DNA from: an uncultured bacterium
Lineage (GTDB): Bacteria > Chlamydiota > Chlamydiia > Chlamydiales > SLFE01
DNA: 64,000 nucleotides
Reading direction: 5' to 3'
Assembly (NCBI GenBank): GCA_964584775.1
Contig: CAZPBC010000008.1
Span: 1,570 to 65,569, forward strand
In this document: positions 1 to 64,000 of the stretch, one piece after another
How positions within the stretch are numbered: position 1 is the stretch's first letter
Layout: every line of letters begins with the position of its first letter
Program-made: the position numbers and the translations under genes
Notes under the pieces: model-generated
What the model was told of the DNA's origin: nothing
The model's database searches: none
Seen by the model: the letters and a program-made list of their open reading frames with translations, nothing else

Positions 1-104
1 AACTAATTAGTTGTTATATATTAAATAATTATTTGATATAATAATTAATAGAGAGAGTGTGTCTACTCTCGCAAACTAGTTATATTGATAAAAGGAGTCT
101 ATAT
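1..104 (+). promoter_or_regulatory. AT-rich upstream island (putative promoter region) plus Shine-Dalgarno site of the first ORF
   Basis: Positions 1-56 are almost pure A/T (aactaattagttgttatatattaaataattatttgatataataattaata), whereas the coding sequence is of moderate GC. AAGGAG lies at 92-97, 7 nt before the ATG at 105. Confidence 0.3.
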
Positions 105-2600
105 ATGGGACTTCCTCCAGTCACTCCGGGCAGTGGTGGGACACCGACGCCTCCACCAGCTACACCGCCGCCACCTCCTCCCCCTCAGCAAGGAACTGGG
201 GAGACGCTATCTGCCTCAGACCGTGAAAGTGTCATCCAAGCTGTCAATGAACTCTCCGTCGATCTAGCCGATCCCGGGGATTTGTCCATTTTAGAGTGGA
301 TTGGACAGCTCAATGAGGATGAAAAAGATCTGCTCGATGAGATCCTCGCCGCCGCTCTAGAGGGAAATAAGGCCCTTCTCCTTAGCATCAGTGATCTCGG
401 TATCGGAAGTTTAGAGACTGTCATCGAAGCGTTCGAGTTCTTTAGTTTGAACGAAGCTAAGATCGGCCAGTTGAATGACATCCGAAACGAACTCAATGAA
501 ATCATCGAAGGGGCAAACCTTGACCTCACCCCCGAGGAGATTGCTGCTCAAGAGGCAGGTGACCTTCTTCTCATCCAAGCCTATGAAGCGCAAATCTTGC
601 TCTTTAACCAAGCTCAAGACGATCTGAACGCCGCAAAAGCTCAATTAGAAGCGGCCTTTAATTCAGGCAACGAAGCCGCTTGGGATGCAGCTCGAGCACA
701 GTACAATTCGGCAAGAGCCGCCTTCATCATCGCCTCTACAAATTTAGAAAATGCGGCGGACGCCTACAACACGCGAGCCCTCGATTTTGTCGATCAGAAC
801 ACCACGAATCAGTTTAACAACTTAGTCACCCGCTTCAACAACCTGATTGCCTCCTTTATCATCCCGCCTGAGTCGACAAAATTTGATCCCGCAAACTTCG
901 GAATTGCCCCCCTCACTTTCTTTACATCCCCTCCGATCCCGCTCGACCCGATCAGCTCACCTCCGACCGTTCCTCCCAATATTCCAGGAAGCTTCAACCT
1001 CGTTGACTCAAATATTGTCCCTCCAGGCCCTCCTGCGACACAGATCCGTCTCACCACTGATATCTTACAAGAGATCCCCCCCTTCTCTTTGGGAGTTCTC
1101 TTTGGAGTCGATTTCATAGGAACCATCGAATCTCAGCAGTTGTCCAATGAAATTGCCCAACTCATTGAAGATGGCACCCTCACTGAGATCATTGAGCTCC
1201 TCCTCCTCTTCATCAAACGGGGCTCGACCACATCAGAAATCTACGAACCAGAAGCCGTCGGAGTCGGAGGAAATGTCACTTCACAGCAAGCGGCATCCCT
1301 CTCTGCTAAAGTCCTTGGACTCGCCAGCCCCAGACTCCAAGGAGTGCTCGGAAGCCTTCTCGAAGCAGAAGAAGTCAACAACCTCTATGAACAGTTGATC
1401 AATGACGGGGAGCCCGGGCTCGTTCAATCTTTTGCGAACCTCGTGACCGTTTCTGCGGGTCTCGGTGTCCTCTCGAGCTTGAAAGCTGCGGATAAAGCCA
1501 CAGAGCTCCTCGCCACTAAAATCACGCCCGATACCTTCCCTGAAGCCCTCGCCACGACTCTAGGAGTCACCTCAACACTCATCGAGTTCTTAGACGGTGC
1601 GACACTCCGTGACGACCTAGCGAACCTCTTTGGAGCGAACTCAGGACTGAGTTCCCTGCCTGCGGGCCAGCAAGAGGCCTTTTTAGAGAGTGTTGGAAAT
1701 GTCGCCAACTTCTCGATCCTCTTTGCTGCAGGATCGGACCTTGCAAACGCGATCGACTCCCCTACCCTACAGATCGGATCGATCGTCGACCTCGTCCTAG
1801 GACAAGGAGAGCTGCCAGGTGAAGCACCGACCGGCAATAGCCTACAAGCAACGCAAGAGGCCTTTGCCGATGTGCTACAAGCGGGTGGGATTGCTGGAGA
1901 TGCCTCAAAGGCACTCGCTATACAACTAGCCAGTGGGCTCTTCGTTGCGGAAGATCCCGACGCCTTCTTAAGAGAAGCCCTCGGAAGCTACAACGTCCCA
2001 GAAGCTGTGGAGCAGATCAAAACGGCCGCCGTCCTTGCCCCCCTTGCGGAGCAGGTGGGCGTCGGTGGAGGCTTTTTAAAAGCGGCAGTCACCGGTGAAG
2101 GAGAGAGCGCGCTGCTCAATGCCGGCCTGGATCCGGAGGCCCTAGGCAAGGTCCAGGATATTGCGGGCCAAAACCTCTCCTTTGCTGCAAAAGTCGCCTT
2201 GCTGAACAGTGCTGTAGGAAAAGAGGCAACCACTACGAGCCTGAAGGCTCTCGGTCAGCTCGATACCCTGCAAAACCTCAAAGCATCGCTCGAGGACGAT
2301 CTCGGAAGCAATGATGCGAGTGTTCTCGCCAACCTCTCTCTCAATGTCTATAACTCCATCGAAAACCGCCTACAAGCGGTTGTCGATGAGTTTTATAAGG
2401 ATGGACCGAACGCTCGGGCCGAAAAAGCGGACGATTTACGCCTCGACGACTACCTCAACCGCTATAGCACCCAAAACTACGACAACTTCGGAAAGCTCTA
2501 TCTCGCGGCAGTGGGCTCTCTTTGGGGTGAAGGCGTCCTGAGTGGGGGTCTCAACATGAGAACCGACACAGGATCGAATACAATAGCTATAAGCGCTTAA
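105..2600 (+). CDS. Hypothetical protein with a polyproline N-terminus, putative T3SS substrate
   Basis: Long ORF. I prefer the ATG at 105, which has a strong RBS, over the GTG at 57. The N-terminus reads GLPPVTPGSGGTPTPPPATPPPPPPPQQ. The rest is acidic, helical and low in complexity, with no TM segment or enzymatic motif. It heads the T3SS translocator region. The function is inferred. Confidence 0.6.
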   Translation: MGLPPVTPGSGGTPTPPPATPPPPPPPQQGTGETLSASDRESVIQAVNELSVDLADPGDLSILEWIGQLNEDEKDLLDEILAAALEGNKALLLSISDLGIGSLETVIEAFEFFSLNEAKIGQLNDIRNELNEIIEGANLDLTPEEIAAQEAGDLLLIQAYEAQILLFNQAQDDLNAAKAQLEAAFNSGNEAAWDAARAQYNSARAAFIIASTNLENAADAYNTRALDFVDQNTTNQFNNLVTRFNNLIASFIIPPESTKFDPANFGIAPLTFFTSPPIPLDPISSPPTVPPNIPGSFNLVDSNIVPPGPPATQIRLTTDILQEIPPFSLGVLFGVDFIGTIESQQLSNEIAQLIEDGTLTEIIELLLLFIKRGSTTSEIYEPEAVGVGGNVTSQQAASLSAKVLGLASPRLQGVLGSLLEAEEVNNLYEQLINDGEPGLVQSFANLVTVSAGLGVLSSLKAADKATELLATKITPDTFPEALATTLGVTSTLIEFLDGATLRDDLANLFGANSGLSSLPAGQQEAFLESVGNVANFSILFAAGSDLANAIDSPTLQIGSIVDLVLGQGELPGEAPTGNSLQATQEAFADVLQAGGIAGDASKALAIQLASGLFVAEDPDAFLREALGSYNVPEAVEQIKTAAVLAPLAEQVGVGGGFLKAAVTGEGESALLNAGLDPEALGKVQDIAGQNLSFAAKVALLNSAVGKEATTTSLKALGQLDTLQNLKASLEDDLGSNDASVLANLSLNVYNSIENRLQAVVDEFYKDGPNARAEKADDLRLDDYLNRYSTQNYDNFGKLYLAAVGSLWGEGVLSGGLNMRTDTGSNTIAISA

Positions 2601-2678
2601 TTTTAAGGAATTTGGAAATTTTAATTAAAATAATTTATAATACTTATATAGGGATAAAGTAAGAGAAAGGGGGCTTTT

Positions 2679-2856
2679 GCCTGGATATTTCATGGATGCT
2701 TGTAGAAATGGGGCAAAATGGACGACAGATTTAAAAGGTCTCATGCGAAGGGAAGGGTCTAGCACCCTTTCCGAGACGGAGATCTTTCGAAGCTGGCGAA
2801 AAGCATTTTGTTCCAGTTTTGCGAGAATTCAGGAAAAATCAAGGCCAGGCTTAAAA
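2679..2856 (+). promoter_or_regulatory. Copy A of a duplicated ~175-nt non-coding element upstream of a T3SS operon
   Basis: It aligns by hand with 8214-8386, with roughly three quarters of positions identical over the first ~150 nt. It contains a conserved stem-loop AAGGGT-n5-ACCCTT (2753-2769) and the conserved block GCATTTTGT-n3-CAGTTTTGCGAG. The flanking genes are unrelated. Confidence 0.55.
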
Positions 2857-2881
2857 ACCCTCTCTCTGAAGGAGTAATGCC

Positions 2882-4195
2882 ATGTCTGTCTTAATCTCTG
2901 CGAATATTAAGGGATTAAACAACCCTGTCCTCGTCCACAGCGAATACACCAACTCAGAGATCTTAAACCGATGGGCTGACCAGGATGACGGGTTTTTCGT
3001 CACACTCAACCGTGTCTTCGCAAGGGGGAAGACCCTCGTGCGTGACAACACGGGGACGATTGTACGGGTCGACGAGGACCCCGTGACCACCCAAGATGCG
3101 ATCGATCTGCAGGAGGATCTACAAAGAATTCTCCAGCTCGCTCAAACTGGGGTTCAGGTTGATGGAAAGACCTTCTATCTGACCTACGAGATGGCAACTG
3201 CTCTTGATAAAATCATGAAAACTTTAGATGCGGTCGGCTTCAATCTCAATGCCAACTTGAGTGATACCGCACAGGTCGAAGCCAACCGTCAAGCCCTAGG
3301 ACGCTGGGCCGACCTCGACGATGTCGGTCTACGTGAAATTGTGGTCCAAGCGGGAAATGCGGTTTCCAACAGCCGCTCTCTCCAGGCGATGATCGAACTA
3401 GAGTATGTGAAGGTAGGAAACCAGTTAATCGGGGACCAGCTAGAGCAGCTCGACACCGCCCTCAATGCAACCAAAGATGCTCTCTTCTGGCTTGAGAAGG
3501 CGCAGCTTCTGAAAAATAATCTGACTCCAGAGTCCAGACAGAGTGATGCCTCATTCTATGCTCGGATCTTTGCAGAGGCAGGGAACACCCCAGGAGGGAG
3601 AGAATCAGAAGGGTACTTCACCGAAATTGCACGTGGTGAAGGCAGCTTCTCACAATTCACGCGGTTCTTTACAACAACAGGAGGAGGACAAATCTCTGCA
3701 CCTGGAGGCCGAACTGGGCCTGGAACTTTTGAAGCCTTTTTTAAAAGAGCCCTCGAAGATATCTTCAACGAGCCGCTCGGAGTCAGTCCAGATGACGTCG
3801 CACAAAACCTTGCAGAATTTAACGAAGTCCGCAACGGCCTGGCCGCCGTTAGAGCTCGACTCCAAGAGGTGGGAGGGGGAGAGATTACCGAAGGGACCCT
3901 CGCCGATAAAATTGGAATCATGCTCCAGCAAATCAACGACATCGGAAACACAGATGAGGAGCGATTTACTAACTGGATCGTGGACTTTTACGACGCCAAA
4001 GAATTTACCCAATCTGGTGACCAACAGCGAACGCTTACGGAAACCATCACTGCAGCGACCTCCCTCAACGACCGTCAAAAAGAGGACCTCCGCCGCTTTC
4101 TCTTCGTTTTCGAACAGTTCTACAAGTCTGCCTCCGCGATGCTTCAAGCGATCGACCGCATGACCAATAAGATGGCAAGCAACATTAAAGGATAA
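2882..4195 (+). CDS. Hypothetical helical protein, possible T3SS tip or translocon-associated substrate
   Basis: A 437-aa ORF with the RBS AAGGAG. It has long predicted helices (QAMIELEYVKVGNQLIGDQLEQLDTALNATKDALFWLEKAQ). It lies two genes upstream of an LcrH-type chaperone. The function is inferred from position only. Confidence 0.55.
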   Translation: MSVLISANIKGLNNPVLVHSEYTNSEILNRWADQDDGFFVTLNRVFARGKTLVRDNTGTIVRVDEDPVTTQDAIDLQEDLQRILQLAQTGVQVDGKTFYLTYEMATALDKIMKTLDAVGFNLNANLSDTAQVEANRQALGRWADLDDVGLREIVVQAGNAVSNSRSLQAMIELEYVKVGNQLIGDQLEQLDTALNATKDALFWLEKAQLLKNNLTPESRQSDASFYARIFAEAGNTPGGRESEGYFTEIARGEGSFSQFTRFFTTTGGGQISAPGGRTGPGTFEAFFKRALEDIFNEPLGVSPDDVAQNLAEFNEVRNGLAAVRARLQEVGGGEITEGTLADKIGIMLQQINDIGNTDEERFTNWIVDFYDAKEFTQSGDQQRTLTETITAATSLNDRQKEDLRRFLFVFEQFYKSASAMLQAIDRMTNKMASNIKG

Positions 4196-4230
4196 AGTAG
4201 GGAGATTTTCCCTTTGTTGGCACATCCTTT

Positions 4231-4255
4231 GCTTATCTCGAGACTGAGGATAAGC
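4231..4255 (+). other. Intercistronic stem-loop (GCTTATC-n11-GATAAGC)
   Basis: A 7-bp perfect inverted repeat lies between the stop at 4195 and the start at 4285. No U-run follows it, so it is not a canonical terminator. Confidence 0.25.
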
Positions 4256-4284
4256 GAAAAAAACGCCTATTAGGAGACTAAACG

Positions 4285-5937
4285 ATGGCTACCAACCTTT
4301 ATACAGACTACCTCCAGACCACGGCGGGGCTCAATTTCACCACGCCGGGACATGGGACCAACTTTCTGGAACTCGATGGGAGCAACATCTTCCGCGTCGT
4401 GAGCGACCTGAAAGACCCTTCCATCACCCCTATCGATGTCAACTACGAGACTCCCATTGTCGGAGAAACTGCCCTAGACGCCATGGAGGACCTGGCTCTA
4501 GAAATTAGGAGTGTGGATGTTATTGATGATGCTGTAGGCAGCGATGGAGCGCTAGCACTAAGCATTATCGCAGCTGTAGTAGGAACGCAATACGACAATA
4601 CTTTGGAGGTAAGCATAGCCCTAAATGCCCTTGATGAAGATGACCTTCAAGAGATCGCTGAGGAGTTAGAAGATAATGGCTTCGATGTTGGAGATTATAT
4701 CCCTGGTGTTTTCTTTGGTGACTTCAGTGACCACGATAAAGACGAGCTTGTCCCTGCGATTATCGGGGGTCTTAATGAAGAGGGAGCTTTGAAATCCGTC
4801 CAGAAACCCTTCATTGATGACACACAGTTGATGACAGACCTGGCAAGAATCTTTACGGGTGAGTCTTACAGCGGGCGTGAGTCTTGGAAGGAATTCTTGA
4901 TCGCGATTGGAATCACGGATCTCAATGAAAGAGAAAGACTGACCAACGCCTTTATCAATGAATTCTCCTACTTCATGGGAATCCCAGATGATCCCACCTC
5001 CAATCTTGGAGCGTGGGAAGACCTTGTCGACTTCTCTTCAACAGCAACCTCTGACACCAGCGTTTTATTGGTACGGAGTGGAGGAAGTGACACCGATCTC
5101 ACAGGAGTCATTGGCCCGGGAGACACTCCCGCCACAGCGATTGATGACCGTGTAAAATTTGTGGAGCACTCCTTTAGACAAACGATGGACTACTTCCTAG
5201 CGAATTACACCTTCCCGTTGCAGCGCCCTGAAGGAACTGAAATTCAGCAGTTCGTTACGGACTTCAGACGTTTTCTTGTCGCCAGGACAGGGATCCAGGA
5301 TGCAGGGATCGGACAGTTCCAAAGCCTAACTGACTACAGGCAACTGTATGACTCATTCGTAGGAGTCGGAGAAAGCGACTACAAAGAGCGGCTTGTGGAT
5401 TTCCACAACCTCATGGTGAAAAGAGATGGCTTCTTCAGCCCCAGTATCCACTTGAAGGATTGGGTAGAGGAGGTGCAGATTGCTTCGGTCTTTACCTCCG
5501 GTGCGATCAACTCCATCACCGGAACAGAATCGGGACGCACGCGGATCTTCGTCCGACTCTTCCTTCTCCTTGTGGAGATGGTGGAAGCGCTGCAGAGAGT
5601 GACCGCAGCCCAGTCCCAACGATTAAAATTTTACGCTGCCTACCAAAAGGCTTATACAGAGCTCCTTGGTGAAACACCGACGCTCGGTTTAGATAACCTG
5701 GAGAGAGGTGTTCTAGATACCGACTCCCAAGGTAGGACCGCCACCCTGCAGACCGTTCAGGCCTTTGTCAGCGGTTGGTCAGAGAAGTTAAGAAGTTTCC
5801 GAAGTGTGATTGGAGACGAATCCAAGCAACACCAAACAGCGGTGAACCAAAGTAATGAGATCGTCAACCAGCAGGCGCAGCTGGGGAGCTCGCTCCTGCA
5901 ACAGATGAGTACGATCCTTACTACCATATTTAAATAA
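4285..5937 (+). CDS. Hypothetical protein, possible T3SS tip-like or secreted protein
   Basis: A 550-aa ORF with the RBS AGGAG. It lies immediately upstream of an LcrH/SycD-type chaperone, which is the position held by LcrV/PcrV in the Ysc family. The C-terminus is helical and Q/N-rich (NQSNEIVNQQAQLGSSLLQQMSTILTTIFK). The function is inferred. Confidence 0.55.
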   Translation: MATNLYTDYLQTTAGLNFTTPGHGTNFLELDGSNIFRVVSDLKDPSITPIDVNYETPIVGETALDAMEDLALEIRSVDVIDDAVGSDGALALSIIAAVVGTQYDNTLEVSIALNALDEDDLQEIAEELEDNGFDVGDYIPGVFFGDFSDHDKDELVPAIIGGLNEEGALKSVQKPFIDDTQLMTDLARIFTGESYSGRESWKEFLIAIGITDLNERERLTNAFINEFSYFMGIPDDPTSNLGAWEDLVDFSSTATSDTSVLLVRSGGSDTDLTGVIGPGDTPATAIDDRVKFVEHSFRQTMDYFLANYTFPLQRPEGTEIQQFVTDFRRFLVARTGIQDAGIGQFQSLTDYRQLYDSFVGVGESDYKERLVDFHNLMVKRDGFFSPSIHLKDWVEEVQIASVFTSGAINSITGTESGRTRIFVRLFLLLVEMVEALQRVTAAQSQRLKFYAAYQKAYTELLGETPTLGLDNLERGVLDTDSQGRTATLQTVQAFVSGWSEKLRSFRSVIGDESKQHQTAVNQSNEIVNQQAQLGSSLLQQMSTILTTIFK

Positions 5938-5973
5938 TGGAGGCTAGCAGGAAATTGACGAGGAGGACTCGCA

Positions 5974-6621
5974 ATGTGTGCTGAAAGAATCACAGAAGAG
6001 TCAATGAAAAAGTCTTCGAAAGAGACCATTAAGAAGGCCCTCGATGAGATGGGTGACGAACAAACACCCGAACAAAAAGAGAAAATTTTGAAGCTGACCC
6101 AAGACATCTACGGTGAGGGAAAAACCCCTGCAGATGCGATGGGTATCGACCCTGGAATGACGGAGGGCATGTATAGCTTTGCCCATCGTCTTTACACGCT
6201 GGGAAAGTATGATCAAGCTGCACAGATGTTTCGGCTACTGATCATGATGAATCCGATGGAAATGCGATTTCTACTCGGAGTTTCAGCGTGCTATCATATG
6301 CAAAAAGACTACGACCTAGCTTCTTCGAGTTACATGCTATGTTCCCTTGTCAACCCAAGAGACCCTGTCCCCTACTATCATGCATCCGACTGCTTTATTG
6401 AACTGGGTGACTACGAGATGGCAGAAAAGTGTCTCAAGCTGTGCATAGCCTACTGTGAGATTGGAGAGGAGTACGATATGATGAAAGACCGTGCTCAGAT
6501 CTCCCTAAAAGGCGTGCTGGAAAAACGTCAAAGCGAAAGATCAGCGAAGAAAACGGAAAAGAGCGCGAAAAAGCCCCCTCCAGCAGAGCCACCTCAAACT
6601 GAAGCGAAGAAAAGCGCTTAA
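5974..6621 (+). CDS. Class II T3SS chaperone, LcrH/SycD/Scc2-3 family (TPR)
   Basis: The TPR core reads YSFAHRLYTLGKYDQAAQMFRLLIMMNP...LGVSACYHMQKDYDLASSSY...PVPYYHASDCFIELGDYEMAEKCL, which matches the SycD/LcrH pattern. The RBS is GAGGAGG. The tail is lysine-rich. Confidence 0.85.
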   Translation: MCAERITEESMKKSSKETIKKALDEMGDEQTPEQKEKILKLTQDIYGEGKTPADAMGIDPGMTEGMYSFAHRLYTLGKYDQAAQMFRLLIMMNPMEMRFLLGVSACYHMQKDYDLASSSYMLCSLVNPRDPVPYYHASDCFIELGDYEMAEKCLKLCIAYCEIGEEYDMMKDRAQISLKGVLEKRQSERSAKKTEKSAKKPPPAEPPQTEAKKSA

Positions 6622-6654
6622 GCTGTCCATAAATCGCGTGCGAGGAGAGATCCT

Positions 6655-8214
6655 ATGGGACTCACGCCCGATGTTGGTGGAACAAGAGGTCTGGGAAGAC
6701 CTCCAAATTTAAATTATACGGAACAGGAACAGTCAGCCAATACAGAACACCTCAAGCAGGTGTTTGCTCAAGTTCCTAATACGATTGATGTTCCCCTCAC
6801 CAAGGTGGGTGGGGATATCATGAAGTATGAGTCACATTCTGGGATGCCCAAGCTGGCGCGGAATGTGAACATCTTTAGTGGCATGACGAGAGCTGATCCG
6901 CAGCTAAAAAACCCTCAAGAGCAGAAGAAATTCGAAGAGCTTGAGGAGAAGCTCCCTTTTGGCCTTTCAATCGGCCTCAAACGCTCTTTAGAGCTTCCTT
7001 GGGAAGAGCGCGACCCCGTATTTATCCTCCTTGAAAAGATCTTAAGATTTGCAGCGAAGTCCACAACGTGGATCGATATCACAAGCGAAATCCAATCTGA
7101 CGCCTTCGCTGGCAGTATCTCAAGGTATGCTCAGCATCCCGATAAGATGCTGGAAGGATGGTGTGACTTAGCACTGGAAATCCGTGCGGAGCTGCGCTTG
7201 ATTGCGAAACACGAAGGTCTCCTCTCGCAGTTGAAACAAGATTGTATCGAGAATATCAAAGTCTTAAACCGCCTCCTCAATTTTGCAAGAGCGATCATCA
7301 AAGCGAAAAAACCTGAGAAAGAGAAGCTCGTCAAAAAGTTCAATAAAGAGATCACCTTCCTTCTGAGTGAAATCAGTACAGGAAAGCTCACCCACCCCTT
7401 TGCCATGACTTTCTCTCTACTAGAGAACGCTCTCGCCCTTGGACGGTTTTTCAGTTTAGAGAAAGCCAGTCCCACACTCCTTGGAGTGGATGCTGCTCTC
7501 GCTTACCTTTTTGCTAGGGAGCCAACCTTTGTCGATCTTGGGGAAGAGACACAAAAGCTGGGCGAACAGCTCTTTCCTGACGAAATGGAAGATCCAGCTC
7601 TCCAGCATTTTTTACCAAAAATTGCAGCACTGGGAGGACTCTTGATGACCACGCTCACCCTCTCTGCACCAGGCATCTATGAATTAAAGGTACGCGATGA
7701 TCCCCGCTTTGAGGAAAAGACGGTCCAGTGTCTAGCACTGCGCTTAAGTGGAACGCTCTTCTCTTCAGCAGATATAGAAGAGATCTTTATGAAGTGCATT
7801 TTCCCCATCCTCGGAGAAACACGCGTGAAGGCGCATGTAAAGTCGCTCGTCCAGTTTCTCACATTACAGCCTCTTCTTTTAATCGCTGGGATGGGAGAGA
7901 TCGGAAATGCGATGCTAAAAGGATGGAAGAAGTCCTTCTCTAGAAGTTTGAAGCAGCTCAAAGAAGTAGAGAAAGAGCTTCGAGTTTCTAAAAAAGGCCT
8001 TGTCAGCCTACAACACGGCCTCATGGCTGTGAAAAAAGAGTCCTCAAAAGCCTATTGGAAGGCGTTAGAAGACCTGATCAGAAAACAGGTCGACTTCTCA
8101 AAGTTTAGAGATGAATGGAAAGCCTACCGCCTGACGGTGCAGGGACTCATTAAAGGATTTTTAGAAAGTGAAGGCCAACAAAAGGTGATGGACTTCAGGC
8201 AGGTATCTGCTTAG
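6655..8214 (+). CDS. Putative translocator-like T3SS substrate (cargo of the preceding chaperone)
   Basis: A 519-aa ORF directly after the LcrH-like gene. It has an ILLEKILRFAAK motif plus a coiled coil, then two isolated hydrophobic segments (LPKIAALGGLLMTTLTLSAPGIY and LVQFLTLQPLLLIAGMGEIG). This resembles SctE architecture. Confidence 0.5.
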   Translation: MGLTPDVGGTRGLGRPPNLNYTEQEQSANTEHLKQVFAQVPNTIDVPLTKVGGDIMKYESHSGMPKLARNVNIFSGMTRADPQLKNPQEQKKFEELEEKLPFGLSIGLKRSLELPWEERDPVFILLEKILRFAAKSTTWIDITSEIQSDAFAGSISRYAQHPDKMLEGWCDLALEIRAELRLIAKHEGLLSQLKQDCIENIKVLNRLLNFARAIIKAKKPEKEKLVKKFNKEITFLLSEISTGKLTHPFAMTFSLLENALALGRFFSLEKASPTLLGVDAALAYLFAREPTFVDLGEETQKLGEQLFPDEMEDPALQHFLPKIAALGGLLMTTLTLSAPGIYELKVRDDPRFEEKTVQCLALRLSGTLFSSADIEEIFMKCIFPILGETRVKAHVKSLVQFLTLQPLLLIAGMGEIGNAMLKGWKKSFSRSLKQLKEVEKELRVSKKGLVSLQHGLMAVKKESSKAYWKALEDLIRKQVDFSKFRDEWKAYRLTVQGLIKGFLESEGQQKVMDFRQVSA

Positions 8215-8386
8215 CCTGGATTTTTTATGAAGAGTTGTAAAAATGAGACTAAATGATCGACAAATTCAACAGAACTCACTCGAAAGAAAGGGTTTAGTAC
8301 CCTTTTTGAGAGAGAAGTCTGTTGAAGGTGACGAAAGCATTTTGTGACAGTTTTGCGAGTGTTTATGAAATTTCCGGGCCTTAAAA
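8214..8386 (+). promoter_or_regulatory. Copy B of the duplicated ~175-nt non-coding element
   Basis: It aligns with 2679-2856. The conserved stem-loop AAGGGT-n5-ACCCTT is at 8288-8304. It ends about 10 nt before the ATG at 8397 of the second LcrH-like chaperone. Confidence 0.55.
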
Positions 8387-8396
8387 GGAGAAAGCA

Positions 8397-8981
8397 ATGA
8401 GAAAAGAGGAAGAGATGATCGATGCTTTAATGGAGCTTGCTAAAGACGACGCTCCGAAAGTGAAAGACGGTCTCGGCGCCATTGCTGAGAATATGTTTAC
8501 GAAAGGGATGGTTCCTAAAGACGCCATGGGAATCCAAGATACAGACGCAGAATTTTTGTATGCACAAGCCTACCAGCTCTACAACATTGGTAAGTATAAA
8601 GATTCAAGAAGTCTTTTTGGCAGTTTGATGGTGATGGATCCTACCGAACCGAAGTACATTTTTGGACATGCAGCGAGCTCTCACATGCTGAAACAGTATG
8701 ACACTGCGGCAAAAGCTTATGTTCAGCAGGCGATGCTCAGTAATGATGACCCTGTCCCCTACTACCATGCGGCAGATTGCTATCTTCAGCTCAACGACAA
8801 ATTGAGTGCCCTCGTGACACTTCGAATTGTTGTGAAGCGATCGACTGGAAAACCGGAGTTCGAGACGATTAAAGAACGTGCAGAGATGACCATCAAAAAC
8901 CTTGAAGAAGACTTAGAAGTCGAAGGCCTTGAGGGAGCTCCAACAGATTTGGAGAAACCAAAGGAAGAAAAACAAGCTTAG
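8397..8981 (+). CDS. Class II T3SS chaperone, LcrH/SycD/Scc2-3 family (second copy)
   Basis: It is a paralogue of 5974-6621, with YAQAYQLYNIGKYKDSRSLFGSLMVMDP...PVPYYHAADCYLQLNDKLSA. The RBS is AAGGAG. Confidence 0.85.
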   Translation: MRKEEEMIDALMELAKDDAPKVKDGLGAIAENMFTKGMVPKDAMGIQDTDAEFLYAQAYQLYNIGKYKDSRSLFGSLMVMDPTEPKYIFGHAASSHMLKQYDTAAKAYVQQAMLSNDDPVPYYHAADCYLQLNDKLSALVTLRIVVKRSTGKPEFETIKERAEMTIKNLEEDLEVEGLEGAPTDLEKPKEEKQA

Positions 8982-8991
8982 GAGAAAACTC

Positions 8992-11223
8992 ATGTCTATA
9001 GGAAATGTTCCAGGTGGTGACAGACTCGGTGAAGTCCTTCAGCAGATGGGTATTGCAGACATCGAAAGCGATAACAATCAAGTGCAATCGAAGAAGGTCG
9101 AGAAAAAGAATATTGAGATCAAAGACAGTGTCAGCCAATACGAAGGTGGCGGAGTCGAGGAGAATGAATTCGGCCTTGCAGGAGCGAACAACCCACGTCT
9201 CTCGAGCCCCAACAAAGCGCTCTTGGATGAGTGGCAAACAGGTGCGACCACCTTCAGAGCGGTCGGGACACTCCCCTCTGCACAACCGAAGCCTGTGACA
9301 GACGTCCAAGGAACTCCTATTGAAGACGGCTTCATCCAGCTGATCGCAGGAAACCACCCCTATGCAAAAATGGCCATCCTAGTCCTAGGGGAAAAAGAGT
9401 TTGAACAACTCCTTCAAGCCCATTTCCAAGAACTGGGAGAGCCCCTTCCTCTCAATGCCAGCTCCCCTGCTTTTGGAAAGGCGGTGGATGCCATCATGGA
9501 AAAACACCTTCAGGAGACGGGAGCAACCTACCCAGAGGTGCTCAACGAATCCGTTTCAGGAGGGATGAGTATCCTTCAGGGCATCGATGTCTACCTCGAG
9601 TACCTAAATGGGGTGGAGCCTGGCCAAAGAAGTGTGCTCCATGGACCAAAGCTCGACACGATGATTCATATCAACGCGAGCCAGACGGAGATGATCGACA
9701 CGATCGTTCTCACTTTACAAAACACAAATGCTCTAGGAGACAAAGTCGTTTTAATGGACTTCCTGAAGGAGCTCGCCGAGGTTGCAGCCCTGGTCCGTAA
9801 AGCACTTTTAGAGTCCAAGATTGCAGACACTCAAAAGTCTGGAGATATCGCTCGAAATAAAGCACAAGTCACCGACGAACGAGCGGCGTTCATGAAAGAG
9901 AAGTTTCTAGAGCAGCTCAAGATGTTGAAGATGCAAAGAGTGATGGAAGTCCTTGGTGACTTCATGAGAATTGCGATGTACGTCATCCAAGCGCTCATGC
10001 TCTGCGTGACTCTTCTCTTCTTACCGCTCGCACCGATCATGACGCTTGTCATGTTTGCCGTCCAGGTGGCCTTGCTGGCCATTGTCATCACCCTGACAGA
10101 GACAGGGGCCATGGAGGATATGTTCGAAGGGATCAACGAGCTCGTTGCAGATGTTTCAAACGAACTCGGCATCAGTGAAGACATTGGAAATGTGGTCTTT
10201 TGGGCAATCATCATTGTTGTCATTCTCCTCGTTGCCCTCCTCTTGATCTTTGTGCCTATACTGGGTGCACTTGTTCCAGCGATTGCTGGAGCGATCATTG
10301 CTGCGGTCGTTCAGAACTCTGGCATCCTTGATGTCATTGGTGACTGGCTCGTTGAGCTCACTGGATGGGATTCAACGATTGGTAAAGGAGTCCTTAAAGG
10401 GCTCGCCGGGTTTGCCTTCTCACTCACTACCGGACTTCTTCTCGGGTTGATGAACATCGTCCGGGAGATCGTCAAGGAGTTGCTAAAAATCGTCATCGAA
10501 CTCGTGGTGGAGATCATTAAGTTGGTCATTACCATCGTCATACAGCTCGGGGTCTCCCTGGTGAAGTTGATCGTCAAAGCTGTCAAAGCGATCATGAAAG
10601 CGGGCACGAGTGCGATCAAGGCTGCCATTAAACAGGTCATTAAGTTCATTCTTGAACTTGTAAAGACCATTTTTGCCTTTATCAAACAGATCTTCACGCT
10701 TGTGATGCAGCTATTGAAAGAGGTGATGAAGCAGGTCATCAAAGTCTTAAAGTCCATGCTCAAAGCGATTATTAAAATGGTGAAAAAGATTCCCGATATG
10801 ATCATGAATCTGGTGAAGCAATTAGGTATACAAATGCTGGTGGAGCAGATCACAGGCACTTTAACCAAACTGATAGAAGCTTTGGCGAATGTCATAAAAT
10901 CTTTGAAGGAGTTGATTCAACAGCTCCTCCAAGCCGTTACCAGCATTGTGCAAACAATCATTCAAAAAGGAGCTCAAGTTGTCCTTCAGCTCACTGCTGC
11001 AGGGTACCGAACGGCGATGGCGAAAGTGGAAATCATCAAGGGTGAGATGGACACGGTGGTGGCCATTCTTGATGAACTTTTGAAATTTATGGGAGCAGAC
11101 CTTCAGAAAACGATTAGTAGCGAAGGTCTTGAAGCCTTTGAGGAGATGACCATGGAGATGGCCAAAGCCTTCGAAGGCGTCATTAAAAACTACTCTGGAA
11201 TCCTCTCTAAATTGACTTCATAG
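8992..11223 (+). CDS. CopB/SctE-like major translocator
   Basis: I prefer the ATG at 8992 (RBS AGGAGA), just after the chaperone stop. It has an LMDFLKELAEV motif plus a coiled coil. A hydrophobic block of about 180 aa follows (MRIAMYVIQALMLCVTLLFLPLAPIMTLVMFAVQVALLAIVITL ... ALLLIFVPILGALVPAIAGAIIAAVV), then a long Lys/Ile/Val amphipathic region. The order chaperone, this gene, then a CopD-like gene matches scc2-copB-copD. Confidence 0.7.
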   Translation: MSIGNVPGGDRLGEVLQQMGIADIESDNNQVQSKKVEKKNIEIKDSVSQYEGGGVEENEFGLAGANNPRLSSPNKALLDEWQTGATTFRAVGTLPSAQPKPVTDVQGTPIEDGFIQLIAGNHPYAKMAILVLGEKEFEQLLQAHFQELGEPLPLNASSPAFGKAVDAIMEKHLQETGATYPEVLNESVSGGMSILQGIDVYLEYLNGVEPGQRSVLHGPKLDTMIHINASQTEMIDTIVLTLQNTNALGDKVVLMDFLKELAEVAALVRKALLESKIADTQKSGDIARNKAQVTDERAAFMKEKFLEQLKMLKMQRVMEVLGDFMRIAMYVIQALMLCVTLLFLPLAPIMTLVMFAVQVALLAIVITLTETGAMEDMFEGINELVADVSNELGISEDIGNVVFWAIIIVVILLVALLLIFVPILGALVPAIAGAIIAAVVQNSGILDVIGDWLVELTGWDSTIGKGVLKGLAGFAFSLTTGLLLGLMNIVREIVKELLKIVIELVVEIIKLVITIVIQLGVSLVKLIVKAVKAIMKAGTSAIKAAIKQVIKFILELVKTIFAFIKQIFTLVMQLLKEVMKQVIKVLKSMLKAIIKMVKKIPDMIMNLVKQLGIQMLVEQITGTLTKLIEALANVIKSLKELIQQLLQAVTSIVQTIIQKGAQVVLQLTAAGYRTAMAKVEIIKGEMDTVVAILDELLKFMGADLQKTISSEGLEAFEEMTMEMAKAFEGVIKNYSGILSKLTS

Positions 11224-11258
11224 AGAGCCAGAAAAAAATAAGAAATAAGGAGAAGACT

Positions 11259-12410
11259 ATGACGAACATACAAGGACCTCCTCCAGATGCAAACCTCCCT
11301 CCTGTTGGAGGAACACCAGGACAGTCAGGACAGACTCCTGGACAGGCGTCTGGTCAAGGTGACCCGGAAGTCCAAGACGGGACAGAGATGATCAAAAAGG
11401 TGTTCAAAGGTGGTGGGAAAGGCACCACAGGAACCGCTCAAGAAGGAGAGACTCCCCTACAGGATATTGATGAATTTGGAAAAATGGCCGGTGAAGCTCT
11501 AGAAGACGCTAGTGATGATCTCCTCGAAAGTTTAGGGCTGAAAGACAAAAAGAAAAAAACAGATCAATCCAGGGCTGCGCGTACACAAGGAAGAATGGCG
11601 ACAACACTCGGACAAAGCCAACAAGGTGAACAAACACAAATGAAAGTCCAAACGAGTGTACAAAATACCGTGGGTGCTAGAGCAAGCCACCCTGTCCTCG
11701 CTCCCCCTGCAACGGGAGAAAAAATTCCAATGGGTGAAGGAGGCATTGGGAACCCATGGCTCCAACCCTCACTCGCGACTGCTCTATTCAGTGCGTGGTT
11801 CGAAGTGCTACCCATATTGATGGGGATTAAAATTGAAGAGGCTAAAGCGGAGGCTGCAGAGATCATCCACGGAGCTGAGCTCTCCAAAGCGAAAGCCGAA
11901 ATGATCATGGAAATTCACGCTCTCGAAGCAGAAAAACTCATGACCCAAGCCGTATCGATGTTCATCCAAGCAGGGCTACAGGTCGCTCAGATGGCTGTCA
12001 CCCTTGCGATGCAGGTGGTCGGTGCAGCGATGAATGCGGTCGGTGGAGCGGTCAACGCTGTAGGAGGCATTGCCTCAGGGGCTACAGGAGGAGCCGTGCC
12101 CTCCATGAAAATGCCTACGATGGGCCCTCAAGAGATGCAAATGATGACGAAGATGATCGACCAGGGATTTGGAGCAGCTACATCGATCGTTCAAGGGGTG
12201 AGTAAAATGATCGAAGCCTCCATTGAAATTGAAAAAGGAAGGGCGGAGTACATCAAATCCTGCCTCGAACACATGCTTCAAACTTCAAATCAAATCCAAC
12301 AAGCACACCGAGAAGCGAAGAAAGAAGCATCAGAACTGATTTCGACCTTCATTCAGGCAATGAACCAGTTCATTCAGTATGAAACCGTCTTCAGAACGGA
12401 CATACGTTAA
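11259..12410 (+). CDS. CopD/SctB-like minor translocator
   Basis: A 383-aa ORF with a Gly/Pro/Gln-rich N-terminus and a central hydrophobic and Ala/Gly-rich segment (QAGLQVAQMAVTLAMQVVGAAMNAVGGAVNAVGGIASGATGG). The C-terminus is helical. It lies directly after the CopB-like gene. Confidence 0.6.
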   Translation: MTNIQGPPPDANLPPVGGTPGQSGQTPGQASGQGDPEVQDGTEMIKKVFKGGGKGTTGTAQEGETPLQDIDEFGKMAGEALEDASDDLLESLGLKDKKKKTDQSRAARTQGRMATTLGQSQQGEQTQMKVQTSVQNTVGARASHPVLAPPATGEKIPMGEGGIGNPWLQPSLATALFSAWFEVLPILMGIKIEEAKAEAAEIIHGAELSKAKAEMIMEIHALEAEKLMTQAVSMFIQAGLQVAQMAVTLAMQVVGAAMNAVGGAVNAVGGIASGATGGAVPSMKMPTMGPQEMQMMTKMIDQGFGAATSIVQGVSKMIEASIEIEKGRAEYIKSCLEHMLQTSNQIQQAHREAKKEASELISTFIQAMNQFIQYETVFRTDIR

Positions 12411-12419
12411 AAGCTTAAT

Positions 12420-12441
12420 TTTTCCCTATCGTTAGGGAAAA
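12420..12441 (+). other. Perfect 9-bp intercistronic hairpin abutting the next RBS
   Basis: The hairpin is TTTTCCCTA-tcgt-TAGGGAAAA and is immediately followed by GGAGG, the RBS for the ATG at 12452. No U-run follows. Confidence 0.35.
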
Positions 12442-12451
12442 GGAGGAACCT

Positions 12452-14890
12452 ATGGATTTAGGTGGTTTAGATATATCCAAGCTGATGGGTCCGGGTGGAG
12501 ATCTCAAAATGGGAGAGACCACTGAACAAACCCAGACAGCTGCAGGTCTTGCCGCGCTTCAAGAAAGCCAGTCACAGGCTGGAGAAGGAGGAGAGCAACA
12601 GATCAACCAAGGATCTCCTAACTTACCCCCTCCCTCCATTGGTCTTTTAAAGGAGTTTTTCTCACAGGAGCTCTCCCTTGAAGAGATCGAAGAGGCGTTG
12701 AAGTTCATCACAGAATCAGAAGAGTTCGAGACCTATGCTAGAAAGAACTTAAACCTGGATAGCAAATCTCCAGCCGAACGCCTCAAGGAGATCATCGACG
12801 AGTACTTCAGCGACGAAGAAGGAGTTCCGGTTGAGGTTCTGTTAAGAAAGGCTCTTGCGAAGATGCTAGAAATGTTACTCAGTGGCAATCCTGACCTCTC
12901 TGCAGATCTTGGGGGTCTCTTCAACCGCGTCCAATCACAAGTGGTGAATAACTCGGTCCCTGAAGGGAAATTTGCGATGGAAGCTATCAAACAGTTCTTT
13001 GCTTCAACCGGCGTTGAGGCAGACGAGCAGATGATTGCGGATGAGTTTCTTGCTGCTTTAAAAACGACCTTTGAGAATGAAGAGAAGGTCTTTTCTCTAG
13101 ACAGTCCCTTCTTGAAGACGGCAGTGGAAGAGGTCACAATGGAGTACCTCATCAAATCTGGCATGTCTGCTGAAGAGGCCGAGAATTTTATCAGCGAACA
13201 ACTCCCCGCTCTCACCATCGGAAGTGAATTCAACAACTGGCTGGGAGGTGTTTCGACTGCTCAGGTACAAGATATCCCACCACCACCACCCGTGGTCAAT
13301 ACAGAGGCGGTGGATGAGTTATCAGCTGAACTCACTGCCCTGCTCGATGCTCCGACACTGGGACCTGGCAAAATCAGTATCCTTGAATTTATGAAGATGG
13401 TCAAAGAGGCGATTCAAGAGCTTGAAGACCTCATCAATGAAATTATCTTGCAGGACTTAGAGCTCCAGAAGAGTCAAAGGCTTTCTCAGCTAGAGGTCAT
13501 CGATGCTGCTGCAGCCCTCTTTATGGGTGGAGAGATCAATCCTGAAGATATTGAGAAGTTCCTTGCTGGAGATGAGAGTCTCGACTCTGCGACAAAGATG
13601 CAGATTGAGATGCTCGCTGAAGAAGGAGAGCTCCAAGAGCTGAGAGATAAAAAAGCAGCCGGTGAAAATATTGAAGGAGCCACTAGAAGCCTAGCTGATA
13701 AGATCAACGAACGGCTAGACAACTACAGCGGATCGGCAGCCTTAGTCCTTCTTGATATCCTAGACGCCTTTGTGAAGATGAAGGAAGCAGAAGCGGCTGA
13801 GAAAAATGAACAGGCAGATGCCGCTGCATCGGATGGGCAAGGAGACATCATTAGTAACTATACTGAAGAGGTGACCAAGATTGTCAATGAGATGCTCCAA
13901 AAGCTCACAGGACTTGTCAACCTTGGAACCATTGAGATGGAGTCTCTCTCTCAGTTTGGTAAAGCGATCGACAAGTTGATGGAGCAGCTTAAGGGAGAAG
14001 ATCAAGCAGGTGGAAAGGACCTCCTCCGCTCCCTGGCTGAGTTAATCAGCGCCAAACTGGGCGGCCCTGGTGGACTAGAGCAAAAAGTGGCCGGTCTCGA
14101 TGTGAGCTCGATGGTTCAAGCCCTTCTTGCTACAGGAAACAAGGGTGTCAACGAGATGAGTGGAGGCACCTCCTCACAGATGATCACCGCCTACCTCGAC
14201 GATGCGGCCATCAATGCCCTCATGATAGCAAGCTTCTTGCAGGGTGCAGGAATGCTAGAGAGTGGCGAAGGAACCACCGAGCTAGGACAGCTTTCTGGAG
14301 TCGCCGTCACCATAGGCCTGGTTGCCTCGCTCCTGGGAGGAGGGGCAAGTGTCAGCGATGTGAAAGATGTGCTGAACTCACTACAAAACATCTCCTCGAG
14401 TGTGGCCTCAACCGGTTTTGCAGGCTTCCTTGGAGGCGCGATCGCAGACAGCCAAGGACTTTCTGAGGGCGACCAAGCCGCACTCACAGGAATATTAAGT
14501 GGAATTCTCTCGAGTGTCGGAAAAACCTCGAACGAAGAGGAGACTGAGGCAACAGGTGAGATCGTAAAACAATTGAGACAACTGTTGAAAGCACTTGAGC
14601 AGGTTCTCCAAAACCTTCTTGCTGGCGTCTCGAATGGATCGATCCCTCTAGAAGGGATCGGTGCGGCGGTCGCAGCCGGAGTTGGAGAGGCCGTAGGAGC
14701 TTTTGTGGGTGGAGTTTCCGGCTCCAGTGGACAAGACCTCGATCAACTCATCCAACAGCTTTCAGGAGCACTGCAGGGGCAGCTGACAACCAACGCAGCC
14801 TCCCCTGAAGCCACACAATTTTTGGTCAATGCCATGCTAGCAGCAGGAATGGGACCTGCTCAGATGGGTGGACCTCAGATGGCTGCATAA
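12452..14890 (+). CDS. Large acidic helical protein of the translocator-associated family, putative T3SS substrate
   Basis: An 812-aa ORF with the RBS AAGGAGG. It carries the ISILEFMKMVKEAIQELEDL motif shared with the neighbouring SctE-like proteins. Only weak Gly/Ala-rich hydrophobic stretches occur near the C-terminus. Confidence 0.6.
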   Translation: MDLGGLDISKLMGPGGDLKMGETTEQTQTAAGLAALQESQSQAGEGGEQQINQGSPNLPPPSIGLLKEFFSQELSLEEIEEALKFITESEEFETYARKNLNLDSKSPAERLKEIIDEYFSDEEGVPVEVLLRKALAKMLEMLLSGNPDLSADLGGLFNRVQSQVVNNSVPEGKFAMEAIKQFFASTGVEADEQMIADEFLAALKTTFENEEKVFSLDSPFLKTAVEEVTMEYLIKSGMSAEEAENFISEQLPALTIGSEFNNWLGGVSTAQVQDIPPPPPVVNTEAVDELSAELTALLDAPTLGPGKISILEFMKMVKEAIQELEDLINEIILQDLELQKSQRLSQLEVIDAAAALFMGGEINPEDIEKFLAGDESLDSATKMQIEMLAEEGELQELRDKKAAGENIEGATRSLADKINERLDNYSGSAALVLLDILDAFVKMKEAEAAEKNEQADAAASDGQGDIISNYTEEVTKIVNEMLQKLTGLVNLGTIEMESLSQFGKAIDKLMEQLKGEDQAGGKDLLRSLAELISAKLGGPGGLEQKVAGLDVSSMVQALLATGNKGVNEMSGGTSSQMITAYLDDAAINALMIASFLQGAGMLESGEGTTELGQLSGVAVTIGLVASLLGGGASVSDVKDVLNSLQNISSSVASTGFAGFLGGAIADSQGLSEGDQAALTGILSGILSSVGKTSNEEETEATGEIVKQLRQLLKALEQVLQNLLAGVSNGSIPLEGIGAAVAAGVGEAVGAFVGGVSGSSGQDLDQLIQQLSGALQGQLTTNAASPEATQFLVNAMLAAGMGPAQMGGPQMAA

Positions 14891-14912
14891 AACACCTCTT
14901 GGAGTCAATGCA

Positions 14913-17726
14913 ATGAACATCAACCCCAACATTTCAGGTTATGGTGTTGAGTATCAACAGGCGCTCAATGAGCTGCAGGAGATCAACCAAGCAACAATAG
15001 AACAACTTTCAAACGATGAGGAGGTCTCTGACGTCTTGTCTACGAGTACAGAGGCCCTTGGTGATCTCGAAATAGACCCACAAAACCCACGCCTCCCTAA
15101 CCCAAACCAAGCTCTTCTATCCAGCGTTCCTACCAACCCTCAACTCATTGATTATTTTATTCAAAACTCTGAGGCGATGAAAGAGCTGATTTTCTCAGTG
15201 AGTTACTATAGTGATTTAGTGAATGCGGGCATCCCTGAAGCCGAAATTGAATCGATGGTCAAGAGTATTTTAGTCAACAACTCCAACTCTCCATATACGC
15301 CCGATGCCCTTGTCAAAAGAGCGATGGGAGAGATCATGCATCAAGAGCTTCAGGCAGAACCGAATGCGGAACTAGAAACGGAATGGTTCAATCTTAGAGC
15401 TGAGCTTTTATCCCAAAATGAGCCGACTGCAAAACTGCTCATCCAACAGTGGACACAGCACTTTATTCAGGAAGGGAACACTCCTGAAAGAGCTGCCGAA
15501 CTGGCTAACAAAGCAGCGGTTCTCTCTGTCGATCAAACCCTTTCCGAAGAAGGAGTGATCACTCCCTTTTACGGGATGCATCCAGCGATTGATGGAGCCG
15601 TTCTTGCAGCGATCAAAACCTCACTCGAAGGAGTCGAAAATGCCCAGTTTAAGGCTGCACTCGCCCAAGATCTAGTGAGTGCAGGAAACATGATAACTAA
15701 TGGGGTCAGCGGGGCGACACAAGTCGAAAACCCCGAACAACTCTCACAGGATGCGATCGATGCGCTGGCTGCTAAAAACGAAGGCCACAAGGAGTACATC
15801 GAAGAACTACTTGTCATGCTTCAACAAGTTCCGATGAACTCACAGGAAAAAGTGGCCATTCTCGAGTTCATGAAGTTTGTTGCGATTGCAATCAATAACA
15901 TGGACGCCGCCATTGCTCAAATGAACATCGACGATACGAGACTGACGAAAAGCGAAGCGCAGATGAAGATTGAAACCGCGGTCGCAAATATGGAGAACAA
16001 AATCAGTGAGATCAAAGAAGCCATGAGAAAGCTGCGTGAAATGCAGGAGAAGGTTGAAAAGATGAAAAACATGTTTGGGGTCTTCTCTGTACTCGCAGAT
16101 GTGATGATGAGTGTCATGATGGCCGTTTTTGGAGTGATTATTGTCGCTGTTGCTCCCCTTCTTGCAGCAACAGTCACGGTGCTTGTCAGCTACGTGATTG
16201 GTGCCCAGGTTTTTCTCGCAGCCCTTGGGATACTTGGTATGATCATCGGGACGATCATCGCGATCATCTTATTCGCAACTGGAGCAGGAATTCCTTTAGC
16301 TATTGTGGTCGAAGTCATTGTGATCGTTGTTTTAGCTGTTATTACTATAGTTGCTGAGATACTCGTCATGATTGTCACTGCTATTATAGGAGTGATCGCG
16401 TTGATACTGGGAGCCATACTGCTCATGGCTCTCTTAGTCTTGGCTCTGCTCGCCGTGAGTAAGGCACTCACAGAACACACCAATGTCACAGAAGATCTTG
16501 CGGATTCTTTTGGGCCAGCCCTACTCAATCTCCTCGATCAAGTTGGAATTGATGTCGATCTAGATACTTGTTACTGGATCTGTGCCATTGCACCCATTGT
16601 GATTGTGGCGGTGATCTTGGTCGCCGTCCCTCTCATATTAATTCTTGCGATCGTTCTCGTCCCCATCATTGCTGTGATTGGTACTCCTCTGATGCTCAGT
16701 ATCCCCGTCGTCTTTCTTGCTGCTCTGGCCGTCGCTTGGATTGCACTTTTAGCGTTTGTGGTTGTCGCCTCTCTCCTTCCTTCTTTCGTGGCCATTTTTG
16801 CTTTCGCTGCGGCACTCCTAGTCGCCATTGTGCTGCTTCTTGTTGCTGTCTTATTTTGGATCGCAGCCCTCATTGTCGCACTCCTTCCTGTCATTTTAGT
16901 AGTCCTTTTAGCCATCATTTTGGCAGCAGCGGGGCTCATTGCCGCTACGCTTCTCCCAGCAATCATCATGACGATGCTGCAGTGGATTCCGATGTTCCTC
17001 AAAAAAGCAGGAGCCTACAAGTCAATCGCTGAAGGACTTGGTGAAGCAATGGGACTCTCTGAAGAAGATATCGAAGGACTTGAATTGGCACTCACGGGAA
17101 TGGGAGCCATGGCCACCGCCTCCTCAGGACAACAGGTGAATGAAAATGTCATGAGCGGTCCCAGTGCTGAAGAGCAAGAAGAGATGGACGCGATGGGAAC
17201 CGAATATGGTATGGAGACCGAAATGGAAGGTCTTGAAGCGACCATTGATCGAATTTCAAAATATATCGGGATGCTCAACGGCCCGAACATCACGGAGGAG
17301 TATCGAGAAGAGTATGAGAAGAAAAGCATCGGCTCCCAGGCTGCCCAAATTGAAGAGCTGATGAAAGTCATGAAGCAGGTGAAAATTCAGCTTCAAAAAG
17401 TCCTCGATGCGATGACCAAAGGAGGCACAGGAGAAGGGATGGATCTAGGAAGTGCTCAACAGGAGCTCTCCACCTTCATCCAGACTTCACTGACTTCGGC
17501 ATTGCCGAGCCTTAAAAAAATCCTCCCAGAAGACCTAGCGAATATGGCCACACCTGAGAACACTGGAGGAGCAGGAGGAGATATCATCGGATCCCTACAA
17601 TCACTTGCTGTGCAGTCCATGCCTGATGCGGACCGCATGCGCGAAAATGCGCAAAGGGATCTCGATCGTTACTTGGCAGAGGAAGAAGAGGAAAAGTATG
17701 AAACGGCCAATGTGTTTATGAGTTAA
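14913..17726 (+). CDS. Giant SctE/CopB-like paralogue A with a ~300-aa hydrophobic core
   Basis: The ATG at 14913 has GGAG 8 nt upstream. It has a VAILEFMKFVAIAINNMD motif plus a coiled coil. An almost uninterrupted I/V/L/A-rich region follows, from about residue 390 to 690, with one polar loop. The C-terminus is acidic. It is collinear with 17747-20557. Confidence 0.8.
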   Translation: MNINPNISGYGVEYQQALNELQEINQATIEQLSNDEEVSDVLSTSTEALGDLEIDPQNPRLPNPNQALLSSVPTNPQLIDYFIQNSEAMKELIFSVSYYSDLVNAGIPEAEIESMVKSILVNNSNSPYTPDALVKRAMGEIMHQELQAEPNAELETEWFNLRAELLSQNEPTAKLLIQQWTQHFIQEGNTPERAAELANKAAVLSVDQTLSEEGVITPFYGMHPAIDGAVLAAIKTSLEGVENAQFKAALAQDLVSAGNMITNGVSGATQVENPEQLSQDAIDALAAKNEGHKEYIEELLVMLQQVPMNSQEKVAILEFMKFVAIAINNMDAAIAQMNIDDTRLTKSEAQMKIETAVANMENKISEIKEAMRKLREMQEKVEKMKNMFGVFSVLADVMMSVMMAVFGVIIVAVAPLLAATVTVLVSYVIGAQVFLAALGILGMIIGTIIAIILFATGAGIPLAIVVEVIVIVVLAVITIVAEILVMIVTAIIGVIALILGAILLMALLVLALLAVSKALTEHTNVTEDLADSFGPALLNLLDQVGIDVDLDTCYWICAIAPIVIVAVILVAVPLILILAIVLVPIIAVIGTPLMLSIPVVFLAALAVAWIALLAFVVVASLLPSFVAIFAFAAALLVAIVLLLVAVLFWIAALIVALLPVILVVLLAIILAAAGLIAATLLPAIIMTMLQWIPMFLKKAGAYKSIAEGLGEAMGLSEEDIEGLELALTGMGAMATASSGQQVNENVMSGPSAEEQEEMDAMGTEYGMETEMEGLEATIDRISKYIGMLNGPNITEEYREEYEKKSIGSQAAQIEELMKVMKQVKIQLQKVLDAMTKGGTGEGMDLGSAQQELSTFIQTSLTSALPSLKKILPEDLANMATPENTGGAGGDIIGSLQSLAVQSMPDADRMRENAQRDLDRYLAEEEEEKYETANVFMS

Positions 17727-17746
17727 ATTTTTCAAGGAGAAGTCTT

Positions 17747-26448: not shown

Positions 26449-26958
26449 ATGGCAGATCTAGCAGCGTCCTACCCTCTCCAGCAAGTCTTGATGATTAAAA
26501 AGCGTCGGGTAGAAGAGGCAGAGAGAAAGCTAAAAGAAAAAAGAGAAGCTCTTAAAAAAGAGCAAGAAATTTTAAAGGAGAAAGAAAAAGCACGGGATAA
26601 AGTTCTCAAACACAAAAATGAGAAGCTTGCTCAAATCCGTGCTGAGATGGACAAAAAAGAACCCACCTCCTCGCAAAAAATCCAGCAGATGAAAGACTAC
26701 ATTAAAGTCGTTGAGGTGAAGCTGGAGGAGGAAGAGAAAAAAGTTCAAGAACAGCAGGCACAAGTCGACCAAGCTCAGGCAGAAGTCGACCAGGCAAAAG
26801 AGGAGCTCAGGCTCAAAAACTTAGAAGTCGATAAGCTCAACACTCACAAAGAAGAGTGGATCTTGATGATGAAAAAAGAGCTCGCTGTGATAGAAGGACG
26901 AGAAATGGATGAAATTGGTTCCATCATCTTTCAGATGCACCAAATGAAGAAAAAATAA
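26449..26958 (+). CDS. sctO: T3SS stalk protein SctO (CdsO, FliJ/YscO-like)
   Basis: A 169-aa K/E-rich coiled coil immediately after sctN. Confidence 0.75.
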   Translation: MADLAASYPLQQVLMIKKRRVEEAERKLKEKREALKKEQEILKEKEKARDKVLKHKNEKLAQIRAEMDKKEPTSSQKIQQMKDYIKVVEVKLEEEEKKVQEQQAQVDQAQAEVDQAKEELRLKNLEVDKLNTHKEEWILMMKKELAVIEGREMDEIGSIIFQMHQMKKK

Positions 26959-26987
26959 AAACCCTACATGGGTAGGGAGGGTAAGTG

Positions 26988-27728
26988 ATGCAAAATTTTG
27001 ACCCAAAAATGTACAACAAAGAACCCCCTAAATCTCCTCCAGGAGTGACCTCTAAGAGAGCGGTCGAGCGCGGTGAGCATATCACCGACGGGGAGACGAA
27101 GCGGAAGAAATTCAGCCTCTCTGATGAAAAGAAATCAGCAAAAGAAGATCCAAAAGAGGTGAAGAGCGAAACCTCTCCTTTTGCTCTTGTTGGAGAGAGA
27201 AAAGGCAGAGTTCAAGCGAAGGATGGAGAGCCTCAAGAAGAGGTTGTTGGAAAAGATCCCAAAGCCAAAGACCGCCCTTTTGACGCAATGGTTCCCGGAC
27301 AGATCGCCGCAGCCCCCATCGATGCGGAAGCTGTCGCTCGCCCACAAAAGATCACGATGGAAGATCTGATGAAAGAGCTCATTAACAGTCTCACGATCTT
27401 AAAATCCAAGGGGCAGACAGAGACCACCGTTGAAATCCGTCACCCCCCTCTTTTCGCTGGAGCCACGCTACAACTCAAAGCCTTTGACACTGCGAAAGGA
27501 GAGTTTAACATCACTTTCTCTCAGCTTCCTCCTGATGCTAAAGCACTTATGGATCAACCAGGCGTCAGAGAATCGCTCTTACAAAACATGGCTGAGAAAG
27601 GATTCATCGTTCACATCCTTGTCGCTACAACAGAAAAGGATCAGACCGTAGCGATGGACCAAACGGAAGAATCCAAAAAAGAGCAAGACGAAAGACACGA
27701 AGATCAACAACCCCAAGAGGATAGATAA
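26988..27728 (+). CDS. sctP: Needle-length/substrate-switch protein SctP (CdsP)
   Basis: It holds the position after sctO. The N-terminus is disordered. The C-terminal domain is T3S4-like (TTVEIRHPPLFAGATLQLKAFDTAKGEFNITFSQLPPDAKALMDQPGVRESLLQNMAEKGFIVHIL). The RBS GGGAGGG precedes the ATG at 26988. Confidence 0.7.
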   Translation: MQNFDPKMYNKEPPKSPPGVTSKRAVERGEHITDGETKRKKFSLSDEKKSAKEDPKEVKSETSPFALVGERKGRVQAKDGEPQEEVVGKDPKAKDRPFDAMVPGQIAAAPIDAEAVARPQKITMEDLMKELINSLTILKSKGQTETTVEIRHPPLFAGATLQLKAFDTAKGEFNITFSQLPPDAKALMDQPGVRESLLQNMAEKGFIVHILVATTEKDQTVAMDQTEESKKEQDERHEDQQPQEDR

Positions 27729-27788
27729 CTCTCCTCTCCTCGACTTTTTTGTTGTCCTTTTTCTCTATTTCTTTGAGAATTAGCTTAC

Positions 27789-28694
27789 ATGGAAACAACA
27801 GACGTCCCCTACTCCTGGCTCAAAGCCGTGGACCCTAAAGTTGCAGAAGTCGACACGGTACCCCTTTTTGGAAAGGCACCCACCTTTCCGTGGGAAGAGT
27901 TCTCTTCCATTCTTGGGGACGCCCTCCAGATCCAAGAGTTAAAAATCGAACCGAGCAAAGTCCTCTGGCGTAGCGAAGAAGAACTCCTCTCGGGTTTTGG
28001 GGATGATGCACACATTCAAGAGGTCACCTTACCGGACCTTGAAGAGAGCTGCTTCCTCCTGCTTGCGGGTAGTGACTGGACCAAGATCGCTTCCTGGCTC
28101 ATCCAAGAGATTCCTCCTGTCTCTCTCGATCAGTTTGATCCTGAGGTCGTCCAAGCCTTAAAGACCTTCGTCTTTACGACGGTCCTACTCAAGTTTGGCG
28201 AAATCAGCTTTGACCCCACTCTCGCCCTCCATTTAAACAAAGAGTCGAACCTCCGCATGGAGCCCGCTCTCAGTGTGGATATTCTTGTGACAACCAACGG
28301 CACCCCCCTCACCGCCCGCCTCCTCCTCTCTAGCCGTTTCCTGGAGGGGTGGAAAAAACGCTTTGAAAACCAAAAAATGGAGATCCCTGTACAGACCGAA
28401 CTTTTAAAAAAGCTCTCTGTTGTCCTCCACCTCGAAATGGCGAAAGAGCTCCTCTCCAAAGATGAACTCGATTCTCTCCAGGTAGGTGACATCCTCCTCC
28501 TCAAAGACCTCACAGTCGATCCGAGCACCTACTCCGGAACAATTCAGATGACTTACAATGGCATTCCACGCTTCAAAGGAACCCTGAGCGATGGGGTTCT
28601 CAATGTGAACGAGTGTGTGTCCGCTTTTGAACAGCTGACCCCTCTACAAAAACCCGCCCAACCCTCTTCAGGAGAGCAAGAGACCGATGGATGA
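27789..28694 (+). CDS. sctQ: Cytoplasmic sorting-platform protein SctQ, N-terminal gene (ends with a SpoA-like domain)
   Basis: It holds the position after sctP. The C-terminal segment LSVVLHLEMAKELLSKDELDSLQVGDILLLKDL...GTIQMTYNGIPRFKGTLSDGVLNV fits the SpoA/FliN pattern. The stop overlaps the next start (ATGGATGA). Confidence 0.75.
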   Translation: METTDVPYSWLKAVDPKVAEVDTVPLFGKAPTFPWEEFSSILGDALQIQELKIEPSKVLWRSEEELLSGFGDDAHIQEVTLPDLEESCFLLLAGSDWTKIASWLIQEIPPVSLDQFDPEVVQALKTFVFTTVLLKFGEISFDPTLALHLNKESNLRMEPALSVDILVTTNGTPLTARLLLSSRFLEGWKKRFENQKMEIPVQTELLKKLSVVLHLEMAKELLSKDELDSLQVGDILLLKDLTVDPSTYSGTIQMTYNGIPRFKGTLSDGVLNVNECVSAFEQLTPLQKPAQPSSGEQETDG

Positions 28695-29193
28695 GACACC
28701 TGCAGACGACGAAAAAAAAGAACTCCAGCCCGAGTTTGACTTTGAAGAGTATGATGCTGAAGTAGAAGTGGAGGAAGAGGCCGGCGAAGTGCAGGAGGTT
28801 AAACTTCCCACCATTGAAGGCCTTGACGAGATTGAAGATGACATTCCTGAGATGCCCGACATCCCTGAGGGATCCACGATCTCTCCCGCAGCAGCTGCAG
28901 CAGCTGAGGAGGCTGAGTCTGTGGAAGCTCCGGCAGAGGAAACAGCAACAGGAGCAGCTCCTCTCGATGCTCCAGCCACACCAGGAGAGCTACAAGTCAC
29001 TCTCGTTGTCGAAGCTGGACGCGTCCATGTCCCTCTAGACCAGCTCCTTCAGATGAGCGAAGGAAACACTTTAGACTTGGATGTCCACCCCGAAAAGGGT
29101 GTTGACCTAGTCGTAGACGGACAGTGTGTTGGTCGAGGCGAGCTCGTCAAAATCGGTGACCACCTGGGAGTCCGGATCCTAGATATGGGCTAA
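28687..29193 (+). CDS. SctQ-C-like protein (acidic linker plus SpoA/FliN domain) encoded as a separate overlapping ORF
   Basis: The C-terminus LQVTLVVEAGRVHVPLDQLLQMSEGNTLDLDVHPEKGVDLVVDGQCVGRGELVKIGDHLGVRILD is a clear FliN/SpoA motif. The start overlaps the upstream stop by 8 nt. Confidence 0.75.
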   Translation: MDETPADDEKKELQPEFDFEEYDAEVEVEEEAGEVQEVKLPTIEGLDEIEDDIPEMPDIPEGSTISPAAAAAAEEAESVEAPAEETATGAAPLDAPATPGELQVTLVVEAGRVHVPLDQLLQMSEGNTLDLDVHPEKGVDLVVDGQCVGRGELVKIGDHLGVRILDMG

Positions 29194-29199
29194 TCCAAT

Positions 29200-30042
29200 A
29201 TGGCCGACGAAGACTTTCACACCCGAGCAACACAGCCAGGCGGCTTCGATAAATCCCCCACCAGCGCCCCATCTGATCACCCAAAAGAGATCGCAGGCTT
29301 TGAGATCCTAGAGCATTTAGACACTGGAGGGATGAGCCATATCTACCGCGCAAAACACCCTCAAATCGAGGAAGAAATTGTTGTTAAAGTCCTTGCCACG
29401 CGGTTTTTGAAAAATGATGAGGTGGTGGGGCGTTTTCTGAAAGAAGCGAGCATCATCGCCCTTGCAGACCACCCCAACATTGTCAAACTCTACCGTTGGG
29501 GCCAATGGGAAGGAGGCCTCTACATCGCCATGGAAGCGATCGAAGGAACCTCGCTCCACTCGCTGATCGAAAGCGGCCAGATCCGCTATCCTCAATGCTT
29601 AAAGCTGGTTCTTGAAACAGCCTATGCGCTTTGCCATCTACATACCCACTCTATCATCCACCGTGACCTAAAACTGGAAAATATCCTCGTGACGAAAGAA
29701 GGCCAAGTCAAAGTGATTGATTTTGGAGTTTCTCAACTTCTAAGAGAGCAAAAAGCCTCTTCGAAGAGAGGAAAGCAAATTATTGGAACCCCCATCTACA
29801 TGAGCCCGGAGCAGTACGAAACCCCCGACCTCGTCTCCTACCCCTCCGACATCTACTCTCTTGGGATCGTCGCCTACGAAATGATCACTGGAAAAGTGCT
29901 CAAAGGACCCTTAGACCTCCATCAAGTTCCAGAAGCCTTACGCCCTATTCTCTCACGCTGCTTGAAGCGCCTTCCCGAAGAGCGTTACCAAGATGTTGTC
30001 GACTTCATTGCGGACCTTTCTGAAGTTGTAAACCAACTTTAA
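29200..30042 (+). CDS. pkn5: Ser/Thr protein kinase Pkn5-like (T3SS-cluster kinase)
   Basis: Hanks motifs are present: VVKVL (Lys), HRDLKLENILV, VIDFGVS, GTPIYMSPEQ and DIYSLGIVAYEM. It has the same position as CT673, between cdsQ and cdsC. Confidence 0.85.
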   Translation: MADEDFHTRATQPGGFDKSPTSAPSDHPKEIAGFEILEHLDTGGMSHIYRAKHPQIEEEIVVKVLATRFLKNDEVVGRFLKEASIIALADHPNIVKLYRWGQWEGGLYIAMEAIEGTSLHSLIESGQIRYPQCLKLVLETAYALCHLHTHSIIHRDLKLENILVTKEGQVKVIDFGVSQLLREQKASSKRGKQIIGTPIYMSPEQYETPDLVSYPSDIYSLGIVAYEMITGKVLKGPLDLHQVPEALRPILSRCLKRLPEERYQDVVDFIADLSEVVNQL

Positions 30043-30143
30043 GTCGTCTCCAGGGAATATATCCTTAAAAGAGAAGAAAAAAGGTGAAAAAATATCCCTT
30101 TATCTGAGAACATTCGGATTTAATTACTTACCGTCGAAACGAT

Positions 30144-33100
30144 ATGATCCGAAGACCGACACTCTCGAGACTAGGCCTCTACAGCACCATCACGCTCATT
30201 GGAGTGAGTATCCTTGCCCTCTCCTCGCAGAGTTTCGCTATCCCCCCCAAACCTGGGTTCAATTCCAGACTCAATGAGGTTGCCGATACCCCCAATCTCC
30301 CCGAGGAAAATCTCAAAGCCTGGGAGAAACAACTTCATGACGAAGCTGAGGAGAACATCCAAAGCCTCGACAGCGATCTAGAACCCCTAGATGAGGAAGA
30401 TTTAGAGGATGAAGACCCGCAAATGCTCCTCCCTGAAGATGAGGATCTTGAACCTGAGATCGACGATGATGTTTTTAGTACGCCTGACCTTCAAAAGACG
30501 CCCGCCTTCATCGCCTGGACAAAAAGAGACCTCTCAGCCCAAGAACTAGACCTCAATGAACGCACTCTCACTCATATCCAGCTAAAGGAAAAAGCGGCAG
30601 CCCTCACTCAAGAGGTCTACACACTTCGAAGTCAACCTGCACGCGGTCATGCTGAGCAGCGTGGCCAGGCTTCACAGGCAGCCATCGCACGAAAAAGAGA
30701 GGCGTCCCTTCCCTTCCAACCTTCTCAACTCGATAAAGAGCTCCTCACCCACCTGCTTGAGGGTGCTGAGGCTAAAAAAATAGAAAAGTGGACCTCCTCT
30801 GAAAATATGATTGTCGGCCTTCCCGCAGCAGGAGAGGAAATCGCAACACTTGACCTCCCCCTACCCGCCGAAGATCCGAACCCAGAGCTCGACACGCTTG
30901 AAACCGAGCCTGTTCCTGAGAGAGCCGCTCCCATCCCACTTGAAGGCAGCGACCCCAACCTACTTCCCTCTATCCAGGGAGATGAGACGATCGAAGAGGA
31001 TCCCCCTCTTCTCGCTTTCCATGAACCAACAGATGAGCAGGACTCCTCCCTCCTTTCACAAAGGGTGAGCCCCGACGCTCCTGGATCCCCCAAATATAAC
31101 TTCTACAGCGGTGAAAGCCAAACTCAAGGCGCTTTTGACGACGACAACAGCGATGAAGAGAAAGACCAAGAGACCTTCATCCCTACCCGTCAACCCAGAC
31201 AGCAAACCGTTCCCGCTCCTACTGAGCAACCGGTTCAATACACTCCTGAACCTGAGCCACAGCCCATCCAACTCGACTACGAGTACATCAAAGAGCGTGG
31301 CGGAAAAGGAAGCATCATCCTTCCCACAGAAGCTGAGTTCAAAGAAGAGGTTCAACAAAAGGGAGACCCCCTCAACCTCTTCCCTCCTGAAAGAGAACAG
31401 CCCGCACCTGAACCTGAAGAGCCCGCCGATGTTCCCCTCCTCCCTGAAGGAGGTTTTCAGCAGCCTCAAGCCGCTGAGAAGGCCACAAAGGAGCAGTCCC
31501 AAGAGGATCAGTCCCCAGAAGAGCAGCCCGCTAAAGAGGAATCAGCAAGGAAGCAAAAATGGGAGAAAAAGACCCCCTCACAACCTGCCACAGGTGTCAC
31601 AAGCCCCCTTCCCCAAACAGAAAAAGCCACCACACCTGGCACCGCTTCTGACGCCACACCTGCAGACGCGCAGTCAGACTCTGGGAAAGCGACACCGACC
31701 AAGGCTCCATCCCCCTCATCAGGCGGTCAGAGTGGAGAAACTCCGGTGAGTGAAGAGGCGCGAAAAGAAGAAGCTGAAGAGGGAGAAGCACCGACCTACT
31801 TTGTGAAGTTCAACAATGTCACGATGTCCGAGTACATCCGCTATGTGAGTATGTTCACAGGGAAAAACTTTATCTTTGACCCCGAAGATCTCGACTTCAA
31901 AGTCACCATCGTCTCGAATGAGCCAACCACAGTTCAAAACATCATGGCCGCCACCTTGCAGATGCTACGCATCCGCGGTCTCTCGATGTCGGAGATGGGA
32001 AACAACATCATCATCTTTAGAGAAGTGGGAATCAATAGCCCAGCCACCGTCGTCGGTAGCGGAAAAGAGCCCCCTAAAGACACCGATATCATCACTCAAG
32101 TTTACAGCCTCACGAACGCAGACCCTGCAACGCTCGCTAACATCATCCGCCCGATGCTTTCAGAAAGTGCGATCGTCGAAGCCGTTCCTCAAAGCCGCCA
32201 CCTGATTGTCACAGGCTTGACTGCCAACGTGAACCGCATCACGAAACTGATTGAGAATATCGACTCCCCTGAAACAAGCCTCGAAGTCGGTGAGTACACC
32301 GCCCGTGCCATCACGATTTCTCAAGCCATTGAAGTTGCCGAAGAGCTCCTGCTTCCCATTGTAGGTGACCGCCCCTTTGTCATTACATCGCTTCCGGCGA
32401 AAAACACCGCTTACGTCGTTTCCACTCCGATCATCGTCGCACAAGCTCTCGCTCTCCTGAAGCAGATCGATGTCGGAACGGACATTCCAGATCTCGAGAA
32501 CTTAACCGAAGAAGAGCGCCGCCGCCGAGAACAGGAACGTCTAGAGAGCCTCGAGAGAAGTCAAAGACTCGATCAGGCGAGTGGAAAATGGAAACCAGAG
32601 AGCGTCCTTGGTACGGTTCGTGGAACAAAATTCTACCTTCATAAGCTCCAGTACCGCAAAGGGGACCAGATCCAACAAGCCCTCCAAGCGGTGGCTCAAA
32701 GCCTTCAACAAGTCCAAATTGAAGAGGAAGAGGTCGATCTGATCGCAACGATCAACAGTGTCCAGTGGATCGAATCGTCGAACTCTCTCGTCTTTACAGG
32801 AACTCCTGGAACCCTTCAGCTCGTGAAAGAGCTTGTCGATGAAATCGACACGGCCCTCCCTCAGGTTCTCATTGAAGTGTTGATCCTTGAAGCCACCCTC
32901 GATGACACACTCACCTTTGGTGTCGACTGGGGAACCCGCTTTGGAGGTCCTGACGCTGCCGGAGCACAAGCCTTCCTCGCGACAAACTCTCCTCTAAACC
33001 AGGCCCTCGACTCTACCGTCCCCACCAACTTCGGACCAGACGCTTCTGGGCTCGCTAGAGCAGCAGGATTCAACCTCGGTGTCATTGGACGAACTGTCAC

Positions 33101-33884
33101 CAAGAGCGGATGTAACTTCGGCTCTGTCGCAGCCCTTGTTTCAGCATTGAACGCAGAAAGCCGCATCGACATCCTCCTGAACCCTAAAATCGTTGTCGAA
33201 GATAACGCGACAGCAGAGTTCTTCGTAGGAATTAACACCGCCTTCCAGACCCAGTCGATTGCCAACGATTTTGGTACCACGATCTCTAGTAACTTCGAGT
33301 TTAAAGACGTCGGTAGTACGATCAAAGTCACCCCTCTCGTGGGCAACAACGGCATCATCACCCTGGACATCGAGCAAGAGGTGAGCTCTGCTGCCGGAGG
33401 AACCTTCCCCACAGGCGGGGGAGGAACGACTGTCACCACAGGGGGTGGAGGTGGACAATCCGACACAGCAACGGGTGGGTCGAGCACCACAGGCGCTCAG
33501 AGTATTGGACCAACCACACGAAAAAGCACCACCAAAACACGCATCCATATGCCTGATGGGTACTTCCTAATCATGAGTGGTCAGATCCGGGATGAAAGGG
33601 AAGAGATCCGTAACCAAGTTCCCTGCTTAGGTGGTATCCCCTTCCTCGGAGGCTTCTTCTCGCAGAAAAGAACACGTATCGATAAGAAAAACCTCATGCT
33701 CTTCATCCGACCTCAGATCGTTGATGTAGAACGCATCAACCCGATCACCAAGCGTCAACAAGATATTTGGAAACATAGAAAACGCCACAAAAAACGTTGG
33801 CAGTTTGAAGTCGATGAAGCACTGGACTTCTTTAACATCCGTGAACCTTATGGCAAGTCTGAAGAGAGACCGCTTAGAAACTAA
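30144..33884 (+). CDS. sctC: T3SS outer-membrane secretin SctC (CdsC) with a very long acidic/proline-rich N-terminal extension
   Basis: It has a signal-like N-terminus and about 540 aa of low-complexity E/D/P/Q-rich sequence. Secretin N-domains follow, then the C-terminal secretin core (VLIEVLILEATLDD...FGVDWG...LLNPKIVVEDNATAEFFVG...VPCLGGIPFLGGFFS). Confidence 0.9.
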   Translation: MIRRPTLSRLGLYSTITLIGVSILALSSQSFAIPPKPGFNSRLNEVADTPNLPEENLKAWEKQLHDEAEENIQSLDSDLEPLDEEDLEDEDPQMLLPEDEDLEPEIDDDVFSTPDLQKTPAFIAWTKRDLSAQELDLNERTLTHIQLKEKAAALTQEVYTLRSQPARGHAEQRGQASQAAIARKREASLPFQPSQLDKELLTHLLEGAEAKKIEKWTSSENMIVGLPAAGEEIATLDLPLPAEDPNPELDTLETEPVPERAAPIPLEGSDPNLLPSIQGDETIEEDPPLLAFHEPTDEQDSSLLSQRVSPDAPGSPKYNFYSGESQTQGAFDDDNSDEEKDQETFIPTRQPRQQTVPAPTEQPVQYTPEPEPQPIQLDYEYIKERGGKGSIILPTEAEFKEEVQQKGDPLNLFPPEREQPAPEPEEPADVPLLPEGGFQQPQAAEKATKEQSQEDQSPEEQPAKEESARKQKWEKKTPSQPATGVTSPLPQTEKATTPGTASDATPADAQSDSGKATPTKAPSPSSGGQSGETPVSEEARKEEAEEGEAPTYFVKFNNVTMSEYIRYVSMFTGKNFIFDPEDLDFKVTIVSNEPTTVQNIMAATLQMLRIRGLSMSEMGNNIIIFREVGINSPATVVGSGKEPPKDTDIITQVYSLTNADPATLANIIRPMLSESAIVEAVPQSRHLIVTGLTANVNRITKLIENIDSPETSLEVGEYTARAITISQAIEVAEELLLPIVGDRPFVITSLPAKNTAYVVSTPIIVAQALALLKQIDVGTDIPDLENLTEEERRRREQERLESLERSQRLDQASGKWKPESVLGTVRGTKFYLHKLQYRKGDQIQQALQAVAQSLQQVQIEEEEVDLIATINSVQWIESSNSLVFTGTPGTLQLVKELVDEIDTALPQVLIEVLILEATLDDTLTFGVDWGTRFGGPDAAGAQAFLATNSPLNQALDSTVPTNFGPDASGLARAAGFNLGVIGRTVTKSGCNFGSVAALVSALNAESRIDILLNPKIVVEDNATAEFFVGINTAFQTQSIANDFGTTISSNFEFKDVGSTIKVTPLVGNNGIITLDIEQEVSSAAGGTFPTGGGGTTVTTGGGGGQSDTATGGSSTTGAQSIGPTTRKSTTKTRIHMPDGYFLIMSGQIRDEREEIRNQVPCLGGIPFLGGFFSQKRTRIDKKNLMLFIRPQIVDVERINPITKRQQDIWKHRKRHKKRWQFEVDEALDFFNIREPYGKSEERPLRN

Positions 33885-34800
33885 GCTCCTCGTTTCGATC
33901 CTTCTTCTCACTTTTTTGACGGGCTGTCATCCGCGCACCTACGTGTTGGACCCCAACCTCTGCTATACGCCTACAACCTGCGACATCGCAGAAAGGAGCT
34001 CTCCGTTCCCTCCGTTAGAAAAAGAGGAGTTGAAAGAAGAGTGGGGTAAGGAGCTTCTCATCGGGGAAAAATTTGGTGAAGAACTGGACCTCTACCGCTC
34101 GATTACTGCCCTGAAAAGAGCTCTTTTTCTCATCCCTGAAGACGAGAGTGAAAGGCGCACTCAAATAGAGTATGACATCCTCACCGCCTACTTCTTTGCA
34201 GAAAAATACAGCGACGTCATCCGCAGTTTTGACGAATCTAATCTCAAAAATCTTTCCAAAGACTCCCCCCTCTTCAACGACCTCCTCGTGATGCTCGTCC
34301 TCTCCTACGAAAAGATCTGCGACCCTTATAAGGCGAAAGTCGTCTTAGATATCCTCCGCGAGTCGGCCCCGGAACGTGCAGAGAAACTCCAACTCTCTAA
34401 AGCTATCCAAGAGGGAGACCTACCGACCCTCCAAGCCATGAACCGGCCCAGCTGGGTTGACTGCTACTGCCAAGAACGCCTCTCCGTTCGAAAAGCGCAA
34501 ATCTACAACGCCCTTTTTCCAGGAGCAGGCTACTACTATGTTGGACAAAAGAAGACAGCCCTCACCTCTTTCGTGCTAAACGCCCTTTTCCTCACCGCCA
34601 CAGCCCAATTTTTCAAGCAGGGATACATCTCTGCCGGAATCATTACCGCCAGCCTGGAGTTTGGTTGGTACGTCGGAGGGATCAACGGCGCAGGCCTTGC
34701 TGCAAAATTCCACAACGATCACACTTACAGTCAATATGCGCGTGAGTCCATGATCGAAGACCAACTTTTTCCCACCCTCATGATCCAACATGCGTTTTAA
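33850..34800 (+). CDS. Lipoprotein with a TPR-like helical domain and a C-terminal Gly/aromatic membrane hairpin, coupled to sctC
   Basis: The signal peptide plus lipobox reads KLLVSILLLTFLTGC. The middle is helical-repeat-like. The C-terminus is ALFPGAGYYYVGQKKTALTSFVLNALFLTATAQFF...GIITASLEFGWYVGGINGAGL. It overlaps the sctC end by 35 nt. The start is uncertain (alternative at 33805). Confidence 0.6.
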   Translation: MASLKRDRLETKLLVSILLLTFLTGCHPRTYVLDPNLCYTPTTCDIAERSSPFPPLEKEELKEEWGKELLIGEKFGEELDLYRSITALKRALFLIPEDESERRTQIEYDILTAYFFAEKYSDVIRSFDESNLKNLSKDSPLFNDLLVMLVLSYEKICDPYKAKVVLDILRESAPERAEKLQLSKAIQEGDLPTLQAMNRPSWVDCYCQERLSVRKAQIYNALFPGAGYYYVGQKKTALTSFVLNALFLTATAQFFKQGYISAGIITASLEFGWYVGGINGAGLAAKFHNDHTYSQYARESMIEDQLFPTLMIQHAF

Positions 34801-35188
34801 CACTATCTTCTTATTCCTCATCCCCTCCCTCCTCGTCTCTGTACCTTATAATCCGACCGAGAGAAAAGCCTGGGGCCCTTGGGGAAAAGACGCTTCGCTT
34901 AGCAAACAGAAAACCTCTACACCGAAGCAGGAATCCAACCTCCTGATCACCGCCGCTTCAAAAGTCATCCAGCTGCGGCAAGAGGTCCTCACACACGCTG
35001 ATGGCCCAAGGAGCCACTACTTCCCCTCCAGCTCACAGTATGCACTCGATGCACTGCATAAATATGGATTTTTCTGGGGCTACCTGCTCGCCTGCGACCG
35101 CCTCATGAGAGAAAATGATGACGAATGGGTCTATGCTACCACCGACATCGACCCGCTCCACATCCTTAAATATGACCCGGTACAGTAG
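34790..35188 (+). CDS. YidD-family (haemolytic domain/DUF37-like) protein lacking the conserved cysteines
   Basis: GPRSHYFPSSSQYALDALHKYGFFWGYLLACDRLMREN aligns with E. coli YidD [38 protein letters not shown], with both Cys replaced by Ser. An N-terminal signal/TM segment is present. It overlaps the upstream gene by 11 nt. Confidence 0.6.
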   Translation: MRFNTIFLFLIPSLLVSVPYNPTERKAWGPWGKDASLSKQKTSTPKQESNLLITAASKVIQLRQEVLTHADGPRSHYFPSSSQYALDALHKYGFFWGYLLACDRLMRENDDEWVYATTDIDPLHILKYDPVQ

Positions 35189-36329
35189 AGGTCGTCGATA
35201 GGGGATAGAGAATCCCCACGGCGTGGTTTTTGAAGACTCCTGTGCGGATCACAGCGAGTCGGCACTGAAGGGTTTTCTCACCCTCATTTTTGGATGCAAA
35301 AGAGAGAAGCAACTCCGCCTCTTGCGTTTGACCCAGACGGTTCAGCGTCTCTTGCCAGACCTCTTGACCTCCACGCATCAGATCTTTGAAATCGTGGATG
35401 AAGTTCTCAGGTCCCCATCCTAAAAACTCTTTCGTCTGGTCATTGGCAAAAACCAAATGCCCTTCACGAAGAGAGTAAACAAAGACAATGCAAGAACTCT
35501 CACTGCGGAAGGCGTCGTAAAGACGGCGGCGGTTGAGTGCAGAGTTGTCCATTCCCATTTGAAATCGAGCGTCTTCAGCAAAGTAACTCGATGTGAGCTT
35601 CTGCGCAATGTTGAGGCAGCGTTGTAGCTGCTTGCTACCTTCGCGTTCTCTCTCCACCACAGGTGAAGGGGCGCGAAGGAACTCTTCTTGAGTTGGAGGC
35701 ATCGGCATGTCCGATTCGGTTTCTGTCACCTTGAGAAGGGTGTTGAGATCATACGTCAAATCATCAATCGATGACTCCAAGTTGTGGATCTCTTTTTGCT
35801 TATCATCCATGGTGGCGCGAAGGCCATTCACCGTCTCTGTGTATTCCTTAAGGAGGCGCTCTCTCTTTTCAGAGTGTTCTTGATACTCTGCAATCACCCT
35901 TAAGTGCTCTTCTTTGAAGTTCGCAAACTGTGACTGGAGCTCTTCATATTCTGCTTTTTGACGGTACCAAGCCTCTTTCACCTCTTCAAGCTCTTCAACA
36001 AGCGCCTCTTCTTGACCCCGCAAACTTTCAAGCTCACTTTGCATCGCTTGGACATCTTCTCTCTCCTCAGAAAGGGGTTCAACGGCTTTCGATGCGCTGA
36101 CCTCTGCACTAGGAGCTGTAGTCCCCTCTTTGAAGCGGAGAAAAGAAAAAATCAGGGCGACGGAGCCAAGTGACGCTAAAAGAAAAGAGAGTCCAAAGAC
36201 CCACTTGGCGCTATCGGTGGGCATCTGAGAAACAGTAAAGAGCACAAGCGCCACAGCCGGCAAAAAATAGCAGGCCAGAACCACAAGAAAAAAACGGTGA
36301 TTCTTGTTATTCAATTTCTCGCTCATCAC
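35166..36329 (-). CDS. Inc-like membrane protein: N-terminal bilobed hydrophobic domain, coiled coil, C-terminal PAS-like domain
   Basis: Two TM segments are separated by a short loop (FFLVVLACYFLPAVALVLFTV-SQMPTDSAK-WVFGLSFLLASLGSVALIFSFL). The middle is E/Q/L-rich coiled coil. The C-terminus is PAS-like (IVFVYSLREGHLVFANDQTKEFLGWGPENFIHDFKDLM...). Confidence 0.6.
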   Translation of the reverse strand: MMSEKLNNKNHRFFLVVLACYFLPAVALVLFTVSQMPTDSAKWVFGLSFLLASLGSVALIFSFLRFKEGTTAPSAEVSASKAVEPLSEEREDVQAMQSELESLRGQEEALVEELEEVKEAWYRQKAEYEELQSQFANFKEEHLRVIAEYQEHSEKRERLLKEYTETVNGLRATMDDKQKEIHNLESSIDDLTYDLNTLLKVTETESDMPMPPTQEEFLRAPSPVVEREREGSKQLQRCLNIAQKLTSSYFAEDARFQMGMDNSALNRRRLYDAFRSESSCIVFVYSLREGHLVFANDQTKEFLGWGPENFIHDFKDLMRGGQEVWQETLNRLGQTQEAELLLSFASKNEGEKTLQCRLAVIRTGVFKNHAVGILYPLSTTSTVPGHI

Positions 36330-36335
36330 ACCTTA

Positions 36336-37067
36336 CTATATACCAGAGACATTGATTCTAAGCGAGCTAGCCGTTAAAGTTGGACGGTCTGGATTTTGAG
36401 CAGTCATGCCTCCCATCCAAAGGACCCCTCCTTCGTTTTGAACATAGAGCGAACTCTCCTGTGAAGGAAAGTGGGCCTCGAGTTGGATCGCATCCGTCTG
36501 GAGGTGCCCCTTTAGAGGATCGAGACGCGGATAGAGAGGGGTTGCGAAGGGTTGACTGAGATCCGCCTCTAACTCTTCACTCGAGCGCTCTTGAAAAACA
36601 GAAGGAAGAGGGACGAGCTCCGCTTCTCGATAGACCAGCTTTTTGGAGTCCGTCAAAAGGGTGCCTTTTCCAGAAGCAAAGGGAAAGAGAACGCCGGCTA
36701 GCCCCTCCTCTTCAGAAGTTGTATCTAACTGAATATCAATACTTTGATCTAATATTTTCATCTTTAACGAGAGATAAAATCCAAAACCCTGCTTCTCTGC
36801 AGTCGACTCATCAGATTTGAGTGTCGCAACCAACTCCTCGCCCCTCAACTCGGCCTCCCAAGGGGCATAGGCTGCAAGACCATTCGGATAGGGGTCCTCA
36901 TGACCTAAGAGCTTTGGGTTGCGCTTTCCAAAATGCGGACCAACGACAAATGGCAAAGCCGATCTGGTCGCTAAGCGCTCCTGTCCCCCTATTTTGAAGC
37001 TTTTTAACCGAAGCCCCTCTTGAGGGTCGACTGAGATCGAGAGCTTCTCCGATTTAAGTTCTAGCAT
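36336..37067 (-). CDS. Aldose-1-epimerase/galactose-mutarotase-like protein
   Basis: I prefer the start at the ATG at 37067 (MLELKSEKLSISVDPQEGLRLKSFKIGGQERL..., typical of mutarotase-fold N-termini). The longer ORF reaching 37550 overlaps the convincing TagF-like gene. The family call is weak. Confidence 0.45.
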   Translation of the reverse strand: MLELKSEKLSISVDPQEGLRLKSFKIGGQERLATRSALPFVVGPHFGKRNPKLLGHEDPYPNGLAAYAPWEAELRGEELVATLKSDESTAEKQGFGFYLSLKMKILDQSIDIQLDTTSEEEGLAGVLFPFASGKGTLLTDSKKLVYREAELVPLPSVFQERSSEELEADLSQPFATPLYPRLDPLKGHLQTDAIQLEAHFPSQESSLYVQNEGGVLWMGGMTAQNPDRPTLTASSLRINVSGI

Positions 37068-37097
37068 AAAATCTCCCAAGAATTTGACAATAAGATC

Positions 37098-38147
37098 ATG
37101 CAACAAAAATGGATTGCACTCAACCATGAAGGGTTCCCTCATCACACGGAACACCTCGCACCGATTGCGAAACTCTTTGAGATGCCCCTCATCGTGACCG
37201 ATGAAGATGCCGCAGCGCTCTTCAGACACTACTATCCTGGCCTCCAGGTTGAAGTCATTCCTCGGAGCGAGCTCACGACTGACTTTCTCAAAGAACACTG
37301 TAGTCTGATCGCCACCTCCCACGACCCAGACCGCGAAAAATTCCATGCTCTCTTTGGAGAGGAGATGACACAGCTCTTTGTCCCGCACGGCTTCTCCGAT
37401 AAGGCTTACTGGATGACCCAGTCGGCCCTCTCGGACATCTGCCTCCTCTACGGCGAGCAGATGCTCACCCTCATTCAAAACTCTCCCCTCGCCTCCTCTC
37501 TTCAAAAAACGGTGCGAATGGGAAACTTGCGCTACCACGACTACCTTCAAAACAAAGAGGTGTATGACCAGATCACAAAAAAAGAACTGCCCCTAGACCC
37601 ATCCAAAAAAACACTCCTTTACGCTCCAACCTGGACATGGAATGAAGAGCACTCCCGGACCTCTTTCTTCGACGCCGCTGAAATCCTCCTCAAAAACCTT
37701 CCTTCAGACTGCCAGCTCATCGTCAAACTCCATCCTCATCTCAAACTCAACAACATCGCCCACGTCGAGCGGATCATTGCCCTCTACGAAGAGGAGGAGA
37801 ACATCCACTTTCTCGAAGAGTTCCCACTCATCTATCCATTGCTCGACCTCACCGATATCTACATCGGGGACCTCTCTTCCATCGGTTACGACTTTCTCGT
37901 CTACGACCGCCCCCTCTTCTTTCTCAACCACCAACGAAGAGACCCCGAAAAAGATCCTGATGTTTTTCTCTTTCGGGCCGGCCGCTCTCTCCTTCCTGAA
38001 GAGTTTTCGAAGATCTACCAATTGATTGGAGAAGAAGAAGATCCCTCACTTTCTCAGAAACGAAAAGAGCTCTACAAATTCACTTTTGATGAGATCGACC
38101 CAGAAGAGGTCAAAAAAGAAATCTTAGCAGCCGTTCAAAAGAGTTGA
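37098..38147 (+). CDS. CDP-glycerol/poly(glycerophosphate) glycerophosphotransferase family (TagB/TagF-like) protein
   Basis: The motifs LLYAPTWTWNEE, IVKLHPHL and IYIGDLSSIGYDFLVYDRPLFF match the Glyphos_transf signature (YAPTWR / K.HP / D.SS..FD(F/Y)....P). Confidence 0.7.
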   Translation: MQQKWIALNHEGFPHHTEHLAPIAKLFEMPLIVTDEDAAALFRHYYPGLQVEVIPRSELTTDFLKEHCSLIATSHDPDREKFHALFGEEMTQLFVPHGFSDKAYWMTQSALSDICLLYGEQMLTLIQNSPLASSLQKTVRMGNLRYHDYLQNKEVYDQITKKELPLDPSKKTLLYAPTWTWNEEHSRTSFFDAAEILLKNLPSDCQLIVKLHPHLKLNNIAHVERIIALYEEEENIHFLEEFPLIYPLLDLTDIYIGDLSSIGYDFLVYDRPLFFLNHQRRDPEKDPDVFLFRAGRSLLPEEFSKIYQLIGEEEDPSLSQKRKELYKFTFDEIDPEEVKKEILAAVQKS

Positions 38148-38818
38148 TTTGCGCGGTTCAGATCTTCGATAAAATCTATCTCAAGGCATTGATGAGGCTC
38201 GACGGGAAAGGGAGTCACCTGGACACCCCAGGTGAGGGCGTATTCGACGCCTCTTTCAAAATAGTCCTGATCGCCACACTGCTTGAGACCCCGAATTAAA
38301 AAGGGAACGTGCTCTTTCTCAAAATACTGGATACCGACCGACTCTCCTTCCGGCTGGGCGACCGTTTTGGAAAGCTCCAGCAGGTGGCCATTTCCATCCG
38401 TGGAGTATTTGACCGCTTCTTCATCCGCTTCACCGGGGATGACCACTGTTGAGCTTTTTTTATTCTCAAGAAAGGAACTCAAGATTGCACGGTCGAAGAC
38501 AACATCTCCATTGAGCCAGAGGAGATCTTCATCGGGTCCACCAAGCCTTTCAAGCGCTTTAAGAAGACTCTTCGCTGTATTTTCTGTCCGAAAGTAGAGA
38601 TTTTTCACTGTCGGAAGTTTAGGAAATGCGGCTTCGATGAGTTCGAATTTATACCCTACCACGGCAGATATGTCTTCGATAGCTAGATGCTCAAGAAGGG
38701 CGTCGAGCTGCATCTGAAGGAGGCTCTTTCCATTGTCTAGTTGAGTGAGAGTTTTGGGGGCATCATCAAAGGGAGCGAGTCTGCTACCGACTCCTGCTGC
38801 TAAGATGACAGCCTTCAT
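38135..38818 (-). CDS. Sugar/alcohol-phosphate nucleotidyl(cytidylyl)transferase, LicC/IspD-like fold
   Basis: The N-terminal motif MKAVILAAGVGSRLAP is a nucleotidyltransferase G-loop. The C-terminus contains EIDFIEDLNRA. The substrate is not determinable. Confidence 0.7.
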   Translation of the reverse strand: MKAVILAAGVGSRLAPFDDAPKTLTQLDNGKSLLQMQLDALLEHLAIEDISAVVGYKFELIEAAFPKLPTVKNLYFRTENTAKSLLKALERLGGPDEDLLWLNGDVVFDRAILSSFLENKKSSTVVIPGEADEEAVKYSTDGNGHLLELSKTVAQPEGESVGIQYFEKEHVPFLIRGLKQCGDQDYFERGVEYALTWGVQVTPFPVEPHQCLEIDFIEDLNRANQLF

Positions 38819-40422
38819 TGATCCATCACAACAGGAAGTGTGATACGAGAAGGGTGTGAAGGTCCAAAGAGGACGCGGTTGGTGGCGACACGCGGTTCTT
38901 CTTCGGTCCCGCCGTTAAAGTTCCTTTCAAACTGAGGGTAGTTGGCAGAAGAAACCGAGAGACGGATGCGGTGCCCTTTCGCAAAGACTTGACTGGTGGA
39001 CCAAAGGTCGACTTCAACGGGATTGGACTCTCCTTCCTGAAGTTTCTTGATCCCATCAGCGATGAGGACACTCTTGCCATCCGGGTAGACATCCGTTAAG
39101 CGGAGCGCCACGTCTGTCGTCGATCGGTCAGAGGTAAAGTAGATGTTTGCAAAGAGGCGTCCTGTCACCTCGAGATCCTCCTCAAGTGGATCACTCGTGA
39201 AAACGACGACATCTTCACGCTCCTCTATAGGCGTCTGATCTTTAGGACCAGCAGCCAGGAAGAGGTTTCTTCCTCCCACCGTCGGAGTCGGGTTTTCAGG
39301 GTCATAGACAAAGCCTTCTGATCCTGCACTCACAACACGGTTATCAAGCTTCCCATGGGTATTGAGGTAGAGTGTGTAGGGTTTAGCAGGAATCGGCCAC
39401 TCTTGAGCGGTTTTCCAAACACCCCCTCTGCCGCTGGTACCATCGAAAGGACCCATCACGTAATAAATGACAGGTGGAGCCTCTTTCACGTTGTTATGGT
39501 CCCCTTTTAAGTAATGGTCGAACCAATGGTGTGGCATCACTTCGTGGGGAGGGTAGTGGGCATTTTCAGGAACGTTGTAGTCGCCGAGCCGCATATCACG
39601 CGGGTAGTGGTGTGTCCAAGGGCCCATCACAAGCACTTGTTTCCCTTTTGCACCGTGATCCCCTTCGTTTTGGAATGCGACGAAGGAGTCGAGTGTTCCC
39701 TGAGAAAAGGTGTCGTACCAACCTCCGTAGTGGAGGGCAGGCGTGTTCACACGGTGTGCCTGAGAAATGCAGTCCACACATTTCCAGAAGGGGCTATCCT
39801 CTTTCTCTCCAAGAACAGCTTTAAGTACTCCAGGATGACGCGCATAGTAGCCTAGCCATCCTTCCACCTGATTCTTCCGGACTTGGCCACCCATGTAGAT
39901 CGCCTGGTTGTACATATCGCCGACAGCAAAACCGATATACTGAGCCTTCAAGCTCGGATGCGCCGTCGGAGCCAAGAGCAGCTGAGAGATACCCATCGCA
40001 GAGAATCCAATCGTCCCAATCTTTCCATTCGAATAGGAACTTTTCGAGAGCCAATCAATCGTATCATATCCATCTTGCAGCTCCCCCCAACCATCTGTAA
40101 TCCAAGGCATCGACTTCCCTTCTTTATCCAGGAAGCTGCGAGCATCTTGGATCGCCACAATGTACCCAGACTCCGTTAGAGGAAGAAAAGATTGGTAGTA
40201 GGCGCGCTTTCCAGAAGGAGTGCGGACCAAAACGATCGGCTTCTTCTTAGCACCTTTGTAAGGAAGGTAAATGTCTGTTGGAAGGTGAGTCCCATCCCTC
40301 ATCGGAATCTGAACGGTGAGATCAGGGTCGATACTCCCATCAGATCTGAGGGTAAAGAAGAGAGTGACGGCCACAAGGACCGCAAAAGACCCAAAAAGAA
40401 TTTTTTTAGATGGTCTCTTCAA
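38815..40422 (-). CDS. Secreted CocE/NonD-family (peptidase S15, X-Pro dipeptidyl-peptidase-like) alpha/beta hydrolase
   Basis: It has a signal peptide (ILFGSFAVLVAVTLFFTL). The motif IPMRDGTHLPTDIYLP and the nucleophile elbow GFSAMG are present, and the C-terminal domain is PepX_C-like. A 4-nt overlap (ATGA) joins it to the downstream nucleotidyltransferase. Confidence 0.7.
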   Translation of the reverse strand: MKRPSKKILFGSFAVLVAVTLFFTLRSDGSIDPDLTVQIPMRDGTHLPTDIYLPYKGAKKKPIVLVRTPSGKRAYYQSFLPLTESGYIVAIQDARSFLDKEGKSMPWITDGWGELQDGYDTIDWLSKSSYSNGKIGTIGFSAMGISQLLLAPTAHPSLKAQYIGFAVGDMYNQAIYMGGQVRKNQVEGWLGYYARHPGVLKAVLGEKEDSPFWKCVDCISQAHRVNTPALHYGGWYDTFSQGTLDSFVAFQNEGDHGAKGKQVLVMGPWTHHYPRDMRLGDYNVPENAHYPPHEVMPHHWFDHYLKGDHNNVKEAPPVIYYVMGPFDGTSGRGGVWKTAQEWPIPAKPYTLYLNTHGKLDNRVVSAGSEGFVYDPENPTPTVGGRNLFLAAGPKDQTPIEEREDVVVFTSDPLEEDLEVTGRLFANIYFTSDRSTTDVALRLTDVYPDGKSVLIADGIKKLQEGESNPVEVDLWSTSQVFAKGHRIRLSVSSANYPQFERNFNGGTEEEPRVATNRVLFGPSHPSRITLPVVMDQ

Positions 40423-40440
40423 CAGGACTCCTTAAATGTG

Positions 40441-40722
40441 TTAGACAGTGCGAGCTTTTGCAGTCAGACGCGCTTTCATACGTGCTGCTTTATTGATGTT
40501 TAAAACTCCGCCTTTCACACCTTTATCGATGGTTGAAAAGGCTGTTCCAAGACTCTCTTTCACTTTGGCAGCGTCAGCGAGTGTCACAGCTTCTTCAAAG
40601 CGACGGATCGCAGTACGGATCTTTGATTTTCTTTCACGGTTGCGCTTACGTGCTTTCTCGTTTTGTAACATTCTTTTTTCAGCGGTCGGACGCTTGGTCT
40701 TTTTATCTTTCTTTTCGGCCAT
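40441..40722 (-). CDS. rpsT: 30S ribosomal protein S20
   Basis: MAEKKDKKTKRPTAEKRMLQNEKARKRNRERKSKIRTAIRRFEEA is a typical bS20 sequence. Confidence 0.9.
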   Translation of the reverse strand: MAEKKDKKTKRPTAEKRMLQNEKARKRNRERKSKIRTAIRRFEEAVTLADAAKVKESLGTAFSTIDKGVKGGVLNINKAARMKARLTAKARTV

Positions 40723-40822
40723 AATTTCTCCGTTTAATTTTTTCGCTCTTGAAAATTATACCTTTCTAGAGAAAATTCGTCAAAAAATTTTACCGATATG
40801 TTAGAATGTCAAATATTTAGAT

Positions 40823-41659
40823 ATGAAATGGGTCATTAGAAAAGAAATTACCCTTCTCGACTCTTTAAAAGAAAAGTTCCCCTCATCTTCTAATAATGAG
40901 AGGAAGCGCTGGATTCGAGAAGGCCGTCTCAAGGTGCAGGGAAAAAAGGCCTCGCTCCCCAGCGATCTACTGGCCGAAGGCGACACCCTGGAGCTCCTCC
41001 CCAAAACAAAACGCCTCCACACACCTGTAAAAATTGTTTTTCAAGACCCCCATCTCGTCGTCATCGACAAGCCAGAGGGGATGCTCAGTGTCAAAACTCC
41101 CTATGACCGTGGCAAAAGTGCCCATGAGCACCTCAAAGAGCTCCATAAAGGAACCAACGTCCTCCCCGTCCACCGCCTCGACCGGGAGACTTCAGGCCTG
41201 CTCGTCTTTGCCCTCACCCGGGAGGCCGCTGAAGGGCTAAAAGAGCAGTTTGCTGCCCATACGACAAAAAGAGAGTACAACGCCCTTGTCGAGGGCCGTG
41301 TCAAACAGGACGAGGGCACCTGGGACTTTCCTCTAAAAGAGGGTAAAAACTTTTTTATGCATATCGCTCGGCCCGGCCAAGAGGGCCTCCGCGCTGTCAC
41401 CCACTTTAAAGTGCTAAGGCGCACAAAACGCCACACCCTCCTCGAACTCCAACTCGAGACCGGTAAGAAGAACCAAATCCGTGTCCATGCAAGCCATGTC
41501 GGCCATCCTGTTGACGGCGACAAAAAGTATGGTGCCGAGGGAAATGCCACAGGACGACTCGCCCTCCACGCCCGCAGCCTTGGTTTCATCCACCCTATCA
41601 CCCAAAAAGAACAGCTCTTTCACTCACCCACCCCCAAAAGGTTTACCGATGTCAACTAG
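40823..41659 (+). CDS. RluA-family pseudouridine synthase with an N-terminal S4-like domain
   Basis: The catalytic motif HRLDRETSGLLVFA is present, together with VVIDKPEGMLS and the KNQIRVH motif. Confidence 0.85.
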   Translation: MKWVIRKEITLLDSLKEKFPSSSNNERKRWIREGRLKVQGKKASLPSDLLAEGDTLELLPKTKRLHTPVKIVFQDPHLVVIDKPEGMLSVKTPYDRGKSAHEHLKELHKGTNVLPVHRLDRETSGLLVFALTREAAEGLKEQFAAHTTKREYNALVEGRVKQDEGTWDFPLKEGKNFFMHIARPGQEGLRAVTHFKVLRRTKRHTLLELQLETGKKNQIRVHASHVGHPVDGDKKYGAEGNATGRLALHARSLGFIHPITQKEQLFHSPTPKRFTDVN

Positions 41660-42086
41660 AACCGTCTGGTCCCTTCTCTACATCGCGCTCCTCTCTGCAC
41701 TCCTCTATTTTGGCGTCCGTGCGGGCCTCTTCTATACCCAGTACACCTCTTCGACCGCCACGACCACGAACCAGACGATCTCCTTTAAGATCCGAAACAA
41801 CTGGCTTGGGATCTACTTCCTCAATGCCACCTACACCTACGAAGTTGACGGCAAGACTTACACACGGAGGGAGCTCCTCTCAGAGCCTCAAGCCAACAGC
41901 CGTCAATACCTCCAAAAACTTGAGCCTGAGCTCCAAGAAAAATCGTGGACGATCTGGTACAACCCCCACAAACCCTCCCAAGCTTTCATCGAAAAATATT
42001 TTCCCTACCGCGAGATCTTCAACAGTGTTGTGATCGTAGGGTTGATACTTTATTTTTTGATTCTGCAAAAAAGATATCGTCGCTAG
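41649..42086 (+). CDS. Small membrane protein, DUF3592-like (TM, beta-rich domain, TM)
   Basis: I prefer the start at MSTRTVWSLLYIALLSALLYF. The segment YTYEVDGKTYTR...WTIWYNPHKPSQAF sits between two TM helices. Confidence 0.5.
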   Translation: MSTRTVWSLLYIALLSALLYFGVRAGLFYTQYTSSTATTTNQTISFKIRNNWLGIYFLNATYTYEVDGKTYTRRELLSEPQANSRQYLQKLEPELQEKSWTIWYNPHKPSQAFIEKYFPYREIFNSVVIVGLILYFLILQKRYRR

Positions 42087-42152
42087 CGAGAAATCTCTAC
42101 ATTCGCTTAGGCTTAGTAGGTCTTATAACCTACATACGAAGGAGATTTGAAA

Positions 42153-42746
42153 ATGCACCCTATACTTGCCGCCGCTGCTGGTCTTTCCACTTACCCTGTT
42201 GGAGCTTACTTACACGAAGGTGCTCATGCAGTTGCTGCAAAACTTCTCTACAAAGATCCGAAAATCGATATTCAAGTGCGAGGATTTCTTGGTTGGGATA
42301 GCAGTTTTGGTTTTGATCCATCCAGTGCAGACGCTTCTCTTTCTTCGCTTGGAAAAAAACTTGGGAAACGCGTCTCCATTGTACTGACGACTGTAGTAGG
42401 CCCTCTGGCTAATGCTTGCGCTTGCTTGGCGCTCACCCTTCTTTTTCCCACACCGCTGATGGTCTTCGGAACAGCTCCCTACCTCATCTATTTATTTACA
42501 ATTGCCATTCAGCCGTTCGTGAATAGCATCACTTTTAAGTCTCAACATATAGGAGATTTTGGTGAGATTTGGAGAGTGGGTGGAGATACAGGCTATGCCC
42601 TTTCATTTCTTGCAACCGCTCTGATCATCGCTAAAACGATCGAGCCGCTCTTGCGAACCTACCCTCCCATGGCTGTCTTGGGAATAGGCTCATTGGCCGT
42701 ATTGCTCTTCTCTATAGCCGTCCATCGCTCCTCGCCTAATGCTTAA
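42153..42746 (+). CDS. Polytopic membrane protein with an HExxH motif (peptidase M50B-like), paralogue 1
   Basis: It has HEGAHAVAA in the first TM region, VVGPLAN, and several TM helices. The RBS AAGGAG precedes the ATG at 42153. It is a paralogue of 44531-45130. Confidence 0.6.
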   Translation: MHPILAAAAGLSTYPVGAYLHEGAHAVAAKLLYKDPKIDIQVRGFLGWDSSFGFDPSSADASLSSLGKKLGKRVSIVLTTVVGPLANACACLALTLLFPTPLMVFGTAPYLIYLFTIAIQPFVNSITFKSQHIGDFGEIWRVGGDTGYALSFLATALIIAKTIEPLLRTYPPMAVLGIGSLAVLLFSIAVHRSSPNA

Positions 42747-43816
42747 ACGTGGAGCTCTGCTTTCTCGAGATGCTTGTGGATATATTCTGCGCGTTTGTGT
42801 GGAAGCTCTTCTTGGTCAATTTCACTTTCAAAGTGGCTGAGAAGATGACCACGGCGGCAGTTAAAGAAAAGCGCATTGAGTTCACGGATTGTGACGTTCG
42901 TCAACCACCCAAGATCTACACCTAGCTTCACTAATGAGATCGCACTGAGCGCTTCGAGAGGCTCGATCTGGTAAGAGTGCATCAAGACAGCATAAGCGCG
43001 GCTGACGAGATCTTTGAGTTCCCGTGCTTCGGTGTTTTTCAGCTGACTGCGCAGTCCCTTTTCTTTCACAAGCAGTTTAGTCGTGTAAGAGCGCACGCTC
43101 GAAAGGATGTCCTCTTCTGTCAGCCCTAAAGTGAAGTTGTTGCGGACAACGAGCAAGTCACCTGTGATCTCATCGAGTGTCCCTTGAAGCCCTGAAACGT
43201 AGACATCATCCTCATTATGGCTCACTAAAAACTCGGATAGCTCCCCAGTGTGGATCAATGCAGGCGCTTGAACGTAGCAGCTCACCTCAAGACCCGTGCC
43301 CGAAAGGGCTGGGTCGGCAGAGAGGAATCCGAAGCGGGAGTTGAAAGCAAAAGAAAAGCTCTTCGTCAAGTGGTTTTCAATCTTCGATAACTCAGAAAAA
43401 CAGGACTCGAGGTCACCAGAAGTGTCGATCAAGGTCAAACTCAGGTGGTCTTCTAGATTGATGCTGCCAAGAAACGATCCCTGCTTTCCAACAAGGAACG
43501 CCTCTCCGCTATGCGCCTGGCCAAGGCCCGAAAGCAACAAGAAATGCTCATACAAAAATTGCTTTTCTAACGGAGTTGTCTCTTCCGCTGGCAGAAAGGT
43601 CGGTTTTTCGAGCCCTTTGTAACTCATCAAATTTTTCTGAATCAACGAGACCACTTCTTTCTGCTCATCGGTCGAAAGTTTCGAGGGAAAGTTGTAGTTG
43701 TCGAGGTTGCGAGAGATCTTGAGTGTCGATCCAATCCAGATGGAGTGGGTGTTTTCTCTCCAGGGATCCAAAAGTCCGAGGAGAAGGTGCGGATCATGAT
43801 CACTCGTCATCTTCAA
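42743..43816 (-). CDS. mcsB: Protein arginine kinase McsB (ATP:guanido phosphotransferase)
   Basis: The motifs INLEDHLSLTL, SGTGLEVSCYV and NRRGHLL are characteristic of the phosphagen-kinase C-domain. It is coupled to the mcsA-like gene. Confidence 0.85.
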   Translation of the reverse strand: MKMTSDHDPHLLLGLLDPWRENTHSIWIGSTLKISRNLDNYNFPSKLSTDEQKEVVSLIQKNLMSYKGLEKPTFLPAEETTPLEKQFLYEHFLLLSGLGQAHSGEAFLVGKQGSFLGSINLEDHLSLTLIDTSGDLESCFSELSKIENHLTKSFSFAFNSRFGFLSADPALSGTGLEVSCYVQAPALIHTGELSEFLVSHNEDDVYVSGLQGTLDEITGDLLVVRNNFTLGLTEEDILSSVRSYTTKLLVKEKGLRSQLKNTEARELKDLVSRAYAVLMHSYQIEPLEALSAISLVKLGVDLGWLTNVTIRELNALFFNCRRGHLLSHFESEIDQEELPHKRAEYIHKHLEKAELHV

Positions 43817-44342
43817 TCTCCGTCAGTTCTTTGATCTGGTCACGGATCCACGCCGCCTGCTCATAATCTTCACGCTCGAGCGTCTCGTCGAGAGCTTCTT
43901 TCAGGGCAATGAGCTGGTTTGAAGGGCTCATTTTCGTCACTTCACCGGGTTTACGTCCCACATGGAGGTGGCTTGCCATCGACGGGGTCATGAGTTTTTG
44001 GGAGATCTTATTCATCGATTCGAGCTCTCCAACAAGGACATCACCAAACACGTCATAACAGAATTGGCAACCGAGAAAACTCCCAGAGCGGACAGAGTTG
44101 AGAGTCGTGCCACAGTTCCCGCAGCAGAGACCTGCTTCCGCAGCAGACTCGGCAAAATCCCCTGATGGAATTCCATGGAGACGCATCTCTAGGACAGGAC
44201 AGTCACTGCACATGACGGTGTGGGTGATCACCCCACCCATGACCTCTGTGTAGCGCACTGCGACGTGCTTTTTACAAGAGGTGCACTCTAGAGGGCGTTC
44301 TTCTCCCCCCTCTCTCTTTTTAGGTGGTTGATTTTCAGTCAT
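43800..44342 (-). CDS. mcsA: McsA-like activator (Cys-rich zinc fingers plus UVR motif)
   Basis: The zinc-finger motifs are CTSCKK...CSDCP and CCGNCG...CQFC. The C-terminal UVR motif is EDYEQAAWIRDQIKEL. Confidence 0.8.
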   Translation of the reverse strand: MTENQPPKKREGGEERPLECTSCKKHVAVRYTEVMGGVITHTVMCSDCPVLEMRLHGIPSGDFAESAAEAGLCCGNCGTTLNSVRSGSFLGCQFCYDVFGDVLVGELESMNKISQKLMTPSMASHLHVGRKPGEVTKMSPSNQLIALKEALDETLEREDYEQAAWIRDQIKELTEIEDDE

Positions 44343-44530
44343 TTAAATATCCTTCGAAGAACCTATATCCGCACTATAGAAAAGGAGCTGGTTCTTGTCA
44401 AAGAGAGGGCTCACGTGCCCCCCTGTGAAAAACATTTCGAAGCATTACTACAAGTGCTCATGAAATATCCAGACTAGCGAGAAACGAGCCACTCACTTAG
44501 ACTGAGTGTGTTCTGACCAAGGAGATTACA

Positions 44531-45130
44531 ATGACACCACTACTTGCCGCCGCAGGAGGCACCCTCTCTTACCCAATCCAAGTGTACATCCATGAAAAAA
44601 GCCATGACCTCGCTGCCAGAGCCGTCTACCAATCCCCTCATACAGCCGTGGTTGTTCAGGGCATTCTCGGAGTGGACAGTTACTTTGAGTGCGATCACAC
44701 CGCTCCTCTCTCCCGTTTAGGAAATCTCCTAGGTAGACGCGTGAGCTTTTTGGTGGTGGTGGCCGCAGGCCCACTTGTTGAACTTGGCAGTTGCCTCGCG
44801 CTGAGTATCCTCTTTCCAGCACCCCTCACTGTCTTTGCGCTCGCTCCCGCTCTTATCCATGCCTTCACTCTTGCCATTCAACCCCTTGTGAACACGCTGA
44901 CATCGAGACCTGTCGCGCAAGATGATTATGGAAGCCTACTCGAACGTGAAGGAAAGGTTCTCTACGGCCTTTCTCTGGTTGGAACTGCAGCCCTCATTGC
45001 TAAAACAATCGAGCCACTCCTCTTGACCTACCCCCCTCTTGCCGTGCTCGGCGCAGGAGGACTCATCGTTTTGACGGCCTGTGTTTTCGTTCACAAGATG
45101 AAAAATATTCAGTATTATCAGGAAGTCTAG
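44531..45130 (+). CDS. Polytopic membrane protein with an HExxH motif (peptidase M50B-like), paralogue 2
   Basis: It has HEKSHDLAA, AAGPLVE and the conserved block ALIAKTIEPLLLTYPPLAVLG. It has the same length as paralogue 1 and a related upstream leader. Confidence 0.6.
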   Translation: MTPLLAAAGGTLSYPIQVYIHEKSHDLAARAVYQSPHTAVVVQGILGVDSYFECDHTAPLSRLGNLLGRRVSFLVVVAAGPLVELGSCLALSILFPAPLTVFALAPALIHAFTLAIQPLVNTLTSRPVAQDDYGSLLEREGKVLYGLSLVGTAALIAKTIEPLLLTYPPLAVLGAGGLIVLTACVFVHKMKNIQYYQEV

Positions 45131-45141
45131 AAAAGAAAGTT

Positions 45142-45215
45142 TGGGTCTTGAAGGACTCGAACCTTCGACCCCCTCATTAAAAGTGAGGTGCTCTAACCAA
45201 CTGAGCTAAAGACCC
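45142..45215 (-). tRNA. tRNA-Lys (anticodon UUU)
   Basis: The reverse complement GGGTCTTTAGCTCAGTTGGTTAGAGCACCTCACTTTTAATGAGGGGGTCGAAGGTTCGAGTCCTTCAAGACCCA folds as a cloverleaf with anticodon loop CTTTTAA. Confidence 0.9.
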
Positions 45216-45222
45216 AAACTGT

Positions 45223-45297
45223 TGACCCCAAGGGGATTCGAACCCCTGTTACTAGAATGAAAATCTAGTGTCCTAGGCCAGGCTAGACGATGGGGCC
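45223..45297 (-). tRNA. tRNA-Glu (anticodon UUC)
   Basis: The reverse complement GGCCCCATCGTCTAGCCTGGCCTAGGACACTAGATTTTCATTCTAGTAACAGGGGTTCGAATCCCCTTGGGGTCA closely resembles E. coli tRNA-Glu. The anticodon loop is TTTTCAT. Confidence 0.9.
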
Positions 45298-45349
45298 AGG
45301 TAACAGATGACCAATACTATACGATCTTCAGGATTTTCTCTCAACCCAT

Positions 45350-45886
45350 TTAGATGGATGAAAGTTCCTCTTCCTTCTTCCGAGCCATCTCGTCTGCTTT
45401 CTTGCAGAAGTCGTCTGTCAGCTCTTGAACTTTCTTTTCCTGATGCTTTTTATCATCCTCAGAAAGCTCTTTATCCGCCTTGATGTGGTTGTTCGCATCT
45501 TTTCGAACCTGACGGATGCTGACCTTCGTCTGCTCAAGAAGTTCTTTGATAGAACGAATCATTTTTTCACGGATCGACCCGTCCATCGGAGGAATGTTGA
45601 TGCGCACTTGGTTCCCTTCCGTGATCGGTTGGAACCCGAGATTGGCTTTTTCGATCGCTTTTCCGATGGCAGCCGAGTTGCCTGCATCGAAGGGAACAAT
45701 CAGCAGCTGCATCGGCTCAGGAACACTCACTGAGGCGAGGTCCTGAAGGCGCATGCTGGTGCCATAGACTTCCACTTTCACTCCATCCAAAATGGCTGGG
45801 TTGGCACGTCCCGTGCGGATATTCTTTAGCTCAACCTCAAAGTGCTCGAGCCCTTTTTGCATTTTCTCTTTTGTGTCATTCATCAC
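45350..45886 (-). CDS. frr: Ribosome recycling factor
   Basis: LKNIRTGRANPAILDGVKVEVYGTSMRLQDLASVSVPEPMQLLIVPFD is a typical RRF sequence. Confidence 0.95.
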   Translation of the reverse strand: MMNDTKEKMQKGLEHFEVELKNIRTGRANPAILDGVKVEVYGTSMRLQDLASVSVPEPMQLLIVPFDAGNSAAIGKAIEKANLGFQPITEGNQVRINIPPMDGSIREKMIRSIKELLEQTKVSIRQVRKDANNHIKADKELSEDDKKHQEKKVQELTDDFCKKADEMARKKEEELSSI

Positions 45887-46593
45887 TCACCTATATGTGT
45901 TCCAGACGCTTTAATCTTTTCGAAGCTTCCTTCTCCGCTGAGGAGAAGGTCCATGTTAAATACGATAATCGGAATTTCACTTTCCTGACAGAGCGTAAAA
46001 GCTGTTTGATCCATGACTTTCAGCTCTTTTTCGATGACTTGCTTAAAGCTCAGCGAATCAAAACGCTTTGCAGTGGGATCTTTCATGGGATCTTTGTCGT
46101 AGACGCCGTCCACCTTCGTCGCTTTAAGCAGAAAGTCTGCGTGGATTTCACTCGCGCGAAGAGCCGCTGCAGTATCTGTAGAGAAGAAGGGGTTCCCCGT
46201 TCCACCCACAAAGAGAAGGACATCGTTCTCCTCAAGGCGTTGGTCGATCCGCTCGTAGCGGTAACTTTCGACCACTTTCGGGCAGTCAAGAGCACTTAAA
46301 ACGGCGACCTTCAGCCCACACTCCTTAAAGAACGACTTGAGAGCCAGCCCATTCATCATCGTCGCAAGCATCCCCATATAGTCCGTTGAGATCCGTTCGA
46401 CCCCAATCTGATCGGCTTGCACACCACGACAAAAATTTCCGCCACCGACCACCATCGCGACTTGATTTCCAGTATCGACGAGTGAGCGAACGGCTGTAGC
46501 AACTTGACGGCAGATAGAGGGATCAAAAGGAGAGTCACTCTCTCCTTTCAAGACTTCTCCAGAAATTTTTAAAAGTAGGCGGCGTTTTGTCAT
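45883..46593 (-). CDS. pyrH: UMP kinase
   Basis: The motifs LLLKISGEVL, VVGGGNFCRG and FSTDTAAALRA are present. Confidence 0.95.
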   Translation of the reverse strand: MTKRRLLLKISGEVLKGESDSPFDPSICRQVATAVRSLVDTGNQVAMVVGGGNFCRGVQADQIGVERISTDYMGMLATMMNGLALKSFFKECGLKVAVLSALDCPKVVESYRYERIDQRLEENDVLLFVGGTGNPFFSTDTAAALRASEIHADFLLKATKVDGVYDKDPMKDPTAKRFDSLSFKQVIEKELKVMDQTAFTLCQESEIPIIVFNMDLLLSGEGSFEKIKASGTHIGE

Positions 46594-46602
46594 TGATCAA
46601 AC

Positions 46603-46633
46603 CTAAAAAAAAGCACCTCCAGAAGAGGTGCTT
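46603..46633 (-). terminator. Rho-independent terminator downstream of tsf
   Basis: On the minus strand the hairpin is AAGCACCTC-ttctg-GAGGTGCTT (a 9-bp perfect stem), followed by a U-run of about 8. Confidence 0.8.
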
Positions 46634-46642
46634 TGACGTAAG

Positions 46643-47491
46643 TTAACCTTCGCCGATGTTCCAGCGGAGGAAGTTGACAACCTTCAGAGGCGATCCGCTC
46701 TCTTTGGCGTTCTTCTCAACAAACTGAGCAACGGTGACGCTATCGTCTTTGATGAACTTTTGGTTCAACAGACAGATTTGGTCGTAGAAAGCGCGGAGCT
46801 TTCCTTCGATGATCTTGTCGATGATGTTTGCAGGCTTTCCTTCTACCTGACCACGAGCGACATCTTTCTCGCGCTCGACGATCTCAGAAGGAACCTTTTC
46901 AGGAGACAGATATTCAGGAGCCGTCGCAGCTGCATGCATCGCCACATCCTTGGCAACTTGCTCTGCCTGATCAGAACCTTCAATCTCGACTACCGTGACG
47001 ATCTTTCCACCAAGGTGTGAGTAGACACCGAAAGATTTGTTCGGAGCCTTCTCAAAAGTGATCACACGCTTTACCTGGATGTTCTCACCAATCGCTTGAA
47101 CGATGGTAGTACGGTAGTCTTCAATTGTCATTGAAGGGTCTTTAGAGAGCTTCTGCGCAAGGAAGCTTTCGAGGTCAGCAGGATTGCTCTTTGCAGCCTC
47201 ATTCACCACGTCGTTCAAGAACTCAACAAAGCGCTCGTTATTGGCAACGAAGTCGGTCTCTGCAGCCACTTCAACGACTGCGATGGTCGAGCCATTCTCA
47301 GCAAAAGCGATCTTTCCTTCTTTCGCTTCACGGCCCGCTTTTTTCACGGCAGAAGCAGCACCCTGCTTTCTGAGGAAGCTAATCGCCTCTTCGACGCTGC
47401 CACCTGAAGCTTCGAGAGCCTCTTTACACTTGGTCATCCCCACGCCTGTGCGGTCGCGGAGCTCTTTTACCATTGCTGCTGTAATCGTCAT
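46643..47491 (-). CDS. tsf: Elongation factor Ts
   Basis: The N-terminus is ITAAMVKELRDRTGVGMTKCKEALEASGGSVEEAISFLRKQG. Confidence 0.95.
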   Translation of the reverse strand: MTITAAMVKELRDRTGVGMTKCKEALEASGGSVEEAISFLRKQGAASAVKKAGREAKEGKIAFAENGSTIAVVEVAAETDFVANNERFVEFLNDVVNEAAKSNPADLESFLAQKLSKDPSMTIEDYRTTIVQAIGENIQVKRVITFEKAPNKSFGVYSHLGGKIVTVVEIEGSDQAEQVAKDVAMHAAATAPEYLSPEKVPSEIVEREKDVARGQVEGKPANIIDKIIEGKLRAFYDQICLLNQKFIKDDSVTVAQFVEKNAKESGSPLKVVNFLRWNIGEG

Positions 47492-48300
47492 GACTTCACT
47501 CCTTCGCTGACAGTTTCATTTTTCGCTTCTTCTAGAGCAGGCTCTGCATTCACCGCAGGCTTCTCTTCCGTATCGTCTTTTCTTCCCTCAGAGATACGAA
47601 GAGCGTTTTTCTCTTCGACAATCGCTGAAGCAAGGGCGAAAACAATCAACTTCACACTCTTTAGAGCGTCATCGTTACAAGCAATGATGTGATCGATGGG
47701 ATCAGGATCACAGTTGGTGTCGATGAGACCTAGAACCGGGATACCGAGCTTGTTTGCTTCGGCAACTGCAATGTGCTCTTTCATTGGATCGACCACAATC
47801 ACGAGTCCTGGAGGCTTTCTCATCGCACGAATTCCAGAAAGGTTTTTTTCAAGCTTCTCTTGCTGTTTCGAAAGCAGAGTCAGCTCTTTCTTCGTCAATC
47901 CCTCGTCGACGCTGGTCAAGCGCTTCTCGTTGCGCTCTAGCTTCTTCACAGACTGGCGTACTGTCGAGAGGTTGGTGAGCATCCCACCGAGCCAGCGCTC
48001 AGCAACGTAAAACTCACCGCAGAACTCAGCCGCCTCGCGGATGACTTCTTTCGCCTGTTTCTTTGTTCCTACGAAAAGGATCGACTGGTGGTTTCTAGCC
48101 ACCTCTTTGACCACCTCAGCTGCCTCGCGGATCTGCTGAAGGGTTTTCGCGAGGTCAATGATGTAGAGACCATTTCTCGCTTCAAAAATGTAACGTTTCA
48201 TTTTTGGGTTCCAGCGCGATGTCTGGTGACCCCAGTGAACACCTGCCTCTAAGAGGTCTTTGATGGTCACTTCTTTATAAGATTTTTCTTTTTCGCTCAT
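47488..48300 (-). CDS. rpsB: 30S ribosomal protein S2
   Basis: The motifs LLEAGVHWGHQTSRWNPKM, ILFVGTKKQA and ERWLGGMLTN are present. Confidence 0.95.
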   Translation of the reverse strand: MSEKEKSYKEVTIKDLLEAGVHWGHQTSRWNPKMKRYIFEARNGLYIIDLAKTLQQIREAAEVVKEVARNHQSILFVGTKKQAKEVIREAAEFCGEFYVAERWLGGMLTNLSTVRQSVKKLERNEKRLTSVDEGLTKKELTLLSKQQEKLEKNLSGIRAMRKPPGLVIVVDPMKEHIAVAEANKLGIPVLGLIDTNCDPDPIDHIIACNDDALKSVKLIVFALASAIVEEKNALRISEGRKDDTEEKPAVNAEPALEEAKNETVSEGVKS

Positions 48301-48341
48301 ACCAAGCCTTGTCCCTTTGACAAATTTGATTTACAGACGGC

Positions 48342-48371
48342 ATCTCTCCGAGGAAGCTCCTCGGCATGAGA
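48342..48371 (-). other. Imperfect hairpin in the rpsB 5' leader region
   Basis: The structure is ATCTC-t-CCGAGGA-agc-TCCTCGG-cat-GAGAT, lying 42-71 nt upstream of the rpsB start. Its function is unknown. Confidence 0.25.
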
Positions 48372-48693
48372 TTTCGGTCTTGGGGTTTAATCGTGGAAAA
48401 AGGATACCAAATCTTTGGATTTATGGGAATGCCTTCTAGCTTGGAATGGGTTAGCTTTTTTCCGGATTGCGGCGCGGACTTTTAGCATACTTTGAGCGGA
48501 TCCCCCTTCTTGGGACGAAAGGTGGAGGAGTTTTGGGAATTTTTCCGCCAAATTCACAAATTTTTTTCGGATTATTATTTTTTCGCCGCAGGGAAACCCC
48601 TCAATGGGGTTTGTCAAAGAAAAAAAGGGGAAAAGAGCGGAAAATTTGAGTGGAGTTGAGCGAAAAAATCCCAAACCCACTCGATCGGAAAAA

Positions 48694-48764
48694 AGCGCCT
48701 GATCAGAATCGAACTGACACTCGTAGCTTGGAAGGCTACTGTTCTACCATTGAACTACAGGCGC
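48694..48764 (-). tRNA. tRNA-Gly (anticodon UCC)
   Basis: The reverse complement GCGCCTGTAGTTCAATGGTAGAACAGTAGCCTTCCAAGCTACGAGTGTCAGTTCGATTCTGATCAGGCGCT folds as a cloverleaf with anticodon loop CTTCCAA. Confidence 0.9.
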
Positions 48765-48866
48765 ATTCGTAGACAACGGCATGAATTATCGGCGAAAGAG
48801 GGAATTTCCTGCAAGGTTCCATTGTCCAAAATGCGCTGGAGCTCTATATTAAACGGAGTCATTTTT

Positions 48867-48939
48867 GGGGCGTTAGCTCAGTTGGTAGAGCGCAACAATG
48901 GCATTGTTGAGGTCAGCGGTTCGACCCCGCTACGCTCCA
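48867..48939 (+). tRNA. tRNA-Ala (anticodon GGC)
   Basis: GGGGCGTTAGCTCAGTTGGTAGAGCGCAACAATGGCATTGTTGAGGTCAGCGGTTCGACCCCGCTACGCTCCA carries the G3:U70 identity pair. The anticodon loop is ATGGCAT. Confidence 0.9.
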
Positions 48940-49712
48940 ATCCCAAAAAACTTTTTCGCATTTTGTGAGGTGATGGCTGCAAAGTCATCGAAAGAGAGTC
49001 CACGCAGTTCAGCGAGGACCTTTGCTGTATCTGGCAGGTAGGAAGGCTCATTGCGCTTGCCGCGGACAGGCTGGGGAGCGAGATAGGGCGAGTCTGTCTC
49101 AATGAACATCTGCTCGAGAGGAACAAGGCGCGCCACTTCACGGAGCTCCTCACTCTTTTTGTAAGTCACAATGCCGGAGAAGGAGATGTTCCACCCTTTT
49201 TCTATCAACACTTTCGCCTCTTCTACCGTCCCTGTAAAGCAGTGGAGGACACCCGGAAGCCAACGGCCCCCTTCGCTGTAGTGGGCCTCGAGAACCTCAA
49301 AGAGGTCTTCAAAAGCATCACGGCAGTGGATGACAATCGGTAAATCGCACTCACGAGCCAGGGCGAGATACTTTTTAAAATAGTGGATCTGGATCTCTCG
49401 GGTCTCTTTCCAGTAGTAGTAGTCGAGACCGGTTTCACCAACAGCAACAATCTGCTTTTCTCGAGCTACTTTTTCAATCAGAGGGAAAACCTCCTCCCCT
49501 TCGATATGCACATCGTGTGGAGTGGTGGAGGCGACATTGTAAAAGTTTGGATACCCTTTTCGAACTTGGATGCCACGCTCGAGCGTGCTCTTGTTGGTGC
49601 AGATGTTGACGACCGTCTCCACACCGACGCTTTTCGCGCGGGCGAGGAGCTGGTCAATCTCTGGATAGAGATCATCCGAAGTCAAATGGGCGTGTGAGTC
49701 GACAAGGGTCAT
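48930..49712 (-). CDS. tatD: TatD-family metal-dependent hydrolase/DNase
   Basis: The motifs MTLVDSHAHL, VGETGLDYYY, PIVIHCRDA, HCFTG and IETDSPYLAP are present. Confidence 0.9.
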   Translation of the reverse strand: MTLVDSHAHLTSDDLYPEIDQLLARAKSVGVETVVNICTNKSTLERGIQVRKGYPNFYNVASTTPHDVHIEGEEVFPLIEKVAREKQIVAVGETGLDYYYWKETREIQIHYFKKYLALARECDLPIVIHCRDAFEDLFEVLEAHYSEGGRWLPGVLHCFTGTVEEAKVLIEKGWNISFSGIVTYKKSEELREVARLVPLEQMFIETDSPYLAPQPVRGKRNEPSYLPDTAKVLAELRGLSFDDFAAITSQNAKKFFGIGA

Positions 49713-51808
49713 TGTTCAATTTTTTGTAGAGCGTCGATCACCACACCTTTGGTCAAGAGCTGAGGAAGGATCTCCTCTTCTCCATTTGGTCCATAGAGGA
49801 CATAAAGAGGAACGCTGCTCCGCCCATGCTTCTTGAGCTCGGCGGTGATCTCAGGATCGTTCTTCGTCCAGTCGGCGAGCATTTTCACAACGCCGGCATC
49901 TTTGAGAGCCTGCTTCACCTCTGAGGTCTCGAGCACTCCGAAATTGGTCTGGCATGTCAGGCACCAGCTAGCGGTAAAGTCAATGAGAACCGGAATCTTT
50001 TTCGCGCGGAGTTCCTCCAGTTTCTCTTTTGAGAAAGGAACCCACTGAGTCGGGTTCTTTTGCATCTCTTCCACATCCAACATCGCCACCAGCTCAAAGT
50101 TGTCTTGAGAAGGAAGATGTGTGGCTTTCACAATCGTATAAAAGCTGAGGCAAGAAAGCAGAAGCGTGACCACATAAGAGGCGTAGCGCACGCGGGGCTT
50201 TTTGATCGGCGTAGACCACTTTCCAAAAACCCAGAAGGCCAAAGAAAAGAGCAGAAGCGCTCCGAGGAAGAGCGAAAGCGCCGACGCGCCCGTTTGCATT
50301 CCAAAAACCCAAACAAGCCAAACCACCGTCGCCATCATGCAGAAGCCCATGATCTCCTTAAAGGTGATCATCCAGTTTCCTGGACGTGGGAAAAAGCGTA
50401 CGAGGGCTGGAAAGAGAGAGATCAGCAAGAAAGGAGCTGCCATCCCTAAACCCAGTGCAGTAAAGATCATCATCGCAGGTAGAGCTGGAAGCGTCACAGC
50501 AAAGCCCACGGCAGAACCGAGGAACGGCCCTGTACAGGGAGTTGCCACAGCGGTCGCAAGGACCCCACTCATGAACGCTCCGAGGGAATCGTTTCCTCCT
50601 TTTTTAGTGTCACTCTCCTTCTGTCCTGCCCAAGCACTGACAGAGGTTCCGAGTTCAAAGACACCAAAAAGACTGAGTGCAAAGATGAAGATCAAACTCG
50701 CGAGGAGCGCCACAAAAATCGGCTCTTGGAGCTGAAAGCCCCAACCGACAATCGCACCCGAAGCGCGGAGGATCAAGAGCCCTCCTGCAAGCGTCCAAAA
50801 CGAAATCAAAACACCTGCTGTAAAGAAGAGTCCATGACGGAGAATTTTAAAGCGGCTCTCTCCGGAAAGCTTCACTAAGCTAAAGACCTTCAGCGAGAGA
50901 ACAGGTAAAACGCAGGGCATTAAGTTGAGGATCACTCCTCCAAGAAAGGCAAAGAGAAGTGCCATCCAAAAGCTTTGGTCCCCGAAGCCGGCCGCTGCTT
51001 TTGCATTGGGGTTCGCATCAATCTCAAAGACCGTTCCAGGGTGGCCTGCCTCATCGGCAAGAACCAGGAGTCCTTTCATTGAAGAGTCATTGAGCGCAGA
51101 GATGTCTTTCAGGCCCATCGAAAAGCTCTTTCCATTTTCATGAACGGCAAGCTCACTGCCCTCTTCGACCACACCCGACATTTCAGGGTAGAAGTACACT
51201 TTTGAGTAACGGCTCGATATATCCAGGTGAAGAACCAGTTCTTGGTCTTTGGTCTCGACAAGGACGTCAGGAAGCGCCAAGGGAATACGTCGACGCGCTT
51301 TGCGGAAGCTGTGGAGTGTTGCGCGAGAAGCAACGAGTTTATCAGAGACGGGAAGCTCTACGGTCACCTTTGCCTCTCCTGGAAGGCACTCAGAATCAGA
51401 GCAAACAAGCCAGCTCACCGTTGCAGAAATCTCTTGCATCTGGTCTTCAGCAAGTTCGCTCGGAGGAATCACTTCCGCCATCAGTAACAACTGACCATGG
51501 TACGTATACGCAAGCTGCTCCTGGAGTTCGATCATCTCTGGGTAAGGCCATTTCAACTCTCCTACCTGATATCCCTCTGGCAGATTCCACTTAACCTCCG
51601 TCGGAAAGCCGTTCGCACCTGGGTTTTTCCAGTAGGCATGCCAACCCTCTTCCAAGTCTAGCTGAACAGCAACCCAGAAAGGCTCGCCAGGACGAATGGC
51701 GTCCACTTCACTGAGCAGGGTGGTTTCTACGGGGGATGCGACCTCGTTAGCAAAGAGGGCAAAAGGCAGCGCAAAAAGACAAATACATAATAGAGAAAGC
51801 TTTCTCAT
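49709..51808 (-). CDS. dsbD: Thiol:disulfide interchange protein DsbD
   Basis: It has a signal peptide, an N-terminal DsbD-alpha-like domain, a TM core with LMPCVLPVL and ATPCTGPFLG, and a C-terminal thioredoxin domain with the WCLTC motif. Confidence 0.9.
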   Translation of the reverse strand: MRKLSLLCICLFALPFALFANEVASPVETTLLSEVDAIRPGEPFWVAVQLDLEEGWHAYWKNPGANGFPTEVKWNLPEGYQVGELKWPYPEMIELQEQLAYTYHGQLLLMAEVIPPSELAEDQMQEISATVSWLVCSDSECLPGEAKVTVELPVSDKLVASRATLHSFRKARRRIPLALPDVLVETKDQELVLHLDISSRYSKVYFYPEMSGVVEEGSELAVHENGKSFSMGLKDISALNDSSMKGLLVLADEAGHPGTVFEIDANPNAKAAAGFGDQSFWMALLFAFLGGVILNLMPCVLPVLSLKVFSLVKLSGESRFKILRHGLFFTAGVLISFWTLAGGLLILRASGAIVGWGFQLQEPIFVALLASLIFIFALSLFGVFELGTSVSAWAGQKESDTKKGGNDSLGAFMSGVLATAVATPCTGPFLGSAVGFAVTLPALPAMMIFTALGLGMAAPFLLISLFPALVRFFPRPGNWMITFKEIMGFCMMATVVWLVWVFGMQTGASALSLFLGALLLFSLAFWVFGKWSTPIKKPRVRYASYVVTLLLSCLSFYTIVKATHLPSQDNFELVAMLDVEEMQKNPTQWVPFSKEKLEELRAKKIPVLIDFTASWCLTCQTNFGVLETSEVKQALKDAGVVKMLADWTKNDPEITAELKKHGRSSVPLYVLYGPNGEEEILPQLLTKGVVIDALQKIEQ

Positions 51809-51982
51809 CCATTTCCTTCCATTTTTTCAAAAACTGAATAACTATTGTACCACACTTCAAGTTGAATCTCAACCTTCCTCATCCACTCTTTTACCAAACC
51901 CCATTTATTTAGATTTGAATAAGAATAATTTAATATTAGTAATGTTATAAATAATTATTAAAAAATATATTATAATTAATTT

Positions 51983-53113
51983 ATGGAAATTGGACCAAAA
52001 ACAAATGGTGGGCCTTCAGAAAGGCCTCAGCCCCCAGCTGAGAGCAGCTCATCCTCCATCCCCTCTTCCATCACCAAGACACGGTCCGCAGCCCGTCGCG
52101 CTTTAGAGCGCAGTGGGTATCATATCCAAGTGAAAGAGGGTCAAGATAAGAAAACTGCACTTAGGGAACAACTCGGAGCCAGGTTACGACGTCTAGGGCC
52201 CGATGAGGCCTTAAAAGTCCATCTCACTGGCCATAAGTACTTGATGATGTTTTCCGATGGAAAGCTCTCCTATTTCAACTACGGCGGGAAGAGCAGAAAG
52301 ATGCGAAAGGGAGGATATGGGCATGTGCGGAAAGCGGAAAAAGCCTCTGGCGAGAGCCTTGCGATCAAAACGCCTCGCAAGAAGGGGCTCAGTCGAGAGA
52401 CTCAAATCTATGCAAAAATGGACACCGAAAATGAAGCCGCATTGCTTCAGAAAATCCATCAAGACGGACCCATCAGAGGGATTCAGAAAGCTCCGAAAAA
52501 AATCACCATCCATCATGGACAAAAAAAGAAAAAAATCGGCCTTCTAGGTCCCCTCTACGCGGGAAATGGGAAAGATTTGCGGAGCGATTCCTCCTTCTCT
52601 ACCCAACCCCTCAAAGAAAAGTTGCGTTACCTGGAACCGCTTTTTTTTGGTCTAAACGACATCCACGGAAAAAACATTCACCATGGGGACATCCGCCCAT
52701 CCAATACCCTATACGATGAACAAGGTCCCGTCATTGGGGACTTCGGCGGCGCCCGCGAAGGAAGAACTGCTTTTTCGTATACTCAAGGCTATCGTCACCC
52801 AGAACGTCTTCTTTCCACCTCTGGCCAAAATGCCCTAATAGAAGGACAAAAAAACGATGTCTACGCCCTCGCTGCAACGATTGTAGACCTACTCGATGGA
52901 GAGTCTTCAGAAGTCCATATCGAAACCACTCAACCGAATGAGATCCGTGATCAACTCACCGCAGCCCACGAAAAGCTCCAGGAAAGGATAGAACAGCTCT
53001 CTTCAAATCCAGAAGCACCCGGTTTAAAGCAGCTCCTCCTCGATATGACTTCCCTGAAAGGAATGACCGCTGCCGAGGCACACGAAAGACTCACAAAGAT
53101 CCTCGACGGATAA
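51983..53113 (+). CDS. Eukaryotic-like protein kinase-fold protein with a disordered Ser/Pro-rich N-terminus, putative secreted effector
   Basis: The kinase motifs are GGYGHVRKA (G-loop), LAIKTP (Lys), HHGDIRPSN (catalytic loop) and IGDFGGA (DFG). It is preceded by an ~85-nt almost pure A/T stretch. Confidence 0.65.
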   Translation: MEIGPKTNGGPSERPQPPAESSSSSIPSSITKTRSAARRALERSGYHIQVKEGQDKKTALREQLGARLRRLGPDEALKVHLTGHKYLMMFSDGKLSYFNYGGKSRKMRKGGYGHVRKAEKASGESLAIKTPRKKGLSRETQIYAKMDTENEAALLQKIHQDGPIRGIQKAPKKITIHHGQKKKKIGLLGPLYAGNGKDLRSDSSFSTQPLKEKLRYLEPLFFGLNDIHGKNIHHGDIRPSNTLYDEQGPVIGDFGGAREGRTAFSYTQGYRHPERLLSTSGQNALIEGQKNDVYALAATIVDLLDGESSEVHIETTQPNEIRDQLTAAHEKLQERIEQLSSNPEAPGLKQLLLDMTSLKGMTAAEAHERLTKILDG

Positions 53114-53137
53114 AGTTTTGGGGAGTATGATGCTTCC

Positions 53138-53845
53138 ATGATCATCCTCGCAGCAAACCCTTTTATCGACTCTTTCGTCCAGTCTGACTGGATCGGAAAA
53201 ATCATCTTTGCCGGCCTTTTTTTTCTCTCGGTTCTTTGTTGGATGTTGCTCATTGTCAAAGTGATGCTCTGCCAACGTTCGAAGAGAGAGGCGGCGGCCT
53301 TTGAACAAGCGTTCCACCGTGTGCGCACGAAGCCGCTCGAGTTTCAGTGTGCAAAAAGTGACAACAACCCTCTTTTTCCCATCTACCAAGCGATCAAAAA
53401 TAAGACGCTGGAAGTGATGAACAAAAACCGTCACTTTTCAAAAGGTGAGCAGAAAGCGGCCTTTCTATCAGAAGCGGACATTGACTTCATTGACGCCCAA
53501 GCCTCCACCTCGATTTTGCAACAGGTGCAACACTTAGAAAGACACCTCTACCTCCTCTCTACCATCGTCACATTGGCCCCCTTCCTTGGTCTGCTTGGAA
53601 CCGTTTGGGGAATCTTGATCACCTTTAGTGGACTACAGGAACATGGCAGTGCTGGAAGCGAAGCCGTCCTCGGTGGTCTCGCCCTGGCTCTCACCACGAC
53701 AGTCATCGGCCTCGTGATTGCAATCCCCGCTCTTGTGGGTTACAACTACCTGAGAAATAAAATTGAGAGGTTGAGGAACCAGATGGAGGGCTTTTCTTCT
53801 GAGATGGTGGCCTCGATCGAGCTGCAATACCGCAAAGTTTCGTGA
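53138..53845 (+). CDS. tolQ: TolQ/ExbB-family proton channel protein
   Basis: It has three TM segments and the MotA/TolQ/ExbB C-terminal motif (LAPFLGLLGTVWGILITF...ALALTTTVIGLVIAIPALVGYNYL). Confidence 0.85.
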   Translation: MIILAANPFIDSFVQSDWIGKIIFAGLFFLSVLCWMLLIVKVMLCQRSKREAAAFEQAFHRVRTKPLEFQCAKSDNNPLFPIYQAIKNKTLEVMNKNRHFSKGEQKAAFLSEADIDFIDAQASTSILQQVQHLERHLYLLSTIVTLAPFLGLLGTVWGILITFSGLQEHGSAGSEAVLGGLALALTTTVIGLVIAIPALVGYNYLRNKIERLRNQMEGFSSEMVASIELQYRKVS

Positions 53846-54258
53846 GAAAAAAACTTTTTCGACCCCAGCCTGAGAAGCCCGAGATCAACCTCACGCCGTT
53901 GATCGATGTCGTCTTTGTGATCTTGATCATGTTCATCGTCATTGCACCCCTTCTCGATGTCGATGAGGTCGAGCTCGCAGCAAAAGGCGATAGCGGAGAG
54001 TTTCAACCGACGCTCAGTGAGAAGAGCCCGATCACTCTCCACGTCCTGCAAGATAACAGCCTCAAATTCAACAACAGCCGCGTCGGCATCACCGAACTCC
54101 CGAGCCTTCTCCTGCAGGCAAAGCAAGAGCACCCTGGAGCAAAACCCCAACTCTTTCATGACCGCCGTGCCGCCTTTGGAACCTATCAAGCTGTTAAAAA
54201 CGCCGCGGAAAGTGCCGGTTTCCATGAGATGGATGTCGTCCTTGCCCCATCGAGTTAA
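53842..54258 (+). CDS. tolR: TolR/ExbD-family protein
   Basis: The sequence PEINLTPLIDVVFVILIMFIVIAP contains the conserved Asp in the TM segment. A 4-nt overlap joins it to tolQ. Confidence 0.85.
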   Translation: MRKKLFRPQPEKPEINLTPLIDVVFVILIMFIVIAPLLDVDEVELAAKGDSGEFQPTLSEKSPITLHVLQDNSLKFNNSRVGITELPSLLLQAKQEHPGAKPQLFHDRRAAFGTYQAVKNAAESAGFHEMDVVLAPSS

Positions 54259-54261
54259 GAG

Positions 54262-54990
54262 ATGAGAGAGGGATCCTACAAAACACTCCTAGTCGTTGTC
54301 CTCGGAGCACACCTCTTTCTGCTCTTTTTCCTAGGAACACTCCGCCCTTACACTTCCCTTGGACTCCGAGAAAAAAAACTCGTCGTCCAAACGGTAGAAC
54401 TCCACCCCCAACCGAAACCTCAGCCCAAAGCGGTCGTTCAAAAAGAGCCTCCCAAACAAGAAGAGATTGCGGAAGCTCCTCCACCCCCTCCTCCAAAAAA
54501 AACTCCTCCAAAAAAGAAAGTAGAAAAAAAAGTCGTCAAGAAAAAGAGCGAGGAGAAAAAAGTCGTTAAGCAACAGAAAAAAGAGAAGCCGTCTGAAAAA
54601 CTCTCTGCCTCTCAAAAAGAGAAGCTCCAAAAAGCGCGTGAAGCGCTGACCGCCGTGAAAGAAAGCTCAAAGGCGACAAAAAGCACTCCCGTGAAGAAGC
54701 TCAGCAAGGTTTCGATCGCACAAGAGAGTCTGATCAGCGGCTATTCCGATAAACTCACAGGGGCTCTGCGCAAAAACCTGATCCTTCCTGAGTATGGGGA
54801 GGTGAAAGTGAAGCTCACCCTTCTCCGGAGTGGGGAGGTCAAAAAAGTGGAAGTCCTCAGTAGTGAAAGCCGCACGAATCGGCGGGAGATCGTCGAGAAG
54901 CTTAAAGGATTAAAACTCGCCCCCTTTGGAAACAATTTTCCTGGTGAAAAGGAGCACGATTTTGTTATTGTCTTGTCGAATGATCTCTAA
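54262..54990 (+). CDS. TolA/TonB-like protein (TM anchor, Pro/Lys-rich spacer, TonB_C-like domain)
   Basis: The N-terminal TM is LLVVVLGAHLFLLFFLG. The spacer is PPPPPPKKTPPKKKVEKKVVKKK. The C-terminus has a beta-rich domain. Confidence 0.65.
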   Translation: MREGSYKTLLVVVLGAHLFLLFFLGTLRPYTSLGLREKKLVVQTVELHPQPKPQPKAVVQKEPPKQEEIAEAPPPPPPKKTPPKKKVEKKVVKKKSEEKKVVKQQKKEKPSEKLSASQKEKLQKAREALTAVKESSKATKSTPVKKLSKVSIAQESLISGYSDKLTGALRKNLILPEYGEVKVKLTLLRSGEVKKVEVLSSESRTNRREIVEKLKGLKLAPFGNNFPGEKEHDFVIVLSNDL

Positions 54991-56332
54991 ACGACACATC
55001 CTTTTTCTAGTCCTGCCTTGTTTGCTCTTCGCGCACCTCATGGCTGACGATGAGCTGCAGGTCAAACTGCGCACTGCCGCTAAGCTTTCTCCTCTTTATC
55101 TTGCTCAACCTAACGTCCTCGATACTCAACTTCCCCCTCCTTACATTAAAGAGCTCTACAAAGTCGTCCACTTTGACTTTAACAACAACGGAAGAACCCT
55201 CACCTCCCCCCACTCCGCCGAGATCGACGCCAAACTTTACCGTAACGACACCGGCGCCTTCAGAGAGAGACGCGACTTCTATGCTCTGACATTGACCATC
55301 CAGAACAAGCAGGCAACCGCCACTCTTTACGATCTCAAAAAAGGGACTAGCTCTACCTTCCAGCCCCTCAACCTCACGGGAGTCCTGTCGAAAGACCGAG
55401 CTGAGCTCCACTTCCTCGCCGATGCGATCCACAAGAAACTCTTCGGAACAGAGGGCATCGCTTCAACACGCATTCTCTTCACGGAAAAAAACAGCACCAT
55501 GAGCGGTCAGGAGCGCGCGAGCATCTGGATCATGGACTACGACGGAGCAGGAAAGCGGGCCCTTACCGACGATAGCTCCTTCTGCGTCAACCCCACGTTC
55601 GTCCCTCCCTCTCGTGGAAGGATCCCCTCGAACTACCTCTACGTCTCCTACAAACACGGACAGTCAAAAATCCACCTCGCGGGCCTCCAAGGAGGAAACG
55701 GCGTGAAGCTCGGCCAGCTCCGAGGAAACCAGCTGATGCCGGCTCTTAGCCAAGACCGAAAAAACCTCTTCTTCATCAGCGACGCCTCCGGCAACCCCGA
55801 CCTCTTTCTTGAATCCTTCAATGCAGAAACCGGTGTGGTGGGTAAGCCGCGGCAGATTTACGCTGTCCCTTACGCAACCCAAGCGAGCCCGACCGTCAGT
55901 CCCAACGGGAGGCAAGTGGTCTTCGTCTCCAATAAAGATGGCAGCCCGCGTCTCTACATCATGGATGTCCCCCCTGAAGGGGCCACGATCAAAGAGATCC
56001 ATCCTAGACCTTTACTCAAACGCCGTGTGGTGGCGACTGCTCCCGCTTGGTCACCCGATGGGAGCAAGATCGCCTTCACAGCGAAAAAAGAGGGCGTGCG
56101 TCAGATCTGGATCCATGACCTTCTCACAGATGAGACCACCCAGATCACGACAGGTGGGGGAGATAAGGAAAACCCGACATGGGCACCCAACAGTCTTCAC
56201 CTCGCCTACAACCTCAGCACCCGGGAAGGTTGCAGTGTTTATATGTTGAACCTCAATCAGTTAAAACCTGTCATCCTGACAAGAGGTCAAGGCGAATGGA
56301 AATTCCCTAGTTGGGAACCACGCAGCAGCTGA
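54980..56332 (+). CDS. tolB: TolB beta-propeller periplasmic protein
   Basis: I prefer the start MISKRHILFLVLPCLLFAHLMA (signal peptide). Repeated propeller motifs are P.FSPDG-like (SPTVSPNGRQVVFVSNKDGSPRLYIM, APAWSPDGSKIAFTAKKEG and NPTWAPNSLHLAY). Confidence 0.85.
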   Translation: MISKRHILFLVLPCLLFAHLMADDELQVKLRTAAKLSPLYLAQPNVLDTQLPPPYIKELYKVVHFDFNNNGRTLTSPHSAEIDAKLYRNDTGAFRERRDFYALTLTIQNKQATATLYDLKKGTSSTFQPLNLTGVLSKDRAELHFLADAIHKKLFGTEGIASTRILFTEKNSTMSGQERASIWIMDYDGAGKRALTDDSSFCVNPTFVPPSRGRIPSNYLYVSYKHGQSKIHLAGLQGGNGVKLGQLRGNQLMPALSQDRKNLFFISDASGNPDLFLESFNAETGVVGKPRQIYAVPYATQASPTVSPNGRQVVFVSNKDGSPRLYIMDVPPEGATIKEIHPRPLLKRRVVATAPAWSPDGSKIAFTAKKEGVRQIWIHDLLTDETTQITTGGGDKENPTWAPNSLHLAYNLSTREGCSVYMLNLNQLKPVILTRGQGEWKFPSWEPRSS

Positions 56333-56339
56333 TCATTTC

Positions 56340-56369
56340 TTGTAGTATGACCGATGACTGTGGTATACT
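56340..56369 (+). promoter_or_regulatory. Candidate sigma-70/66-type promoter upstream of pal
   Basis: The pattern is TTGTAG-N18-TATACT, and it ends 41 nt upstream of the pal ATG. This is sequence-pattern evidence only. Confidence 0.3.
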
Positions 56370-56410
56370 GACGCTTCAAAAATCGAGAACTAAAGTTAAG
56401 GAAGAGACTC

Positions 56411-57115
56411 ATGAAACTAGGATCCTTTTTTCTGACAGCCGCTCTTTTCGGAGGGCTCCTTTTTACAACCAGCTGTACAAGACGCTCGTCGGGCGAAGTG
56501 ATGGACGACAGCTACTCTGCATGCCGCTACATGGGCCACGGCCTCCGCAAAATGGGTGGAAAGCAGGGTGATTCCAAGCAGATCCGCTCACGCGATGCTT
56601 TTGGAAGAAACAGCTACTGCTACACAGAAGAGTTTGTCCCTCTTCAAGACGAAATGGGCCGCGACCTTGTCTGCATGGAAAACATGCAGCAGTCTCCCTT
56701 CTCCCCAGGTGAAGAGGGAAGCCCGGTTCCTGGCGTTGAGTCTTTCCAAGATCCTGACCACGATCCACAACTTGCCGCTGTGTTCAAGCACGTTCACTAC
56801 CCCTACGATAGCGATAAACTGCAAGGTCAGGAAAATTTGCAGACGGTGCAAAACATTGCGAGCTACATGAAGCGCAACCCAAGAACGTTTGTCTTCATTG
56901 AAGGGCACTGTGACCAAAGAGGGGCTCAGGCCTACAACCTCGCACTAGGTGCAAGACGTGCCAACACCGTGCGCTCCATCCTCGTCGCTGAAGGCGTGCC
57001 TGCAGAAAGACTCTTCACCGTCTCTTACGGTAAAGAATACCCTGTAGATCCCGCTCAAAATGAAACGGCTTGGGCGAAAAACCGCCGCGCACAATTCAAG
57101 GTCTACCAGCGATGA
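56411..57115 (+). CDS. pal: Peptidoglycan-associated lipoprotein Pal (OmpA_C domain)
   Basis: The lipobox is LLFTTSC. The OmpA-like domain reads FVFIEGHCDQRGAQAYNLALGARRANTVRSILVAEGV. Confidence 0.85.
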   Translation: MKLGSFFLTAALFGGLLFTTSCTRRSSGEVMDDSYSACRYMGHGLRKMGGKQGDSKQIRSRDAFGRNSYCYTEEFVPLQDEMGRDLVCMENMQQSPFSPGEEGSPVPGVESFQDPDHDPQLAAVFKHVHYPYDSDKLQGQENLQTVQNIASYMKRNPRTFVFIEGHCDQRGAQAYNLALGARRANTVRSILVAEGVPAERLFTVSYGKEYPVDPAQNETAWAKNRRAQFKVYQR

Positions 57116-57696
57116 GAAAAGGAGCTCTCACCCTCCTATTTCTTTGCCTTCCCTTCACCTCTTTTGCGGCAACGCACAACTTCCAAAGAGGTGGGGGAAG
57201 CCGTGAGCTAGAGCAGCTCCTGCTACAGCTCAAGACGGAATTGAATAACCAAGGCAGTGAGCTCAGCCAGCTCAAAGCGCAAATCGAAAACCAATCCTCT
57301 TACTTTGAATCCCTCCGCGACGACATCGACACTCAAGAAAAACGGTGGAAAAAGAGCGCTAAAACAGACTCCATCCAAGAAGAGCTGGCAAAAACGCAGA
57401 AGCTCGCCAACGAACAGTCGGACGCCATCAATACCCTTGTGAAAAAACTCGCTGACCTCCAAAGCGAACTAGACAAAGAAAAAGAGCAGTCCGCCCACAT
57501 CGAAAAAGCCCTCGACACCGTCCTCGATGCTCTTGGCATCAAGACGAAAAAAAATGAGAAAGTCTATACCGTGAAGTCGGGAGACTCTCTTGGAAAAATT
57601 GCAGTCGAGCAAAAAACCACTATCAAAGCTCTCAAAGCGGCCAATAACCTGAAGAGCGACACGATTGTCGTCGGTCAGAAGCTGAAACTCCCATGA
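57112..57696 (+). CDS. Secreted coiled-coil protein with a C-terminal LysM domain
   Basis: It has an ATGA overlap with the pal stop. The signal peptide is ALTLLFLCLPFTSFA. The middle is coiled coil. The LysM domain is YTVKSGDSLGKIAVEQKTTIKALKAANNLKSDTIVVGQKLKLP. Confidence 0.7.
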   Translation: MRKGALTLLFLCLPFTSFAATHNFQRGGGSRELEQLLLQLKTELNNQGSELSQLKAQIENQSSYFESLRDDIDTQEKRWKKSAKTDSIQEELAKTQKLANEQSDAINTLVKKLADLQSELDKEKEQSAHIEKALDTVLDALGIKTKKNEKVYTVKSGDSLGKIAVEQKTTIKALKAANNLKSDTIVVGQKLKLP

Positions 57697-58496
57697 ACGC
57701 ACTCGGAATTTTCGACTCTGGCCTTGGTGGATTGACGGTCGCAAAAGAAATTCTTCATGAGCTCCCTAACGAATCTCTCCTCTACTTTGGTGACACCGCT
57801 CGCCTCCCCTACGGCAATAAAAGCCCCGAAACAGTGAAGCGCTATAGCCTAGAGATCGCCCACTTTCTAAAAGAGAAGGGGGTGAAAGCCCTCGTCATCG
57901 CCTGTAACACCGCCTCCGCTTTCTCAGTCGATCTTTTGCAAAGTGAACTCTCTCTACCAACCATCGGCGTGATCGAGCCGGGAGCACGGGCAGCCCTCCA
58001 ATGTTCCAAAACAGAACGGATCGCCGTCCTTGCAACAAAAAGCACTGTGAAGTCAGGAGCCTACACCAAGACGCTCCAAAGCCTCTCCCCCCACGTCGAA
58101 GTCACAGAAGTTGCTTGTCCTCTGCTCGTGCCGCTCATTGAAGAGCGCTATGCAGATACGATCCCCGGCCGTGCGATTCTCGATGAATACCTCAACCAAG
58201 TCGATTTCTCAAAAGTCGACACCCTCCTACTCGGCTGCACCCACTATCCTCTCGTTCAAACTCTGATCCGTGCAACGCTTCCTCCCCATGTGCAAATCGT
58301 CAACAGCGCTGCCGCTTTAGCGAAAGAGCTTAGACTCTTGCTCCAGATGAATGAACTCCTCTCTCCTGAGGCAGGAACCGAGCATCAATTCTATACCTCG
58401 GACGATGTCGAAACCTTTCAAAAAGAGGGATCGTTTTATCTAGGAAGAGAGTTAGCTGAAGTGAAAGAAGGGCTGACTAATTTTTCATACCATTAA
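57693..58496 (+). CDS. murI: Glutamate racemase
   Basis: The motifs IFDSGLGGLTV, LVIACNTAS and LGCTHYPL (both catalytic Cys motifs) are present. It has an ATGA overlap with the upstream gene. Confidence 0.9.
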   Translation: MNALGIFDSGLGGLTVAKEILHELPNESLLYFGDTARLPYGNKSPETVKRYSLEIAHFLKEKGVKALVIACNTASAFSVDLLQSELSLPTIGVIEPGARAALQCSKTERIAVLATKSTVKSGAYTKTLQSLSPHVEVTEVACPLLVPLIEERYADTIPGRAILDEYLNQVDFSKVDTLLLGCTHYPLVQTLIRATLPPHVQIVNSAAALAKELRLLLQMNELLSPEAGTEHQFYTSDDVETFQKEGSFYLGRELAEVKEGLTNFSYH

Positions 58497-58848
58497 TATG
58501 GTGCCAGAGAAGGGTGTAGGCGACCGTCCCCGCCATCGCCGCAACAATCGCTAGCTGATACTCTGCAGCAATCGCAAAAGGAACCACGGCATACGCCGCA
58601 AGCCCTGCTCCGATCGCGATCCACTCTTTGAGTGGAGCGAGCATTGTACTACCGAGAGCATCTACCAGCTTCGCGACAAGGATATACGTTAAGTAATAGG
58701 AAGGAAGTGCCGACGCAGCGCCAATAATGGTACTCAAGAGAGTCGTGCGCCCCCATGAACCAAACATCACCACCGGCGTTGCAGCACAGGCTGTCGCTGT
58801 GGAATTGACCGCATAACGTAGAACATCTTTAGACTCGACTTGAGTCAC
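58477..58848 (-). CDS. Small hydrophobic membrane protein, unknown function
   Basis: A 123-aa ORF with 3-4 predicted TM helices. It overlaps the end of the upstream gene, which suggests coupling. Confidence 0.4.
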   Translation of the reverse strand: MTQVESKDVLRYAVNSTATACAATPVVMFGSWGRTTLLSTIIGAASALPSYYLTYILVAKLVDALGSTMLAPLKEWIAIGAGLAAYAVVPFAIAAEYQLAIVAAMAGTVAYTLLWHHINGMKN

Positions 58849-59236
58849 GATACTTCCTCCATCCTAAGAAAATCATTCCCCCGATGAGTAACGGAAGAAC
58901 TAGATGCCACACATCAAACCGTTTTTCCACTTTTTTCGCACCTATTAAGTGCCATTTTCCTGAAGAATTTTCCAAGACTCCCTCTAGATAGACAACACGC
59001 CCTCCCGCTTCAAGAACCTCGTCAGTCTCAAGAAAGACCACGGCTTCCTCTTTCAGACAGCAACTCTTCATTCCGGGCTCTTTTCCGATCACCCACTGCC
59101 CCTCTTTCTCATAGCAAAATCCTTTGAGTTGAACCGCCTCTCCCTCCTGAAATTGTCCCATTTCAAAAAGGGTCATCGTCAGAAGCAGTGTGAGCCACTT
59201 GAAGGTTATCAACGGTGTACCTAACATACAGTCCAT
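58829..59236 (-). CDS. Hypothetical protein with N- and C-terminal TM segments
   Basis: A 135-aa ORF with WLTLLLTMTLF at the N-terminus and WHLVLPLLIGGMIFLGW at the C-terminus. The start is uncertain because the listed start abuts the metK start. Confidence 0.35.
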   Translation of the reverse strand: MDCMLGTPLITFKWLTLLLTMTLFEMGQFQEGEAVQLKGFCYEKEGQWVIGKEPGMKSCCLKEEAVVFLETDEVLEAGGRVVYLEGVLENSSGKWHLIGAKKVEKRFDVWHLVLPLLIGGMIFLGWRKYRDSSRV

Positions 59237-60395
59237 GGGGTCTTATTTGTTTACATCTGAATCTGTCACCTCTGGTCACCCCGATAAGGTCGCTGACCAG
59301 ATCTCGGATGCGATCGTCGACTATTGCATCGAAAAAGACCGCTATAGCCGTGTCGCTTGTGAAACCCTTGTCGGTCCCGGCCTCGTCATCCTCTCCGGAG
59401 AGATCACGAGCAGCGCTCCTCTTGTTCTCCAAGAGGTCGTCCGAAACAAGATCCGCGAAATCGGCTACGATTCCTCTGAGCTCGGCTTCGACTACCGCTC
59501 TGTAGGCATTCTAACAACGATTCATAAACAGTCTCAAGATATTGCTAGAGGCATCCGAAAGAAAAAAGAGTCTTTTGAGGAAATTGGAGCGGGTGATCAG
59601 GGGATCATGTTTGGATATGCCTGCCAAGAGACGGAAAACTTGATGCCTCTTCCCCTCATGTTGGCTCATGCACTCACCGATGCCTTGAAAACAGCCCGCG
59701 AAAAGGGAACCCTTCCTTTCCTCCGCCCTGACGGGAAATCGCAAGTGACGGTTGAATACCACTCAGACCACACCCCAAAGCGGATCCACACCGTCGTCCT
59801 CTCCGCTCAACACCACGAAGACATTTCAGAAGAGGAGGTGCAGGCGGCACTAAAACAGCTCATTCTCGAAACCCTTCCCGCAGAACTCCTCGATGAAAAG
59901 ACCCTCTACCACTTAAACCCCACAGGGCGCTTTGTTCTGGGTGGACCTGCTGCCGACACCGGTGTCACAGGAAGAAAGACAGCGATCGATACTTACGGCG
60001 GACGTGCCCACCACGGTGGAGGAGCATTTTCCGGAAAAGACCCGACCAAAATGGATCGAGCCGGCGCCTATGCCGCTCGCCACGTCGCAAAAAACATCGT
60101 TGCCGCAGGGCTAGCCACCACCTGTGAAGTGCAGCTCTCCTACGCCATCGGTACAAAAGAGCCCATCTCCATCCACCTCGATACCTTCAACACGAGCATC
60201 CTCCCCGAAGAGGAGATAGAAAAAGCCATCCCACTCCACTTCAACCTCACTCCAGGCGGGATCATCAAAGAACTCGACCTCGACCGCCCTATCTACTCTT
60301 CCACAGCCTACGGAGGTCATTTTGGCCGTCCCCTCCCCGAGTTCACCTGGGAGCACCTCGATAAAGTCGATGAATTGAGAAAACTCCTCACTTGA
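59235..60395 (+). CDS. metK: S-adenosylmethionine synthetase
   Basis: The motifs YLFTSESVTSGHPDKVADQISDAIVD, GAGDQGIMFGYA and GGGAFSGKDPTKMDRAGAY are present. Confidence 0.95.
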   Translation: MGSYLFTSESVTSGHPDKVADQISDAIVDYCIEKDRYSRVACETLVGPGLVILSGEITSSAPLVLQEVVRNKIREIGYDSSELGFDYRSVGILTTIHKQSQDIARGIRKKKESFEEIGAGDQGIMFGYACQETENLMPLPLMLAHALTDALKTAREKGTLPFLRPDGKSQVTVEYHSDHTPKRIHTVVLSAQHHEDISEEEVQAALKQLILETLPAELLDEKTLYHLNPTGRFVLGGPAADTGVTGRKTAIDTYGGRAHHGGGAFSGKDPTKMDRAGAYAARHVAKNIVAAGLATTCEVQLSYAIGTKEPISIHLDTFNTSILPEEEIEKAIPLHFNLTPGGIIKELDLDRPIYSSTAYGGHFGRPLPEFTWEHLDKVDELRKLLT

Positions 60396-60427
60396 CTTTC
60401 ATTTTAGAGGTTTCTAAAATGAAAGTC
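60394..60427. promoter_or_regulatory. Perfect 12-bp inverted repeat (GACTTTCATTTT-N10-AAAATGAAAGTC), candidate ArsR-family operator or start-codon-occluding hairpin
   Basis: The palindrome spans the metK stop and contains the ATG (60419) of the ArsR-like gene in its right arm. Confidence 0.45.
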
Positions 60428-60724
60428 ATGAACGAGATGATGCGAAATGCAAAGAGAGCAGAAACCCTGCTGAAGCTGATTGCCAACCAAAAGCGGTTGA
60501 TGATCCTCTGTCATCTTGTCGATACCGAAAAAAGTGTCGGAGAGCTGTCGAGTCTGGTGGACCTTTCTTATTCCGCCCTTTCACAGCACCTTGGTAAAAT
60601 GAAAGAGCAAGGCATTGTGGATGGGAAGAAAGAGGGAAAGCAAGTCTTTTACACCCTCTCTAACCCAGAGGCGAAAGCGATCCTCTCGACTCTGTACACC
60701 CTCTATTGTAGAAAAAGGAGTTAG
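60419..60724 (+). CDS. ArsR/SmtB-family transcriptional regulator (BigR-like, two Cys)
   Basis: The winged-HTH region is LLKLIANQKRLMILCHLVDTEKSVGELSSLVDLSYSALSQHLGKMKEQGIV. Cys residues lie in the ILCHL helix and near the C-terminus (LYCRK). Confidence 0.8.
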   Translation: MKVMNEMMRNAKRAETLLKLIANQKRLMILCHLVDTEKSVGELSSLVDLSYSALSQHLGKMKEQGIVDGKKEGKQVFYTLSNPEAKAILSTLYTLYCRKRS

Positions 60725-60726
60725 CC

Positions 60727-61242
60727 ATGAAAACTGTCGACCCGCACACACTCCAGCAGTGGCTGGATAAAGGAGAAGCGGTCTTAATTGACGTCCGTGA
60801 ACCCGCCGAACACCACTCTCAAAAAATCCAAGGCTCCAGCTTGATTCCGTTAAAAAACATTCCCGAAAAAGACCTCTCTTCATTCAAAGAAAAAAAGTTG
60901 GTCATCCACTGCCACTCGGGAAGAAGAAGCGCGGCTGCCTGCGTCCATGTTTTAGAAAAGGATCCTGATATTGAGGTCTATAATTTAGAGGGAGGCATTG
61001 TTGCTTGGGAGCAAGCGGGATTCGATACAGCGACCTCTAAAGCCATTAAAGTTCCCCTCGATCGACAGACACAAATTGCCATTGGTTTGCTCATTCTCAT
61101 CGGAAGTCTTCTGACTCTTTTCGTGAGCCCCGCCTTTGTCTACTTTACCGGCTTTATCGGACTGGGACTGATCTTTGCTGGCTTCTCGGGATTTTGTAGC
61201 CTCACCTATCTTTTAGCAAAACTCCCCTGGAACCGTTCATGA
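60727..61242 (+). CDS. Membrane-anchored rhodanese (YgaP-like: rhodanese domain plus C-terminal two-TM DUF2892-like tail)
   Basis: The active-site loop is HCHSGRRSAAAC. The C-terminal hydrophobic hairpin is IAIGLLILIGSLLTLFV...GFIGLGLIFAGFSGF. Confidence 0.8.
   Translation: MKTVDPHTLQQWLDKGEAVLIDVREPAEHHSQKIQGSSLIPLKNIPEKDLSSFKEKKLVIHCHSGRRSAAACVHVLEKDPDIEVYNLEGGIVAWEQAGFDTATSKAIKVPLDRQTQIAIGLLILIGSLLTLFVSPAFVYFTGFIGLGLIFAGFSGFCSLTYLLAKLPWNRS

Positions 61243-64000: not shown

What the first reader, a model, noticed from the sequence alone, without database searches (positions are those of the whole stretch)
2679..2856. A ~175-nt non-coding element duplicated upstream of two T3SS operons (second copy at 8214-8386)
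The intergenic regions preceding the 437-aa ORF (ATG 2882) and the second LcrH-like chaperone (ATG 8397) align along about 175 nt. The flanking genes are unrelated. By hand count, about three quarters of positions are identical over the first ~150 nt. Shared features include GCCTGGAT at the 5' end, a stem-loop AAGGGT-n5-ACCCTT (2753-2769 and 8288-8304) and the block GCATTTTGT-n3-CAGTTTTGCGAG. The 66-codon ORF that overlaps copy A (2677-2877) is broken by an in-frame stop and an indel in copy B, so conservation is at the DNA or RNA level. It could be a shared promoter plus activator box. That would be analogous to the MxiE/InvF boxes, which work with IpgC/SicA-type chaperones, and LcrH-type chaperones are encoded right here. 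It could instead be a structured 5' leader or a small RNA.
Basis: seen in the sequence. Interest (0 to 1): 0.65.

Follow-up and report, generated by a model that had tools for sequence, protein, structure and literature searches.

The report
Mobile palindromic repeat in T3SS cluster
The two look-alike stretches are copies of a small non-coding mobile repeat (a MITE-like 168-base hairpin element) that is scattered around this uncultured chlamydial genome and landed twice in its type III secretion gene cluster. It is not a dedicated secretion-system control sequence.

Summary
Window 2679-2850 and 8214-8379 align at about 74% identity (blastn E 3e-24). The sense-strand folds are -78 and -74 kcal/mol (z -6.7 and -9.2). 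The other strand is 26-29 kcal/mol weaker.

The element is not specific to the secretion system. Three more full-length copies (71-84% identical) lie between housekeeping genes elsewhere, apparently on the same 620-kb contig. A 43-nt fragment lies at window 44432-44474.

Four syntenic loci from related Chlamydiia lack the element. Where copy B sits they have only 11-21 nt (GCTTAAAGGAG..ATG). In the window this site reads GCTTA[element]CTTAAAAGGAG, an insertion with a target duplication.

The copies have ~15-nt terminal inverted repeats (GCCTGGATATTTCAT) and TA-type flanks. No reading frame is open in all copies. Four of five abut a stop codon.

Best reading: a new MITE-like family, analogous to Correia and ERIC elements. 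Copy A sits in the cluster's 5' leader. Copy B sits in an intercistronic gap. Both are probably co-transcribed as hairpins.

One oddity remains. The hairpin favours one strand (37 G.U against 3 A.C mirrored positions).

Interest is low to moderate.

The parts
2679..2850 (+). Copy A, full length. It is a long imperfect palindrome or hairpin with a copy-specific ~5-nt insertion near its 3' end. It lies between the promoter-like site and the RBS of the 437-aa gene (ATG 2882).
   Evidence: CM R1 190.8 bits and R2 158.3 bits. RNA fold -77.9 kcal/mol, z -6.7, against -51.9 on the other strand.
8214..8379 (+). Copy B, full length. It is inserted between the stop codon of the 519-aa gene and the RBS of the second SycD/LcrH chaperone gene (ATG 8397).
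   Evidence: CM R1 188.2 bits and R2 174.3 bits. RNA fold -73.5 kcal/mol, z -9.2, against -44.7 on the other strand. Empty orthologous sites in L007-L010.
8210..8213 (+). Left copy of the CTTA target duplication of copy B. Its TA plus the element's first G now form the TAG stop of the 519-aa gene (8212-8214).
   Evidence: Sequence. Relatives read GCTTAAAGGAG at this site.
8380..8383 (+). Right copy of the CTTA duplication, followed by the RBS AAAGGAG (8384-8390).
   Evidence: Sequence and comparison with relatives.
2753..2769 (+). Apex of the copy-A hairpin (AAGGGT-CTAGC-ACCCTT). The equivalent in copy B is 8288-8304.
   Evidence: Folds. Helix 3 is 98% paired across copies.
44432..44474 (-). 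Truncated remnant of the element's 5' end (GTCTGGATATTTCATG...), flank CTA, no hairpin. It lies in a divergent intergenic region unrelated to T3SS.
   Evidence: One mismatch to the 16-nt terminal repeat. nhmmer with the family profile gives E 0.0014 over profile positions 3-43. Alignment; no stable fold.
2612..2641 (+). Context, not part of the element: a sigma-70-like promoter match (TTGGAA-18-TATAAT) upstream of copy A. It places copy A in the 5' leader.
   Evidence: The TATAAT is also present upstream of the orthologous gene in L007, L009 and L011.

Best explanation
The two regions are independent insertions of a ~168-bp non-coding, non-autonomous mobile element (a MITE-like palindromic repeat). 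The element is dispersed in this uncultured Chlamydiia genome.

Anatomy: ~15-nt terminal inverted repeats (consensus GCCTGGATATTTCAT), arms that are complementary along their whole length, insertion at TA-containing sites with a short target duplication, and no coding capacity. The target sites are mostly the TAA or TAG stop codon of a gene.

Shown: the repeat family, the hairpin, the empty orthologous sites, the flank pattern and the contexts.

Inferred:
(i) A transposase encoded elsewhere moves it. TA targets suggest, but do not prove, an IS630/Tc1-like enzyme.
(ii) Copy A is transcribed as part of the 5' leader of the T3SS translocator/chaperone array, and copy B as part of an intercistronic spacer. 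Each would put an ~80-bp imperfect duplex into the mRNA.
(iii) By analogy with Correia and ERIC elements, such hairpins can be cut or bound by double-strand-specific RNases and can change the stability of flanking mRNA segments. Copy B also replaces an 11-21-nt gap, as seen in relatives, with 182 nt. That probably breaks any translational coupling between the 519-aa gene and the chaperone gene.

No dedicated T3SS regulatory role is required to explain the similarity.
For: Repeat family:
- Five full-length copies: window 2679-2850 and 8214-8379, and L052 4021-4188(+), 9988-10155(+) and 20009-20175(-). CM scores are 122-191 bits.
- Pairwise identity is 71-84%.
- There is also a 43-nt fragment at 44432-44474.
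- The L052 copies were found because an ORF called across one of them (P0033) matched the pseudo-ORF of copy A.
- P0001, P0033 and the L052 DnaN all report a longest contig of 620,111 bp, so they appear to share one contig.

Insertion:
- Relatives L007, L008, L009 and L010 keep the gene order but have 11-21 nt at site B. They read GCTTAA(A)GGAG..ATG. The window reads GCTTA[166 nt]CTTAAAAGGAG.
- No family member occurs in about 68 kb of relatives' loci.

Ends:
- The consensus 5' end and the reverse complement of the 3' end are identical for 15 nt.
- Flanks are CTA|..|TAG (C2), CTA|..|TAC (C1), CTTA|..|CTTA (B) and CTA| (fragment).
- Stop codons of flanking genes overlap or abut copies B, C1 (both sides), C2 (both sides) and C3.

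Non-coding: every frame has stops in some copy.

Hairpin:
- z -6.7 and -9.2.
- 93% of 384 cells are paired. Seven pairs show compensatory double changes, against 2.8 +/- 1.2 in shuffles. Sliding the partner column drops pairing to 40-52%.

Other:
- No promoter or terminator signal inside the copies.
- No Rfam family matches.
- These features fit the published definition of bacterial MITEs: under 200 bp, terminal inverted repeats, TA at the termini, target duplication, long stem-loop transcripts (PMC2229807).
Against: - No partner transposase or autonomous element with matching ends was found. Only about 100 kb of this genome could be read, and the window has no second pair of terminal repeats.
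- The length of the target duplication is ambiguous: CTTA at B, TA at C1 and C2, imperfect at A (TTTT|..|TTAA) and C3 (CAA|..|TAA).
- Presence/absence evidence comes from distant relatives (41-64% protein identity), not from strains of the same species. All six contigs of this organism are 100% identical to the window over their overlap.
- Copy number is extrapolated from five copies.
- The strong single-strand bias of the hairpin (37 G.U against 3 A.C, 49 purine-purine against 10 pyrimidine-pyrimidine mirrored positions) is not expected for a purely double-stranded cut-and-paste element.
- Transcription through the copies and any RNase cleavage are untested.
Confidence: 0.85

Rival explanations
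1. A T3SS-dedicated cis-regulatory element: a shared promoter with an activator box (MxiE/InvF-box-like, acting with an LcrH/IpgC-type chaperone), or a dedicated structured leader controlling the two chaperone/translocator units.
For: Both window copies lie directly upstream of genes of one T3SS translocator/chaperone array and share its orientation. The 3' block GCATTTTGT-n2-CAGTTTTGCGAG is nearly invariant.
Against: Three full copies and one fragment lie in non-T3SS contexts. Orthologous sites in four related T3SS loci are empty. No promoter-like site lies inside either copy, and a promoter-like site whose TATAAT is shared with relatives lies upstream of copy A. A and B are not each other's closest relatives. 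The invariant block is equally conserved in the housekeeping copies.
Confidence: 0.04
2. A palindromic repeat mobilised or selected as a single strand. One version is a REPIN/PATE-like element moved as single-stranded DNA by an HUH (RAYT or IS200/IS605-type) transposase. Another is a family of exapted RNA hairpins whose sense-strand fold is itself under selection.
For: The strand asymmetry recurs in every copy, including C3 on the opposite chromosomal strand. Sense against antisense folds differ by 13-31 kcal/mol. Copy-specific one-sided changes at paired sites give 17 G.U against 2 A.C. Across all mirrored positions there are 37 G.U against 3 A.C and 49 purine-purine against 10 pyrimidine-pyrimidine. 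The local background GC skew is near zero while the element's is +0.19 to +0.30.
Against: There is an apparent target duplication and TA flanks. From established knowledge, IS200/IS605-type insertion makes no duplication. No GTAG or CGTC REP head is present, and neither half is a hairpin on its own (sequence). C3 lies antisense to both neighbouring genes, so selection on a co-transcribed RNA cannot explain its bias. The asymmetry may simply be inherited from master copies.
Confidence: 0.1
3. A relic of a local segmental duplication within the T3SS cluster.
For: The two SycD/LcrH genes are paralogues and share an 80%-identical 44-nt stretch (6361-6404 against 8748-8791).
Against: Relatives have both paralogous chaperone units but no element. 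Copy A is not upstream of a chaperone gene. The similarity stops exactly at the palindrome's ends. Further copies lie far away. A and B are each closer to C2 than to each other.
Confidence: 0.01

Closest known systems
Correia / NEMIS elements of Neisseria (bacterial MITE)
   Same: Size of 100-170 bp, non-coding, terminal inverted repeats, TA at the termini with target duplication, and location next to or between genes. They are co-transcribed and fold into long hairpins. Correia hairpins are bound or cut by RNase III and change expression of the neighbouring gene (PMC2229807; PMC2649163 abstract; PMC10969869).
   Different: The two do not share a host phylum (Chlamydiota here). I saw no IHF-site consensus in the family consensus (by eye only) and the scan found no promoter in copies A or B. 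Complementarity here runs the whole length rather than mainly in 24-26-nt terminal repeats. RNase III cleavage is untested here. Sequence similarity to Correia was not tested directly.
ERIC / IRU elements of enterobacteria
   Same: An imperfect palindrome along the whole element, TA ends, intergenic position and co-transcription with flanking genes. ERIC's effect on mRNA stability depends on orientation (PMC2229807). From my own knowledge, Wilson and Sharp 2006, cited there, reported substitution patterns consistent with RNA structure.
   Different: ERIC is 127 bp with 7-bp terminal repeats and often carries open reading frames. The present element is 166-172 bp with ~15-nt terminal repeats and no conserved frame.
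RUP of Streptococcus pneumoniae and its proposed mobiliser IS630-Spn1
   Same: A TA target, terminal repeats and an intergenic, non-coding position. It is the model for how a TA-targeting MITE is moved by an IS630-family transposase (PMC2229807).
   Different: For RUP the matching insertion sequence is known. Here no partner transposase has been seen.
YPAL / RU-2 of Yersinia
   Same: 168 bp, not AT-rich, a long stem-loop, and filled against empty sites between related genomes (PMC2229807).
   Different: YPAL lacks TA termini, has internal rather than terminal inverted repeats, and makes variable 3-26-bp duplications.
MxiE / InvF boxes
   Same: Only the neighbourhood: IpgC/SicA/LcrH-class chaperone genes are nearby.
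   Different: From established knowledge, those boxes are short promoter-proximal DNA motifs restricted to secretion-regulon promoters. This is a 168-bp palindrome also found at housekeeping genes and absent from relatives' T3SS loci.

Membership tests
Bacterial MITE (criteria of Delihas 2008, PMC2229807) | Small (under about 200 bp) and encoding no protein | tested here: met
   166-172 bp. Every one of the six frames has stops in at least one copy.
Bacterial MITE (criteria of Delihas 2008, PMC2229807) | Terminal inverted repeats | tested here: met
   The consensus 5' end GCCTGGATATTTCAT equals the reverse complement of the 3' end for 15 nt. Terminal-repeat matches occur at both ends of A and B.
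Bacterial MITE (criteria of Delihas 2008, PMC2229807) | Several dispersed copies in unrelated genomic contexts | tested here: met
   Five full copies and one fragment in about 100 kb read from this genome, in T3SS and housekeeping contexts.
Bacterial MITE (criteria of Delihas 2008, PMC2229807) | Target-site duplication, or TA at the termini | tested here: met
   B: CTTA on both sides, with an empty site GCTTAAAGGAG in relatives. C1 and C2: TA on both sides. A and C3 are imperfect. The exact length (2, 3 or 4 bp) is unresolved.
Bacterial MITE (criteria of Delihas 2008, PMC2229807) | Filled against empty sites between related genomes | tested here: met
   Site B is empty in L007, L008, L009 and L010, and site A's spacer is shorter in L007, L009 and L011. 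These are distant relatives. No within-species polymorphism was seen.
Bacterial MITE (criteria of Delihas 2008, PMC2229807) | Transcript folds into a long stable stem-loop | tested here: met
   Predicted only: -68 to -83 kcal/mol, z -6.7 and -9.2. Covariation supports the fold. Transcription itself was not tested.
Bacterial MITE (criteria of Delihas 2008, PMC2229807) | A transposase-encoding element with matching terminal repeats that could mobilise it | not testable with these tools
   The rest of the genome could not be fetched. The genome and metagenome pattern scans returned only chance hits and did not contain this organism.
T3SS activator box (MxiE/InvF-box type) | Restricted to promoters of the secretion regulon | tested here: not met
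   Copies lie between methyltransferase, IMPDH/NMO-like and SPOUT-methyltransferase genes and next to glycosyltransferase neighbours.
T3SS activator box (MxiE/InvF-box type) | Lies at or overlaps a promoter of the regulated gene | tested here: not met
   No sigma-70-like match lies inside either copy. The match at 2612-2641 is upstream of copy A. Other sigma factors were not scanned.
T3SS activator box (MxiE/InvF-box type) | Conserved at orthologous promoters in related organisms | tested here: not met
   Absent from four related loci with the same gene order.
REP / REPIN (RAYT-mobilised palindromes) | A 20-40-nt REP unit with a GTAG or CGTC head, two inverted units forming the hairpin, and an associated RAYT gene | tested here: not met
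   The ends read GCCTGG, not GTAG or CGTC, and each arm is not itself a hairpin. The REP definition comes from the PMC3733652 abstract. Presence of a RAYT gene was not testable.
Any curated RNA family (Rfam 15) | Score at or above a family's gathering threshold | tested here: not met
   The window gives only four tRNAs. The permissive scan gives only far-below-threshold hits, for example a plant miRNA precursor at 22.9 bits against 144.

The most novel reading that the evidence does not exclude
The hairpin is constrained as a single strand of fixed polarity. G.U pairs and conserved purine-purine mismatches occur in all copies, whichever chromosomal strand they lie on. On this reading the family is not just selfish DNA. 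It could be a mobile RNA-structure module, for example an RNase III entry or protection site that uncouples segments of polycistronic mRNAs such as the T3SS translocator/chaperone array. Alternatively it could be an element that moves through a single-stranded intermediate by a route not yet described for TA-duplicating MITEs.
Probability: 0.15. Interest if true: 0.55.

Novelty: new member of a known kind. Interest (0 to 1): 0.27.

Why it matters
It removes a tempting but wrong lead, a secretion-system control box. It documents a MITE-like family in an uncultured member of the Chlamydiia. Two recent MITE surveys that I searched never mention chlamydiae.

Practical consequences:
- The repeat breaks assemblies; contig L002 ends inside copy B.
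- It creates spurious ORF calls such as P0033.
- It has remodelled gene ends, giving new stop codons and C-termini at four of five sites.
- It has put an ~80-bp RNA duplex into the leader and into one intercistronic gap of a virulence-type gene cluster. That could alter the stoichiometry of translocators and chaperones.

The strand-biased substitution pattern is a small, testable puzzle about how such palindromic repeats are maintained.

Tried and rejected
1. Pattern scan of 185,579 species genomes with GCATTTTGTNNCAGTTTTGC gave 35 single hits in unrelated phyla, at roughly the level I estimated for chance. The window's own genome is not in that collection, so this says nothing about copy number.
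2. The metagenome scan with the 5'-arm pattern gave two AT-rich chance hits and missed this organism's own contigs. It is uninformative.
3. The viral-contig scan gave 0 hits.
4. A protein-database search with an alignment of the pseudo-translations found nothing.
5. The hairpin at 48532-48676 first looked like a diverged copy (R1 24.8 bits). It fell to 15.3 bits with the five-copy model, so I rejected it as a member.
6. The CM hit L007 1271-1431 is a different element with ~44-nt near-perfect terminal repeats and no sequence similarity.
7. Coding hypothesis (66-aa ORF): rejected.
8. Intrinsic terminator: no U-tract follows either hairpin.
9. Replication-strand mutation bias as the cause of the G.U excess: rejected. 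C3 is inverted relative to C1 and C2 within 16 kb and shows the same bias, and local GC skew is about 0.
10. Integron attC, retron and CRISPR readings: I considered these from knowledge and rejected them. There are no R'/R'' core sites, no reverse transcriptase was seen near the copies in the fetched loci's Pfam calls and there is no array. Relatives keep an identical gene order without the element.

Full report
**Observation**

The intergenic region before the 437-aa gene hits 8211-8370 at 74.5% identity over 161 nt, E 2.7e-24 within the window. A global alignment gives 74% over 166 columns. The quoted motifs are present at the quoted coordinates. The spacer in GCATTTTGT..CAGTTTTGCGAG is 2 nt, not 3. 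The pseudo-ORF over copy A is broken in copy B, and no frame is open in all members of the family.

Each copy also matches its own reverse complement along its whole length.

| Region | Sense fold (kcal/mol) | z | Other strand (kcal/mol) |
|---|---|---|---|
| 2670-2860 | -77.9 | -6.7 | -51.9 |
| 8205-8395 | -73.5 | -9.2 | -44.7 |

The opposite strands fold much less well because many pairs are G.U.

**Organism and context**

- Homologues of the flanking proteins carry names such as 'Chlamydiia bacterium'.
- Related loci encode CesT and CdsD-type proteins downstream.
- Both TPR proteins in the window pass the SycD/LcrH chaperone model.
- The organism is known only from metagenome assemblies. 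Six contigs from different samples are 100% identical to the window over their overlap.

**Copy B is an insertion**

Four related loci (L007, L008, L009, L010/L011) keep the order clpX, large ORF, 437-aa gene, ~460-aa gene, chaperone 1, ~520-aa gene, chaperone 2, and so on. They have only 11-21 nt between the ~520-aa gene and chaperone 2, reading GCTTAAAGGAG..ATG or similar.

The window reads GCTTA[GCCTGGA...CCGGGC]CTTAAAAGGAG. That is the same junction with 166 nt inserted, CTTA on both sides, and the stop codon remade from TAA to TAG.

**Copy A lies in the leader**

Upstream of the 437-aa gene the relatives have spacers of 84-139 nt that include a TATAAT. The window has 281 nt. Its TTGGAA-18-TATAAT match lies at 2612-2641, upstream of the element. 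With the element removed the spacer is about 109 nt. Copy A therefore lies in the leader, and copy B in an internal gap of what looks like one operon-like array.

**It is a dispersed family**

The two large DNA pattern scans were uninformative, because neither collection contained this organism.

A protein-level search worked instead. phmmer of the 66-aa pseudo-ORF against 1.84 billion representatives gave one hit, P0033 (E 8e-6). P0033 is an ORF called across another copy of the element. Its 20-kb locus (L052) holds three full-length copies:

- C1, 4021-4188 (+)
- C2, 9988-10155 (+)
- C3, 20009-20175 (-)

They score 128-153 bits with the two-copy model. P0001, P0033 and the L052 DnaN all report a longest contig of 620,111 bp, so I infer they lie on one contig of one genome.

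- C1 and C2 lie between convergent housekeeping genes and overlap both stop codons.
- C3 abuts the TAG of the upstream gene and is antisense to both neighbours.
- Pairwise identities are 71-84%. A and B are each closer to C2 than to each other.
- A five-copy model and an nhmmer profile found no more full copies in the window, its flanks (L001, L049) or the relatives.
- The profile did pick up a 43-nt 5' fragment at 44432-44474, minus strand, with a CTA flank (E 0.0014).

**Ends**

The consensus is GCCTGGATATTTCATGAA...TTTATGAAATATCCAGGC, with 15 nt of perfect terminal inverted repeat.

| Copy | Flanks |
|---|---|
| C2 | CTA\|..\|TAG |
| C1 | CTA\|..\|TAC |
| B | CTTA\|..\|CTTA |
| C3 | CAA\|..\|TAA |
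| A | TTTT\|..\|TTAA |

The pattern indicates a TA-type target with a short duplication whose exact length I cannot fix. Reading frames that enter from the 5' side usually meet a stop at the junction (TA|G), at element positions 15-17 or at 25-27. This would make insertion at gene ends tolerable.

**Structure across copies**

- On the six-row alignment 93% of 384 cells pair.
- Seven pairs carry compensatory double changes, against 2.8 +/- 1.2 in shuffles (1 of 500 reach it).
- The covariation score is 0.177 against 0.143 (0 of 500).
- Sliding the partner by 1-3 columns drops pairing to 40-52%.
- Between A and B alone, one-sided transitions at paired sites keep the pair 10 times and break it once. 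55 of 64 pairs survive, against 46 +/- 2.4 in permutations.

**An unexplained asymmetry**

I counted all mirrored positions, including symmetric internal loops, so that the choice of structure does not bias the count. The five copies hold 37 G.U against 3 A.C cells. They hold 49 purine-purine against 10 pyrimidine-pyrimidine mismatches. Seven purine-purine mismatches are shared by most or all copies.

Copy-specific changes give 17 G.U against 2 A.C, including 6 against 1 in C3. C3 lies on the other chromosomal strand and is antisense to local genes. The element's GC skew is +0.19 to +0.30 in every copy, against a background near zero.

Replication or transcription bias after insertion does not explain this. 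Either the bias was inherited from master copies, or a single-stranded form of fixed polarity (RNA or DNA) is under selection.

**Mechanism**

Shown: a non-coding palindromic repeat with terminal inverted repeats, TA-type target duplication, empty orthologous sites and dispersed copies. These are the published defining features of bacterial MITEs (PMC2229807).

Inferred:
- Mobilisation in trans by a transposase not seen here.
- Co-transcription of copies A and B with the T3SS array.
- Effects on mRNA processing or stability, like those documented for Correia elements (RNase III) and ERIC elements (orientation-dependent stability).
- Loss of tight coupling between the 519-aa gene and chaperone 2.

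No promoter-like or terminator-like signal coincides with either copy. No Rfam family matches.

**Comparison and novelty**

The element works like a Correia or ERIC-type MITE, but I have no evidence that it belongs to either family. It is a new family in a phylum for which two MITE surveys I checked mention nothing. The segmental-duplication fallback fails too. The kind of element is well known, so interest is modest. The strand-polar hairpin conservation is the one feature worth following up.

Noticed in passing
window 14868-17726 and 17747-20557: Two adjacent large ORFs (952 and 936 aa) just downstream of the T3SS array are tandem paralogues. Repeat families D1 and D2 are 84-90% identical at a constant 2831-nt offset.
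   Followed up: partly
window 21497-21715 (inside ORF 21155-23140): Degenerate tandem repeats of 30-75 nt that encode an acidic Glu/Thr/Ala/Val-rich stretch.
   Followed up: no
window 48532-48676: A separate ~145-nt hairpin (-52.8 kcal/mol, z -3.4) sits in the intergenic region next to a tRNA gene (48694-48764).
   Followed up: yes
L007 1271-1431 (related Chlamydiia contig, JGI 3300023214): An unrelated 161-nt element with ~44-nt near-perfect terminal inverted repeats (ACCCCTGATTGTGCCCTAATCTCGTCTGACAG...) and a DNA fold z of -10.6. It lies between clpX and the large ORF upstream of the same T3SS cluster. Relatives therefore carry MITE-like elements of their own.
   Followed up: partly
L052 10001-10297 (P0033) and L052 19989-20297: Gene callers have produced ORFs that run across element copies: a 98-aa 'protein', and the first ~55 codons of a 320-aa gene. 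These are probably annotation artefacts caused by the repeat.
   Followed up: partly
L002 (contig end at 12297, inside copy B): One metagenome contig of this organism ends inside copy B, as expected if the repeat breaks short-read assemblies.
   Followed up: no
L055 1410-1577 compared with L052 4021-4188: The only population variant seen in any copy is one G-to-A change at alignment column 32. It turns a G-C pair into an A.C mismatch.
   Followed up: no
window 45142-45297 and 48694-48939: Four tRNA genes in two small clusters. The 43-nt element fragment (44432-44474) lies about 670 nt from the first cluster.
   Followed up: no
family alignment columns 21/147, 30/138, 33/135, 34/134, 47/118, 51/114, 65/100: Purine-purine mismatches (A.G, G.A, G.G), conserved in most or all copies, punctuate the hairpin at roughly regular intervals. 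Their meaning is unknown.
   Followed up: partly

What the first reader, a model, noticed from the sequence alone, without database searches (positions are those of the whole stretch)
33850..35188. TPR-like lipoprotein and a cysteine-less YidD-like protein translationally coupled to the secretin: a candidate pilotin/assembly module
A lipoprotein gene with the lipobox LLTFLTGC overlaps the 3' end of sctC. A YidD-family gene in turn overlaps the lipoprotein gene. To my knowledge, no secretin pilotin has been defined for chlamydial T3SS. TPR lipoproteins (PilF/PilW/Tgl) act as pilotins for type IV pilus secretins, and small lipoprotein pilotins are usually encoded next to T3SS secretins. The lipoprotein additionally ends in a Gly/aromatic membrane hairpin (ALFPGAGYYYVGQKK...), which is atypical for pilotins. 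The YidD-like protein keeps the family signature (GPxxxFxPxxSxYxxxALxxxG) but both conserved Cys are Ser, and it has its own signal/TM segment.
Basis: inference. Interest (0 to 1): 0.6.

Follow-up and report, generated by a model that had tools for sequence, protein, structure and literature searches.

The report
Secretin-linked TPR lipoprotein and exported YidD pair
Two small genes fused onto the end of the type III secretion "secretin" gene of an environmental chlamydia encode a membrane-anchored TPR lipoprotein and an exported, remodelled YidD-like protein. The same three-gene arrangement is kept in every other non-Chlamydia chlamydial lineage examined, so they are a strong but untested candidate for the missing helper of chlamydial secretin assembly.

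Summary
sctC (30144-33884) overlaps by 35 nt a 316-aa lipoprotein gene (33850-34800). That gene overlaps by 11 nt a 132-aa YidD-family gene (34790-35188).

Across 82 non-redundant chlamydial loci, sctC lies upstream on the same strand in all 81 assessable loci. In 76 of them it is within about 300 nt. The YidD-like gene follows directly in 68 loci. The order also holds in a deep clade with only 29-36% identity.

The lipoprotein belongs to a Chlamydiota-wide family with no Pfam or NCBIfam model. It has a divergent TPR domain and an invariant, moderately hydrophobic C-terminal helical hairpin.

The YidD-like protein has a signal peptide and an invariant PWGKDA motif. All three canonical cysteines are lost, and one new invariant cysteine is gained, so it is not strictly cysteine-less. 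Deep-clade partners keep the three cysteines, and their TPR proteins lack the lipobox.

The most likely reading is a secretin-dedicated, membrane-anchored periplasmic accessory pair with a pilotin-like role. It belongs to no known pilotin family. The hairpin and the non-lipidated clade argue against a classical Lol-trafficked pilotin.

In C. trachomatis, cdsC is followed directly by mcsB, so the pair is not at that position there. Function is inferred, not shown.

The parts
30144..33884 (+). sctC/cdsC secretin gene (1246 aa). It has an acidic, Pro-rich low-complexity N-terminal extension of about 540 aa, then N0 and Secretin_N domains, then the secretin domain at aa 1001-1194.
   Evidence: Pfam Secretin 1.7e-33, Secretin_N 1.8e-22, GspD N0 4.4e-10. 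The best NCBIfam match is the GspD-type secretin.
33726..33881 (+). SctC C-terminal tail (aa 1195-1246) after the secretin domain. It is an S-domain-like segment and a candidate docking site for an accessory protein.
   Evidence: An alignment of 78 tails shows the conserved pattern T..QQ........W.YE.DEALD..N after the IFIRPQI motif. The docking role is inferred.
33850..33884 (+). 35-nt overlap between the 3' end of sctC and the start of the lipoprotein gene, suggesting translational coupling.
   Evidence: The median projected gap in 81 other loci is -15 nt. No promoter-like site lies in 33300-35700.
33850..34800 (+). TPR-hairpin lipoprotein gene (316 aa). The family is undescribed and is here called TprH for convenience.
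   Evidence: No Pfam or NCBIfam hit. 611 homologues; every one that carries a taxon name is Chlamydiota, except a few MAG records labelled Verrucomicrobia (e.g. P0469), most likely mislabelled.
33850..33927 (+). Signal peptide and lipobox (LLTFLTG-C26). Cys26 is the predicted lipidation site.
   Evidence: Cys26 is invariant in A1. A lipobox is present in 241 of 250 assessable family members. It is absent in the deep clade.
34021..34515 (+). Divergent TPR-like helical-repeat domain (about aa 58-222).
   Evidence: AF2 helices 58-222 with pLDDT above 90. PDB profile hit to consensus TPR at E 3.4e-5. Foldseek gives generic TPR hits only, best E 0.012. TPR_1/TPR_2 hits in 14 of 31 homologues.
34516..34758 (+). 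Invariant C-terminal helical hairpin (about aa 223-303): PGAGYYYVGQKK, then helix 1 (N244), a short turn, then helix 2 (S268, E270, GWYVGGINGAGL).
   Evidence: Helix 1 has mean KD 1.43 and Wimley-White octanol -7.5 kcal. Helix 2 has KD 0.96 to 1.20. There is a short sub-threshold match to DUF5683 in 3 of 31 members and in 2 deep-clade members.
34759..34797 (+). C-terminal tail ending in the conserved ...LFPxLMxxxxF motif, with a terminal Phe.
   Evidence: Phe316 is invariant in A1. The terminal residue is Phe in 297 of 316 members. The motif is absent in the deep clade. Its meaning is unexplained.
34790..34800 (+). 11-nt overlap between the lipoprotein gene and the YidD-like gene.
   Evidence: An identical 11-nt overlap recurs in L076, L082, L083, L085, L087 and L089.
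34790..35188 (+). Exported YidD-like protein gene (132 aa).
   Evidence: PF01809 at 36.1 bits. TIGR00278 at 45.7 bits. 752 homologues.
34790..34894 (+). N-terminal hydrophobic signal segment (aa 1-24) followed by the invariant PWGKDA motif (aa 30-35).
   Evidence: 19-residue KD 1.55 and Wimley-White octanol -9.8 kcal. 118 of 121 homologues carry PWGKD. 104 of 111 have a strong h-region just before it. Ala is the commonest residue two positions before the Pro.
34952..35128 (+). YidD core (aa 55-113): DGPRSHYFPSSSQY...LACDRLMRENDDEWVY. Canonical Cys1 and Cys2 are Ser, Cys3 is lost, and there is a new invariant Cys102.
   Evidence: Alignment with E. coli YidD. Invariant columns. Ser/Ser in 110 of 110 and the new Cys in 108.
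35166..36329 (-). Convergent UPF0242/PAS_12 gene. It overlaps the 3' end of the YidD-like gene by 23 nt and marks the end of the sctC operon.
   Evidence: This neighbour is kept only in the closest relatives, unlike the trio.

Best explanation
The two genes are the conserved 3' end of the chlamydial sctC operon. They encode a two-protein envelope module dedicated to the secretin.

**TprH.** It is exported and, in most lineages, lipidated at Cys26. It is held in a membrane by its invariant C-terminal helical hairpin. That membrane is most likely the inner membrane, giving a double anchor like that of SctJ. Its TPR domain faces the periplasm.

**The YidD-like protein.** It is exported by its own signal peptide.

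**Proposed mechanism (inferred).** The TPR domain captures newly exported SctC, probably through its conserved C-terminal tail. This would keep SctC from mis-assembling at the inner membrane. The remodelled YidD domain is membrane-active in canonical family members. Here it would assist the membrane-insertion or hand-off step.

The module would be pilotin-like in role but is not a member of any known pilotin family.

**Shown:** the genes, the domains, the conserved motifs and the synteny.
**Inferred:** localisation, topology, binding partners and function.
For: - **Synteny.** sctC is upstream on the same strand in 81 of 81 assessable loci and within 300 nt in 76. The YidD-like gene is directly downstream in 68.
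- **Depth of conservation.** The same overlapping order holds in four deep-clade loci at 29-36% identity. The downstream neighbours change between lineages.
- **Operon structure.** Overlapping stop and start codons, and no promoter-like site inside the region.
- **Export signals.** The lipobox Cys is invariant in A1 and present in 241 of 250 members. 104 of 111 assessable YidD-like proteins have a strong h-region just before the PWGKD motif.
- **TPR fold.**
- **Hairpin.** It is the best-conserved part of the protein in both clades.
- **SctC tail.** It is conserved.
- **Rate covariation.** Residual covariation is highest for the SctC C-terminal half versus the YidD-like protein (partial r 0.48, partial-Mantel p 0.001). 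It is positive for SctC versus TprH (0.23, p 0.02). This is weak evidence.
- **Literature.** No pilotin is known for the chlamydial injectisome (PMC4682100).
Against: - No interaction, localisation or phenotype data exist, and no multimer prediction could be run.
- Chlamydial genomes are highly syntenic in general. The upstream sctQ and pkn5 genes are conserved too, so adjacency alone overstates functional coupling.
- C. trachomatis has cdsC followed directly by mcsB. Its secretin therefore assembles without these genes at that position.
- The YidD-like gene is displaced by 1.5-6 kb in 6 lineages and absent from the flank in 3.
- The hairpin is only moderately hydrophobic and carries invariant Asn and Glu. 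A true transmembrane topology is not certain.
- Partial Mantel tests are known to be anticonservative. TprH covaries as much with SctQ (0.36) as with SctC.
Confidence: 0.45

Rival explanations
1. Classical pilotin. TprH would be an outer-membrane lipoprotein trafficked by Lol. It would bind the SctC S-domain and pilot it to the outer membrane, like PilF/PilW/Tgl or MxiM/YscW. The hairpin would be a soluble or peripherally membrane-inserted element.
For: - Lipobox in 241 of 250 members, and no Asp at position +2.
- TPR fold.
- Tight linkage to sctC.
- Conserved SctC tail.
- Invariant C-terminal Phe with an alternating hydrophobic pattern, reminiscent of signals on outer-membrane-destined proteins.
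- Helix 2 of the hairpin is only marginally hydrophobic.
Against: - The two-helix hydrophobic hairpin is the most conserved element. It would hinder release to LolA.
- The deep clade keeps the sctC linkage, the hairpin and the YidD partner but has an ordinary signal peptide with no lipobox.
- No family-level or specific structural similarity to any pilotin.
- 316 aa is far larger than T3SS pilotins.
Confidence: 0.15
2. Housekeeping envelope genes that merely ride in the sctC operon. The YidD-like gene would be the lineage's ordinary yidD, anchored by an N-terminal segment. TprH would be a general membrane-biogenesis or quality-control factor, possibly a YidC/YidD-dependent hairpin substrate or a YfgM-like translocon accessory. 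Neither would have a secretin-specific role.
For: - NCBIfam calls the protein the YidD equivalog.
- Deep-clade copies keep all three canonical cysteines and score 64-70 bits on PF01809. The gene therefore descends from a canonical yidD.
- No second YidD lies in the 64-kb window.
- Chlamydial gene order is generally conserved.
- The YidD-like gene can be separated or lost while TprH stays in place.
- C. trachomatis lacks the pair next to cdsC.
Against: - The trio's stop/start overlaps persist across very deep divergence while the downstream neighbours turn over.
- The main-clade protein has a signal-peptide-like N-terminus with an acidic mature end, so it is probably exported away from the cytoplasmic face where canonical YidD acts.
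- The usual rnpA-yidD-yidC context is absent here.
- The strongest residual rate covariation of the YidD-like protein is with SctC.
Confidence: 0.25
3. Structural or peptidoglycan-related component of the environmental-chlamydia injectisome. TprH, with or without the YidD-like protein, would form a periplasmic collar or tether linking the inner membrane to the secretin. It would be needed where a peptidoglycan sacculus or a longer SctC is present, and dispensable in Chlamydiaceae.
For: - The architecture of an N-terminal lipid anchor plus a C-terminal membrane anchor matches that of the ring lipoprotein SctJ (established knowledge).
- The hairpin has Gly-zipper-like motifs suited to oligomerisation.
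- The pair is absent next to cdsC in C. trachomatis.
- TprH covaries with SctQ and SctC.
Against: - No peptidoglycan-binding or ring-building domain was detected.
- No stoichiometric or imaging data exist.
- The deep clade with a short (~780 aa) SctC also has the pair, so the pair does not track the SctC N-terminal extension.
Confidence: 0.1

Closest known systems
PilF / PilW / Tgl (TPR lipoprotein pilotins of type IV pilus secretins)
   Same: N-terminal lipobox, an all-helical TPR-type periplasmic domain, and a presumed role with a secretin.
   Different: - No family-level sequence match: NCBIfam and Pfam give zero hits at E<=1.
- Foldseek finds only generic TPR similarity, best E 0.012.
- TprH carries an invariant C-terminal helical hairpin that the pilotins lack.
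- Some TprH family members are not lipoproteins.
- TprH is paired with a YidD-like protein.
MxiM / YscW / ExsB and InvH (T3SS pilotins)
   Same: A lipoprotein encoded in a T3SS locus next to, or near, the secretin gene.
   Different: The T3SS pilotins are small (about 12-17 kDa) and non-TPR. TprH is 316 aa and all-helical, with no sequence or structural match.
YidD (E. coli YidD, PF01809 / TIGR00278, membrane protein insertion efficiency factor)
   Same: The core domain matches above the curated cut-offs. The signature ISPxxGPxxxFxPxxSxYxxxA is kept. Deep-clade copies keep the three cysteines.
   Different: - An N-terminal signal or anchor segment plus the PWGKDA motif.
- Cys1 and Cys2 are Ser, and Cys3 is lost.
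- A new invariant cysteine and an insertion of 10-15 aa before the DPVP motif.
- The gene sits after sctC-tprH, not between rnpA and yidC.
- The protein is probably periplasmic rather than at the cytoplasmic face.
SctJ (EscJ/PrgK/CdsJ) and YfgM (architectural analogues)
   Same: SctJ has an N-terminal lipid anchor plus a C-terminal membrane helix and sits in the inner membrane of the injectisome. YfgM is an inner-membrane-anchored periplasmic TPR-like protein that receives exported proteins at the Sec translocon. These descriptions are from established knowledge and were not tested here.
   Different: There is no homology to either. TprH has a two-helix hairpin rather than a single helix, and no ring-building domain.
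DUF5683 (PF18935, Bacteroidota membrane proteins)
   Same: A short motif at the entry of the hairpin (K/R-A-x-x-L-x-x-x-L-PG-x-G-x-x-Y) matches profile positions 3-25.
   Different: The match is sub-threshold only (12-15 bits in the two deep-clade members shown, against a cut-off of 26.7; E 0.0035-0.16). It covers 23 residues. It appears in 3 of 31 main-clade and 2 of 4 deep-clade members. TprH is not a member of this family.

Membership tests
YidD (PF01809 / TIGR00278) | Profile match above the curated threshold | tested here: met
   PF01809 at 36.1 bits against 27. TIGR00278 at 45.7 bits against 40. Deep-clade copies score 64-70 bits.
YidD (PF01809 / TIGR00278) | Three conserved cysteines (CRFxPxCSxY ... 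RCxP) | tested here: not met
   The window protein and 110 of 110 main-clade homologues have Ser/Ser. The third cysteine is replaced by RENDD. A new invariant cysteine sits elsewhere. Deep-clade copies do keep all three.
YidD (PF01809 / TIGR00278) | Short (about 70-90 aa) protein without a signal peptide, acting at the cytoplasmic face of the inner membrane | tested here: not met
   The protein is 132 aa. It has a 13-residue h-region after a basic n-region, followed by A|[DEN]PWGKDADL. Export is inferred and localisation was not measured.
YidD (PF01809 / TIGR00278) | rnpA-yidD-yidC gene neighbourhood | tested here: not met
   The gene lies after sctC-tprH in 74 of 77 assessable loci. No rnpA or yidC is present in the flanks.
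YidD (PF01809 / TIGR00278) | Improves YidC/Sec-dependent membrane protein insertion | not testable with these tools
   This needs genetics or biochemistry.
T4P TPR pilotins (PilF/PilW/Tgl) | Lipoprotein signal peptide | tested here: met
   LTG-C26 lipobox. Cys26 is invariant in A1. Present in 241 of 250 members, but absent in the deep clade.
T4P TPR pilotins (PilF/PilW/Tgl) | TPR fold | tested here: met
   AF2 all-helical repeat model. Consensus-TPR profile hit at E 3.4e-5. Generic TPR Foldseek hits.
T4P TPR pilotins (PilF/PilW/Tgl) | Family-level sequence or structure similarity (for example the NCBIfam PilW model or the PilF/PilW structures) | tested here: not met
   No NCBIfam or Pfam hit at E<=1. 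No pilotin appears among the 50 Foldseek matches listed or the 24 PDB sequence matches.
T4P TPR pilotins (PilF/PilW/Tgl) | Soluble periplasmic domain tethered only by lipid to the outer membrane | tested here: inconclusive
   A conserved two-helix hydrophobic hairpin (KD 1.43 and 0.96-1.20) argues for an additional membrane anchor. Localisation is untested.
T4P TPR pilotins (PilF/PilW/Tgl) | Required for secretin multimerisation or outer-membrane targeting | not testable with these tools
   Only synteny and weak rate covariation are available.
T3SS pilotins (MxiM/YscW/ExsB, InvH) | Small lipoprotein with the family-specific non-TPR fold | tested here: not met
   316 aa and all-alpha. No match.
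T3SS pilotins (MxiM/YscW/ExsB, InvH) | Encoded within the T3SS locus beside the secretin | tested here: met
T3SS pilotins (MxiM/YscW/ExsB, InvH) | Binds the C-terminal S-domain of the secretin | not testable with these tools
   A conserved SctC tail exists.
BamD (TPR lipoprotein of the BAM complex) | Match to BamD family models or structure | tested here: not met
   No NCBIfam hit. E. coli BamD appears only as a generic TPR hit: Foldseek E 0.058 and PDB profile E 0.79.
DUF5683 (PF18935) | Profile match above the gathering threshold | tested here: not met
   12-15 bits in the two deep-clade members shown, against a threshold of 26.7 bits. It covers 23 residues and appears in a minority of members.

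The most novel reading that the evidence does not exclude
An exported, remodelled YidD-family protein and a hairpin-anchored TPR (lipo)protein together form a previously unrecognised kind of secretin-assembly system. It would be the functional pilotin of the chlamydial injectisome. It would be ancestral to Chlamydiota and missing from its sctC-adjacent position in Chlamydiaceae. It would also be the first case of a YidD-fold protein working on the periplasmic side of the membrane.
Probability: 0.3. Interest if true: 0.75.

Novelty: new variant of a known kind. Interest (0 to 1): 0.55.

Why it matters
How the unusually large, T2SS-like chlamydial secretin CdsC/SctC reaches and assembles in the outer membrane is unknown. 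The literature states that C. trachomatis T3SS operons contain no pilotin (PMC4682100).

This finding offers two concrete candidate genes. They are translationally coupled to sctC in essentially every environmental chlamydial lineage sampled. That makes the question testable, for example by co-expressing SctC with and without the pair.

Independently, this is a YidD-family protein with a signal peptide that has replaced all three hallmark cysteines. An intermediate clade still keeps them. This is a natural experiment on what the poorly understood YidD fold does.

The absence of the pair next to cdsC in C. trachomatis would also point to a difference in envelope and injectisome biogenesis between pathogenic Chlamydiaceae and their environmental relatives.

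Tried and rejected
**Family and structure searches**
- Pfam and NCBIfam on the lipoprotein gave no hit at E<=1.
- A Pfam scan of 31 homologues gave only weak TPR hits and a sub-threshold DUF5683 motif match.
- PDB sequence and fold searches for the YidD-like protein found no relative.

**Search for a Chlamydiaceae orthologue**
- None of the hits listed in three protein searches, the genome scan or the representative search carries a Chlamydiaceae name.
- Supplements of four chlamydial pangenome papers contain no mention of YidD or COG0759.

**Literature**
- Nine of the ten permitted literature searches were run. None turned up a description of a TPR lipoprotein or YidD-like gene linked to chlamydial sctC.

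**Interpretations rejected**
- BamD, rejected because there is no family match.
- A membership call for DUF5683 or TM2, rejected because the match is sub-threshold and covers only a short motif.
- A chance ORF, rejected because there are hundreds of conserved homologues.

**Other checks**
- The window contains no paralogue of either gene and no second YidD.
- Rate-covariation analysis gave suggestive signals, but I do not regard them as decisive.

Full report
**1. What is in the sequence**

The region holds three co-directional, overlapping ORFs on the + strand.
- sctC runs 30144-33884 (1246 aa).
- A 316-aa ORF starts at ATG 33850 and ends at 34800, overlapping sctC by 35 nt.
- A 132-aa ORF runs 34790-35188, overlapping the previous gene by 11 nt.

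A convergent UPF0242/PAS_12 gene (35166-36329, - strand) overlaps the last 23 nt and closes the operon. Upstream lie sctQ (28687-29193) and a Pkn5-like kinase (29200-30042), with sctN further up.

SctC matches Pfam Secretin, Secretin_N and the GspD N0 domain. No sigma-70-like promoter is seen between 33300 and 35700. That is weak evidence, but it fits co-transcription with sctC.

**2. The lipoprotein (TprH)**

*N-terminus and family.* The N-terminus MASLKRDRLETKLLVSILLLTFLTG-C26 is a textbook lipoprotein signal. The protein has no Pfam or NCBIfam match at E<=1. It nevertheless has 611 homologues at E<=1e-3 in the 5.8-billion-protein collection. A profile search of 1.84 billion cluster representatives gave 185 hits at E<=1e-30. 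Named members are Chlamydiota: Waddliaceae, Parachlamydiaceae, Simkaniaceae, Neptunochlamydia and unclassified MAGs. A few MAG records are labelled Verrucomicrobia but carry chlamydial T3SS genes.

*Invariant residues.* In a 31-sequence alignment the invariant residues are as follows:
- the lipobox Cys26;
- scattered TPR-core positions;
- a C-terminal block S212...N220..PGAGYxYxGQ...T239....N244...S268.E270.GWYxGGIxGxGL...N289...P308...F316.

*Structure.* AlphaFold2 with this alignment gives a confident all-helical model (pLDDT 89.6, pTM 0.75). Helical pairs span residues 58-222, followed by a long hairpin formed by helices 234-256 and 260-303.

The TPR assignment rests on three results:
- a profile match to consensus-TPR proteins (E 3.4e-5);
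- TPR_1/TPR_2 hits in 14 of 31 homologues;
- generic TPR matches in Foldseek (best E 0.012; BamD 0.058; NlpI complex 0.12). No pilotin appears and nothing reaches E<=1e-3.

*Hairpin.* It is only moderately hydrophobic.
- Helix 1 has mean Kyte-Doolittle 1.43 and Wimley-White octanol -7.5 kcal.
- Helix 2 has mean Kyte-Doolittle 0.96 across the family, and contains an invariant Glu.
- The turn between the helices is 3-4 residues.

The entry motif weakly resembles DUF5683. The match is sub-threshold, covers 23 residues and occurs in a minority of members.

*C-terminus.* The protein ends in ...LFPxLMxxxxF. The terminal residue is Phe in 297 of 316 members.

**3. The YidD-like protein**

It passes the curated cut-offs of PF01809 and of the NCBIfam YidD equivalog. 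Aligned with E. coli YidD, the core ISPxxGPxxxFxPxxSxYxxxA is kept, with these changes:
- Cys1 and Cys2 are Ser (DGPRSHYFPSSSQY);
- the RCxP cysteine is replaced by RENDDxWVY plus an insertion of 10-15 residues before K.DPVP;
- a new cysteine in GCDRLMRE is invariant.

Across 121 sequences the counts are Ser/Ser in 110 of 110 and the new Cys in 108. The title's word "cysteine-less" is therefore slightly wrong.

All members have an extra N-terminal segment of about 45 residues. It consists of a basic n-region, an h-region of 12-15 residues, most often Ala two residues before the motif, and then the invariant PWGKDA(D)L (118 of 121). This looks like a Sec signal peptide with an acidic mature N-terminus, so export to the periplasm is the best inference. 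Canonical YidD has no signal peptide and acts at the cytoplasmic face of the inner membrane (established knowledge).

The AF2 model is of moderate confidence (pLDDT 73). It has no structural or sequence relative in the PDB. No second YidD and no TprH paralogue lies in the 64-kb window.

**4. Synteny**

A scan of one genome per GTDB species found 157 genomes with a TprH relative. The best 80 loci were retrieved, and all are environmental Chlamydiota. Adding loci obtained by exact-protein look-up gave 82 non-redundant loci, which I analysed by tblastn and ORF extension.

| Feature | Count |
|---|---|
| sctC upstream on the same strand | 81 of 81 assessable |
| sctC within 300 nt | 76 (median projected gap -15 nt, so the genes usually overlap) |
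| YidD-like gene directly downstream | 68 |
| YidD-like gene 1.5-6 kb downstream, behind lineage-specific inserted ORFs | 6 |
| YidD-like gene absent from 0.9 kb or more of flank | 3 (L005, where an Rhs protein and an IS66 element sit instead; L017; L075) |
| Not assessable | 5 |

By contrast, the UPF0242 neighbour is kept only in the closest relatives.

**5. A deep clade that sharpens the picture**

The weakest hits of the profile search are P0383, P0384, P0380 and P0372, at 29-36% identity to each other. They come from loci L087, L089, L090 and L091. Their gene order is still sctQ(-pkn5)-sctC-TprH-YidD, with overlapping or abutting genes.

Their character states differ from the main clade:

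| Feature | Main clade (includes the window) | Deep clade |
|---|---|---|
| TprH signal | Lipobox | Ordinary signal peptide, no lipobox |
| TprH C-terminal Phe | Present | Absent |
| TprH hairpin and its invariant N, E, GWYxGG | Present | Present |
| YidD canonical cysteines | All three lost | All three kept (DCKFHPSCS...TRCN) |
| YidD PF01809 score | 36 bits (window) | 64-70 bits |
| YidD N-terminal hydrophobic segment | Present | Present |
| PWGKD motif | Present | Absent |
| SctC length | 1246 aa in the window | About 780 aa, without the long acidic N-terminal extension |

Three conclusions follow.
- The trio is ancestral in the Chlamydiota sampled.
- The sctC-linked gene descends from a canonical yidD.
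- Lipidation, the C-terminal Phe, the PWGKD motif and the loss of cysteines are derived states that travel together.

The conserved core of TprH is the TPR domain plus the hairpin, not the lipid anchor.

**6. Chlamydiaceae**

Papers listing C. trachomatis genes give consecutive locus tags: CTL0041/CT672 sctQ, CTL0043/CT674 cdsC, CTL0044/CT675 mcsB and CTL0045/CT676 mcsA (PMC12422730 and PMC11708050). No gene therefore lies between cdsC and mcsB. In the window's genome, mcsB lies about 9 kb downstream of sctC.

Nans et al. 2015 state that the C. trachomatis T3SS operons contain no pilotin or additional outer-membrane protein (PMC4682100).

I could not determine whether orthologues exist elsewhere in Chlamydiaceae genomes.

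**7. Other evidence on a link to SctC**

SctC has a conserved segment of 45-60 residues after the secretin domain, with the pattern T..QQ....W.YE.DEALD..N. This is the position of the pilotin-binding S-domain in other secretins.

I ran a mirror-tree analysis on 27 loci that hold all five proteins. After controlling for the other proteins, the partial correlations were:
- SctC C-terminal half versus YidD-like: r 0.48, partial-Mantel p 0.001 (the largest);
- SctQ versus TprH: 0.36;
- SctC versus TprH: 0.23, p 0.02;
- TprH versus YidD-like: 0.15.

Partial Mantel tests are anticonservative for related sequences, so I treat this only as a hint.

**8. Interpretation**

The strict conservation of stop/start-overlapping gene order across very deep divergence is best explained by a function tied to the secretin. 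So are the two independent export signals and the presence of a protein-binding repeat domain. I estimate this at about 0.6 in total over the variants.

Within that, I favour a membrane-anchored accessory over a classical Lol-dependent pilotin, for three reasons.
- The hairpin is the family's most conserved element.
- The deep clade is not lipidated.
- An N-terminal lipid anchor plus a C-terminal membrane anchor is the architecture of an inner-membrane injectisome lipoprotein, SctJ.

A plausible mechanism has three steps. The TPR domain receives SctC at or near the translocon, perhaps through the C-terminal tail. This prevents premature multimerisation in the inner membrane. The exported YidD-fold protein, a membrane-active insertion helper in its canonical form, then assists insertion or hand-off. 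All of this is inference.

The main rival (0.25) is that these are housekeeping envelope genes, the lineage's own yidD and a partner, and that the chlamydial habit of conserving gene order keeps them at the end of the sctC operon. Supporting this rival, the pair is absent from that position in C. trachomatis, and the YidD-like gene is occasionally displaced or lost.

**9. Novelty and value**

I found no description of this pair in the searchable literature.

TprH is a family without any curated model. The YidD-like protein is a clear new variant of a known family: it is exported, its cysteines are remodelled, and a natural intermediate clade exists. If the secretin role is confirmed, the pair would supply the missing assembly factor for the chlamydial injectisome. 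It would also mark a biogenesis difference between environmental chlamydiae and Chlamydiaceae.

Because nothing functional is shown, I rate interest at 0.55.

Noticed in passing
window 30144-31790 (SctC aa 1 to about 550); L005 1-8053; L087 5668-8001: The N-terminal extension of SctC varies enormously. The window has about 540 aa of acidic, Pro-rich low-complexity sequence before the N0 domain. In L005 the protein totals 2758 aa. In the deep clade it totals only about 780 aa.
   Followed up: partly
L087, L089, L090, L091 versus the window and L005-L086: Character states are correlated across the pair. In the main clade, the lipobox, the C-terminal Phe, the PWGKD motif and the Cys-to-Ser changes occur together. 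In the deep clade none of these is present and all three YidD cysteines are kept. It is unexplained why these traits travel together.
   Followed up: partly
window 34759-34797; all TprH homologues: The C-terminus ...LFPvLMxxxxF is nearly invariant, with a terminal Phe in 297 of 316 members. It is reminiscent of outer-membrane-protein beta-signals or of PDZ-binding C-termini, although AF2 models it as a short helix plus coil.
   Followed up: no
L024 7078-8418; L060 7112-8410; L079 6969-9065; L032 7026-8606; L059 6816-7442 and 7723-8400: Lineage-specific ORFs of 208-698 aa are inserted between tprH and the YidD-like gene in six lineages. They were not characterised and could be effectors or further accessory proteins.
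   Followed up: no
L005 9440-14959 and 15902-17005: An 1839-aa Rhs/YD-repeat protein and an IS66 transposase sit directly downstream of tprH, where the YidD-like gene normally lies.
   Followed up: no
SctC C-terminal ends in many loci (e.g. L023, L033, L036, L037, L041): Many SctC tails end in Cys-rich strings such as CCEFKY, CDCNY or CECN. The window's tail does not.
   Followed up: no
window 29200-30042: The Pkn5-like kinase is only 280 aa, essentially the kinase domain alone. Orthologues in L004, L089 and L090 are 430-532 aa.
   Followed up: no
window 35166-36329 (- strand): A UPF0242/PAS_12 coiled-coil gene (the CT616 family) converges on the YidD-like gene and overlaps its 3' end by 23 nt. 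This neighbour is conserved only among close relatives.
   Followed up: partly
L075 11025-12720: In this Parachlamydiaceae MAG the YidD-like gene is missing. rpsB-tsf lies about 4 kb downstream of tprH, the gene pair that from my own recollection of the C. trachomatis gene order (CT679 tsf, CT680 rpsB; not checked here) lies a few genes beyond cdsC.
   Followed up: no
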